A DNA stretch of 64,000 bases, taken from NCBI RefSeq assembly GCF_016432865.1, contig NC_067400.1:624650001-624714000 (forward strand), in the 5' to 3' direction. Origin of the DNA: Antechinus flavipes (lineage: Eukaryota). The stretch's first letter is position 1, and each line of letters begins with the position of its first letter. The notes beneath the pieces are model-generated. The model worked only from the letters and a program-made list of their open reading frames with translations. It was not told the DNA's origin and searched no databases. This document shows positions 1-64,000 of this stretch, piece after piece. The translations under genes were made by a program, and so were the position numbers.

Positions 1-72
1 GGTTCTGGGGCGAGCGCGGGATCTAGGCCCCACCCCCCCTCGCGAGGCTGTCTGCACCCTCCGCTCGCTTAC

Positions 73-230
73 CTCGGCCGGGCTCCCGTCTCCCTGCCTC
101 CCTCCCCTCCAGCCTTCGTTCCTCCCCAGGAGTCCGCGCCGCCGCTGCTCACGTGCCTGCGGCCAGCATGGCGGGCCTGACGCCCTCACAAGGCATGGCG
201 GCTTCGGCGTCACTTCCGCCCGGCGCCAGC
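73..230 (-). other. AKT1S1: Candidate non-coding first exon of the upstream divergent gene (AKT1S1 by synteny)
   Basis: Strong minus-strand donor AG|GTAAG (exon ends at 73) inside the CpG island. AKT1S1 is head to head with TBC1D17 in human. No coding sequence is in the window and the 5' boundary is approximate. Confidence 0.4.
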
Positions 231-932
231 CTCTCCGATGACGCTCTGCATTCTACCCTCGTTCTGCAAGGAGGTTCCCACCCGGCTTGCCCTCAACCAT
301 CATGGCGGCCCCCGGCTTCACGCCCCGCCCCTGCCCGATATCCATGGCGTTTCCGTCACAGACATTCTCGCTGAGGACGACCGCTCCGCCCTAGGCCCGC
401 GAGCACGGTCGGGTACAATCACGTTCTCGCTCTGGGGACCCGCAACGCCGCGGCCGCTGCCTTTCTCTGGGTGACTACCGCTGTTTCCCTTTCTCCCCCC
501 GCTTCCTGGCATGGAAGTGGTGTGCCCCGCACTAACATGGCCCTCACAGCGCAGCGCAGCGCAGCTCAGCTCGCTTCCTAGAACGACGGCAGCACGGCTA
601 CGACAGCCCTAAAAATCGGGGTGGAAAAGGCGGGGCACGCACAGAGAAAAAGCTTGGCAACTCCACTTTGTTTACTTCTTTCTGGGAGCCCACGTGACGC
701 GCCAGCGCCCAGCCCACTCCCGGCCCCGCCCTCCATAGCGTCTGCGCAGAGCGTCTGGGTCCCTCTCCTCCTCTTCCTCCTCGATTATTGGTTTGATCCA
801 CTGGTGGATGAGGGAAAGAAGCGGGCCATTTTACTCCGCTGGAGGGGAGGTCCTCCTCGCCGGATGTGACGTTAGAGTTTATCTTCGGAGGTGGCGCGAG
901 CTCGGGGAGTGGCCTCGGCCCCAGCTGCAACT
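200..932. promoter_or_regulatory. CpG-island bidirectional promoter (TBC1D17 and divergent gene)
   Basis: CpG-rich. CACGTGAC E-box/CLEAR-like 691-698, ATTGG 787-791, YY1-like GCCATTTT 825-832, ETS+CRE-half CCGGATGTGACGT 860-872. Confidence 0.75.
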
Positions 933-3900
933 ATGGAGGAGGCTGGCTACCGGGTAAGTGTTGACGGAGAACCTAAGCGGCCTTCGGCCTAACCCTTCCC
1001 TTCCTCCTTTCGGAATCTGGATCCTGCCCTTCTCTGACCCTTTCTCACTACTTTCCTGGCTCCCGATCTCTTAGCTCATGCGATTCCCTCGGGCCCGAAA
1101 CCTGGGTAAAGTGCGTCCACTTCTCTGTTTTTTTGGGCGCATGCGCTTCCACTCAGGTACCACTTTCTGGCGGAACCGCTTCCTCGCCCCTGGCTGTGCG
1201 CATGCGGGCCTCTGGTCCCCGGGTGCTCGCCTTTCCCCCTCCCTCCCTCCGCCCCACCCATCCCGGTTTCTGTGCCCCGACGCTAGAGTCCTGAGCTCCA
1301 CCTCCGCCCGTAGGTAGTGTTCGAGAAGGGCGGGGTGTTCCTGCACACGAGCGCCAGGGGGCGGCACCAGGACCCGGGCTCCCTCATCGCCGGCGTGCTG
1401 CGCCTGCTCGAGAAAGTGAGTCCCAGGAGGTGGGCGTGGCTTCGGTCATGGGGGTGGGCTCTGGGCGGGACGGGGGCGACCCGATCCTTGGTCTCTTCTT
1501 GTCCTTCCACCGCTCCAGGACAACGACGTCATCCTGCACTGGGCCCCCGTGGAAGAGGCCGGAGACTCCTCCCACGTGGTCTTCTCCAGGAAGGTGGGCC
1601 CCTCCCCCTTGCCCACGATGTGTATTGCCCCCACGTTTCCTGGGGCGGGCTTAGGTCCTGTCATCCCAGGCCGAGTCCCAGGGCTTCCGCTCTCAGCTCC
1701 TCCCGTCTCTGAGGTGCCTTTAAGGTCATCCCCGAGCCTGAGTCCTTCCCACTCCAGAGCACGCGTTGGGGTCCCCCAGCCCGGGACGGACGCGATCTCC
1801 ACTTTCCCGGCGGTTAGGGCTCCCTTGTAGACTTAGCTCTTTCTGTCTCGGGACAGAAATTGGGGGTTCTCATGCCCAGAATCCACATAGTCCCCTGCAT
1901 TCAGATCTCCCGTTTCCCCAGGGCCCGTTTTGGGGTTTCTCTGTGGACTTAGGTCCCTTGTGTTTCACGGCACATTTGGGTCTCATGTTTAGGACCCCAC
2001 GCCCTTGCCATGTGCCAACTCAGGCCAGGCAGTCGCCCTTGGGGGGCTCGGCCTGGGCAGATCCGGCCTCAGGAGGGGCGCTCGGTGACCAGTGCATGCT
2101 TTGGCTTCCAGGTTCCCCCCCCCCCCCACCTGTCAAACATTGTAGGGTCAGACCCCCTCGGCCCAGAAACGCCGGGGCAGGCGCAGGAGCCCGGGTCCCA
2201 CTGTTTCGTTTTTACCCCAGGAGCCTGGTGGCGGGGACCCCTGCCCCTCAGAGGAAGAGCCGACCTTTGACCCTGGCTATGAGCCCGACTGGGCTGTGAT
2301 CAGCACCGTGCGCTCGCGGCCCCGGCCCCCCGAGTCTGCCTCAGGTACGGCCGTGGGTCCCACTCAGCAAGACCCAGAGAGCGGGACAGCCAGGATGAGG
2401 GCCAGAGGCCCAAACTCCAGGTGGATGGGGCCGAGGGGAGGGGGTGGAAAGGAAGCTGGAGAGACCCCCAGGTGGGGTGGGGACCCTAGGAGAGGTGCTT
2501 CAGGCTGGGAGCGGAGGAGAGGAAGGTGGGGGGAGGGGGTAGCCTCAGTCTGGGCAGTGAAGAAAGGGGCCACCGTGTGAGCGGAAGCTGGCCAAGCATA
2601 GGTACGGAGGAGACCGGGGTGAGAGCCACCTGTGCCCGGGGAGCCTGGGGACACCCCTCTGTGTGCCCCGAGTCCTGCAGCCTCTTGCTCCCCCTCCAGC
2701 CACAGGATCCAGCAGCACCCGGGGTCCCTGGGCCTTCTCGGTGAGCCTGGGCGAGCTGAAGTCCATCCGGCGTTCCAAGCCGGGCCTGGGCTGGGCCTAC
2801 CTGGTGCTGGTGACCCAGGCGGGCGGCTCCTTGCCGGCCCTGCACTTCCACCGCGGGGGCACCCGGGCCCTGCTGCGCGTCCTCAGCCGCTACCTGCTGC
2901 TGGCCAGGTCAGTGTGGTTGGCTGCCCCTCCCCCGTCTCCCTGCCCCTCCCCTCCCCCTCCCCCTCTCTGCTCTCCCTCCCCCTCTCTGCCCCCTCCCCC
3001 TCCCTTCCCTCCCCCTCTCTGCCCCCTCCCCCTCCCTTCCCTCCCCCTCTCTGCCCCCTCCCCTCCCTGCTGCCCCTCCCCTCACCCTCTCTGCTCTCCC
3101 TCTGCCTCCCAGCTCCCCCCAGGACTCCCGCCTCTACCTCGTCTTCCCCCACGACTCCTCCGCGCTCTCCAACTCCTTCCATCACCTGCAGCTCTTTGAT
3201 GATGACAGTTCCAATGTGGTGTCTGTGAGTGGGCTGGGGGAGGGGTGTGGGAGTGGGGGTGGGGAGAGCCCAGGAAGGGGGGCTGTTGCGGGAGCCACCC
3301 CGGAACCTCGTGCTTTCGTCCTCCCCTCAGCGTTTCCTCCAGGACCCTTACGCAGCCACCTTTGGAGGTTTCTCACGAGTGACCAATTTTTTCCGGGGAG
3401 CCCTTCAGCCTCCCCCCGACGGGCCCCCCCCGAGCCGTCCCGAGGTCTCTGAGGACGAGGAGCCGGAGCCCGGCTTCGAGGTCATCTCCTGCGTGAGTGC
3501 TCGGAGGGCGAAGGTCGCAGCACGGACCGTGGTCTTGGAGGGGAGCTGGGGGGGCACGGCTGCTAATCCCCCTCTCTCCCCCCCGTGGGGTCGGCGCAGG
3601 TGGAGCTGGGGCCCCGGCCCGTGGTGTCCCGGGGTCAGCCCGTGACGGAGGAAACGTGGGCCAGACACGTGGGCCCAGACGGGCGCCTTCGAGACGTCGG
3701 GGAGCTGAAGGCTCAGATCTTCTCTGGGGTGAGTGGGGCGGGGTAACCCGGGGGAGGGGGGGTGGGGAGGGGCCTGGGGGTGACCGCTCTGTCTCCTCAG
3801 GGCCTGTGCCCCTCCTTGAGGAGAGAGGCCTGGAAGTTTCTCCTGGGTTACCTGAGCTGGGAGGGCTCGGCCGAGGAGCACAAGATCCACGTGCGGAGGA

Positions 3901-5767
3901 AAACGTGAGTGAGGGTCGTCCCCCCCATCCCCCCCACGCTGCTCCGGGCCTGGGCCTGGTGGGGCTGCCGGCGAGGGGTCGGGCCGGTCCTGCTGCGGGT
4001 CTGAGGCTGACCCCCTTCCCTCCCCCCCGGATTCAGGGACGAGTATTTCCGGATGAAGCTGCAGTGGAAGTCGGTGAGCCCCGAGCAGGAGAGAAGGAAC
4101 TCGCTCCTCCATGGCTACCGCAGCCTCATCGGTCAGTGCGGGCCGGGGCCGGGCTGGGGGCCGGGCTGGGATTGGGGGGTTGGGACCCGGGACCAGGATT
4201 CGGGGGGAGGGAAGTTGAGGCTGGGATTGGGGGGGGACCGGGGCCAGGGCCTGACCCTCCCCCTTCCCGCAGAGCGCGACGTGAGCCGCACCGACCGCAG
4301 CAACAAGTTCTACGAGGGGCCGGGGAACCCGGGCCTGGGTCTGCTCAACGACATCCTCCTCACCTACTGCATGTACCACTTCGATCTGGGTAGGCGTGGG
4401 CCGGGCAGGCGGCCGCCGGGCTTCGGCCACGGCGCTGGCGGGGCTGACCTCCGGCCTCCCGTCCGCCCCAGGTTACGTGCAGGGCATGAGCGATCTCCTG
4501 TCCCCCATCCTCTACGTCACGCAGAACGAGGTGGACGCCTTCTGGTGCTTCTGCGGCTTCATGGAGCTCGTGGTGAGGGGGGGGCTTCCCGGGCCCTGGG
4601 GGGGGGGGCATGGCGGCCCATGTCGCGGCCTCGGGGCCCTCACACGCTCCTCCTCGCCTCCAGCACGGGAACTTCGAGGAGAGCCAGGAGACAATGAAGC
4701 GCCAGCTCGGGCAGCTCCTGCTGCTGCTGCGGGTGCTGGACCCCCCCCTCTGCGACTTCCTGGGTAACAGTTTGTTCGGGGCCCGGGTCCTGGGCTGGAG
4801 CGCGGCCGGCCGGGCTCCCCGGATGGAGCACTATCCCCCGGCGCCCCCGCTTTGCCCCCTTGCCGTTCCCGCGCGCTCCCGCGGCCCTTCCCTCGGCCAC
4901 AGCTGTCGGCCGCCGCCCTGGGTGGTCGGGGGACCCTCCCGGGCCGCCCCGAGAGAAACGCTCCGGGGGGAGCCGGACCCCAAGCTCAAGCGCCCTCGTC
5001 CCCTCCCCCAACAGACTCCCAGGACTCGGGCTCCCTCTGCTTCTGTTTCCGCTGGCTGCTCATCTGGTTCAAGCGCGAATTCCCCTTCCCCGACGTCCTC
5101 CGTCTGTGGGAGGTGAGCGGGGGCCGGCGCGGGGGAGGGAAGGGCCCGGGGAGTCGGGGCCCCGCTGAGCCGCCCTGTCCCCGAGCAGGTGCTCTGGACC
5201 GGGCTCCCGGGCCCCAACCTGCACTTGCTGGTGGCCTGCGCCATCCTCGACATGGAGAGGGACGCCCTCATGCTCTCCGGCTTTGGCTCCAACGAGATCC
5301 TCAAGGTGAGTTCTCCCAGCCCCCTCCCCCCTCGCAGCCTCGGGGGCGTCCGCCCCGCTGAGGCCGCGCCACACGCTCTCCCCGCAGCACATTAACGAGC
5401 TGACCATGAAGCTGAGCGTGGAGGACGTCCTGACCCGCGCCCAGGCCTTGTACCTGCAGCTGACGGCCTGTCCGGTGAGACCCCGCCCCGCCCCCGCCCC
5501 GAGACCGCGCTCCCCCCTCACCACCACCCCCGCCCTCACTCTGGCCTCTCCCCGCAGGAGCTGCCCCCCAACGTGCAGGAGATCCTGGGCCTGAGCCGGG
5601 CCCCAGCTTCCGGCCCCGGCAGCCCCTCCCCCTCAGGCTCCCCGCTGCCCCTGTCACCCTCGCCGGCCCCCGAGGCCCCGTCCTCCGTCTCCGGGGGGCC
5701 CTCGCCCACTCCCCAGCCCGACAGCAGCCTGGAGATCCTGCCTGAGGACTCGGGGCCGGAGCCCTGA
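933..5767 (+). CDS. TBC1D17: TBC1 domain family member 17 (Rab GAP), 653 aa
   Basis: Exons 933-953, 1314-1415, 1519-1593, 2221-2344, 2700-2907, 3113-3224, 3331-3492, 3600-3728, 3801-3904, 4037-4131, 4273-4389, 4472-4572, 4664-4763, 5015-5112, 5189-5305, 5388-5474, 5558-5767. All GT-AG, 1962 nt in frame. MEEAGYRVVFEKGGVFLH start, IERDVSRTDR (Arg finger), YVQGMSD (Gln finger), EPGFEVI LIR-like motif. Confidence 0.97.
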
Positions 5768-5912
5768 GGGTCCCACCCCCTCCCCCTCACACACCAGCAC
5801 ACGCACTTTACCCCTCCCCCCCTCATGCCCACCACCAAAGCTCTGCCCCTTCTTCTCAGACCCCCACCCTGGGGCGACCCGGTGCGGCTGGGAGCGCGCC
5901 TCCTCTCTGCCC

Positions 5913-5918
5913 ATTAAA
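5913..5918 (+). terminator. TBC1D17 polyadenylation signal ATTAAA
   Basis: ATTAAA about 145 nt after the stop, followed by GT/T-rich sequence. Confidence 0.7.
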
Positions 5919-6037
5919 CAGGGTCACTTTGATGCCCGTTGTCTGCCTGGCTGTTTGGGGGCGCTGGGGCTGAGGAGAGTCTGCGGGAGGGGCCGAGGGG
6001 ACACAAGGAACGGCAGCAGGAGACTTTCCACAGAGGC

Positions 6038-6043
6038 TTTATT
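6038..6043 (-). terminator. IL4I1 polyadenylation signal AATAAA
   Basis: TTTATT on the + strand, downstream of the IL4I1 stop. Confidence 0.75.
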
Positions 6044-6159
6044 GACTTTGGGTCCCTCCTGCCTCAGGCCCGTGGGCAGCTGAGCCCGGGACCTTCCTAG
6101 GTCCTGGCAAAGCAGGGGCACGAGGAGGGCAGGGACTCCCGGCCCGTGGCCCCGCCCGG

Positions 6160-6500
6160 AGCGGAGGCCGGACTGCGTGGTCCTGGCCAGAACAGAGGCC
6201 GGACTGCGTGGCCCTGGCCGGAGAAGAGGCCGGACTGCGTGGTCCTGGCCAGAACAGAGGCCGGACTGCGTGGCCCTGGCCGGAGAAGAGGCCGGACTGC
6301 GTGGTCCTGGCCAGAACAGAGGCCGGACTGCGTGGTCCCGGCCGGAACAGAGGCCGGACTGCGTGGTCCTGGCCGGAGCGGAGGCCGGACTGCGTGGTCC
6401 TGGCCAGAGCGGAGGCCGGACTGCGTGGCCCTGGCCGGAGAAGAGGCCGGACTGCGTGGTCCTGGCCAGAGCGGAGGCCGGACTGCACGACCCAGGCCGG
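6160..6500. repeat. 31-bp GC-rich minisatellite in the IL4I1 3' UTR, about 11 copies
   Basis: Unit GAGGCCGGACTGCGTGGTCCTGGCCAGAACA and variants. Confidence 0.95.
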
Positions 6501-6582
6501 AACGGAAGCAGGGGCTCCCGGCCGTGGGCCTGGCAGAGGTTCCTGGGCCTCCCTCTAGATGCAGTGGGGCCTCCCTGGGTTC

Positions 6583-9500
6583 CTAGGCCCCCTTGTGTAT
6601 CCTCAGGGCTGCCCGCAGCCCTGACTTGATGGCTGTCTCCACCCAGCCGTGGGGGAGGGCCGTGTACTCCCCCGCAAAGTGCACGCGGCCCTCGGGCTGG
6701 GTCCAGTCCCAGTGCCAGGGCGTCCCCTGCGCGGCGTCTCTGGGCTGCGGGGGCTGCATCACGAAGCCACCCTGGCTGTAGCGATCCTCCCCCCAGCGCT
6801 TCACGGCCCCGCGGCCGTCCCAGAGCTCCCGCACCTTCTCGCCGTGGAGGCCCACGACGTCCTCCAGCGCCAGGCGCAGGATCTCCTCCTCCCCCAGGCC
6901 CGCAAAGGCGGCCGTGGCGTCCGACCACGTGTAGGATGCGAGGAGGAGGCCGCCGGCCTCTCCCCCGGGGCCCTGTGGGTAGTAGAGGGCGCGGACCGGG
7001 CGGTCAGTGTTCGAGTGCCCCCCCAGGATGCCCTCGTCCTCCCAGAAGGGTCTCCGGAAGCTGAGGAAGACCTTGGTAGCCGGGACGTAGTGGACGTTAC
7101 GCAGTGCCCGGCGAAGGGGGGGCCGCAAGGGCGGCTGGAAATCGACGTGGCTCAGGGCCGTGCTAGTGGTGGCCAGCAGCACGCGGTCAGCAGTCAGGGA
7201 CAGCAGGCGCGAGGGCTGCTGGGGGTCACGGTAGTGGACGGTGGCTCCTTTCCGGTTCTGGGTCACTCGGACCACGGGCGCCTGGAGCAGGACGGGGCCG
7301 CTCAGGGAGAGCAGCAGGGCACGGGGCAGCTGGTCCCAGCCGTCGCGGAGGCGCCAGTACCTGGGGGGCACACGCGGAGGCCGGTGGGCCCGGGGCTCGA
7401 GCGTCCCCCCCCCCAGTCCCCCTCCTTCCCGATTCGCACCTGAGCCCGTCGTTGAGGTAGCTGTGGGCCCGTAAGGCCTCGGCGAAGCTGAGGGAGAAGA
7501 AGCCGTCCTCGGCCATCACGTCTCCCAGGAGCTGGGCGGCCTCCGTGCTCAGGTTCCCTTCTCCCAGGAGGTAGTTCTGGGGGCAGAGTGGGGCCTCAGG
7601 CCTGCACGCCCCCTCGGCCCCCACGCTGTTTCCAGGGCCTCCCTTTGTAGGGCAGGGTCTGGGGGCTCGGCCATTGGGCCCCCGCCCTCAAGCCGGTCCA
7701 GCCCAGCCCAGGGAACTGGGGGGGGGTGGGGGAGGGATCCTCACGGTCAGGCTTTGACCTCAGGGCTGTCCAGTGGTCGGAGCGTCCCCTCGCTGACCTT
7801 TCTCTGCTAAGGGTACTTGGCTTTGTGGAGCTTGGGTGGGCTTCCACCATCTCCTTAAAATGCCCTCCCCCAGCTCCTTCTGGGCTTTCTGTGGCTGCCT
7901 TTGCCCCTCCTCCTCCTCCCCCTTGTCTCTGCAGTTCAGGTGGGGGTTGTGCCCCTCTGTCATAATCACTTTGGACAAGTGAGGGGCAGGGCTGGCCTGG
8001 CATTTCCCCCTCCCCCCCAGATCCTGGGGCTCGGAATCCTCCCCTCTGCCTCTGGGGTCCCCTTTCCCCGACCTTCTGTGTCCCCCCCAGGACGGAGGGA
8101 GATGCGGCCCCTCTCTCACCAGGAGGGTGATGTTCTCGAATTTCTTTAGCGCCCCTGCGCAGCCCAGGCGCTTGAGATCATCCAGGGCCTACGGGGAGCG
8201 ACAACCCGGGATGGGGCCCCAGCCGGCAGCCCCCGGGTCCCCCATCCCTCCCCATCCCTCCCCGACGGCCCGGAGCCGAAATCGGATCCAGGGGTCCCCA
8301 GGTCCTCCGAGGAGAGGGGTTCGCTCAAGGCCATCCAAGCGCCCAGCGCCCCTCCCCTGGGAGCCCCCAGTCCTGGCCTGCCCTTGGGGAGCTCGGGACC
8401 CTCTTTTGCCCAGCCCCCTGCCCCGAGCGCGCGGCTGCCCGGGCCTGTAGGGGCGGTGATCCGAGCTTCCGTCAGACGGGGGAGGGGCTGGCGCACCTTG
8501 TCCAGGGCCAGCTGGTAAATGGCCTCCGGGGAGCGGCCTCGCTCGGAGGCCCGCAGGCGGTAGCCCAGCTGCTCCGGCGCAGCCTCCACCACGAAGTTCC
8601 GCAGCTTTACCCCGTTGGCCTCCGTCCAGGCGTTCATGTCGTACTGAACGAAGGGGACCAGGGGGAGGCCCAGGAGGGCGCAGAGCTTCAGGAGGAGCCT
8701 GCGGGAGGGAGCACTGCGCCGTGAGGGGGGCGGGGTGTCCTGACAGCAGGGAGAAAGGGGCGCACGGACAGCGAGGGGTGAGGGGCGCTCAGACAGCTGG
8801 GGGGAGGGGCGCCCTCCAGCCCAGGGGGGTGTGAGGGGCGCTCAGACAGCCCGGTGGAGGGGGGAAGGGGGGGTGAGGGGCGCTCAGACAGCCCGGTGGA
8901 GGGGGGAAGGGGGGGTGAGGGGCGCTCAGACAGCCGGGGGGGGGAGGGGCGCCCGCCCAGCCCAAGGAGGTGTGAGGGGCCCCGCCCAGGCCCGAAGGCG
9001 GGTGGGAGCCCGAGCTGCCCCGTACGTGTGGCTGGATGGTATCCTCATGGCCCCCAGCTCTCCCAGCCAGCCCGTCCGCTCATCCCTGTACGTCAGGATC
9101 CGGCCCCCGATCCTGTCGCTGGCCTCCAGCAGAGTCACCTGGGAGAGGACGCTGTCAGTGCCACGCCCCCCAGCCCTGTCCGGGCCCTGATACTTGGGGG
9201 GGCAGTATTCGGGACCGTGGTCCAGCGGAAGGTGCACTCGGGGATTGGGCCCAGGGAGGAGTTGCCTCCGCCCCAGCCTTCCCTCCCAGCTGGGGGGTGG
9301 GGCGCGAGGTGACCAGACCCCAGGGAGCACCCCCTTCTGGGAGAGGGCAGCCGGACCCCGGGGAGCACCCCCTGTCAGAGACAGGGTGAATGGACACCCC
9401 CGGCTGGGAGGGGGGGCTGGTTTTGGGACAGATGTTGGCGGCCAGTTGGGGTCAGAGCGGGAATTTCCCACAGCTTCGGGGAATGCCTTGGGCCGGGCTC

Positions 9501-9934
9501 CAGACGTCTGCACGCTCCCCCTCCCCCCCGCAAGTGAAGGGGGAGTTTGGAGCCCAAAGGGCCTCGGGGTTTCCCTCGAGGGGCTCCATCCCTGGGCAGC
9601 CCAGGACGCCGGGAGCCCCACCTGGTGTCCGGCGTCCTCCAGCACCCTGGCGGCCACCAGCCCGGCCACGCCGGCCCCCACCACCGCCACCCGCTGGGGC
9701 CGCGCCGTCCGGTTGAGCCCCCGGCTGACGATGGCCAGCAGCTCCTCGCGGTCCGGGTCCTGGAAGCACCTCAGGAAGGGGTCGTCCCCGGGATCGGCCT
9801 CGCCGGCCCCGGCCCCGTGCAGGAGGAGGAGCAGACCTGGGCGGGGAGGAGCCAGGAGCCTCCTGAAGCCCCCCGCCCTGGCAGGGACAGCCCTGCCTCC
9901 CGGCCCCGCCCCCATACTTACCCCACCAGCGCAT
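6583..9934 (-). CDS. IL4I1: Interleukin-4-induced 1, secreted L-amino-acid oxidase, 508 aa
   Basis: Coding exons 9934-9922, 9836-9622, 9138-9026, 8698-8497, 8188-8120, 7576-7440, 7360-6583. 1527 nt in frame. MRWWGLLLLL signal-like start, [11 protein letters not shown] fold, [35 protein letters not shown]. Confidence 0.95.
8770..8945. repeat. About 43-bp intronic tandem repeat in IL4I1
   Basis: GAGGGGCGCTCAGACAGCCCGGTGGAGGGGGGAAGGGGGGGT, 2 full and 2 partial copies. Confidence 0.85.
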
Positions 9935-10109
9935 GACTCCGAGCGGGAAGGGACGACCTGGGGGCTGAGGAGAGAAGCCGCCGTGAGCCCAGCGGGGGCC
10001 GCCCCCAGCGCTGCCTGCGCCTCCACGTCCAGAGTTCATGTTAATCCTACTGGACACCTGCCCCAGTCCCAGTCTCCAAGTGCTTTCCTTGTCCATCCTT
10101 CTGGCCCCC

Positions 10110-10440
10110 TGCCCCTGCCCCCCGAAGCCCAGCCCCGGCCACTCTCCTGCCCCCCGAAGCCCAGTCCCGGCCACTCTCCGGCCCCCCGAAGCCCAGCCCC
10201 GGCCACTCTCCGGCCCCCCGAAGCGCAGCCCCGGCCACTCTCCGGCCCCCCGAAGCCCAGCCCCGGCCACTCTCCGGCCCCCCGAAGCCCAGCCCCGGCC
10301 ACTCTCCGGCCCCCCGAAGCGCAGCCCCGGCCACTCTCCGGCCCCCCGAAGCCCAGCCCCGGCCACTCTCCGGCCCCCCGAAGCCCAGCCCCGGCCACTC
10401 TCCGGCCCCCCGAAGCCCAGCCCCGGCCACTCTCCGGCCC
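10110..10440. repeat. 32-bp minisatellite, about 10 copies
   Basis: Unit GGCCACTCTCCGGCCCCCCGAAGCCCAGCCCC. Confidence 0.95.
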
Positions 10441-10520
10441 CCTGCCCATCTCCTTTCCCAGCTCTGCATCCCCGCCCCTGCCATGGCTTGGGGTCCCTCC
10501 CCCGGCCCCTGCTCTCGCAC

Positions 10521-10740
10521 CTGCCGCCACCAGCCTCCCTACTGCTGAGCCTCCTGTCCCCCTTTGCTTTTGTCCCCGCGGGGCGGGCGCTGGCCCCTCC
10601 CCAGCCCTGACGCTCTTTGGGAAGTCCGGTCCCCTGGGCAGGAAAGCGAAACTTCTCCCCCAGTTCGGGGACTGCCGGCCGGGGCGGGCCGCGGGGCTGA
10701 GGATGGGCGGGGGGCGGGGCGGGAGAGGAGGGGCTGCTCA
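10521..10740 (-). promoter_or_regulatory. Putative IL4I1 proximal promoter and non-coding exon 1
   Basis: Minus-strand donor CAG|GTGCG at 10521 and acceptor at 9957. ISRE GAAAGCGAAACT 10642-10653. Several GC boxes 10580-10725. Confidence 0.5.
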
Positions 10741-11099
10741 GCGGCCCCCGGTGGCTTCCCGGGGTCTGCAGACGCGGGGGCTGGGGCGCGTCCGGGGCTC
10801 CCCCGCCTCGCCTCCAGGGCCCCCGTCCGTCCCCGCTCCGTCCCCGCCTCCCCCATTTGTCCCGGACCGGAGGGAGCGCAGGAGCAGTTCTGGTTCCTAA
10901 CTTTTCTGGGGAGCTGGATTAGCGGGGGAGGGGGAGGGGGGCTGCCCGGGGATAACAGCAGCAGCCGCGGCCCCAGCTCCTGGCCCAGCGCTGGGCTGTC
11001 GGTCAGGGCGCAACACGGGGTCTGGGATCCCATCCCTCGCCTGGAAACCGGGCCGAGAGCAGCCCCTCGCGCTCGGAATCGGCTCCTGTCTGCCCGTGT

Positions 11100-11420
11100 C
11101 TCGTGTCCCCCCCTTTCTCCTGTCTGCCCCCCCTCTCCCTCCCCTTCCCTCCTTCCCTCTTTCCTTCTCTCCCCTCTCCTTCCCCGCTCTTCTATCCTCC
11201 CTCCCCTCTCCTCTATTCCTCTTCCTCCCTCCCTCCCTCCTCCCTATATTTTTATTCTCTTCATTGCTTCCTTTCTCCATCTCGTTCTCTCTGTCTCTCT
11301 GGGGTTCTCTCTGTCTCCCCGGGGTTCCCTCTGTCTCCCCGGGGTTCTCTGTCTCTCCGGGGTTCCCTCTGTCTCTCCCGGGTTCTCTGTCTCCATCTCT
11401 GCCCTTTCTCCGATCCCATC
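11100..11420. repeat. CT-rich low-complexity sequence with (TCTCTGTCTCCCCGGGG)n repeats
   Basis: Polypyrimidine tract followed by degenerate 17-mer repeats. Confidence 0.85.
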
Positions 11421-12000
11421 GTTGTCTCTCCATGGATTTCTCAGCGTCTTCACCCCTTACCCCCCCCCCCCATCCCTCGGTCGGCCTCCATCCCTTACAC
11501 CCTCCGGGTTCTTGATTTGTCCATTCCCCTCCCCTCCCCCCAGTTCCCTCGGGCCTCCTCCACACCTTTCCCAGTCCGCCTTCACTGATGAGCAATAACT
11601 CACTTAACACTTCCTGGCTGTGTGACCCTGGGCAAGTCACTTAACCCCAATTGCCTCCAGGGGAAAAAAGGAAAGGGGAAAAGAGCTTCTGCCCAGGGCG
11701 GATGGGATAATGATGCGAAGGAGAGAAGGCCACCAGGCTCAACTCGGGGCCTCCGTTCCTTGGTCTTCGGGAAAATACCATGGGGATGAGGGGCAGGGAG
11801 CGGAGAGTCGGGACGGCGAGGGGAGGGACTGTCTTGCTGACGTCGGTGACTTTAAGTCGCTGGGATCAAATCCTCTCCGACTCTGAGTCCTGAAAGAACT
11901 GACCGACCCTGTCAGTGATCTCTGAAGCTTGGAAAACGGAGGTTGTAGCACGGTTCCAGGGAAGGGCAAACACCTCCTATCTTTATTTATTGCTGAGGCA

Positions 12001-12127
12001 GGGGGGGTTAAGTGACTTGTCCAGGGTCACACAGCCAGGAAGTGTGTCGTGTCCGAGGCTGGATTTGAACTCGGGTCCTTCTGACTTCAGGGCTGGCGCT
12101 CTACCCGCTGGGCTACCTCGCTGCCCC
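12001..12127 (-). mobile_element. WSINE1-type tRNA-derived CORE SINE
   Basis: Reverse complement reads GGGGCAGCGAGGTAG...GAGTTCAAATCC...GTGTGACCCTGGACAAGTCACTTAACCCC. A partial + copy lies at about 11595-11660. Confidence 0.8.
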
Positions 12128-12199
12128 TACCTTGAGCTTTTAAAAGAGGAAGGGGAACGGAGGCTGCAAGCCATGGTCTGATGGGCTTGACGTTGCTTA

Positions 12200-13100
12200 G
12201 TGGAAAAGGGAGGGAGGATCCCTCCGACGCAGGCGCAGAAAGAACGGCCGGGGCCGGTCGGGGCTCAGGTTCTCTCCTGACCAGAACGTGTGACGACCAT
12301 GGCGTGGGCAGGTGGGGGAGGAGGGCCGGAGGAGGACGTGGCCGAGCCGAGGGCGGGAGCGAGCAGGCAGAGCCACGGGCTTGACGTGCTCGTGGCCGCG
12401 GTTCGCCCAGAACTGCGTATTTCTCTTTGGGCGAAGCATTTGGAGCCTTCCTTGTGGCCGAGAGGTGGGTTTGGAACAGGGAGCGACCTCGGCTAACGGC
12501 GAATGGCGGGGGCCGGCCTGGAGCGCCCCGGAGAGCGGCATTGTGGGTACGGGAGGCACCTCCGGTGGGCACGTGACCCGCAGCCGGACCGGATCCCCAG
12601 AGCTGGCTCTGAAGCCCCGGGCCGGCCTCCCGAGGGTCTGCCGGGGACGGAGGCCGCCGTGGAGGCACAAGACGGGGCGGAGCCCCGGGCTCGGAGGGGG
12701 CCGCATCCCAGCGGTCAGCGTGACCCGGCCCGAGGAGCTTCCCGAATCTCAGCTCTCCGGCCGCCTCGGCCCGGGGGCTCCCACCGCTCTCCGCCCTCGC
12801 CGCTGACCTCTGGCGGGTGAGAGCGCTCTCTGGGCTCCGGGTCTGGCAACCGAGGCAGGGGGAGTTCCCGGGGTCGGTCAGAATGCCGAAGGGCCTCGAA
12901 ATTCAGCCACGAGGGGAGGGACGAGGGGAGCCAGAGGCTCCGGCCGAAGCTTCTCCCTCCCGGGCCCAGACGGGCGCCCATCTCCGCCGCCCCTGCCAGA
13001 GGGAGGCCCTCCCAGCCCCTCGGGAGTCAGGCAAGGGCAGCCAGGGCCAGGACCTCGGCAGGACCTCGGGACCGTTGCTCAGCCTGGGAAGGAGATGAAG
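12200..13100. promoter_or_regulatory. Orphan CpG island
   Basis: High CpG density, CACGTGAC at about 12570, several TGACG half-sites. No recognisable coding exon. Confidence 0.5.
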
Positions 13101-14599
13101 CTTCGTTTGGACGAGGCGTCGGGGAGCCCGAAGCTTTGTTAGTGGGTCTCTCGGCCAGGAGGTCTCCCCGCCAGCTCCAGCCTTGCCTACTAATGCGCTT
13201 TCCACCCATCGGTGGAGTTTGACCTTTCTTTGCACCCTCAGCATTACGTGGCATCCCTGGCACATAGTAGGCACTTAATGCCTGTTGACTTGAACTGTGG
13301 GAAGAGTGATGATAGTGTTTATATTTTATATAGTTACATCACTTCTTCCCAAAGGTTTAGGAAGCACTACACAGATCTTATCTCACTGAATCCTGGCAAT
13401 AATCCTGAGAGGAGGGGCTGTTATCTCCATTTTACATTTTAGGAAACCGAGGGGAGGAGATTTATCCAGGGTCAGTGGGTCGGAAGTGTTGAAGGAAGGA
13501 GCGAGCATTTATTGAGCACCGGCAGGGGCCTGGCACTGCGTGCTACACAGTTTACAAATATCGCCTCATTTGATCCTCACAACAATCCCGGGAGGCAGCT
13601 ATTGTGATCCCTATTTTACTGATGGGGAAACTGAGGCAGTCTGAGGTGCCGTGAGTTGCTGTGGTCACACAGCTACTAAGTATCTCAGGCTGGATTTGAA
13701 CTCGGAGCTTTCCGATTCAAAGTCCTGAGCTACCTAAGGACGGCGGACTAGGAACTAAAAATATCCCTTGTTCATTTGGGGCAACGTTCAGGCCACTGAA
13801 GCGGCTCCAGGAGCCCAGAGGAGACGGTTCTCCAGCCTGGCTTCTTTCTGGGGCCGCTGACGCCCACGGCCACAAGTGTGAGGACCCCCGCCCTGGCTGC
13901 CGCTGTCTGAGAAGCAGGGCCTGATGGGGACTTTCCTGAGACCAGAGCGGGGCCCTTGTGGTTAATCATGTAAGCAGGCTCGGTTCTAGAGAAGTCGAAT
14001 GAGGAAAGCAATTCTATTATTAGGTAAGACCATCCTTCCCCCAGAATCCACCAGAGCCAACGGCTTCGGCCGGCTTTCTGGACCAGGGATCCCCTCGGCG
14101 GGTCCCGCGGGCGCCTTTGCCCGGGAGGTCCGGGTGGCTCCTGACTCTGCCCTGGTGCCCCACGCTTCGGCGGCGGCCGCCCCAAGGACTCTGCTTCCGG
14201 GCCGGCCAGACCCCGGGCCTTCTGACCTCTGTGGGCTCACGATTTGGGGCCCCCTCCCCCCAGCGCTGCCGCCATTTCTTCAGCCGTGCTCGCCCTCGGC
14301 GGGCCTCGAGTCCTGCCTTTGACTCTCCCGGGCCGTTTGCGTGGCCAGTGAAGGCGGCAGCGGGAGACCTTGCCTCGCTTTCCTCCCCGCAGGTGCCATT
14401 CCTTCTCAGTGGCGTGGAAGCCTCGGCCCTCTCTCCCTGATTGTCCCCCGGGACCAGCTAGCCCAAGAGGAGTGGCTGGAGGCTCACTGGCCCGCCATAA
14501 TACAACACGTCTCTATCCAGGGACCCAAAGCCCCCATCATCCTTTCCGATTGAGAAAAGGTTCATTCACGCCTACTGACCGATTCAGTCAAGACGTCTG

Positions 14600-15900
14600 G
14601 GCCTTCAGTTCCGATGGTCCTCGTGTGATGGAGAGAGCCATCTGCAGCCAGAGAGGATTGTGGGAACTGAGTGTGGATCGCAGCATAGTATTTGCACCTT
14701 TTTTTATTTGCTTGCATTCTGTTTTTTTTTCTCATTTTTCCCCCTTTTTGATCTGATTTTTCTTGTGCAGGATGATATTTGTGCATATATCAGGAAAGTG
14801 GGGGTGGGGGAGGGAAAATCTTTGGAACACAGGGTTTTGCAAAGGGGAATGTTGAAAATTATCTGTGCAACAATTCTCAGACGAAGAAATTGAAACCATT
14901 TCTAGTCATCTGCAAAGGTGCTCCAAATCACTATTGATCAGAGAAATGCAAATTAAGACAAACCGATACCCCTACACACCTGTCAGATTGGCTAAGATGA
15001 CAGGAAACAATAATGATGAATGTTGGGGGATGTGGGAAAACTGAAGCACTGATGTATTGTTGGTGGATTGTGACCTGATCCAACCATTCTGGAGAGCGAT
15101 CTGGAATTATGCCCCAAAAGTTATCCAACTGTGCATCCCCTTTGATCCAGCAGTGTTTCTACTGGGCTTATACCCCAAAGAGATACTAAAGAAGGGAAAG
15201 GGGCCTGTATGTGCCGAAATATTTGTGGCAGCCCTGTTTGTACTGGCCAGAAAGTAGAAAATGAATGGATGCCCATCAGTTGGAGAATGGCTGGGTAAAT
15301 TGTGGTATAGGAACGTTATGGAATATTATTGTTCTGTAAGGAACGACCAGCAGGATGAATACAGAGAGGCTTGGAGAGACTGACAGGAACTGATGCTGAG
15401 TGAAATGAGCAGAACCAGGAGATCATTATATACCTCAACAACGATATTGTTTGAGGATGTTTTCTGATGGAAGTGAATCTCCTCAACAATGAGATGAACC
15501 AAATCAGTTCCACTTGTGACGGAGAGAACCAGCTACACCCAGAGAGAGGATTGTGGGAACTGAGTGTGGATCACACCATAGCATTTCCACTCTTTCTGTT
15601 TGTTTGCAGTTTTGTTTTCCTTCTCAGGTTTTTTTTTCCTTCTTGATCCGATTTTTCTTGTGCAACAAGACAACTGTATAAATCTGTATACATATGTTGT
15701 ATTTAAGATATACTTTAACATATTTAACCTGTATGGGACTACCTGCCATCTGGGGGAGGGGGTGGGGGGAAGGAGGGGAAAAGTTGCAACAGAAGTTTTT
15801 GCAAGGGTCAGTGTTGAAAAATTACCATGTGTATATCTTGTAAATAAAAAGCTATAATTAAAAAAAAAAAAGAAAATTACCCATGCATGTTTTGAAAATA
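14600..15900 (+). mobile_element. LINE-1 3' fragments (end of ORF2, 3' UTR and poly-A)
   Basis: Translates to ...WNYAPKVIQLCIPFDPAVFLLGLYPKEI... (L1 ORF2 C-terminus) with stops. Ends AATAAAAAGCTATAATT(A)n at about 15845-15875. Confidence 0.9.
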
Positions 15901-15906
15901 AAAGGG

Positions 15907-16061
15907 GGGGCAGTTAGTTGGTGTGGTGCATAGAGCACCAGCCCTTACGTCAGGAGGACCCGAGTGCAAGTCTGGCCTCAGACATTTAACACAGCATAGC
16001 TGTGTGACCTTGGACAAGTCACTTAACCCCAATTGCCTCAGGGGAAAAAAAAGAAGAAAAA
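15907..16061 (+). mobile_element. WSINE1-type SINE with A-rich tail
   Basis: GGGGCAG...TAGAGCACCAGCCCT...TCAGGAGGACCCGAG...CAAGTCACTTAACCCCAATTGCCTC. Confidence 0.85.
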
Positions 16062-16063
16062 GC

Positions 16064-16417
16064 TGTCTGGGCCTCTTGTGATTGATGGGGGTGATTTATT
16101 CAGCTGATTTCTCTGAGGAAAGTCATGTGGAGAAGTCTCATGTAAGGCAGGAGCCGAGTTCGAAAAAAAGACTAGAGATTCTAAAGTGAAAAAGAATTGA
16201 GTGCACCTGAAGCTAATGCAAAGCCATGGAGGTGGAAGAACAAGGCGTGGAGTGTGTGGAGACCGGTGGGGAAAGGAGGATCCCGGCCTGTGGTGCTTAT
16301 TTAAGGGCGACTAAAGGCAGCTTGGGTGGAGGGGGGGGGGTTACGAGGTGAGGGGCATCTCACACCAGAGCCGGTTGTTCAATTTCCTATGTGATCACTT
16401 ACACTCTGAAATTGACA
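16064..16417 (-). mobile_element. Possible solo LTR
   Basis: TG...CA termini. Read on the minus strand, a TTAAATA box precedes AATAAA. No clean target-site duplication found. Confidence 0.35.
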
Positions 16418-16429
16418 AGCGCCAATTTC

Positions 16430-16830
16430 TTTTCTCTGTGTGCCCCCCTTCTCTGTGCCCCCTTTCTCTCTGTGTGCCCCTTTCTCTCTGCCCCCCTTCT
16501 CTGTGTCCCCCTTCTCTCTGTGTGCCCCCCTTCTCTGTGCCCCTTCTCTCTGTGTGCCCCTTTCTGTGTGACCCCCTTCTCTGTGCACCCCCCTTCTCTC
16601 TGTGCCCCCCTTCTCTTTGTGCCCCCTTCTGTGTGCCCCTTCTCTCTGTGTGCCCCTTCTCTCTGTGTGCCTCTTTCTCTCTTTGTGCCCCTTTGTGTGC
16701 CCCTTTCTGTGTGCCCCCTTCTCTGTGCGCCCCCCTCTCTGTGTGCCCCTTTCTCTCTGTGCCCCCCTTCTCTTTGTGCCCCCTTTCTCTCTGTGTGCCC
16801 CCCTTCTCTCTGTGCCCCCCTTCTCTCTGT
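16430..16830. repeat. Degenerate (CTCTGTGTGCCCCCTT)n tandem repeat
   Basis: Direct inspection. Confidence 0.9.
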
Positions 16831-17439
16831 TTTTCCAGACTTTCTGAGCCTCTGTCTTACAGTGATATTGGACAAATGGATGGAGGGCTGGGCAGGGAAG
16901 CCCTTCGTGGTTCCTTCCAAGGATCAGGGGAGGCCGGGAAAGTCCTGAAAATGCCCCCCAGGTTCAGGGGGTGACTCAGAAGCCCGAGGGCACCTCGGTT
17001 CCAGGGAGGAGTCCGGGAGAAGCTGCTGACCTGGTGCTGGGCCTTAAGCTCCCCCCCCCCCCAGCGCCTCATCAGCACAGCCCGGGCTCTCGGGGACTCA
17101 GGGCCAGCCTTGCAGCTTGGGCTCGGGCCCCTCCAACCCGAGGCATCTTTGTCTGGGAGAACAAGGGCGGGGCTGAGAACACAGACTGGTCCAGGCGCTC
17201 CCCCCTCCCCAGAAACCATGATCCCATGTCATACTCTCCTTATGATGCAGAGGGAGCCGCCCCCCAAACGGAGAGAGGGGGATGCGGAGAAGCTGCTGGA
17301 GCAGCGGCCGGGAGAGCCTGAGAGACCACACAACAAAGGGATTGTGGGAACAGAGCTGGGGCAGAAGGGGGGGCGAGCCCCCAGAGGGGTCGTCAAAGAG
17401 ATGGGGGAGGGGAGGGCGCCCACGCAGATGTGCAGATGG

Positions 17440-17840
17440 AAGTGAAGTCAGAGAAAGACCCACAGAGACAGAGACTGACAGAGACTGAGAGAGATGAGAG
17501 ACTGTAGAGAGACAGACACACGTACACAGAGACAGACCAAGAGATACAGAGACTGAGAGAGATGAGAGACCCAGAGACAGAGATGCAGAGAGACAGAGAC
17601 ACACAGAAAGAGAGACAGAGACTGAGAAGAGAGAGACAGGGAGAGAGACAGGGAGAGAGACAGAGACAGAGACAGAGACAGAGACAGAGACTGAGAAGAC
17701 AGACAGGGAGAGAAACAGAGACAGATGGGGGCACACACACACAGGAGAGACAGAGACTGAGAGACACAGAAAGAAAGAGACAGGGAGGGGGAGGGGAAAT
17801 TAGGGAGGGAGAGAGGCAGAAAGGAGAAAAGAGACATAGA
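17440..17840. repeat. GA-rich microsatellite, (AGAGAC)n-like
   Basis: Direct inspection. Confidence 0.9.
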
Positions 17841-18743
17841 AGAGACAGGCGGGAAAGAGGAAGGAAGCGGAAGAGGGCAGTGTCGGTCCAGAGGAGGGCA
17901 ATCAGCCTGGTGAAGGGTCTGGCCTCCAGAGCCCGGGGAGGCTTCCTCTTGCTCTCAAGGGTTGCCGGGGAGGTTGTTAGGGGGGAGGCCTCTGGGGGCG
18001 GTGCTGAGCTGGGGAGATGGGGGGCAGCGCGGCCCTCTTGGGGAGGCCCCTGCCGGGCCGCGGCTCAGCCTGCTTCTCCCCCCGGACTGTGCGGCGGCTC
18101 CCGAGGCTGGAGGACGCCTGCCCCCCAACCGAAAAGGCCCCAGGCCAGAAGCAGAGCCCAGGGGGGGCCTGAGATGCAAGGGGGGGTGGGGGGCTCCCGG
18201 GCAGCCCGGCTTCGGCAGAGAAGCCCCGGATCTCCGCAGTCTGGAAGCCGCGCAGGGAGCAGCCCCGCCCGGGCCCCTTCCGAGCTGGTCCGGGCGTTCC
18301 CGCCCTCACGTCCCCCTCCCTCCCCCTCACCCCGGGTTTGGCTCGCGGTCCTTCCACGACGGGGAAGTTCCCTCGCGGCCCCGAGAGCGTAGCCCCGGGG
18401 GCCCCGGGACCGGCCCCTCGTCCGCGCTCTTGGATGAAATGGCCAGTTGCGCCTGAGACTCGCGGTTTCCCCCGCGTTCTGCAGGATCAGATCATTCGCC
18501 GGCCCCACTGCGGAGAGCGCCCCCCTCGGGCGCGGGGGGCGATGCCAGACGTGCGCTTGCGGTTCCGGAGAGCTGAGCCGGGGCCGCCTCCCCAGGGGAT
18601 CAGAGAAGCTACCAGGACACTCCCGAGGTCTCTGAAGAACTTTAGAATTGGCTGCCAGGCTGCCGGGCCCTCCCTCCTCAGAGAAGGTTCTGGGCTCTGG
18701 GAGCGGAGCAGAATTAAGTCAGCTCAGGAGAAGCAGGAGCCGC

Positions 18744-18850
18744 GGGCAGCCCGGTGGCGCAGGGGGCGGAGCCCCGGCCCTGAAGTCAGCAGGACCCGAG
18801 TTCAAATCTGGCCTCAGCCCCTTAACACTTCCCGGCTGTGTGACCCCGGG
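18744..18850 (+). mobile_element. WSINE1-type SINE, strongly GC-shifted
   Basis: GGGCAGCCCGGTGGCGCAG...GGACCCGAGTTCAAATCTGGCCTCAG...TTAACACTTCCCGGCTGTGTGACC. Confidence 0.8.
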
Positions 18851-21800
18851 GATGTTCATGGGGACGCACACAGTCCGACCTGTGGCCCCTCCCCACAGTG
18901 GCCTCCCTGGAACCGCCCTCTAGGATGATCCAGTATTTCTTGCAGAGGGAAGGCCCCAAGCAGGCCTTTTGATTCCAGTCCCACCCCAGGTGGGGGTCTC
19001 TAGTAACTGCACCTTACTGCATCTCCTCAGAAAACCAAATTAGCCGCCAACTCCCCCAGGTGCTATTTCCCCTATAAGAAATCCACCTCATGGAGTCTGG
19101 CATCTTCCCCCTGGCGGATCGGGAGTTCCACTGGGGAACTTGTCTCCCCCTTTTTGTTCATCGCTAACCTCCCTTCTTCTCGGGAAAGACTGTTACAGAT
19201 GGATCTCACTCTCGGCAGCTTAATAAAACCTCTGACGTTGGGACTTTTGACAGGATGGAGCATCAGCCCCCGATTCTGGTGTCGCTGTACAGGGATAGCC
19301 CCCCTCACCTCGGCAGAAGGACCGCGGAAGTCACAGGAACTGCTCTGAAGCGGGAAGTGCCCACAATGACACGGAGAGGGTCAGAGGTCGGATTAGAACT
19401 CGCATCCTTTTGAATTTCAGGCAGTTTTCTTTGTTTTCCCACCCACCTCCGCCTTCCGGGTTCTTTTTGTGTGCAAACCTGAGAAACTAGAGTCCCTAAG
19501 GGATCTCTTGGGCAACCGGCCCGTTGCCAGTCGGCAGCAGCCCTCCCGGTGTGGGGGGCCGCCTCGCCAGGCGGAAGGCCCCGCCCCCCCAAAGGCTTTA
19601 CCTCGGAGGAAGGCGGTGAGTTTTCCCTAACGCTGGCCGACGTCTGCTTTTGTGGCGGGCTCTGGGAGGGCGTCTGCGGCGCATTCCTTTTCCGGGATGG
19701 GGGAAGCGCGGGCTGCCCCATCCCACTAACCGGGTGTCTGTGCCGAGCCCCCGGGCTCACCTGGGAGCCTGTTCCCCACATCCGGGGCCTCCCAGGTCCA
19801 AGCCACAAGTAAGCTCTGTCCGGGAGACTTCCCCGCGGGGGAGGGGAGCGCGTGCTGGGGAATGGGAGCGAGATAGAGGAAGTGACTCCTGGGGAGGCCC
19901 CAAAAGTCCGGTGACGTTGGAGCCCTTCCCGAGGGACACGCAACAGCTGAGCTGCGGCTTCCGGAGGGGCAGTCTCGGGGCTGGAAGCGCGCGGGGTTCT
20001 GGAAGGTCACCGGAGGCGGTGCGAGACCTCGGCCGCTGTAAGCCCAGGTCTCTCGTAGGTCTGCCTTTGACTGGGAGGACTCTCAGTCCGGCCGTATTAA
20101 GTCCAGGTGGCTACCGGGACAGAAAACGGCCTCCTTCATAGGTCAAAAGTCAATCAATCTGGGGGAGAAAGCGAGGACGGCCGTTGACCCGAGAACGGCC
20201 CACTGGGACTTGGCTCATTGGTGGCCAGTTGAGGAGAGTCAGTGACTTGGGTTCGGAAGAAATCTAACCAACAAAGCTGCGCCCAGCCCGTCAGGATCCG
20301 AGCCCGGGGGTGGAAGGGTTCCGGGAGGGCCGTCCTTTCCGGGGTCCCCCCACCGCGGCCCTCCTCCCCGCAGCGTCCAGGCCCAGAAAGCTTCCTCACT
20401 TCCAGACACACTCTGCCCGTTTCACCCATTTCACTTTTCCTAAATCTGGTGAACAATAAAACTCGAGGGAAGCAAACACATTGTACTCAGCTGATGTCTG
20501 TTAAACTGCCTGCTGGGCGCAAGGCTGGCCGGGGAAGGAAGCTGTTTACTAAGCGCCCACTCCGTGCCAGGTCCGGGGAACGCTCTGCAGACATCTCCTC
20601 TGCTCTCCATGACAAGCCTGCGAGGTGACTGAGGGGACTGGGGAGGCCCCGGGGGCTGGAAAGACAAAAATGCAGCTTGGCCGCTTCCCTGTGGAGCTCG
20701 CCACCACCCTGGAGAAGCCAAGACCAGACTCGACTCCGGGGTTAAGGGACTTGACCAAGCTGACACCCTGGAGGCAGATGTTCTGGCGCTGGTGGGGACG
20801 AGAAGACCTGGACTCTGAGCCTTCCCGGCTGCGTGACCGAGCCCCGTTCTTTACCTCGCTAGGGTACGAGCCGCAGGGGGTGGCGATAGGGCAAGAAATT
20901 CCCTCCCGGGTGAGTTCCCGGGGCCTCCATGGACTGATGCGGTGAGGGCAGCCCCAGCAGCTCGGGAGGAGGGCCGAGGGGCAAGGGCCCCTGAGCCTGG
21001 AGGAAAGCCGTGGCTTCTGAAGGATGGACAGGAGGGAGGGCCTTCCAAGGGTCGTTTAATATCTCAATGCAAAGGCAGGAGAGGAAGGGGGTCAGGGAGC
21101 AGTGAGGAGGTGGGTTCAACAGGGCCAGCGAGGAGGAAGGGAAGGTCAGGCTGGGAAGGACTTTCCTAGCGTCAGGACCCCAGAAGCCTCCGGTCCGAAT
21201 GCACAAGAGCGGCTTCTGTAGCCCCCCAATGGCAAGCTGAGGCGGTCACTGAGAAGGGGGGCGGCCATGTTGGAACCTCTTGTCTTGGTCTCCGCAGTGT
21301 GGAAATATGAAGGTCTAATGAGCAGAATTCACGAAGGAAATTCACTAATCATTTATTAAGCGCCAGCTGAGTCCCATGGGGGCACTTTGCCTGGCACCAG
21401 CAGGTGCTAAATAAATGGTTTAATGAGCCCATCCTAGACTATTACTAAATGGTCTAATTAGCACGTGATAGGTGCTTAATAAATAGTTTTTTTAAAACCC
21501 ACACATAAGTGCTTAATAAATAGTTGAATTAGCAAAAGGGCTCCCCCAATGTGGCCACGACACATGAAGGACGGTAATTGGTGAAGGTGCTTGTGGCTTC
21601 TGCCGTGCCACATCTCACCAGCCAGTGCCCTGGACCCTGTGGGGACCCCCTGAAAGATGGCACTCCGCCTTGTTTCTCAGGGACCCCACAAGACAAAGAT
21701 TCGTGTTTTCTCATCTCCTCTTTTGGGTCAGATCGCATTATTGCCCCCTCCATAAGTCAGAGCAGCTTCTGGGAGATCATCTTGCTTCATTCAAATGCTG

Positions 21801-22029
21801 GCAATCTTTATATTTATTGCAGTGCAGTAGAGCGGCGCGTGTTATAATTATTGCCTTCTAAGTTAGTTTCAGGATGATTTTCTGGTTTTGCATATTTCCT
21901 CTATATCGACATCACGCCTCCATGCCATCTATTTTTATGATAACGTGTTAATTTTGCCTCATTTCGTTAGTCCTTCCGGGTCGGTGGTTTTTCACCGTCA
22001 TGCTTTCCTGTGTTATTTCTAGATCTAAT

Positions 22030-22245
22030 GCTATTTTTGTTGTGTTTCTGCTGGCTCTTGTGACCTCATTTGGCATTGTCTGGGCAAAGAAACTCAAGTG
22101 CTTTGCCACTTCTTTCTCCAGCTTATTTTTACAGAAGAGGAAACTGAGGTAAACTGGATTAAATGACTTACCTAGGATCACACAGCTCGTATCCGAGGCC
22201 ATATTTGAATTCAGGTCTTCCTGATTCCAGACCTGAGTCACTTAA
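22030..22245 (-). mobile_element. MAR1-type marsupial SINE
   Basis: Reverse complement has CORE (CTGTGTGATCCTAGGTAAGTCA...CAGTTTCCTC) plus RTE-like tail GGAGAAAGAAGTGGCAAAGCAC...CCAAATGAGGTCACAAGAG. Confidence 0.7.
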
Positions 22246-22559
22246 TTTATTTAATATTGTGCTTTGAGGGGAGATACAGAGACAGGGTATGTGTGTGTGG
22301 TGGATGAATGTGGTTTTCCTGAGAGCTTGGAGTAATAATCCTTTATCTCTTTAACTGTCAATGAATTGATTCTCTCTGAATAAATGACATGATATCTCCT
22401 TTTCTGTATTTGGTGCTATGTTGTGTAATTCCACTGTGCCTTGGCTGACTGCAGGGACTATAAAGACCCGGATGAATTTTCCTGGCCAGAGTAATTTGGT
22501 TTTTTACATGCAGGGAGGATGGGGGCCACGTGTTTGGGGAGTTCAGCTGTGTTTTTGAA

Positions 22560-24000
22560 ATCCTTTCTCTGAAAGTGGAAGCCCAGTGTTCCCTCTATTT
22601 TTTTTTCATTCTTTTGCTAGCTTTATGTTATTGCATTTTTTAAAATATAAAATTCTCCCTATTTTTATAAGTTGGACCAGTTTTTTTTTTTTTTTAGGCT
22701 AAACATGTGTGATTCTTCTAAATATATTTTCATATGTGTTATGCTGCACCCCCCCAAAAAAAAAATCAGACCAAAATGAAAAAGATATAAGAAAGGAAAA
22801 AAAAAACAACAACAAGCAAACAAACAAGGTGAAAATACTGTGCTTTGATCCACACTAGTCTCCATAGTTCTCTCTCTCTGGATGTGTCTGGCACTTTCCC
22901 GTTGGAACTGCCTGGGAATCACTGCATTGTCGACAAGACCTATGTCCATCACAGTTAACCGTCACATAATCTTGTTACTACGTACAATATTCTCCTGGTT
23001 TTGCGGACTTTACTCAGCCTCAGTTCATACAAATCTTCCCGGGCTTTTCTGAAATCCCCCCACTGATCGCTTCTTATAGAACAATAATACTCCATAATGT
23101 AATGTTCTCTATCGTTCTCTGGGAGCAGGTTTCTCGGGGAGGTTTTCTGGAGGCAACCTTAGTTTCAGTTCAGAGTAAAAATCACCTCAAATGCAGCCAG
23201 GAGTTAAAATCCACACATTTATTTTCTCCTTGCACGTCTTGTCTCTTTCCTTAGGCCCGGTTAGCTTTCTTAGAAGCCTCTCTCCCTCCTTGTTCCAAGA
23301 GCTCTTGCTCTTTTGTTGGCTCCAGCTCCCTCTGAATCTTGGTTCTCCACTTCTCCACTGACTCCAGGAGCTCCTTGTATATGATCTCTTAAAGGTGTGA
23401 GCCCAAAGGTGGACTCCTCCTCTGAGAGAGGGGGATTGTGGGTTTCTGACTTGTGAATCTCCCCAACTTGTGAACGTCCCCAACTTGTGAACTCTAATGT
23501 GTGAACTCTCTGAAATGTGTGAGCTCTAAAGGGTGAATTCTCCCAAAGGTGGGAACTCCAAAGGTGGGAACCCAAGCCCATAAGCACTGTTTCTCTCACT
23601 TCCGTTGAGTTAACACTAGGATTCGAACACCATAACATTCATATACTACGACTTATTCGGCCATTCTCCAGCTCATGGGCATCCACTCAGTTTCCACTTT
23701 CTCGCCACTACAAAAAGGACTCCCTCAGTTTCCCATTTGCTTTGTCTCCATCTCTATCTGTTGTCTCTTCGGTTCGTATTAAGTTTTTTGAAGTCCTTTT
23801 CCTTCTTTTACGATCTTTTGGGGATACAGACCTAGTAGAGACACTGCTGGATCAAAGGGGATGTCCACTTTTATAGCCCTTTGGACATGATTCCAAACGG
23901 CTCTGAAAAGATCATTTCACAACTCTCCCCACAATGCATTAGTCGGACCATGCTTTTGATTTTATTTTTCATTTATTGTTTAACTCTTCAACATGGAATC
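22560..24000 (-). mobile_element. Old LINE-1 3' segment, interrupted by an LTR
   Basis: T-rich L1 3' UTR-like sequence. The L1 resumes in register (CCATAACATTCATATAC) after the insertion. Confidence 0.7.
23098..23629 (-). mobile_element. Solo ERV LTR, 532 bp, with 6-bp target-site duplication CCATAA
   Basis: Starts TGT, ends ACA. CCATAA at 23092-23097 and 23630-23635. Minus-strand AATAAA at about 23218. Internal short enhancer-like repeats 23455-23575. Confidence 0.85.
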
Positions 24001-24179
24001 TATGCTAAATGTCAGGCAAAATAAGAACTGGTGTAACATTTACTCATTAGGAGGCAAATGTGGAAATAATCATAATATCATTAATAATTAATTATTATTT
24101 AATTACTATAAAATTAATATAATTAATAATAATATTATTATTAAAAGCAAATATATATATTTATATAAAACTATCCCTT

Positions 24180-25030
24180 CCCCATGGCTCTGACACGGGA
24201 CCGCGCTTTTTTAATTTTTATTTTTGAGCAAACAATAAGCTCTGCGAAATGTCCCTTGGTGCATTTGCACGGGACGGCATGTGGGAGGCGGCTGCGATTT
24301 GTGCTCCTAGGTTTGGAGAACCCTGAGCCGGCTGCCTCCGGGAGGAGTCCGGAGCCTAGCAGCGGAGAGGTCGGGGGAAGGATGGCGCTCGCGTCTCCCC
24401 GGGACCCCAGACGGCTCCTGAGCGCTGGGAGATCGGGGAGAAAAGGGAAAAAAAATAAAAAGCGCACCCAGAAAGTCTGCCCAAGACCGGCTGAGCCCTG
24501 GGGCCACCCGGGCTGCCGGGTCTCCTTGTGCCTGTGCTCAGCACCATCCAGTCCAACAGCGGCTGGGAGCTCACAGCGCAGGGAAAGCGGCTGGAGAGCC
24601 GGGGCTTCCCTGCGGCGGGATGGAGATTCCCAGAATTCTCCTCCTCCCGGTGACTTTCCATTTTCTTGCTTCCGAGCCCCGGCGCAGCTCAGAGCCCCGG
24701 CGGCATCGTGACGCGGCGCCGGGGCAGGGGGAGGGGGCGCCGTCGGGGCCGAAGGGGAGGGGGATCTCCCGCGAGGGTACGGGTGGCTGCGCTCTCGGGA
24801 CCACCCCCGGGCCCCACGGCTGGAAAGTAACGGCGGCCACCTGGTGGCCAGGTTCTGACGGCGCTGGGCAGGGGAGCAGACTGGGAGGGAATTCCTGGGG
24901 GGACGGCGGTCCTGAAGTCCCCTCCGGCGGGGGGCGGGGGGAGGAGGGGGTTCTTTCCGTGAAGCCCGGGGCCCCCCGTTTGGGGGTTCGCCGTCCGTCT
25001 CCTGGCTGCCTGTAATCATGACCGCCCAGT
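24180..25030. promoter_or_regulatory. Orphan CpG island with NF-kB/GAS motif cluster
   Basis: GGGGCTTCCC 24601-24610, GGAGATTCCC 24622-24631, TTCCCAGAA 24627-24635, GTGACTTTCC 24650-24659, GGGATCTCCC 24761-24770, GGGAATTCC 24887-24895. Confidence 0.5.
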
Positions 25031-25090
25031 TTGATTTGTAAAGTTCCCAAAGTAGAAAATGGATCCCTCCCATCTTCTCAGGATCTTTTT

Positions 25091-25479
25091 TTTTTATTAT
25101 TTTTAATAATGTTTTATTGACAGAGCCCATGCCGGGGTCATTTTTTACAGCATTATCCCTTGCATTCACTTCTGTTCCGATTTTTCCCCTCCCTCCCTCC
25201 ACCCCCTCCCCCAGATGGCAAGCAGTCCTTTATATGTTAAATAGGTTACAGTATATCCTAGATACAATATACATGTGCAGAACCGAACAGTTCTCTTGTT
25301 GCACAGGGAGAATGGGATTCAGAAGGTAGAAATAACCGGGGGAAAAAAACAAAAATGCAAACATTTCACACTCATTTCCCAGTGTTCTTTCTTTGGGTGT
25401 AGCTGCTTCTGTCCATCTTTGATCAATTGAAACTGAGTTAGCTCTCTTTATGCAAGAGATCCACTTCCATCGGAATATA
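25091..25479 (-). mobile_element. 5'-truncated LINE-1 with target-site duplication
   Basis: Poly-T then L1 3' UTR. TCAGGATCTTTTT at 25078-25090 and 25480-25492. Confidence 0.85.
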
Positions 25480-26499
25480 TCAGGATCTTTTTAGATCCAC
25501 CTCTAGGATCCCGGCTTTGTGCCATTTGTAAATCTGCTCAACTTCCCAACTATGTCTTGATGCAAATGAGGGGCAAAACTATAAAACAGCACAGGGCCAA
25601 GAAAGATCTCGGGGCTCTCGCTGGAGCCCTCCCCTCCCCCTCCAATTTGATAGGATCCTTTGATGACTACTCTTTGGGTCAGGCTCCTAGCTAGGGCTGG
25701 GGGTCGGGATTGGTGGGTCCCAGAGAATGGGGACAGGCTGTGGTTTGGGGTCAGGCTCGGGACTCAGCTTGGGTCTGGCCAGCAAGCTCAGGAGCTCCAT
25801 CATCCCAGCCTGGCTCCTCAGGCCCATGGAGGGGGGGACCCTTCCCCAACACTTGCTGGTGAAGCCCGCGGAGGGGCAATGTTTAACGGGGGATCATGGA
25901 GGAAAGACGATGTGCCAAGCCTAGAGCCTGAGAAGGACTGAATTTGTAGCTTCTCCTGATGGGCTCACTGCCCCCTCCATCCAACAAGGAAAGTGTCCCC
26001 GCCGGGACCTGCCAGCCTGCCGGGGAAGGGGGGGGGGCAGGCTCATACACAGTGCTCCTGCTCCATCCAAATCCAAACCCAAAAGGTTCCAAATCCAAAA
26101 GGAACCCAAAGATTGCTTTCTAGAAGTCAGTCAGAGAGCACTGAGTTCCTTCCTCGTGCCAGAGACTGCTAAGTAAAAGGCAAGGAAGTCCCCGCCCTGG
26201 AGCAGCTCTCTAGTTTCCATCACGAGGAAGGAATTCCCGCTCAGTTCCCCAATCTTGCTTCCTGTCCACAGGGTAACCTCAAAGGACTCACTCCTATGGT
26301 TTAGAGGTTAAATGAGTCACTCACTCAGTAAACATTTATTAAGCACCTACTGTGTGCCAAGGCTTGTGCCAAGCCCTGGAGATACAAAAAGAGGGAAAGG
26401 ACCTTGAAAGACCTACAAACTGACAGGGGGGACAACAAACTGTCATATAGACAAAGCAAATTGGAAACTGAGGGCAAGGAAGTGGAAACTGAGGGGCTG

Positions 26500-27090
26500 C
26501 CACGAGCAGGAGAATGGCGGAATAAGTTCTGGTCTATGAATGTGATGGAGTATTATTGTTCTGTAAGAAATGGCCAGCGGGAGGATTTCAGAGAGACTGA
26601 CAGGAACCGAAGCCGAGGGACGTGAGCAGAGCCGGAGATCGTCGGACACGGCCACAAGATTTTACGTGATCAGTTCTGGGGGACGGGACTCTTTTCAGTA
26701 ATGAGATGGTCCAGGCCAGTCCCAATAGACGTGATGGAGAGGGCCATCGGCACCAGAGAGGGAACTACGTGGGGGGGGGGGGGGGTGCGGATGGAAGCAT
26801 AGTTTTTGCACCTCTTCGTTGCTGTTTTTGTTTCTTTTTCTTTCTTTCTCATGGCCTGTACCTTTCGCTCTGATTTCACTTGTACAACATGACAAATGCG
26901 GAAATATATTGAGGAGAATTGCAGATATTTAACTATTTAATCAGGTTACTTCCTTTCTGGGGGAAGGGGGAGGTAAGGGAGGGAGAAAAATTTGGAAGAC
27001 CAAGTTTTACAAAAAGAAATGTTGGAAACTGTCTTTTCATGTATTTTTTTTTTTGGGGGGGTGAAATACTATGGAAAAAAGAAAACAAAG
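26500..27090 (+). mobile_element. Diverged LINE-1 3' fragment, preceded by an L2 3' remnant at about 26320-26430
   Basis: GGAGTATTATTGTTCTGTAAGAAATG... matches the 15300 L1 copy. CATTTATTAAGCACCTACTGTGTGCC is L2 tail. Confidence 0.7.
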
Positions 27091-27164
27091 AAAGTACTCA
27101 TCTCCACGTCCCGGAGCTGTGAGCTCCTGCTACTTGACAGGCCGTGGAGGGCTCCTCTGGGTTA

Positions 27165-27260
27165 GGCAGAGGAAGTGAAAGGAGGACAGTTAATGGAGAA
27201 GGGGACACAGCTGGTGGCCAGAGAGGCCGAGAGGCTGCTGACGTGTGCTTCTGGGAAAGT
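27165..27260. promoter_or_regulatory. Candidate myeloid/B-cell enhancer (EICE + GAS)
   Basis: AGAG-GGAAGTGAAA 27171-27180 (PU.1-IRF composite). TTCTGGGAA 27249-27257. Confidence 0.4.
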
Positions 27261-30200
27261 GCAGGTTCCCCGGGGAAAGTGCGGGTTACCTGGGAAGAGT
27301 GTGGTCTGTAGACTGGGGGCTGAGTAATCTGTGGACTGAGGAAGGTGGGGGGACAGGCCGGAGCCAGAGAGAAGGCCCAGGAGGACACAGCATCCGGAGC
27401 TGGGAGATGCCGCCTCCCTTGGCCAGAGCCGGAAGCCGGCCCAGAACACCGCTTTGGGGGGGGAGTGTCACCACACAGAGAGGGGTCTGGGCTCCTGGTC
27501 AGCCCGAGTCCCGGGATGGGTGGAAGGAAGGGGCTGCTCGCCTCGGGGAGCTCAGCCCCACCCTGGGGCTGGGACAGGAAATTCATCACCCAGTGTCCCC
27601 CAGCTAGTAGTTCCCATCAGTCTTCCTGCTCTGTTCTTCTGCTCCCAGACCCACACTAACCAAGGGCCCAAGGATCCTAATGTGTATGTGGGGGGGGGGG
27701 GCAGCGAAGGGACTGAGGGTGGGGGGAGGGGCTGCCTGGCCATGGATTGGTGGCCAGGAAGGAGGTGGGCCGGGGTCTCCCCAAAGCCTGGCTTCCTGCT
27801 GGTCTCCAGCCAGAGCCAGACTGCCAAGGAGCCAGCCTCGGGACTGCCAGGTTTGCTTGGAACTGACTGGCTCCAAGCGTGGCAGAGTAAGTCTGCCGGG
27901 ACCCCCATTATCTCAGCTGACCCCCACAATAGCCCTAAGAGGCCCCTCACGGTGTCCACTCAACCCAACCCGAGAAGGCTGAGAAGTGGCCCAGCGGCCC
28001 TTCTGGAGCGGGGGCGGGGCGCTGCCCCCAGGCTGCTGCCCGGCTCTGCTGCCCCCCTACCCACCTCGTGCTGCCCCGCTCCCCCGCTGGTGCTGCCCCT
28101 AACTCCTCGCGGGATCGTTCACGGGGCGAGGACGCACTGCGGCTTCACTGAACAGCCAGCAGCAAAGCCACAGGACTGGCCAGTCCCGGCCCTGGGAGGC
28201 CTTGGCGTTAGCGGCCGGAGGCCCAGAGCGGCGCCGTGGCCGAGGGGGGGTGGGGGTGGGGCCCAGAGTAAAGCTGTAGCTCACACCGACCCTCGGCCCG
28301 GCTTCTGCCAAGTTCTCTGCCGACAAATGCCCGATCATTCACTAACAGCACCCATGGCTGAGCCGGGGGCTTGACTGACCACATTTTCCACAGGAGGAAA
28401 CCGAGGCAAGAAAGGGAAGAAAGTGGTCCCGGAGGGAGGCAGCGTCTGGGCAGGAGCCGCGTCTCCTCGCCAGACCCGGCTCTCTGTCCATTGTACCGGG
28501 CTGCCCGCCCAAGGGTGGGGGAGGCGGCCGGAGGGGAATCCTTCCTGCTCTCTGCGGCCGAAGGCCTCCGGGAAGGAGCCCGGTGCCCCCAAGGCAGCCC
28601 ATTCCCCGCTGGGACTTGGGAAGCCTCTCCTCACTGGCAGCCTCCGTGGGCCCCTTCCCTCCTCGGTCTGTTCCCTCCCTCCCAGGTGGCCCTGCCCTCC
28701 CTTCCCCCGGCCTTCTCTTCTCCAGGCCGGCCACCCCTGATGTCTTCAGCTGCTTCTCCTTTGACATGAGCTCAGGGCCCATCTGGGCCACAGCCTGTGG
28801 ACTCTCCTGCAACCCCAGAGGCCAGACTTGAACCCGAGCCTCCAGGCGAGCTCTGAGGTGGGATCCCACCTTGGTTTTTAGTAAGTAACAGTCCCCTTGT
28901 GTCCCTATTGCTCTGTGCCCCCCAGGGATGGCGTGGGGGGGGTTACATGCCTGCCAACCCTTGTGGATTTCAGATTCTACAAATGGGAGTCCCCTGCCCC
29001 TGGGTGGTCCTTAGTCAGTGACGGGCATTTATTAAATGCCTGCTGTGTACAAAGCCTCAGGGATGCAGAGAGAGGCCAAAACAGACCCCGCTTCAGGGAG
29101 TTACAGTCTAAGGAGGGAGACAATGAGTGAATATCGCAGCGGGAGGTATAAGCAGAGGGGATGGAGGGGGATGGAGGGGTGGGGGGGAGGACCAGCAGGG
29201 GAGCCAACGGGAGAAGCGGGAGCTCCCGGTGGGCAGAGCACAGCAGTGTTTGAGCAGCCGGAGCCGGATTGGCCTGCAGGGGCTGGAAATGGAGGAAGGG
29301 CAGCCGGTGAGGAGCTCTAGTGGTCCCGGGGGCCGCTAGTGCGCCCGGAGGAGGGCAAGGGGAGGGGGGGAGGCGCTGGAACTTTAGAAAAATGGCGGTG
29401 GCTAAGTGAGAGGGCGGTTTCAGGCCCCGGCCAGAGGCACTGGAGGCTGGAGGTGAGGGCTGGAAAGAAGGGTCCTTCTGGGAACAGCTCCGGAAGGAAA
29501 TGACAGCCTGACTGGGTGGGGGGGACTCCGGGGTCCCGTCCCTGGGGCCCGGCACATCGCCAGGCCCTTTGGGGCATTCTGCTTCCCTGAAAACCATCAT
29601 CAGCACAGCAGAGGGACGCGGGTTCGAATTCTGCCCCACCTCTTGTTCGGACAGAGTAGGTAAGAACGAGAGTCGGCATTTACGTGCCATCTCAGGGCTT
29701 GTTTACAAAGCGCTTTCAGGGGCTCATTCCATCTGATTTTTCCAGGCTGAGGCAGATGCTGCAAACCTGAGGCTCAGAGGTTTTTCAGTGTGCCCAGTGT
29801 CCCACAGCAAATGTCTGGGGCAGTATTCGAACCCAGGGCACAGTCCCCTGTCACCGGATCTCATTGAGCCTCAGTTTCCTGATCTGTAAAATGGGAATAA
29901 GAATGCCCAGTCTATAGTGCTGCTGGGAGGTCAGACAAGCCAGCGTATCTGTAAGGGGGCCTAATCGAAGGAGCTCTGCTCCATCCTTCCACCTGGGGAT
30001 CGCTCTTCTCTCCCCACGGAGGACGGATGGACCCCTGGCCCCTTGTTAGGGCTTCTCCTGATCAGGGGGAAGAGTCGGGGGCTCACCTGGGATCACTTGG
30101 CTGGTCACACCTGGGCCCCTGGAGAGGCGAGGCCTTCCCCTCTCACCCTTCCCCTCCCGTGGGAGGCTCCGAACTCTTCTCCTGCCGTCCCCTGGAGTGT

Positions 30201-32875
30201 GGCTTCTCGTGGCCAGCCCATCTCAGGCCCGGCTGGACACCAGCCCCGGAGAACCCTGGGACACGGAAGCCAGACCCTCTAGAAAGGGAGCTTAGAGCCC
30301 TGGAGAAAGGGAAAGGACAGGGGGCACCGGCATGAGCCCTGGGAGGGTTCTAATACATGAAGGCCTTGCCCGGCCTCAGAAAACATCCAGGCGGCAACTT
30401 AGAAGCAGCAGAGCAGCTGGGGGGTGCGGGAATCTCCCCGATGGGCCAAGCTGGTGAGAGGATGAAGGGAAGCCGGCTGAGTGACCAGGAGGACCAGGGT
30501 CCGGTAGATACTTCCCAGGAAGGGGCAGGCAGGGAGGAGGAGGGGCAGGGAGCCCAGAGTTCCAAGCACAAGCTATCATTCCCCTCCTCTCTTTCAGCTT
30601 TCAACAAACTTTGTTTTGTGAATTATGTTGGGAGAGAAAAATCAGAACAAAAGGGAAAAACCGTGGGAGAGAGAAAAACCAGAAAATGTTGTCACTCCCC
30701 TTCTCAAGAGTCCTCAGTGGCTCCCTGCTGCTTCTCGGCATTTAAAGCCCTTCACCACCTGTCCGGCTCCCTTTGCGTTACTCCCTTAACTCAGTGCTCC
30801 CAAACTGGATGATGATAGTGGCCATCCCCCATGCCTTTGCCCGGCTCGTGCCTCTTGAGGGGGGATGCCCTCCCTTTTGATGGACGCCTCTGCAGGGCTT
30901 ATTCAGGGGCTGCCTCCTCCGGAGCCATTAACGCCTCGGGGCTGGGCCCGCCCAGTAAAGGCAGATCTAGGCTGGCGCAGGGGCCTCGGGGGAGGTAGCT
31001 TTAACCCGAAGGCCGCCTGACCTTGGGAGAGATGCAGTTAAAAGCGGCCGGTTGTTCCCCTAGCTTCCGGGGAGCTCAGGGACTCTCTCCTAAGTCCCCC
31101 CCCCCCTCCGGGAGGGCACCAGATCTGGCTGGTGGGGTCAGCGCCCGCAAAGTCCCTGAGGCGGCCCCGAGCCTCCCTGCGCAGGCCCCCCCCCCCCCCC
31201 CCCCCCGCTGAGCCCCCAAGTGAGCCTGTCAGGGACCGGGAGCGCGGGCCACAAACGCATCCTCCTGCGGCGGGGTCTCTGGGCTGTCACAGCTCGGAAC
31301 CGGGGCCACTGAGTTTGCGATTCTTCCGCCGGCCCGGATGCCGGCCTGGGGGCCCTAACGTCGTCAGGGGGGGAGGGGGGATGGAGGGGAGGCGCACACC
31401 TCAACATCTTGCCCTGCTCCGGAGCAGGCAGACGGGGCCTCCGCGGAAGGCTGACTTTGGGGGGCGGGCCCTCCCCGGGAGCGAGCAAAGCGTTTGGGGG
31501 GGGCAGGGTCGAGGCTGGGAAGTGCGGGCGCTTCTGCCTCAAATCAACAAAAGCTTTGAGGCAGCCTCTGGGGGCCAGCGGGAGGGGTGGAGCTGGAGCT
31601 GGGGAGACGGTCGCTATGGAGACGCGATGCTTGGAGATCAGTTACCCTGGTACCGAGTGCGCTTGCACCTGCTGGGGCCTGCGGGGGTGGGGGGTGGGGG
31701 GTGGGGGGTGTGGGGGTGGGAGAAGGGTCCTGGCTGACCCCCGGCCTAGAAGACCCTCCCTCCCGCCCTTTCCAGCCGTTTCACAGAGAGCCTTTGTGCC
31801 CATCACCCTCTCCTCCCTTCTAGCGCCTCCCCCTGAGATTACCCCCCACCTTCTAATGGTTTGCCTGCGCCTCCCCCATCAGACGGGGAGCTCCTTGGGG
31901 GGCAGGGCTCTCAGCACCGGGCCTGCTGGAACACTTGCTGAATCACTGATGCTCTGGGACCCCGGGTGGGGTTTGCAGGTCCCCTCTCCAGCTCATTACA
32001 GACGAGGAAACTGAGGCAAAAAGGGCGAAGTGAATTATTCAGGTTCACATAACAAGAGCCTAAGGGCAGATTTGAATCCAGACTTCCTGGTCCACTGCCT
32101 TCTAACGACCCCAATTATCACTGACTTGGGAATGCACGTCCTTTAAAACGCCATTCTCAGGGTCTGCGGCCGGAGGGACCTCGGTCCTTCCGGGGACCAG
32201 CCTGGGCATGGGGGCTCCAGGGAGGGCGCCTGGCCAGAAGCTGGCGTTGTCTCCATGTCCTTTGTGACCCAGAAGGCCTCAAGCCCCAGCCTCCCCAGGG
32301 GCAGGCCCGCTCAGAGACCTGCTTCCCCCCCTGCCCTGTATCCACGGTAGTGGCCCCAGGCTTGCCACCTGATCTGGGCCCCTGGGGCCGCTGGGGGAGC
32401 TGTAGGGGGGCCCAGAGGGGGGAAGCAGACAGCCACACTGATGCCGTTCCAGGCTGAGAGCCTTGGTTCCTTTTGCCCAGGCTCCTCCGTGAAAGGGGAA
32501 ATCGCCTGACGGAGGCCTTCCCCGGGTCTGGGCAGGAGGGGGGGGGCACGTGTGGGCACTGCCAAGTGTCGCCTCAGCAGCCCCTCCACCCCCGCCATTA
32601 CAGCTGCAAAGTGTGTTCCCGGCTCCCCACCTCCCCCGTGCTAAGTGTGAGCTCTGAGGAGCCACATAGAGACAGTCCCTGTACTCAGGGAGCTCAACTA
32701 ACTGGGAAGACAGCCACCAAGGGAGGGGGGAGGCCCCTTCCCCCAAATGGGGGTTCTGGAAAAACTTGCCAGTGGGAGGAAGGGTACACAGGAGGCATCT
32801 CAGGCATGGAAACTGAGAGCGCCCTTCTGGAGAGCAGGGGCCTTGTAAGTGCTTGATAATGTTACCTATGAAATC

Positions 32876-33371
32876 NNNNNNNNNNNNNNNNNNNNNNNNN
32901 NNNNNNNNNNNNNNNNNNNNNNNNNNNNNNNNNNNNNNNNNNNNNNNNNNNNNNNNNNNNNNNNNNNNNNNNNNNNNNNNNNNNNNNNNNNNNNNNNNNN
33001 NNNNNNNNNNNNNNNNNNNNNNNNNNNNNNNNNNNNNNNNNNNNNNNNNNNNNNNNNNNNNNNNNNNNNNNNNNNNNNNNNNNNNNNNNNNNNNNNNNNN
33101 NNNNNNNNNNNNNNNNNNNNNNNNNNNNNNNNNNNNNNNNNNNNNNNNNNNNNNNNNNNNNNNNNNNNNNNNNNNNNNNNNNNNNNNNNNNNNNNNNNNN
33201 NNNNNNNNNNNNNNNNNNNNNNNNNNNNNNNNNNNNNNNNNNNNNNNNNNNNNNNNNNNNNNNNNNNNNNNNNNNNNNNNNNNNNNNNNNNNNNNNNNNN
33301 NNNNNNNNNNNNNNNNNNNNNNNNNNNNNNNNNNNNNNNNNNNNNNNNNNNNNNNNNNNNNNNNNNNNNNN
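32876..33371. other. Assembly gap (496 N)
   Basis: Run of N. The true size may differ. Confidence 1.
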
Positions 33372-34839
33372 GAGATGCTAAGAGGACCCATCTCTGGCAG
33401 AGAGAGGAACATTTATGTGGAGGCCGGAGGGCAGGCTCGCGGTATTGAGGGAATGCTTTGGCCGCTGAGGGTCCTGGGGAGACTCCAGAGCCATCCCGGA
33501 TGGTGTGGGGCAGGGGGTGGCTGGAAGTAGAGCCCAGGGCCCGGCCGGGGCTAGCCGGCTCTTGTTCCCAATCTGCCTGGGCCTCCGTTTCCCAGACTGT
33601 CGGGGACTGTGTCCTCCTTTCACTGCTGGCTCAAAAGGAGCAAAGGCTTGCAGAAAGCCCCCTGGTTAGCAAATGTTGCCAGCCCCTGTAGGGAAAGGTG
33701 GGCCCGAGGCCGAAGGTCCTTCTCTAAAACCAGGGGCTGGAGCAAGGCTCCCTTCCCTCGAGTTTAAGCCAAGTGGGGGGCTGGGCTTGGAGGGGGCCAG
33801 GGCAGGGAGGCCACGGGGCTGCAGCGTGCCTGGCTCTCCCGCCCACGAACGTTCCTTTCCCCCACTGACCTTGGCCTTGGCTCGGGAACCACCCCCACCC
33901 CATGTCCGAAAGGGCCTGAGCTCCCGGAGCCCCGAGACTCGATGGTCGGAAGCCGGACACAGCGGACTTGGGGTGGCCCAGGGGGTGCAGTGGGGAGGGG
34001 GTCTGGAGCAGCAGGGCGGACGCTGGGCCCCTGAACTGACCGGGCTGCTGAGCCTAGGGCCCCTCCCCCTCTTTGTGCTCAGGTATTCTCCCTAGGGTGC
34101 TCCTCTGCTTGCCGTAGGACCCAGCCAATCAGCCGTTGTTGCCAGGTGAACCGGGGCCCCTAGAGAATCCCCCCACTCCCCTCCCCACTTCGGAGCTAGG
34201 GCTGATGCAACCTGACTGCAATGCCGCCGACAACTCACTCCCTGTGCCTGGCCCCTCCGCCCCAACAAAAAGTCCCCAACCCCACCCGGGCTCCCCTCCC
34301 CCCATCCAGCCGGCTGCGCTGGGGAAGGGGGAGTGGGGAGGGGTGTTGGGTTTCTGGCTGCTGGCAGGTGGCGCCTGCCTGCGTCCCCGGGGGACCGGGG
34401 TGCGGAGGGGGAGGGGAGACTGGCACCTGCCACGCAGGATCGGGGCCCACGGGGGGGGGGGGGGGCGGAGGGGGACTGACCAGCCCCGCGGTCTGGCGGA
34501 ATAGGACAGTGCGCCGCGGGGCGCAGGACTCGTGGACCTGGGTCCGTCTCCACGCTGCATTTCCCTTTCTTGGAACACGAGGGGCTGGACTGAGATGGCC
34601 CCCAGACCCGAAAAGGCCCAGAGGGCCGGCATGGGGAGCCACCCCACTAGCCAAACGGCCTGAAAGCAGGATCGGGCGGCTGCTGGGCTCCCTGGGGCCT
34701 GCTCCTCCCAAGGGACTCTGGGTGGGGAGCCGGAGGGCCCCTCAGAGGCCCCGCCTTCACGCTCCTCAGTTTGCAGATGAGGAAACTGAGGCTAGCAAGC
34801 CAGCGGGAGAGTTTAGGTGCGAATGCAGGCAACAAGCAA

Positions 34840-36990
34840 CATTGATTACAGCAGCTAGCATCAGGAATAGTAATAATAGCAGCATCAGTAATAGCAATAA
34901 TAATAGCAGCTAGCATCAGGAATAGTAATAATAGCAGCATCAGGAATAGTAATAATAGCAGCTAGTATTAATAATTACAGCAGCTAGCATCAGGAATAGT
35001 AATAATAGCAGCTAGCATTAATAATTACAACAGCTAGCATCAGGAATAGTAATAATAGCAGCATCAGTAATAGTAATAATAGCAGCTAGTATTAATAATT
35101 ACAGCAGCTAGCATCAGTAATAGTAATAATAATAGCAGCTAGCATTAATAATTACAGCAGGTAGCATCAGGAATAGTAATAATAGCAGCTAGTATTAATA
35201 ATTACAGCAGCTAGCATCAGTAATAGTAATAATAATAGCAGCTAGTATTAATAATTACAGCAGGTAGCATCAGGAATAGTAATAATAGCAGCTAGTATTA
35301 ATAATGACAGCAGCTAGCATCAGTAATAGTAATAATAATAGCAGCTAGTATTAATAATGACAGCAGCTAGCATCAGGAATAGTAATAATAATAGCAGCTA
35401 GCATTAATAATTACAACAGCTAGCATCAGGAATAGTAATAATAGCAGCATCAGTAATAGTAATAATAGCAGCTAGTATTAATAATTACAGCAGCTAGCAT
35501 CAGTAATAGTAATAATAATAGCAGCTAGCATTAATAATGACAGCAGCTAGCATCAGGAATAGAAATAATAGCAGCTAGCATTAATAATGACAACAGCTAG
35601 CATCAGGAATAGTAATAATAACAGCAGCTAGCATTAATAATGACAGCAGCTAACATCAATAATAGTAATAATAGCAGCTAGCATTAATAATGACAACAGC
35701 TAGAATCAGGAATAGTAATAACAGCAGCTAGCATTAATAATGACAGCAGCTAGCATCAGGAATAGTAATAACAGCAGCTAGCATTAATAATGACAGCAGC
35801 TAGCATCAGGAATAGTAATAACAGCAGCTAGCATTAATAATGACAACAGCTAGCATCAGGAATAGTAATAACAGCAGCTAGCATTAATAATGACAGCAGC
35901 TAGCATCAATAATAGTAATAATAGCAGCTAGCATTAATAATGACAGCAGCTAGCATCAATAATAGTAATAATAGCAGCTAGCATTAATAATGACAGCAGC
36001 TAGCATCAATAATAGTAATAATAGCAGCTAGCATTAATAATGACAGCAGCTAGCATCAGGAATAGTAATAACAGCAGCTAGCATTAATAATGACAGCAGC
36101 TAGCATCAGGAATAGTAATAACAGCAGCTAGCATTAATAATGACAGCAGCTAGCATCAATAATAGTAATAATAGCAGCTAGCATTAATAATGACAGCAGC
36201 TAGCATCAATAATAGTAATAATAGCAGCTAGCATTAATAATGACAGCAGCTAGCATCAGGAATAGTAATAATAGCAGCTAGCATTAATAATGACAGCAGC
36301 TAGCATCAGGAATAGTAATAATAGCAGCTAGCATTAATAATGACAACAGCTAGCATCAGGAATAGTAATAATAGCAGCATCAGTAATAGTAATAATAGCA
36401 GCTAGTATTAATAATGACAGCAGCTAGCATCAGGAATAGTAATAACAGCAGCTAGCATTAATAATGACAGCAGCTAGCATCAATAATAGTAATAATAGCA
36501 GCTAGCATTAATAATGACAGCAGCTAGCATCAATAATAGTAATAATAGCAGCTAGCATTAATAATGACAGCAGCTAGCATCAGGAGTAGTAATAATAATA
36601 GCAGCTAGCATTAATAATGACAGCAGCTAGCATCAATAATAGTAATAACAGCAGCTAGCATTAATAATGACAGCAGCTAGCATCAGGAATAGTAATAACA
36701 GCAGCTAGCATTAATAATGACAGCAGCTAGCATCAGGAATAGTAATAACAGCAGCTAGCATTAATAATGACAGCAGCTAGCATCAGGAATAGTAATAACA
36801 GCAGCTAGCATTAATAATGACAGCAGCTAGCATCAATAATAGTAATAACAGCAGCTAGCATTAATAATGACAGCAGCTAGCATCAATAATAGTAATAACA
36901 GCAGCTAGCATTAATAATGACAGCAGCTAGCATCAATAATAGTAATAATAGCAGCTAGCATTAATAATGACAGCAGCTAGCATCAGGAAG
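34840..36990. repeat. About 2.15 kb AT-rich satellite, about 50-bp dimeric unit
   Basis: Unit AGCAGCTAGCATTAATAATGACAGCAGCTAGCATCAGGAATAGTAATAAT and variants, about 40 copies. No CpG seen. Confidence 0.98.
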
Positions 36991-37019
36991 ATTATAGTAG
37001 TAGAGTAACAATAACGCAG

Positions 37020-37823
37020 CTGCGTCAATGACAGTAACAGTAGCAGGCTGCGGAGCGCCTTCGCTCCGTCTCTCTGGGTTCTTGCTTAGGGCAGGAGGGG
37101 GAGGGAAGGCCAGGCGGCCTTTGAAGCGCAGCACGAGGGGGACAGGGGTTTGTTAGACGGAGGCAGAGGCCCTGAGGTGAGGGGCTCGCGGGCCCTTCCC
37201 GGTGGGTTCGTCTTTGTCTCCGCGGCCTCGCGGGCAGAGGGCAGCGCTTTCCGTGTGTATCCGAGCCTCCTAGCACGTGTCCACTCTCCCGGCCACTGCG
37301 GCCACCGCTAGGACACCCCGTGTCGTGCATAGCGTTAAGTGCAGACGGGGTGGGGGTGGGGGTGCACGCAGCGTTTAAGGGCAGACGGAGGGGAAGGGGG
37401 GCGGGGCGGGCAGGGTGTGTAGCTCGTCTCTCGGAGCCAGGTGAGCTCCTGAAGGGGCTGGCTGCCAGGAACAAAAACACGGCCCGGAGACGGGTGGGCG
37501 AAGACCCCGTGGTGTGGCGTAGGGTCAGGCTGGTAGGAGCACAGACGGGGCGGAGCCTGATCCAGTCTTTGCGTCTAGTGCCTGCCTCGCTTTACCGAGA
37601 AGGCAGACGAGGCCCAGGGAGGTGGGGCGGAGTCTCGGGAGCCCGCACCTGGCGCCCCGAGCCGGCAGGGGCGGAGCCCGATGACATGGGGCGGGGCGCG
37701 GAGGGATCTTCGGAGCTGCGCTGCGCCCTATATCCGCGCCCGCTTGCGGGGGACGCCTCATTTCCTTTCTCTCCACCTGCCACAGCAATTCGCCCACAGA
37801 CCGTCGCTCGCCCTCCTCGGGCC
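37020..37823 (+). promoter_or_regulatory. ATF5 CpG-island promoter
   Basis: GC boxes at about 37670-37700, TATA-like CTATAT 37728-37733, Inr-like TCATTTC 37758-37764. Confidence 0.7.
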
Positions 37824-37835
37824 ATGGCCCTGTAG
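37824..37835 (+). other. ATF5 uORF1 (Met-Ala-Leu-stop)
   Basis: GCC ATG GCC CTG TAG in strong Kozak context. Fits the 3-codon uORF1 of ATF4/ATF5-type ISR control. Confidence 0.85.
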
Positions 37836-37946
37836 CTCCGTCCCGCCGCCCCTGCCGCGCTTCGGCGCCTCCCGCGCTCGGCCTCTCGGCTCCCTCAGCT
37901 TCTGCCGCCTCCTTCACCACCGGGGCCTTCGCCCTCCGTCGCAGCC

Positions 37947-38880
37947 ATGGAGTGAGTACCGGGGCGCGCCTTCCCGCCCGTATCTGTGCAGAGTCCCCGA
38001 CGCCTCCTCGACTCCCGGGAGGATGGACTTGGGACTGCAGGGCTGCGTTTAGTTTGGGCGCGCTCAGTCTGGACGCATGGGCAGTTCTCCGTTACCTGCC
38101 TTACCCTATACAACGCACCTGTCAAGGAGGGGGTGGGGTTTGGTAAAAGTCTGCGGAGCGGTTTTTTGGAGGGGGCGGAGCTTTATAGAGCCCTTCTAGA
38201 CAGAAGCCCGGACTTATGGAACGATCTTTGGGGAAGGGGCGGAGCTCTCAGGAGCCGAGGTCGGGAGGAGCGGGCTTTGTAGAGTGTTTTATGGAGAGGG
38301 GCGGAACTTCTAGAGTCGCCCCTTCAGGCGGGCGGGTGGAGCCTTTTGTGGAGGAGGCGGGACCTTACAGGAGGGCAGGGAGGGGTGGGCCTCCAAGGCA
38401 TACAGGGCCGGGTTTATAGGAAGCCATTGAGGAGGGGGTGATGCGTGGGGCGGGGGCGGGCTTAGGGACAGACACTTGGAGAATGGTGGGTGGGACCCTG
38501 ACTGGAATTCCTCTGGGAAAGGGCGGGGCCTAGCGTGTAGCTCCTGTGTGCTGGGGGGGGCGGTTCTCTTTAGCCAATGGGCTGAAGGAGGATACTGGTC
38601 CTTAGCCCCGCCTTCACACCTTCAGGTAAACAGCTTTGCCTCAGCCAATGGGCAAGAGGAGGCGGAGCTTCATCTCCCCCCTTCTTCCCATAGGTTCTCC
38701 GCCTCTGCCACCCTCCCGCTGAGCAGCTTTCACCCTCATCGGAGCCTCCTCCAGCTGGGTCTTGCCTCGGCCTCCACGTGCTCGCCCCATCTTCGAAGCC
38801 CAGGCCCACGCAGTCCTGGCCGCCATGTCTCTCCTGGCGGCCCTGGGGCTGGAGCTGGACAGGGCCCTGCTCCCAGCTAG
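37947..38880 (+). other. ATF5 uORF2, 63 aa, spliced, overlapping the main ORF out of frame
   Basis: ATG GA|gtgagt (37947-37951) joins acceptor 38694. Ends ...[18 protein letters not shown] at 38880, 56 nt past the ATF5 ATG. Confidence 0.85.
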
Positions 38881-39701
38881 CGGGCTGGGCTGGCGGGTGG
38901 ACTACGGGAAGCTCCCCCTGGCCCCGGCCCCCCTGGGTCCCTATGAGGCCCTGGGGGGGGATCTGGAGGGGGGGCTTCCCGGGGGTAGCGAGCCCCTGGC
39001 AGGTAAGGCAGAGGGGAGGAAGGGGGGGGGCAGGGTGGAGGACCTTCCCTGCCTGACCCCTGCCCCTCCCCCGTCTAGGTGACGGCTTCTCGGACTGGAT
39101 GACAGAGCGAGTGGACTTCACTGCCCTGCTCCCCCTGGAGCCCCCCGCAGCCCCCGGTGCCCTCCCGCCACCATCTCCATCTCCTTCCCCTCCAGACCTT
39201 GAGGCCATGGCCTCCCTGCTGAAGAAGGAGCTGGAGCAGATGGAGGACTTCTTCTTGGATGCTCCTCTCCCACCCCCCTCCCCTGTGCCTGTAACCCTTC
39301 CTCTGCCCCCCTTTGACCTCCCCCAAGCTCCTCTGGATACCCTTGATCTATTGACCTTCTACTGTGGTGGGGAGCCCGGGCGGGGTGAGGGGGAAGGCGG
39401 GGAGGTCTTTCGAGCACCCCTGCCCACCCCACCTCCCCCTCGGCCGGCCCCTTACCCAGTGCCCCCCTCAAGGGGAGACCGAAAACAGAAAAAGCGTGAC
39501 CAGAACAAGTCAGCTGCACTCAGGTACCGCCAAAGGAAACGGGCAGAGGGGGAGGCCTTGGAGGGCGAGTGCCAGGGGCTGGAGGCCCGCAACCGGGAGC
39601 TGCGGGAGCGGGCCGAGTCGGTGGAGCGCGAGATCCAGTACGTGAAGGACCTGCTCATCGAGGTGTACAAGGCGCGAAGCCAGAGGCTGAGGAGCACTTA
39701 G
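38825..39701 (+). CDS. ATF5: Activating transcription factor 5 (bZIP), 266 aa
   Basis: Exons 38825-39002 and 39079-39701. [23 protein letters not shown]..., [13 protein letters not shown], b[62 protein letters not shown]. Confidence 0.97.
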
Positions 39702-39959
39702 GGGCCGCCCTGCTCTCGGGCTTCCTCTCCCCTGGTGGGCCAGGGCCGGCCTTTGCAAGCCAGTGCCTATTTCTCTAAATAGACCTTGGTTAAGGCCGCG
39801 GGCCCTGACCTCAGGAAAGAAGTCAAGGGGGAGCTTCCCCTCCAAACCTGGGGCTCTTATTTGAAGATTAGGCCGCTGGGGGGTGGTTGGGCAGGGATGG
39901 TGGTGGTGGGTTTTGACCGGGAGACTTGAGGGGGGACCTGGACCTAAGGCTTTGTAACT

Positions 39960-39965
39960 AATAAA
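39960..39965 (+). terminator. ATF5 polyadenylation signal AATAAA
   Basis: AATAAA followed by a GT-rich element. Confidence 0.8.
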
Positions 39966-40117
39966 CGAATAGACTGTCCTGGGCTCTGTATGTCTGTGTC
40001 TTTGGGGGGCTGCGGAATCCCAAGAGGGGCCCATCCCCTGCGTTCAGACCTTGCTGTAGAGTGGCACCCCCTTCCCTTCCCCCACACAGTCAGTCCGTGG
40101 CTCTGGAGTCCCAAAGT

Positions 40118-40123
40118 TTTATT
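40118..40123 (-). terminator. LIG1 polyadenylation signal AATAAA
   Basis: TTTATT about 50 nt beyond the LIG1 stop. Confidence 0.8.
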
Positions 40124-40171
40124 GGTCATAGGTAGCACCCGTGCTCTGCTCCCCAAGGCAGGCTGGGGGAG

Positions 40172-47374
<7,203 letters not shown>

Positions 47375-47879
47375 GGCGGCTCCGGGGGCTTCTCTCTGCT
47401 GCCTCCTGTAAACCAGAGCAGGCGCTGGGGACGGCGGGGGGCACCTGGCACTGCCCCGCTCCGTGGCCCGCTGTCCTCCGCCTCGGGTCGGACCCTCCCG
47501 CCCCGCTCCCTGTAGGGGGCGCCCTCCCCGATGCCCCCTGACTCCCGGGGCTTTGTGGACTGCCTGCCGCCTATCCTGGGCCCTGCCTGTCACTGGAAGC
47601 ATTTATTAGGCACCTGCTGTGTGCGGAGGCGGACAGAAGCAGAAGGGCCCGGCCCTGTCCTCACCGAGCTTACAGTCTAAGGGGAGCACGTGACTACAGG
47701 CTCGGCCACAACGCCGGAGGGAGGGAGGGGCGACTTGACCGACCCGCTGCGGGGGTCACAGCCTCTACGACGGCCCAGGGCCCGAGGGGGGCGGGGGACA
47801 CCCGGACCCAGGGGCAGACGGGGCATTCGAGGCTGACGAGGCTCCACCCCACAGCTCGGGCGTCAGTTCTCTTCTGGGG

Positions 47880-48520
47880 CGTTCAAGGTCTCCCCCTCCC
47901 CCCCACCTCGGCCGGCTCCGGCTGGCGCATGCGCAGAGACCCTCGCTCCTTTTCCTCCCTCTGCCAGCTGCGGCCACGGTCCGGCCGGCCTGGAGCATGC
48001 GCACATGGTTGTGTATGTGTTGGTGCGTTGTGTCAGTACGTCTTTCTGTGTCGTTTGTCCCCCCACGAGCTGACCTCCTTTCGCGTGACGCTGCCGAGAC
48101 TCCAACTCCGGCTCCGAGAAAGGTTCAGGCTCCGCTCCCGCAAAGGCTCCAGTTCCGGCTCCGGCTCCACTCCCCTAGCACAACTTCGCGCCTCAACTTT
48201 CGCGCGCTGAGACGCTGGGGCCGAGTGACGTCACGGGACAGAGCCCGCCCCTTCTCTTCGCGGGACACGCTGGGAGTTGTAGTCTGGCAAAGGGGGTGGG
48301 GCAGCTCTCGGACGAGAAGCTGGGGGTTGGGTTAGGCCGAGGTTCCTGGACAGTCGCTCGCGGGGCACGATGGGAAGAAGGACAAGCACCGTCCCAGAGG
48401 AAGAGAAACAAGGCATTCTGGGAAGAGGGACGGGCCAGGCGCCTGGCCTCGCGGGGCATTGTGGGAGGGTCCAAGCCGTCAGGAGCCGTTCGTTCTGGCT
48501 CTGAGCGGGCGGGAGGGGTG
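47880..48520. promoter_or_regulatory. LIG1/ZSWIM9 bidirectional promoter
   Basis: NRF1 GCGCATGCGC 47925-47934, E2F TTTCGCGC 48198-48205, CRE TGACGTCA 48226-48233, ZNF143/THAP11-type ACTACAACTCCCAGC (reverse) 48269-48283. Candidate first-exon donors at 47907 (-) and 48517 (+). Confidence 0.8.
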
Positions 48521-49006
48521 AGTGATGGGGAGGGAGAGAGAAGGGAGAGATGCACATCTGGAGGGAGGGTGGTCACAGCTGGAAGCTGCGGGGGTGGTGC
48601 ACGGTGGGAGACTCCACATCTGGGAGAAGAGAAATGGAGCAGCTGGATGTCGGAGTGCCACATCTGTGGGAGGGAGGGGCACAGCTGGAAGCCCGACACG
48701 CTCCGTCTGGGGGAGGGAGGGGCACAGCTGGGGGCAGGCGTGCCCCATCTAGGGGAGGGAGGGGCACAGCTGGGTGCCGGCACGCTCCGTCTGGAGAGGG
48801 CGGGGCAAAGCGGGCTAGAGGGGGGATGGTCGGAGCCCCGCAGGAGGCAGGGCTAGGGTCCCCAGGACTAACTCCAGGTTCAGGATCTGCCATCTTGGGG
48901 GGCGTGGAGCCTCCCTCCCTAGCCTGCCCAGTGGTCAGTACTGAGTCAGGGTCGCTCCTGAGCTAACCTCCCTCTTGACTTCTGACTCTCTGGCAGCTTC
49001 CCCAGG

Positions 49007-52000
49007 ATGGAGGAGGAACTGGAAGCAGAGCCCGAGCCCGGGCGAGGACTGGAGCTGGAGCCGCAGTTGGAGCCAGAGGCGGAGCCAGAGGCGCAGCCGG
49101 AGCCAGAGCCGGTGCTTGAGCCAGGACGAGAGCTGGGGCTTGAACCCCAGCCGGAGCCCGAGCCCGAGCCCCATCCGGAGCCAGTGTTGGATCCAGAGCT
49201 AGAGTCCCAGCTGGAGCCAGAATCAGAGCCAGAATCAGAGCCCCAGCTGGAGCTGGAAGGGGAGCTCAGACAGGAGCCAGGGCTGGAGCCGGCGCAGGAG
49301 CCAGAGCCGAGGTCGGCCTGGGCCGAGGCCACCGCGGCCCAGGAGGAGCGGGAGCTGCAGGACCGGGAGTTCTTCTCGTGGGCCGAGTTCAGCCGCTTCT
49401 TCGACGCCTGGTGTCAGCAGCACCGGGCCCTCTTCTTCGTCAAGAGCTCCATGCACCTGGCCAAATGCCGCTGGGCCCTGGACACCCAGCTCCACGCGCT
49501 CATCGACGTCCTCAAATACAGCTACGTGCGGCTGGTCTGCAAGGACGTGCGGGCCCCGGCGGGGCGGCCGGGCCTGGCGGGGTGAGAGGCGGGCGGGGGG
49601 CTGGCGCTTCTGCCTTGATGCCCCTCCCCCTTGGCTGCGGGAAGGGCGCAGAGTTCTCTTGCTCCCGCGCGTCGGTTCCGTTCAGTACGCGGTGCCGTGT
49701 ACCCGCTTGGCCTCCAGCGAGACCCAAAGGCCACCTTGCTTCAGTGGTTCCCCTTTCCACTTCCCTTCCACGGCTACTCATTGCCCACGAATAAAGTTTA
49801 ACCTCCCCCAGTGAGGCCCTTCCAGCCTCCCGGCCCATCCTTAAGTACCGGGACTCTCCTAGAGAAATGGTGTGGAGGCAGAGTGGGCGGGTCACTCCAG
49901 GGAGGCACTTCTCTGGGCCCCTTACCCTGCCCCCTCAGGCCCTGGCCAGCTCCACATCTCTCTGCTTTGCTCACTCTTTCCCATGTGCCCCATTGCTGGG
50001 CGCCGTCCTGCGCTCAGGATAGTTGAGGCATCTTCTGGGGTTCCCATGGTCATTTCTAGGGCTTCCACGGGCCAGGAGCTTGCCCCCAGTGTCTCCTGTC
50101 TTGGGGCCCCCCTCCTTTACACTGATGGCCGCCCCCAAGGTCTTGGGATGCCTTTTGTGTCCGATTGGATCCTCGTGCTCTTGTGGGCAGGTCACACCGG
50201 CTCTTCTGTGGCCCCGAATTGATTTTAGGATTCTCTTATTGCATTTCCTTTTGAAATAAGGCCCCCAAGACTGTTTCAGCACGACCGGGGGGGAGGCAGA
50301 AGCAGGACTTGGGCAGGGATCTGTGGGTTTAGGAAGAAGAAATGCTCCAAGATTAGAGAGAGGGAAGCATTGATTCTGGTGGGAGGAAGACGGGGAACAT
50401 TGGAGCTTTGTGGAGGGGATGGTAAAGGGAGTCTAGATTGGGACAGACGCGCCCACTTGTGGGGTAGTTATGGAGTGTTATCTGGCCAGTAGGGAGAGGC
50501 CAAAAGGCAGCGTAAGTCCGGTGATCAGAGAGGGCGCTTTAGGACGAGAGGAAGAAGGCTGGATTGGGAGTCAGCGTTCGATCCCCGGCCCTCACTGGCC
50601 GTCCATTTCTTCTTCTGTGAAAGGATGGCATCGAGCGATGTGCCCTTTAGCCCTCTTCCAGCCCTAAAGCCTGGGAGGCGGGCGGCCGGGTGACCTCTCC
50701 CTGTCCCTCTCTTCTGACAGGAGTCCCCAGACGGGCTGCCCAGCTTTCATCATCCTGAAGCTCAGCCCCCTCCGGGACCGCCTGGTGGTGACCGAGTGCC
50801 ACCTGACCCATTCACACCCCGCCTGCCCACTGGAGTTTGCCTACTATTTCCGCCCGGGCCATCTTCTCGCCAACGCCTGCCTCCCCGTCCGCACCACCAA
50901 CAAGATCTCCAAGCAGTTTGTGGCCCCCGCGGACATCCACCGCCTCCTGTCCTACTGCAAGAGCCGGGACCACGGTGTCCTCGATGCCCTGCATGTCTTG
51001 GAGGGGCTCTTCCAGGCTGACCCGGAGGCCAAGGTGCTAGCTTCGCATGGGGCAGGCAGAAGGGGCGGGGGGACCGGGGCAGGGGGGCTGGAGCCGGAGC
51101 CTGGCTCTGATCCTTGGGTGGGCCGAGGGGAGGAAGAGATCAAGGGCGCTGCCTGGGGGGCTTTGGCGGGGAGCCGCTGTGGGTGTTCTTGGGGAAGAAG
51201 AGGGGTGGGGGTGGCAGGGTGACTGGAGTTGGGGGGCGAGGGCCGGCTCTTCCCAGGGTGGTGATGAGCATCTCTGAGAGCTCAGGGACATGTTGCGGGG
51301 GAGTGGGAAGGGCCCTAGATGCTGAGTTCCTGTGAGTGCTCCCCCTGGGGGGCCGGTCTGTGCATGGGAAGAGCCTTGCCCCATCTGGATGGGGATGAGG
51401 GACGAACTCCCTTTGCTCCGTTTGGCTCCATAAGGCAGAGCAGGAGGAGGAACGGGCAGGGAAACGCAGACAGTTTGGGTTTGCTGTAAGGAGCCGGCTT
51501 CCCGCCATCCCAGACTGGAATGGGCGACCGCTTCCCTCTCCCTGGGGTCTTGAAGCAGAGGCTGCTGCCCGTTGACATCTCTTTGGGTACTAGTTGGACT
51601 GAATGCCCCAGAGGGCCTTGGGCGCTCTGGGGACCTCTCTCTGCCTCAGTATCTGTTTATTCACTGAGGAGTTGGGCTGGCTGTTCTGTTCCTTCTGACA
51701 CTTGACCTGGGATCCCATGATCCCTTTCCACTCTGAGGTTCCCTGGGATGATCATGTCTCATTTTACAGAAGGAAACTGAGGCCCAGACTGTGGCAGAGA
51801 CCGGGACGCCTCAAGGCCCCATTTTTCCAGCTAAGGGAATGACTGAATTTGGGGAGAACTTTGGTTCTCAGTAAGCAGCTTTAGTGCTGACGGGGAGAGA
51901 TGATCTCTTGGTCACACCAGGAGCTGTGTATGTGCGCGCACCATTGGTGCCAGCGTGGCACATGCCCCCTGGGCACTGGTCCCCCTAACTACCCTCCCCC

Positions 52001-54509
52001 TGGCCCGGGCCCTCTACCCGAGGTGCACTGGAGAGGCTGGAGGAGGAGCTGACTAATCGCACCCCGCCTCGTAATGTTGGGCAAGTCCTCCCCTTCCCAG
52101 GCCTGGGCCGTTGGATTACGGGCAAGCTGGGCTAGTTAGCCCCAATGCCGTCACCCCCAAGGCGCTACTGACAGGGACCAGTGTTCCAACGGAGAGTCCG
52201 TCAGGCAGGAGGAGGGAGACGTGCCAAGGGCCAGAATCCCTAATTTTTAGCCACGGGGCTTGTTAGGAGGGCAGCGGGTAAGGGAGCCAGCGGAAGCCTG
52301 GAGAGGGAGCCGGGCAACTGCCCGTCCCGGGCCCTTGGTCAGGCGAAGGCACACGTGGGTCCGGGGTGGGAACGGGAGTACTTGTGGGTACTCGGCTGTG
52401 GGAATGTGGAGAGGGTGGGCACAGTTGTGTGTGTCTGGGCCACCCCCAGACCGTCCGTGCGTGTGCAGGCAGGGATTCGGGCACGTGGGCCGGGCAAAGG
52501 CTGAGATGAGGGGGAGGGGCTGCGGCCCTCGGGCGTGGGCATGGGCTTGAGCCGCGCCCGGGAGAGAAGGAGCCGCCGTCCTTGCGCGTCCCGTGGATGG
52601 GGCCGGGGCGGGACCTTCCGGTGTCCCGTGGGCTCGGAGCCCCCGCCTCCCCGTGTGCCTGCGGGAGCCGCGGGTCTGACTCTCCGCCCCTCCCCCCCAG
52701 GTGAAGCTGGTGTTCGTGGAGGACCAAGCCGTGGTGGAGACGGTCTTCTTCCTGACGTCCCCCATGATGGCCCTGCTCCGCCGCTTCCCCCTCATGCTGT
52801 TCTTCGACAGGCTCCCCGGGCTGCAGGGCACCTTCGACCTGGCCACCGTGCTGTGCGTGGACGACCGCGGGCGCGGGCGCGAGGTGGCCTGCTGCCTCAC
52901 GCGCCAGACCTCCCCGGGCCTCCTGCGCTTCACGCTGGCCTCGCTGGTGCAGAGCGTCCCCGAGATCAAGGGCCGCGTGCGCTGCGTCACCGTGGGGCCC
53001 GAGGTGGGCACGCAGCTGGAGGCCGTGCGCGAGCTGCTGCCGGGCGCGCGCGTGCAGATCTGCCGCGTGCAGGTGCTGGAGACGCTCTTCAGCAAGGCGC
53101 AGGAGCTGGGCGGCGCGGGGGAGGACCCGGGGCTCTGGCCGCTGCTCTGCCGCCTGGCCGGGGCCGCCTCGGCCGCCGCCTACATGGAGGCGCTGGCCGA
53201 GCTGCGCGCCACCTGCCCGGCCGCCTTCGTGGACTACTTCGAGCGCAGCTGGGCGCCCCGCAGGGCCATGTGGGTGCGCCTGTGGGCCTTCGAGACGGCC
53301 CGCAACGTGGACGCCTGCGCCCTGGTGCGCGGGCACCGGCAGCGCCTGCTGCGCGGCCTCAGCCCCTCGCCCACGGTGGCCCAGTGCATCCGCGACCTGG
53401 TGGCCCTGCAGCGGGGCCACGGGGACGGGGAGGGGCCGGCGGGCGACGAGGGCCCGGCCAAGGCCCCTCCCAGCGGCCCCGGGGCGGGGCTGGAGAACGG
53501 CGGCAGGTGGGGGGCGCAGTGGGGGGATCGAGGCGGGCGGGGGATGCGGGCGGGGGAAGGAGCCGCGCAGTCGGGGGACAGGGGACCGAGACTGGGGGGC
53601 TTCCAGGGAGGAGAGCCCGGGGACAGGGCCGAGTGGGGGGCGCGTTTCGGGGAGAGAGACGTGCAGCTTGTGGACGGAGGGGAGAAGGAGACGCAGTTGG
53701 GAGACAGGGGGATGTTCTTGTGGGAAAGAAGCGGCCACTTAGGAGACCGGGAGGAGAGGGCCCGGCAGCCTGGGGGAGGCGGCGTCCAGTTGGGGGAGCG
53801 AGGAGAGAGGGGGCTGCCTTTGTGGGAGAGAGGCGTGCCGCTGGGGAGCAGAGGGGAGCGGAGGCTGCCGCTGGGAGACAGAGGGGAGAGGGGCTTCCGT
53901 CTGTGGGAGCGAGGCGTTCAGTTAGGGAGCAGAGAGGCGAGCAGGACGCAGTTGGGAGACGGCGACGTACAGCTGGTGGTCGGAGGGGAACGGACAGAAT
54001 GGGCTGCGGGGGGCCTTCAGCTGGACGCCAGGGGGGACAGGGGGCCGCGTTTGTGGGATGGAGGGCAGACGATGCAGCTGGGGGACAGAGAGGAGCCCGG
54101 GGCCGCCTTCGGGGAGCTTCAGGGAAGAGGGAGGGCGGGCGGGGTTGCGGAGGAGAGGCTGGGAGCCCGGAAGCGGCCCCGAAGTTCCTCGGAGGAGGAA
54201 GATTGGGAGCTGCTGTCCAGATTCCGGGCCGTGTGCGGGCCAGAACTGGCCGGCCTGGTGGCTGAGGAGCTGACCTTTGCCCGGCAGCACGGGGTCAGGG
54301 GCTTCCGCTGGACTGGCTCGGGCTACACTCTGCAGGACGGGACCTCGGACTTCCTCCTGGACGCGGCGCTGACGCGCTGCAGCTGCTCCATCCACGCCGC
54401 CCGCCACCTCCCCTGCCGACACCTCTTTGCTGCCCGCCTGGTGGTGGGGGCCGCCCTGTTCCACATGGACCTGCTCAGGGACAGCTGGGGAGGGGCCCCC
54501 GAGCCTTGA
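49007..54509 (+). CDS. ZSWIM9: Zinc finger SWIM-type containing 9 (C19orf68), MULE-transposase-derived, 898 aa
   Basis: Exons 49007-49581, 50721-51033, 52701-54509. 2697 nt in frame. [81 protein letters not shown]. Head to head with LIG1 as in human. Confidence 0.95.
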
Positions 54510-57500
54510 GCCTCGCACTTCTGCCCCCTGCGCCTCCCGCCACCAGGAGTGAGGGTGCTCACGCGCCGAGGTCCCCAAAGCAGGGAGCTCCCTTTTAGCC
54601 TCCCTTGGGGAAGGACAAGTGCTTGGAGATCCCCAGCCCATCCCCTGCGTGGTGGACAGAACGATTCCTCCGCGGCGGCCATAGAATTCTTCCCCCTTCC
54701 TATCCCCCTAGAGGAATGGAAAAGGTGATGGCTGAGGGATGGGGGCAGAAGAGGATTAAGATGAGGAAGGAAAGAGAGGCTGGGTTGGGGGAGGGAGCGA
54801 AAGGAGACGGGAGACGAGGAGAGCCGAAGGTGAGAGTACGGGAGGAGCCGGTTAGCTGGCTCCCTCACGGGGTCCCCCATCCAGCCCAGGGCTGCTGGGC
54901 CGGGAGGGAGGAGAGAGCGGGAAAGATTGTGGGCGCCGAGTTTGGCCAGGGGGATCTCCGGGGCCGCCCCGCAGGAAGAGTGCGAGAGCGCATCTCCGTT
55001 CGCCCAAGAAGGGCTCTTTCTGGTGAGCGAGGATGCGGGGGAGGGGCTACATGGGGGCGGGGCTTTGCATCCCCTCCAATCCCAAGCATTTCCAGAGTTC
55101 CTCTCGGGTGGCAGGCAAGGGGAAAAAAAACAAGAAAAAAGAAAAAAAAAAAAAAAAGCTAGCTTTCCCTCGTAGAGCTTAAGTTCCCCTGGGGCCGCTA
55201 GCCCTCCCACCCACCGGTCTGAGTCCCGTGCGCTCCGTACCGAGCCCTAGGCCTGGTTGGGGGCGGGGCTTCTATTGCTTCTGCCATGAGTTAAATCTGG
55301 GAAATCTCAGAATATCTTGTGTCTCCTCGGGCTCCGCAAATGTGGGTAGTTGGGTTCCCCGCACAGACACTCCAGGTAACAAATGGATTTTTTCAGGGAC
55401 TTGTTAGTTTCCTCCATTTGTATCCTAGGAGTAAGCTGTGGGATTGAATTGATTCTGAGCAAGTCCCTTTCATTGGGCCTCAGTTTCCTCATCGGTAAAA
55501 TGGGAGCGTTTAATGGATGGTCTATAGGACGTTTGAAGCCCTCCATCCTATAAAATTCTATAGAATGATCGATAAATGGGATTGAGCTGTGGGGGCTGGA
55601 GTGCTTGGAAAAAGCACAGAGATTTGGGGTTTCCGGGGCTCTAGACCCTGTAGTTCCTTCTGTCTCCCTGGTTCCCGTGGGTGGTAAACATCCAGAAAGC
55701 AGCAGGATTCTAGCTGATAAGACTAAACTGAGGGAGGGGCCCGTTAATGGCCAGGGCTTCCTTGCTCCTACATTCAGAGCTCCCATCACCAGGGGATTAG
55801 AGCATTTAGTGCTAGGAGGGAGTGACAGACACCCTTTAATTTCCTGAATACTAGAGAGAAGTAGTAAGCAGAGCCCACATTTGAAACCAGCATATCTAAC
55901 TTCAAATCCAGTGCCCTTTTCACCGTATTCCTCTGAAAACTGGGCTGTAGGATGGAATGGAAGAGATGAGACCCGGATGGGGCATCTTGGAACATGGAAG
56001 GAGGTTTGGCTTGGTCCTCAGCCCGATCCCACTGTCCTTGTGATGCTCATTGATCTCTAGTAAACTTCTTTGGGCCTGGTACATCAGTGTCTTAATCGAT
56101 TGTGTCCTTGGTTTGCTGATTGAGCTTTTCCACGGGGTAAGGAGGATTTACCAAACCCTAGGCCTCGGGCTAGGTAGCTCTGAAGGTTGGGCTGGGGAGT
56201 AGATCATCACATAAACCTGAGCTGGCTGCCTCCTCTAAGTGATATGACCCAAGCAAGTTCCAATCCAGCAGGAGCCAGAAAAGACCTGAATCTGAACCAT
56301 TCCCTTGCCCATGTTTTCTTACCCATAAAATGGGGCTGCTAATTCCTCCCCCATCCAGAGGCTCCCCTGTTGTCTCACCCAGGCTGGAGGAAGTTCTCCC
56401 TGATGGAAAGGCTCCGGCCTGGCACAGGATGGTAGGAACACATTCATTCAGTTCCACGGAATGACTATATAGTAAACACCTACTATGTGGCGGACATTGA
56501 GAGCAGAGCTTACATACTATTTGGGGGGGAGGGGAAATGGGACTAAATGAAAACCTTTGGCTTTCGGTTGGCAGCACTAAGAGGAAGGGGGTCATCACAC
56601 ATTGCCATGAATTGGCGAACCCTTCGGTGCCATTTGCACCACGTAGCTGACAAGTGGCCTTGTGACTCCCGCTCAGAGGCTTGCTGGCAGTGGAACCCCA
56701 CTGGCTCCACGGGCGGCCCATTCCGGATGGGGAGTTCCAATTGTTAGGCAGTTGCCTCTGGCTTTCCTTGTTCCTACTGCTCCTGCTTCTGCACTTTGGG
56801 GCCCAGACTGGGTAAATCTACTTGGCTTCTCCGTGAGATCCCTTCCTTTCTATAGCATGGGATCCTCCCAACCTCCCCCTTCCCCCCCCCCCTCGCACTT
56901 TTCTTTCTACAAGGTTCCTCATCACTCCGGAGATTCTCCATTTAATTAACATCTTTCTTAAATAGTGGTGCTTTTAAAAAGGCTGCAGAATAGATGTCTA
57001 ACTAGGCTGGCTCCATCAGAGAGGGTCAAGGGGCAGCTCAGAACAACAGGGAGTAAGGGCTGACTCGATAGATGGCTACGAAGGATGTGTAGGGGTGAAA
57101 CAAAACGTGTGAGAGGCAGACGGAGAGCGGAAAGGCATGAAGGTTCCTGATGGGAGCTGTCCAGCCCCGGTGACCGGTGGGGATGCCCCTCGCCGGGGGG
57201 TGGAGGGAAGAATTGGGTCACTCTTTGGGGCTGGGCGGGGCACATGAAGTGGATGATATTGCCTGACGCAGAGACGGATCCGGCTGGATGGAGGGGGATT
57301 TTAGGGGGGAGGAGAAAGTGGGGGAGAAGGCGGACTTAGAGCTGATCCTCCCTCCCTTCCAAGGCATTGTGGCAGCGCCGGGACCTCATGCCCCACCTCC
57401 AGACACCAGGTAATCATACCCAGGCCCCGCCCCCAGACTCAAATCAGGTTCCACCCCTGGAATACAACCAGATTTAGGCCCCATCCCAGATAAACTGACA

Positions 57501-57949
57501 GTCAAAGAACAAACACTTATTAAACTCCTACTATGTGCCAAGCACTATGCTAAATTCTGGAGAATCGAAGAGGCCCTCGAGAAAGTCGCAGCCTAACAGC
57601 GGAGACTCCGGGCGAACGAGCAATGTACAGGATAACTAGGAGAAAGTCAACAAACGGAAGGCACTGGGATTAGGAGGGGTGGGAAGGCTCCGCCTCCGCA
57701 AAATCCGTGACCAACCCTCACCTCCTCAAGGCCGCGGTCCTAGACCGCATTTGGGGTTTTCCTGGCCAAGATAGTGTAGTGGTTTGTCACTTCCTTCTCC
57801 AGTTCCTTTTACAGATGGGGAAACTGAGGGAAGCAGTCTGAAATGACTTGCTCAGGGTCACACGGCTAGTAAGGGAGGAGTCTGCATTACCGCACTCCAG
57901 ACCTGGCAGCTCAATTCATTCGTCACCTCGCTACCTCAGGCCCTGCCTA

Positions 57950-58620
57950 GAGGCATCTTCAGGCTCAGGGCCGGGGAAACACTGTCAACCTCAGGCTCCG
58001 CCCCAGGAACCACGGGCCCCACCCTCAGGAGGCCAACAACCAGGTCCAGTTCCGCCCCTGGGTCCTTAGGCTCCGCCCAGACGTCAGCATCTTTCCTCGT
58101 CGCTATGGCAACCATTCGCGCTTTCCTACAGCTCCGCCCCCTGACATCAGTCTCTCCAGGCAGTCGGCCTCCTCTCCAACGCTCCAGAACGGAGGGGAAG
58201 CTGAAGTACTTCAGTGAGGACTACCATTCCCAAGATGCCACGCGCTCCATCACTCGGACGGCGGCCGCTGACCAGTCCTGGGAAGGAGATCCGCGCGTGC
58301 GCTGGGGGGGGGGTCGTCGCCCCTCCGCTGGAATTTCTTCGAGAGCATGTGCGGAAGGGGCGGGACGCTGAGGGCGCTAGGCATTGTGGGCTTGTCTCCC
58401 AGGCCGCTGGTCGGGGGGCTAGCTCGGCGCAGAGGAGGGGGCACGGGTGGAGGCGGAGGCCGCTCCTGTCTCCATGGTAACACGCCAGGCCGGGTGGGGA
58501 TGGGTGGCCATGACGATGGGAGAGGGAGGTAGAACGGCCCAGATCGCCATGGTGACGGAGGGGGTAATGAACGGGAGCGCGGTGGGTCTCTATGGTAACG
58601 AAAGGGAGTGGGGGTTGGGG
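57950..58620 (+). promoter_or_regulatory. CpG promoter of the ZSWIM9-like paralog with an RFX X-box cluster
   Basis: Three GCTCCGCCC GC boxes. X-boxes GTCGCTATGGCAAC 58099-58112, GTCTCCATGGTAAC 58468-58481, GTCTCTATGGTAAC 58586-58599, near-match ATCGCCATGGTGAC 58543-58556. Confidence 0.65.
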
Positions 58621-59862
58621 GTGGGGGGAGAGTAGTTCCAGACTATGGCCATGATCCAGGACCCATTACCTTTCTCCACACTCCCCAGCTGCTTAGACCT
58701 GACCTCATCCTGTTTCCAGCTCCCAACGAAGTCGTCCCCATCCTCATCTTCATCCCCTCCCCCTCCCCCGGCTCCTGCCCCCGTCCCCATTCTTCCCCTC
58801 CCTCTCCCACAGTCCTGAGCTCTCTCCCTCTCCAGTTCCTCCCTGGACCCTAACTCTCATTGCCCTCAGTCCTGCCCCTCCCCAAGATGTCCTCTGGTCC
58901 TCACTCCCACCCCATCTTCACCTCTTCCTCCACTTCCCGCCTCCTCCCTCCTCCTCAGCCTGTCCTGGGCCCCCTCCGGGTGCTGCATAGCTAGGTGCTG
59001 GGCTCTCACCCCCATCCTGTTTTCCACTGCCTTTCTCCCTCTCACCCCGGCCCGCGTTGTCCGGCATGGCCATTCCCAGCGCTCTTCCCCTCTCTCCCCC
59101 TCCCCTGGAACCTGCCCCGCCCCCCTCCCCCCCCAGCCCAACCTGGTCCTTCCCCAGGGAGTGTTTGTGGCTGACGGCCCCCGGCAGGAAGTGCCCTCTG
59201 CTGGGGGAGGGAGGAGAGGGAGCGAGGGGCTCAGTTTGTCCCTGTGGGACGCATTAAGGGAGAGAGGGGTGTTCCCCCAGGAGGGGATCAGTGAGGAGGG
59301 GCTGACGGGCAGCGTCCAAGGCTGCTGAGAGCACAAGGAGGAGGAGGAGTGGGAGGGTTTGGCCGCTAAGGTCATGGTCTCTCTGGAGAGCAGATGGGGG
59401 AGGGGGGACTGCGAGGCCAGGGGTCAGTTTGTAGGAGGAGAGGAAGCTGAGGCCTCCGGTGTAGACACGGCTTCTCAGGAGCTCAGACCCAAAGGGCAGA
59501 AGAGAAATGGGAGGTTTGTGGGGGACGGGGCAGGCAGAGAGAGCGGAGAGAAGTGGGGGCCAGGACCCCCAGGCTGGGTGAGGAGGGAGCTCAGGGCCAG
59601 TGACTGAGGGAACCAGAGCACAGGGACTGTCCCCATTTTTCAGATGAGGAGCCCGAGGCTTGACGAAGCTCAGTGACTTGAGGTCTCAGTAAGTGTCAGG
59701 AGGGGCTGGGGGCCTCGGGGCCGTCCTTCCTGCCCCGCCTCTCTGGGCACCTCCCCGTTGCAGGGCCTGCCCCCCTCCCCCGGGCCTCACGGTGCGCCGG
59801 CTCTCCCTCCGCAGCCCGAGGAAGGAGCCCCCCGCTGCCCGGGCCCCGCCGGCGGCGCCACC

Positions 59863-62422
59863 ATGGGCGAGCTGGGCCTGGGCCTGGAGTTCCACACGTG
59901 GCGCCACTTCAGCAGCTTCTTCGACGACTGGTGTGAGCGGCACAAGGTGCTGTTCATCATCGCCAGCCTCAAGCCCCTGATCTCCCTGCGCCAGCCCCCG
60001 CTGCCCTACCTGCCCAGCCTGGCCTCCACCCTGCGCTTCCGCTTCGTGCGCCTCATCTGCAAGCACAGCGGCACCTACGTGGGGCAGAGCGTAGTGCAGC
60101 GGGACCAGCAGTGAGTGCTCCCCACGGAGCCGGGCGGGGGGCGGGGGGCGGGGCTCGGGAAGCAGCAGGGCCCCGGGAGGGGACGGGGAGCTCGGCCGGC
60201 CAGCCCGGCACAGCCAGCAGAAGCCTTGGGTGCGGTTCCCTGTGGGTGGGAGGAGAGCCGGAGGGCGCCGGCCTGGGGCTCGGGGCAGGGTCGGTTGTGG
60301 GCCTGGCAGCGGCCGCGCGGAGAGGTGGCACCCGAAGGGCGGGAGGCTCATGGGCAGGGCTCTGCTGTCCGTGGTGCTCCCTGGCCCTGCTCCTCGCCCA
60401 CCCCTTACTTACCTTGCTCCCTGCTGCTCTCCGGGGTGCTGCCTGCCCCCCTCCCGGGGTCCCTCTCCCCTTTCTCACGGTGCTCCCTGCTGTCTGCCCC
60501 TCCCCCCTCCCCTTTCTCACCGTGCTCCCTGCTGTCTGACCCTCCCCCCTCCCCTTTCTCACCGTGCTCCCTGCTGTCTGACCCTCCCCCCTCCCCTTTC
60601 TCACCGTGCTCCCTGCTGTCTGACCCTCCCCTCTCCCCTTTCTCACCGTGCTCCCTGCTGTCTGTCTCTCCCCCCTCCCCTTCCTCATGGTGCTCCCTGC
60701 TGTCTGCCCCTGCCCTTCCCCATGGTTTCTCCCCTCCTTCTCACCGTGCTCCCTACTGTCTGACCCTCCCCCCTCCCCTTTCTCATGGTGCTCCCTGCTG
60801 TCTGCCCCTGCCCTTCCCCATGGTTTCTCCCCTCCTTCTCACCGTGCTCCTTACTGTCTGACCCTCCCCCCTCCCCTTTCTCACCGTGCTCCCTGCTGTC
60901 TGTCTCTCCCCCCTCCCCTTTCTTACCTCGCTCCCTGCTGCTCTCCGGGGTGCTGCCTGCCCCCCTCCCGGGGTCCCCCTCCCCTTTCTCATGGTGCTCC
61001 CTGCTGTCTGCCCCTCCCCTCCCGCACGGTCTCACCCCCCCTCCCTGCTGCTGTCTCCCCGCCAGGAGCCAGAAGATCGACTGCCCGGCCCTCATCACGC
61101 TGCGCCTGGGCCCCAAGAAGGACCGGCTGGTGGTGACGGAGGCCAAGCTGCAGCACAACCACCAGCTCTCCCCGCGCGAGTTCTCGCGCTGCTTCAAGCG
61201 CAGCCAGCTGGAGGCCAGCCTGGGGCTGCCCATCCGCATCACCAACAGCGTCTCCAAGCGCTTCCTGGCCCCCGACCTGGTCTGGAACCTGGAGGACTAC
61301 AGCCGGGCCAAGGACAAGGGCATGTGCCAGCTGCTCGGGGAGATGCACGCCCTCTTCCGGGCTGACCCCGGGGCCAAGGTCAAGCTGGTCTTCCAGGAGG
61401 ACGTGGCCATCCTCAACTCCATCTTCCTGGCCACGTCGCACATGCGGCAGCTGGCGTGCTCCTTCCCCCGCCTGCTCTTCTTGGACCAGGCGGCCGGCCT
61501 GCCCGGGGACTTCGAGCTGTACTCTGTGCTCTGCCAGGACGCCAACGGGCGGGGCCGCGAGGTGGCCTACTGCCTGGCGCGCAGGGGCACGCCCGACCTG
61601 CTGGTCTTCATCGTGGCCTCGCTGGTGCAGAGCGTCCCCGAGATCAAGACGCTGGTGGAGTGCCTGACCGTGGGCGTGGCCTGCCTGGCGGGCGTGGACG
61701 CCGTGGAGGAGGTGCTGCCCTGCGCCCGCGTGCAGGTGTGCCGCGCTCAGGTGCTGGAGGCCCTGGGGCGCCGGGCGCGGGAGCTGGCGGTGCCCGGGGA
61801 GCGGCGCATCGCCAACCTCCTGCACAACCTGGCCCACGCCGCCTCCCCCAAGGTCTACAGCCAGTACCTCAGCGACCTGGAAGACGTGGCCCCCCTGGAG
61901 TTCCTCCGCTACTTCCTGGAGACCTGGCACCCGTACAAAGGCACCTGGGCCGCCTGCTGGGCCTACTACCGGGGGGAGAGCTGCCCCTTCGTGGACCACC
62001 TCGAGGCTCACCGGCAGAAGCTGCTGCCCGCCCTGGCCCGAGACGCCTCCCTGGCGGGCTCCGTCCGGGGCTTGCTGGACCTCCAGAGCCTGCCCGTGGA
62101 ACTTCAGGGGTTGCAGGCCGAAGAGGTGGCCGAGCGCTACCAGGCAGCGGGGCCCGGGGAGGCGGCCGCCCTGGCCGCCGAGGAGCTGGCCCTGGCCCGC
62201 CACGGCGGGGGCATCCGGCCGGCCGAGGGGGGCGGCTTCGTGCTGGAGGGGACTGTGCGGGGGGCCTCCTTCACCGTGGGCGCCGACCTGGCCTCCTGCA
62301 GCTGCTCCATCTTCACAGCTGGCCGCCGGCCCTGCCGCCACATCTTCGCTGCCCGCCTCTGGGCGGGGAAGGCCCTCTTTGACGTCAGCCTTCTGCCCCC
62401 CGCGGGTGGCGACGATGGGTAA
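59863..62422 (+). CDS. ZSWIM9-like paralog, domesticated Mutator (MULE) transposase-type SWIM protein, 534 aa
   Basis: Kozak GCCACCATGG at 59863, 5' acceptor at 59815. Exons 59863-60110 and 61066-62422, 1605 nt in frame. FHTWRHFSSFFDDWCERH, VRLICKHSG...CPALI...DRLVVTEAKLQHNH, DPGAKVKLVFQED, SWIM CSCSIFTAGRRPCRH. Collinear with ZSWIM9. Confidence 0.9.
60400..61050. repeat. 42-bp minisatellite in the intron of the ZSWIM9-like gene
   Basis: Unit TCACCGTGCTCCCTGCTGTCTGACCCTCCCCCCTCCCCTTTC, about 14 degenerate copies. Confidence 0.95.
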
Positions 62423-62631
62423 GGGCCTTAGCGGGCCCACGCTGGGGCTTCGTGCAGGCTCCCGCCCTACGGAGGCGGAGGAGGAGGCCGTGGCTTTGCC
62501 TTCCTCGGCGCCTCTTTGCTGGCCCTCAGGTCTGTGCCGGCCGGGCCGGGGGCGCCCGCCAGGCTGGCGGGGTGGGCGCCCGCCCCGGAGGCCGGGGGAG
62601 AGCAGGGCAGACTTGTATGTCTTCTGGCAAG

Positions 62632-62637
62632 AATAAA
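62632..62637 (+). terminator. Polyadenylation signal of the ZSWIM9-like gene
   Basis: AATAAA 210 nt after the stop, followed by T/GT-rich sequence. Confidence 0.8.
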
Positions 62638-63479
62638 ACGCATTCTGTCGGCTGTTCTACCTCCTCCGCGTTGGGCCGCTTTTTTGAGGAAAATGGTGGT
62701 TGGATCTTGGCCTTGGGAGTTGTGTGATGGAGGTGAGGTGGCGTAAATGATGACAGGGGCCGGAAACCCCGAGAGAAGACTGTGCCCTCTTGGGCTTCCT
62801 CAGCTCGGTCAGTCTGGAGCGCCTTTTAAACACCTACTGTGTGCAGAGCCAAGTGCTCGGTGGTCCCAGGAGCAGAGCAGGGTTTGGATGTGACCTCCTA
62901 GAGCTCACGGGGTGGGAGGTTGAGGGACCGCGGGGACCTGTCCCGTAGAGAAGCGCAGAGTGCCGGGCAAAGTGCCCCCTTACCCGGTGGGCAGGGGCAG
63001 GAGAGATCAGGGAAAACCTCTCAGGGAGGGCCTGTGAGCTGGTCACCGGAGGATGGGCAAGAGTGGAAGGGCAGGCGGCCAGTAAACCCTGCTGGGCGTA
63101 GGGGAAGGAGACTCAGGGAAGTGGCCAAAACTTCTGCTAACCCGAGGCTGAATCACAGGGTCAGAGACTGAGACAGAACCAGCCCTCGAGGCGGTCCAGC
63201 TGAATCCCCACATTTTGCCGCCCAGGGGCTGAGCTCCCTCCTGCTTTCAGGGATTGACTGAAGGTCATTGTAGCCGGTGAGTTCACCCTGAGCGCTTGGA
63301 CCCAGTCTCTCAGATCCAACGCACTTGCCTGATCCCGGGAGAGCGCCGGCCTTCTGCTTTCTCCTTGGTGAAATGGGGGGGAGGGGGATTGGACAGGGCT
63401 TTTCAGCCTTTTTGAGTGCCAGTGGTGAAGCCTATGGACCCATTCTTAAGATAATGCCGTTGATTTGCTGGTCGTGTTT

Positions 63480-63900
63480 TTTCCACTTAGATGCCAACAC
63501 ATTTTTTTTTAACATTCATTTAAAAACATTTTTTGAGTTCCAAATTTCCTTCCTCCCTCCCCTGCCCCTCTCTAAAAAGGTAAACATTTTACATAGGTTA
63601 TCTTCATGTAATCCTGTCAAAATATTAGTCCTTTTATGAAAGAGAAACTGATCAAAAGGAAAAAACCATGAAAAAAAGAAAGTAGAATGTTTCCATGTGC
63701 ATGCAGACTCCACTTCTTTCTCCTTGTGGGTCTTTTAGAATTGGCTTGGGTCAGTGTATTGCTGAGAAGAACTAAGTCATTCACAGTCGGTCACCGTATA
63801 ATGTCGCTGTCACCGTGTACGTTGTTTTCTAGATTCTGCTCGCTTCACTTTGCATCCGTTCGTGTCAATTTTTCCAAATTTTAGAATAATGTTTGTAAAT
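63480..63900 (-). mobile_element. Old LINE-1 3' fragment
   Basis: T-rich start and L1 3' UTR-like sequence resembling the copy at 22560-23000. Confidence 0.6.
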
Positions 63901-64000
63901 GCAAAAAAACAAACAAAACCCAGCCTTATAAAGAAAACTTAATTACATTGAAATCTAGTTATCAGAATATTTATTAGAAAGTTGAGGGACTTAAGAACTA

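What the first reader, a model, noticed from the sequence alone, without database searches (positions are those of the whole stretch)
58099..58599. Three or four RFX X-boxes in the paralog promoter suggest a cilia or sperm programme
Seen: GTCGCTATGGCAAC, GTCTCCATGGTAAC, GTCTCTATGGTAAC and ATCGCCATGGTGAC within 500 bp around the likely start site. Established: 14-bp X-boxes near a start site mark RFX2/RFX3 targets in ciliated cells and spermatids. By contrast, the shared ZSWIM9/LIG1 promoter carries E2F/CRE/NRF1/ZNF143 motifs and I saw no X-box there. Inference: the duplicate diverged into testis or motile-cilia expression, linking a transposase-derived protein to the RFX network.
Basis: partly seen in the sequence, partly recalled or inferred. 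Interest (0 to 1): 0.72.

Follow-up and report, generated by a model that had tools for sequence, protein, structure and literature searches.

The report
Conserved RFX-site cluster at ZSWIM9-like promoter
The start of a marsupial transposase-derived gene (ZSWIM9-like) carries three to four binding-site motifs for RFX transcription factors; two or three of them have been kept in place since marsupials and sloths split, so RFX control is likely, but whether it means sperm or cilia expression is still untested.

Summary
All four 14-mers are at the stated coordinates. Three fit the strict X-box consensus GTHNYYATRRNAAC and are its only matches in 64 kb (0.10 expected; 0 of 20,000 local shuffles gave three). 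They are not copies of a longer repeat.

The window is Antechinus flavipes. The gene is RefSeq 'ZSWIM9-like'. The cluster lies at its 5' end: the ATG inside X-box 2 (58474-58476) is the last three bases of exon 1 in the gene models of four species. RNA contigs begin at X-box 4.

The motifs recur at orthologous positions in Tasmanian devil, Dromiciops and, more weakly, a two-toed sloth, within an alignable promoter. I found none upstream of the emu or anole orthologue.

So a conserved RFX-site cluster near the start site is well supported. The cilia or sperm inference is not tested, because the tissue of the two RNA runs is hidden and no expression table was readable. The same promoter also carries conserved ZNF143, NRF1-like, E-box and GC-box motifs. 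It is therefore a housekeeping-type CpG promoter with X-boxes added, not a clean switch away from the ZSWIM9/LIG1 type. RFX1, RFX2 and RFX3 share one motif, so the sequence cannot name the factor.

This is a new candidate member of a known kind, of moderate interest. An earlier scan note (s1-196607) had already described the gene itself.

The parts
58099..58112 (+). X-box 1, GTCGCTATGGCAAC. It lies about 0.3 kb upstream of the inferred CpG-island start site.
   Evidence: Strict consensus match. Identical in devil (L001:9631). GTCGCTATGGAAAC in Dromiciops (L002:9330). In sloth the orthologous site is GTTACGATGGTGAC (L004:9568), with the better half-site on the other side. Spacing to the ZNF143 site is kept: 121 bp in Antechinus and 124 bp in sloth.
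58220..58244 (+). ZNF143 SBS-like element, ACTACCATTCCCAAGATGCCACGCG
   Evidence: Found by pattern scan. Aligned and conserved in devil, Dromiciops (ACTACACCTCCCAGGATGC) and sloth (ACTACAACTCCCAGCAGGC). Assignment to ZNF143 rests on my knowledge of the SBS consensus.
58293..58302 (.). NRF1-like palindrome, GCGCGTGCGC
   Evidence: Present in Antechinus and devil; GCGCCTGCGC in sloth.
58343..58364 (.). Conserved block GAGCATGTGCGG (E-box CATGTG at 58346-58351) followed by the GC box GGGGCGGG
   Evidence: The E-box block has 9 of 12 columns invariant across the four species.
58381..58390 (-). Second, reverse-oriented SBS-like core, GCATTGTGGG
   Evidence: Conserved in all four mammals. The same core lies in the emu 5' CpG island (L003, about 9079-9092).
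58468..58481 (+). X-box 2, GTCTCCATGGTAAC. Its ATG (58474-58476) is the last codon of exon 1 and the annotated start codon. GT at 58477-58478 is the exon-1 splice donor.
   Evidence: Identical in devil and Dromiciops (both at locus position 9995); GTTCCCATGGTAAT in sloth (L004:9995). 11 of 14 columns are invariant, which places it in the top 2% of 14-nt windows. In L001, L002 and L004 the called coding range begins at motif position 7, the A of the ATG. The proteins P0036, P0039 and P0052 begin with M and then continue with the sequence encoded right after the downstream acceptor.
58543..58556 (+). X-box 3, ATCGCCATGGTGAC. Weak in Antechinus.
   Evidence: Two mismatches to the palindromic pattern. 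Identical in devil. Full X-box GTCGCCATGGTAAC in Dromiciops (L002:10070). Perfect left half GTTGCC in sloth.
58586..58599 (+). X-box 4, GTCTCTATGGTAAC. RNA contigs start here.
   Evidence: Strict match. Identical in devil (L001:10113). Degenerate in Dromiciops and sloth. RNA-run contigs begin at 58586 (X22) and 58624 (X21), and there are none upstream.
58586..59124 (+). Stretch covered by contigs of the two RNA runs. It is either a long 5' leader from a downstream start site or retained intron 1.
   Evidence: table 8. Contig depth is similar to or above that of the coding exons. The strand is assumed from the gene, not shown.
59815..60110 (+). Exon 2 of ZSWIM9-like, with the canonical Kozak ATG at 59863
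   Evidence: tblastn of A. flavipes XP_051845811 (P0036) gave 100% identity. The acceptor cag|CCCGAG is read. The spliced joint 60110>61066 (GT..AG) appears in both RNA runs.
61066..62422 (+). Last exon of ZSWIM9-like (DUF5575 RNaseH-like, DUF5575_C and SWIM domains)
   Evidence: Pfam scan, tblastn at 99.8% identity, RNA joint.

Best explanation
This is a conserved cluster of RFX-family binding sites (X-boxes) at the 5' end of the ZSWIM9-like gene of Antechinus flavipes. The gene has a TATA-less, GC-rich promoter with ZNF143, NRF1-like, E-box and GC-box elements at about 58.2-58.4 kb. One X-box lies about 0.3 kb upstream of this core. Three more lie just downstream, across the exon 1/intron 1 boundary (58468-58599). 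Each site has one perfect RGYAAC half-site and one weaker half, all in the same orientation. This is the usual form of natural sites bound by RFX dimers. RFX proteins most likely bind here and tune or redirect transcription, possibly by driving a second start site right behind the cluster, where the RNA contigs begin. Shown: the motifs, their statistical excess, their position at the gene's 5' end, and their conservation. Inferred: RFX occupancy, the exact start sites, which RFX paralogue acts, and the tissue.
For: Motif excess: 3 strict matches against 0.10 expected per 64 kb, and 0 of 20,000 local shuffles with three or more. The sites are not copies of a longer repeat. Position: exon 1 ends at the ATG inside X-box 2 in models from four species. 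RNA contigs start at 58586 and 58624 and carry the 60110>61066 splice. All sites fall within the -500 to +500 'robust' window for functional X-boxes (PMC5838959). Conservation: the strict sites are at orthologous places in devil and Dromiciops. Sloth has one-mismatch sites at X-boxes 1 and 2 and a perfect half-site at X-box 3, inside a collinear promoter alignment. In sloth X-box 1 the stronger half-site is on the opposite side, which fits selection on a palindromic site rather than on the exact letters. X-box 3 is better in Dromiciops than in Antechinus. A second genome from the same study (run X20) differs from the window at 58534 and 58621-58628 but not inside X-boxes 2-4. Outside these promoters, about 165 kb of window and loci held only two other strict matches.
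Against: There is no binding data. X-box 2 overlaps an annotated start codon and a used splice donor, so part of its conservation could be RNA-level. X-box 4 is conserved only within dasyurids. No X-box was found upstream of the emu or anole orthologues, though their start sites are unknown. Start-site positions are inferred from CDS-based models and from contigs, which cannot show true 5' ends. I used consensus patterns, not the JASPAR matrices.
Confidence: 0.72

Rival explanations
1. One reading: the X-boxes make ZSWIM9-like a direct RFX2/RFX3 target expressed mainly in spermatids or multiciliated cells.
For: Several high-quality X-boxes lie close to the start site, which is the hallmark of RFX2 testis targets (PMC4498915) and of ependymal cilia genes (PMC7498320). 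In two RNA runs the contigs begin at X-box 4. That would put X-boxes 2 and 3 at about -118 and -43 of a downstream start site.
Against: The tissue of the RNA runs is unknown. The promoter is a CpG-type promoter with conserved ZNF143, NRF1-like, GC-box and E-box sites, plus YY1 in two species, which is typical of broad expression. There is no conserved FOX motif, no full CRE and no TATA box. RFX1-3 share one motif, and RFX targets include many non-ciliary genes. The only published zswim9 pattern, in Xenopus, is faint and ubiquitous, and its orthology is unclear (PMC10236294).
Confidence: 0.3
2. The repeated motif is kept mainly for RNA-level reasons: each ATG|GTAAC is a start codon plus a 5' splice site for alternative first exons, and its likeness to an X-box is incidental.
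For: X-box 2 is used as an exon-1 donor and annotated start codon in four species. X-boxes 3 and 4 also read ATG|GT. Any of these donors joined to the acceptor at 59815 would give the same protein. Dromiciops lacks the canonical ATG, so an upstream ATG is needed there.
Against: Splice-donor rules do not explain the conserved left halves (GTCTCC, GTCGCT, GTTCCC, GTTGCC), nor the unusual C (T in sloth) at intron position +5 where donors usually have G. X-box 1 reads ATG|GC in marsupials. Sloth X-box 3 keeps GTTGCC but has no GT after its ATG. No joint from 58476, 58551 or 58594 was seen in the RNA runs.
Confidence: 0.12
3. The cluster is a chance or compositional effect of a GC-rich region, or was carried in by a transposable element.
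For: The window is very GC-rich, and a MIR SINE lies just upstream at about 57780-57900.
Against: The shuffle tests. The flanks are unique. The sites are orthologous in four species spanning the marsupial/placental split.
Confidence: 0.02

Closest known systems
Promoter-proximal X-boxes of RFX1/2/3 target genes (ciliary genes, RFX2 spermiogenesis targets)
   Same: A 14-bp imperfect inverted repeat with a two-base spacer, one strong RGYAAC half-site, a position within a few hundred bases of the start site, and conservation across species.
   Different: There are three to four sites in 500 bp instead of the usual one; PMC7498320 reports 2-3 closely spaced sites only at a minority of promoters. 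They sit inside a ZNF143/NRF1-type CpG promoter, mostly just downstream of the inferred main start site. No binding or tissue data exist. The gene is a domesticated transposase with no known ciliary role.
MHC class II S-X-X2-Y module (RFX5 complex, CREB, NF-Y)
   Same: It contains an X-box, and a CRE half-site (CGTCA) lies 7-17 bp from X-box 1 in Antechinus, devil and sloth.
   Different: There is no Y box (CCAAT) at the required spacing. The X2 spacing is not conserved. The X-boxes are full palindromic RFX1-3-type sites rather than the degenerate MHC-II X1 box.
ZSWIM9/LIG1 bidirectional promoter in the same window (about 47.9-48.5 kb)
   Same: Both are CpG-rich and TATA-less, with ZNF143 SBS, NRF1-type and GC-box motifs.
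   Different: The ZSWIM9/LIG1 promoter has E2F and full CRE sites and no X-box within one mismatch. The ZSWIM9-like promoter has the X-box cluster and lacks E2F and full CRE sites.

Membership tests
RFX X-box (RFX1-3 type binding site) | A 14-bp imperfect inverted repeat fitting GTNRCC(N0-3)RGYAAC or GTHNYYATRRNAAC | tested here: met
   Three strict matches (58099, 58468, 58586) and one weaker match (58543). Each has a perfect RGYAAC right half.
RFX X-box (RFX1-3 type binding site) | Occurrence above background composition | tested here: met
   0.10 expected per 64 kb against 3 observed. 0 of 20,000 local dinucleotide shuffles gave three or more.
RFX X-box (RFX1-3 type binding site) | Location within about -500 to +500 of a transcription start site (PMC5838959) | tested here: met
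   Exon 1 ends inside X-box 2 in the models of four species. RNA contigs start at 58586. The exact start site is inferred, not measured.
RFX X-box (RFX1-3 type binding site) | Conservation of the motif at the orthologous position | tested here: met
   Devil: all four sites. Dromiciops: three. Sloth: two one-mismatch sites and one half-site. Emu and anole: none found.
RFX X-box (RFX1-3 type binding site) | Occupancy by an RFX protein (ChIP, EMSA) | not testable with these tools
   No binding data for marsupials are available here.
Ciliogenic / spermiogenic RFX2-RFX3 regulon | Expression enriched in testis or multiciliated tissues, and dependent on RFX | tested here: inconclusive
   Two RNA runs express the gene (spliced joint), but their tissue is coded. 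No supplementary expression table was readable. No paper mentions ZSWIM9-like.
Ciliogenic / spermiogenic RFX2-RFX3 regulon | Partner motifs often seen with X-boxes in motile-cilia or spermatid promoters (FOXJ1 site, full CRE). These are supportive, not strictly defining. | tested here: not met
   No conserved FOX core and no full TGACGTCA in the four promoters. ZNF143, NRF1-like, GC-box and E-box motifs are conserved instead.
MHC class II SXY module | An X1 box with an adjacent X2 (CRE-like) box and a Y box (CCAAT) at fixed spacing | tested here: not met
   No CCAAT near X-box 1 in Antechinus or devil, and the CRE half-site spacing varies.

The most novel reading that the evidence does not exclude
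ZSWIM9-like, a domesticated Mutator-type transposase gene lost from most placentals, is a direct RFX2/RFX3 target. It is switched on in spermatids or multiciliated cells from an alternative start site immediately behind the X-box cluster. X-box 2 would then work as one 14-bp element with three roles kept for about 160 million years (divergence time from my own knowledge): RFX site in DNA, and start codon plus exon-1 splice donor in RNA.
Probability: 0.25. Interest if true: 0.6.

Novelty: new member of a known kind. Interest (0 to 1): 0.4.

Why it matters
ZSWIM9-like has no known function and no literature. It is absent from human and mouse, so standard expression atlases say nothing about it. 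A conserved RFX-site cluster is the first concrete regulatory lead for the gene. It gives a cheap, testable prediction: RFX binding, and possibly testis or cilia expression from a second start site. The overlap of an RFX site with a used start codon and splice donor is also a tidy case of one short element under DNA-level and RNA-level constraint at once. If expression proves broad, this is just one more RFX-bound CpG promoter.

Tried and rejected
- **Longer repeat or tandem array.** Rejected: only the 14-mer is shared between the copies, and TRF finds nothing there.
- **Chance in GC-rich DNA.** Rejected by window-wide and local shuffles.
- **TE origin.** Rejected: the promoter is unique and collinear between marsupials and sloth.
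- **MHC-II-type SXY module and FOXJ1 or full-CRE partners.** Not found.
- **Tissue of expression.** The run search gave coded ids only. The A. flavipes genome paper lists 106 RNA-seq samples from 12 tissues, but no supplement is held as text. Searches for ZSWIM9, C19orf68 and ZSWIM9-like gave nothing on RFX, testis or cilia.
- **More species.** Look-ups for opossum and koala found no record. Brushtail possum, wombat, Gracilinanus, armadillo and sugar glider returned no DNA. The deepest marsupial split (didelphids) and the monotremes are therefore untested.
- **LIG1 PCNA-box peptide.** I looked for it to place the LIG1 start and found none. The ZSWIM9/LIG1 promoter was placed by CpG content and motifs instead.
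- **Steps not taken.** I did not use JASPAR matrices, which are not available here. I did not build a joined spliced CDS; exons were handled by reference only. Runs of N were left untouched.

Full report
**Observation.**
- Against the strict X-box consensus GTHNYYATRRNAAC, the window has exactly three matches: 58099, 58468 and 58586. Dinucleotide shuffles of the window give a mean of 0.10, and none of 100 reached three.
- 20,000 dinucleotide shuffles of 58000-58700 alone give a mean of 0.0007, and none reached three. GC content therefore does not explain the cluster.
- The site at 58543 is only half-site quality in this species.
- The copies share the 14-mer alone, not their flanks, and no tandem repeat covers them. 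They are independent motif occurrences.
- Each site has a perfect RGYAAC right half and a weaker left half, all in the same orientation.

**The gene.** The ORF at 60785-62422 carries DUF5575 (RNaseH-like), DUF5575_C and SWIM domains.
- A word-based protein search finds RefSeq 'ZSWIM9-like' proteins in marsupials, xenarthrans, platypus, ratites, squamates and amphibians. This agrees with earlier scan note s1-196607.
- The Antechinus flavipes protein XP_051845811 (P0036) matches the window at 100% (59815-60111) and 99.8% (61064-62419). The window is therefore A. flavipes or something very close to it.
- ZSWIM9 proper lies upstream, with coding exons at about 49.3-54.5 kb on the + strand.

**Where transcription starts.** P0036 begins 'M' and then 'PEEGAP...'. 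The second part is encoded immediately after the acceptor cag|CCCGAG at 59815, so the first codon comes from an upstream exon that ends in ATG.
- In devil, Dromiciops and sloth, the called coding range starts exactly at base 7 of the orthologue of X-box 2 (locus position 10001, motif at 9995).
- The devil X2 (P0039) and sloth X1 (P0052) proteins have the same one-codon first exon.
- Exon 1 therefore ends at the ATG inside X-box 2 (58474-58476), and GTAAC is its splice donor.
- The conserved, Kozak-perfect ATG of 'MGELGLG' is at 59863.
- Only two of the four laid runs are RNA: they carry the 60110>61066 GT..AG joint. Their contigs begin at 58586 (X22) and 58624 (X21) and run to 59124. They resume at 59369-59403 and continue unspliced into exon 2. 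Neither has a contig upstream of 58586, although a DNA run assembles 58304-58755.
- Contigs cannot prove a 5' end. The simplest reading is two start regions. One lies in the CpG core upstream of 58468 and gives the exon-1 isoform. The other lies near 58.56-58.62 kb, directly behind X-boxes 2 and 3 and at X-box 4.
- Either way, all four X-boxes fall inside the -500 to +500 window in which functional human X-boxes concentrate (PMC5838959).

**Conservation.** I fetched orthologous loci for devil (L001), Dromiciops (L002), emu (L003), two-toed sloth (L004) and anole (L005).
- Devil has all four sites unchanged.
- Dromiciops has GTCGCTATGGAAAC, GTCTCCATGGTAAC and GTCGCCATGGTAAC. The last is a full X-box where Antechinus has only the weak 58543 site.
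- Sloth has GTTACGATGGTGAC at X-box 1, GTTCCCATGGTAAT at X-box 2 and GTTGCCATGATGCG at X-box 3.
- The four promoters align collinearly, in this order: X-box 1; a ZNF143 SBS (58220-58244); an NRF1-like GCGCGTGCGC (58293); the block GAGCATGTGCGG with an E-box (58343); a GC box; a reverse SBS core GCATTGTGGG (58381); a YY1 site GCCGCCATC in Dromiciops and sloth only; then X-boxes 2, 3 and 4.
- Overall Antechinus-sloth identity is 42%. X-box 2 has 11 of 14 invariant columns (top 2% of windows), X-box 1 has 9 of 14 and X-box 3 has 8 of 14. X-box 4 is conserved only in dasyurids.
- In sloth X-box 1 the better half-site has moved to the other arm. This fits selection for a palindromic protein-binding site.
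- A second genome from the same study (run X20) differs from the window at 58534 and 58621-58628 but not inside X-boxes 2-4.
- Emu and anole show no X-box within one mismatch in the few kilobases upstream of their coding exons. Their start sites are not known, so this is weak negative evidence. The cluster is at least therian.

**Competing constraint.** X-box 2 doubles as an annotated start codon and a used splice donor. X-boxes 3 and 4 also read ATG|GT.
- Part of the conservation could therefore be RNA-level.
- Dromiciops has lost the canonical ATG (GCT GGC GAG CTG where the dasyurids have ATG GGC GAG CTG). An upstream ATG must therefore be used there.
- Splice and start-codon rules do not explain the conserved left halves, the shared +5 C, X-box 1 (ATG|GC in marsupials), or the sloth X-box 3, which keeps GTTGCC without a GT donor.
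- I read the donor and ATG as riding on an X-box of the GGTAAC type, not the reverse.

**Interpretation.** RFX binding is the best explanation (about 0.7). The step from there to a cilia or sperm programme is not established (about 0.3).
- RFX1, RFX2 and RFX3 bind indistinguishable motifs (PMC7498320). RFX functions extend well beyond cilia and testis (PMC5838959).
- The promoter is TATA-less and GC-rich, with conserved ZNF143, NRF1-like, GC-box and E-box elements. It lacks conserved FOX and full CRE motifs. It looks like a broadly active promoter with X-boxes added.
It overstates the difference, because the paralog promoter shares the ZNF143/NRF1/GC-box backbone.

**Limits.**
- The tissue of the RNA runs is hidden, and one read-laying run was all that was allowed.
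- Seven of twelve locus look-ups returned no DNA or no record, so didelphids and monotremes are untested.
- I used consensus patterns rather than JASPAR matrices.
- TF assignments for the SBS, NRF1, YY1 and E-box motifs rest on my knowledge of their consensus sequences.
- I built no joined spliced sequence.

**Verdict.** This is a new candidate member of a known kind (an RFX-target promoter), of moderate interest.

Noticed in passing
L002:12940-13000 (Dromiciops), compared with window 59860-59880: Dromiciops ZSWIM9-like lacks the canonical start codon of 'MGELGLG' (GCT GGC GAG CTG where the dasyurids have ATG GGC GAG CTG). Translation must start at an upstream ATG, either the X-box 2 ATG or the ATG of an extra exon at L002:12381.
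   Followed up: partly
window 58624-59108: In RNA run X21 the contig over this 5' stretch has a higher word depth (41) than the coding-exon contig (23.5). This could indicate a separate or prematurely ended transcript, or an antisense RNA. Contigs show neither strand nor level reliably.
   Followed up: no
window 60461-60715: A 42-bp C-rich unit repeated about six times at 93% identity (nested in a 126-bp period over 60460-60800), inside intron 2 of ZSWIM9-like and running into the start of the long ORF frame.
   Followed up: no
window 31610-31654: Two X-box-like sequences 31 bp apart (GTCGCTATGGAGAC and GTTACCCTGGTACC) in a GC-rich stretch far from either ZSWIM9 promoter. The first resembles X-box 1 of the paralog. 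The context is unknown; it probably lies inside LIG1.
   Followed up: no
L004:18545 and L004:23850 (sloth): A perfect X-box, GTCTCCATGGCAAC, lies between the end of ZSWIM9-like and the next gene. A fully palindromic GTTTTCATGAAAAC lies inside that next gene's range.
   Followed up: no
L005 (Anolis), genes at 10001-12835 and 17129 onward: In the anole, ZSWIM9-like lies directly upstream of LIG1 in the same orientation. In Antechinus, ZSWIM9 proper lies between the CpG promoter at about 48 kb and ZSWIM9-like. The local gene order around LIG1 differs between squamates and mammals.
   Followed up: no
L003:9300-9950 and L003:15332-15504 (emu): The 650 bp before the emu coding exon is a degenerate short-unit repeat (GGTCTGGCTTGGTC-like). 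Downstream of the gene there are five 43-bp tandem units, each with an SBS-like GCCACACCTCCCAGCATGC.
   Followed up: no
window 57780-57900; L002 about 9560-9640: A MIR SINE lies just upstream of the promoter in Antechinus. A separate MIR-like insertion of about 270 bp splits X-box 1 from the ZNF143 site in Dromiciops without disturbing either motif.
   Followed up: partly
window 59500-59525, compared with L001:11004-11021: Devil isoform X1 starts in a small extra exon (ATGGGACGCCGGTGGGAG|gt). Antechinus has an 11-bp shorter version (ATGGGAG|gt), so this alternative 5' exon differs between the two dasyurids.
   Followed up: no
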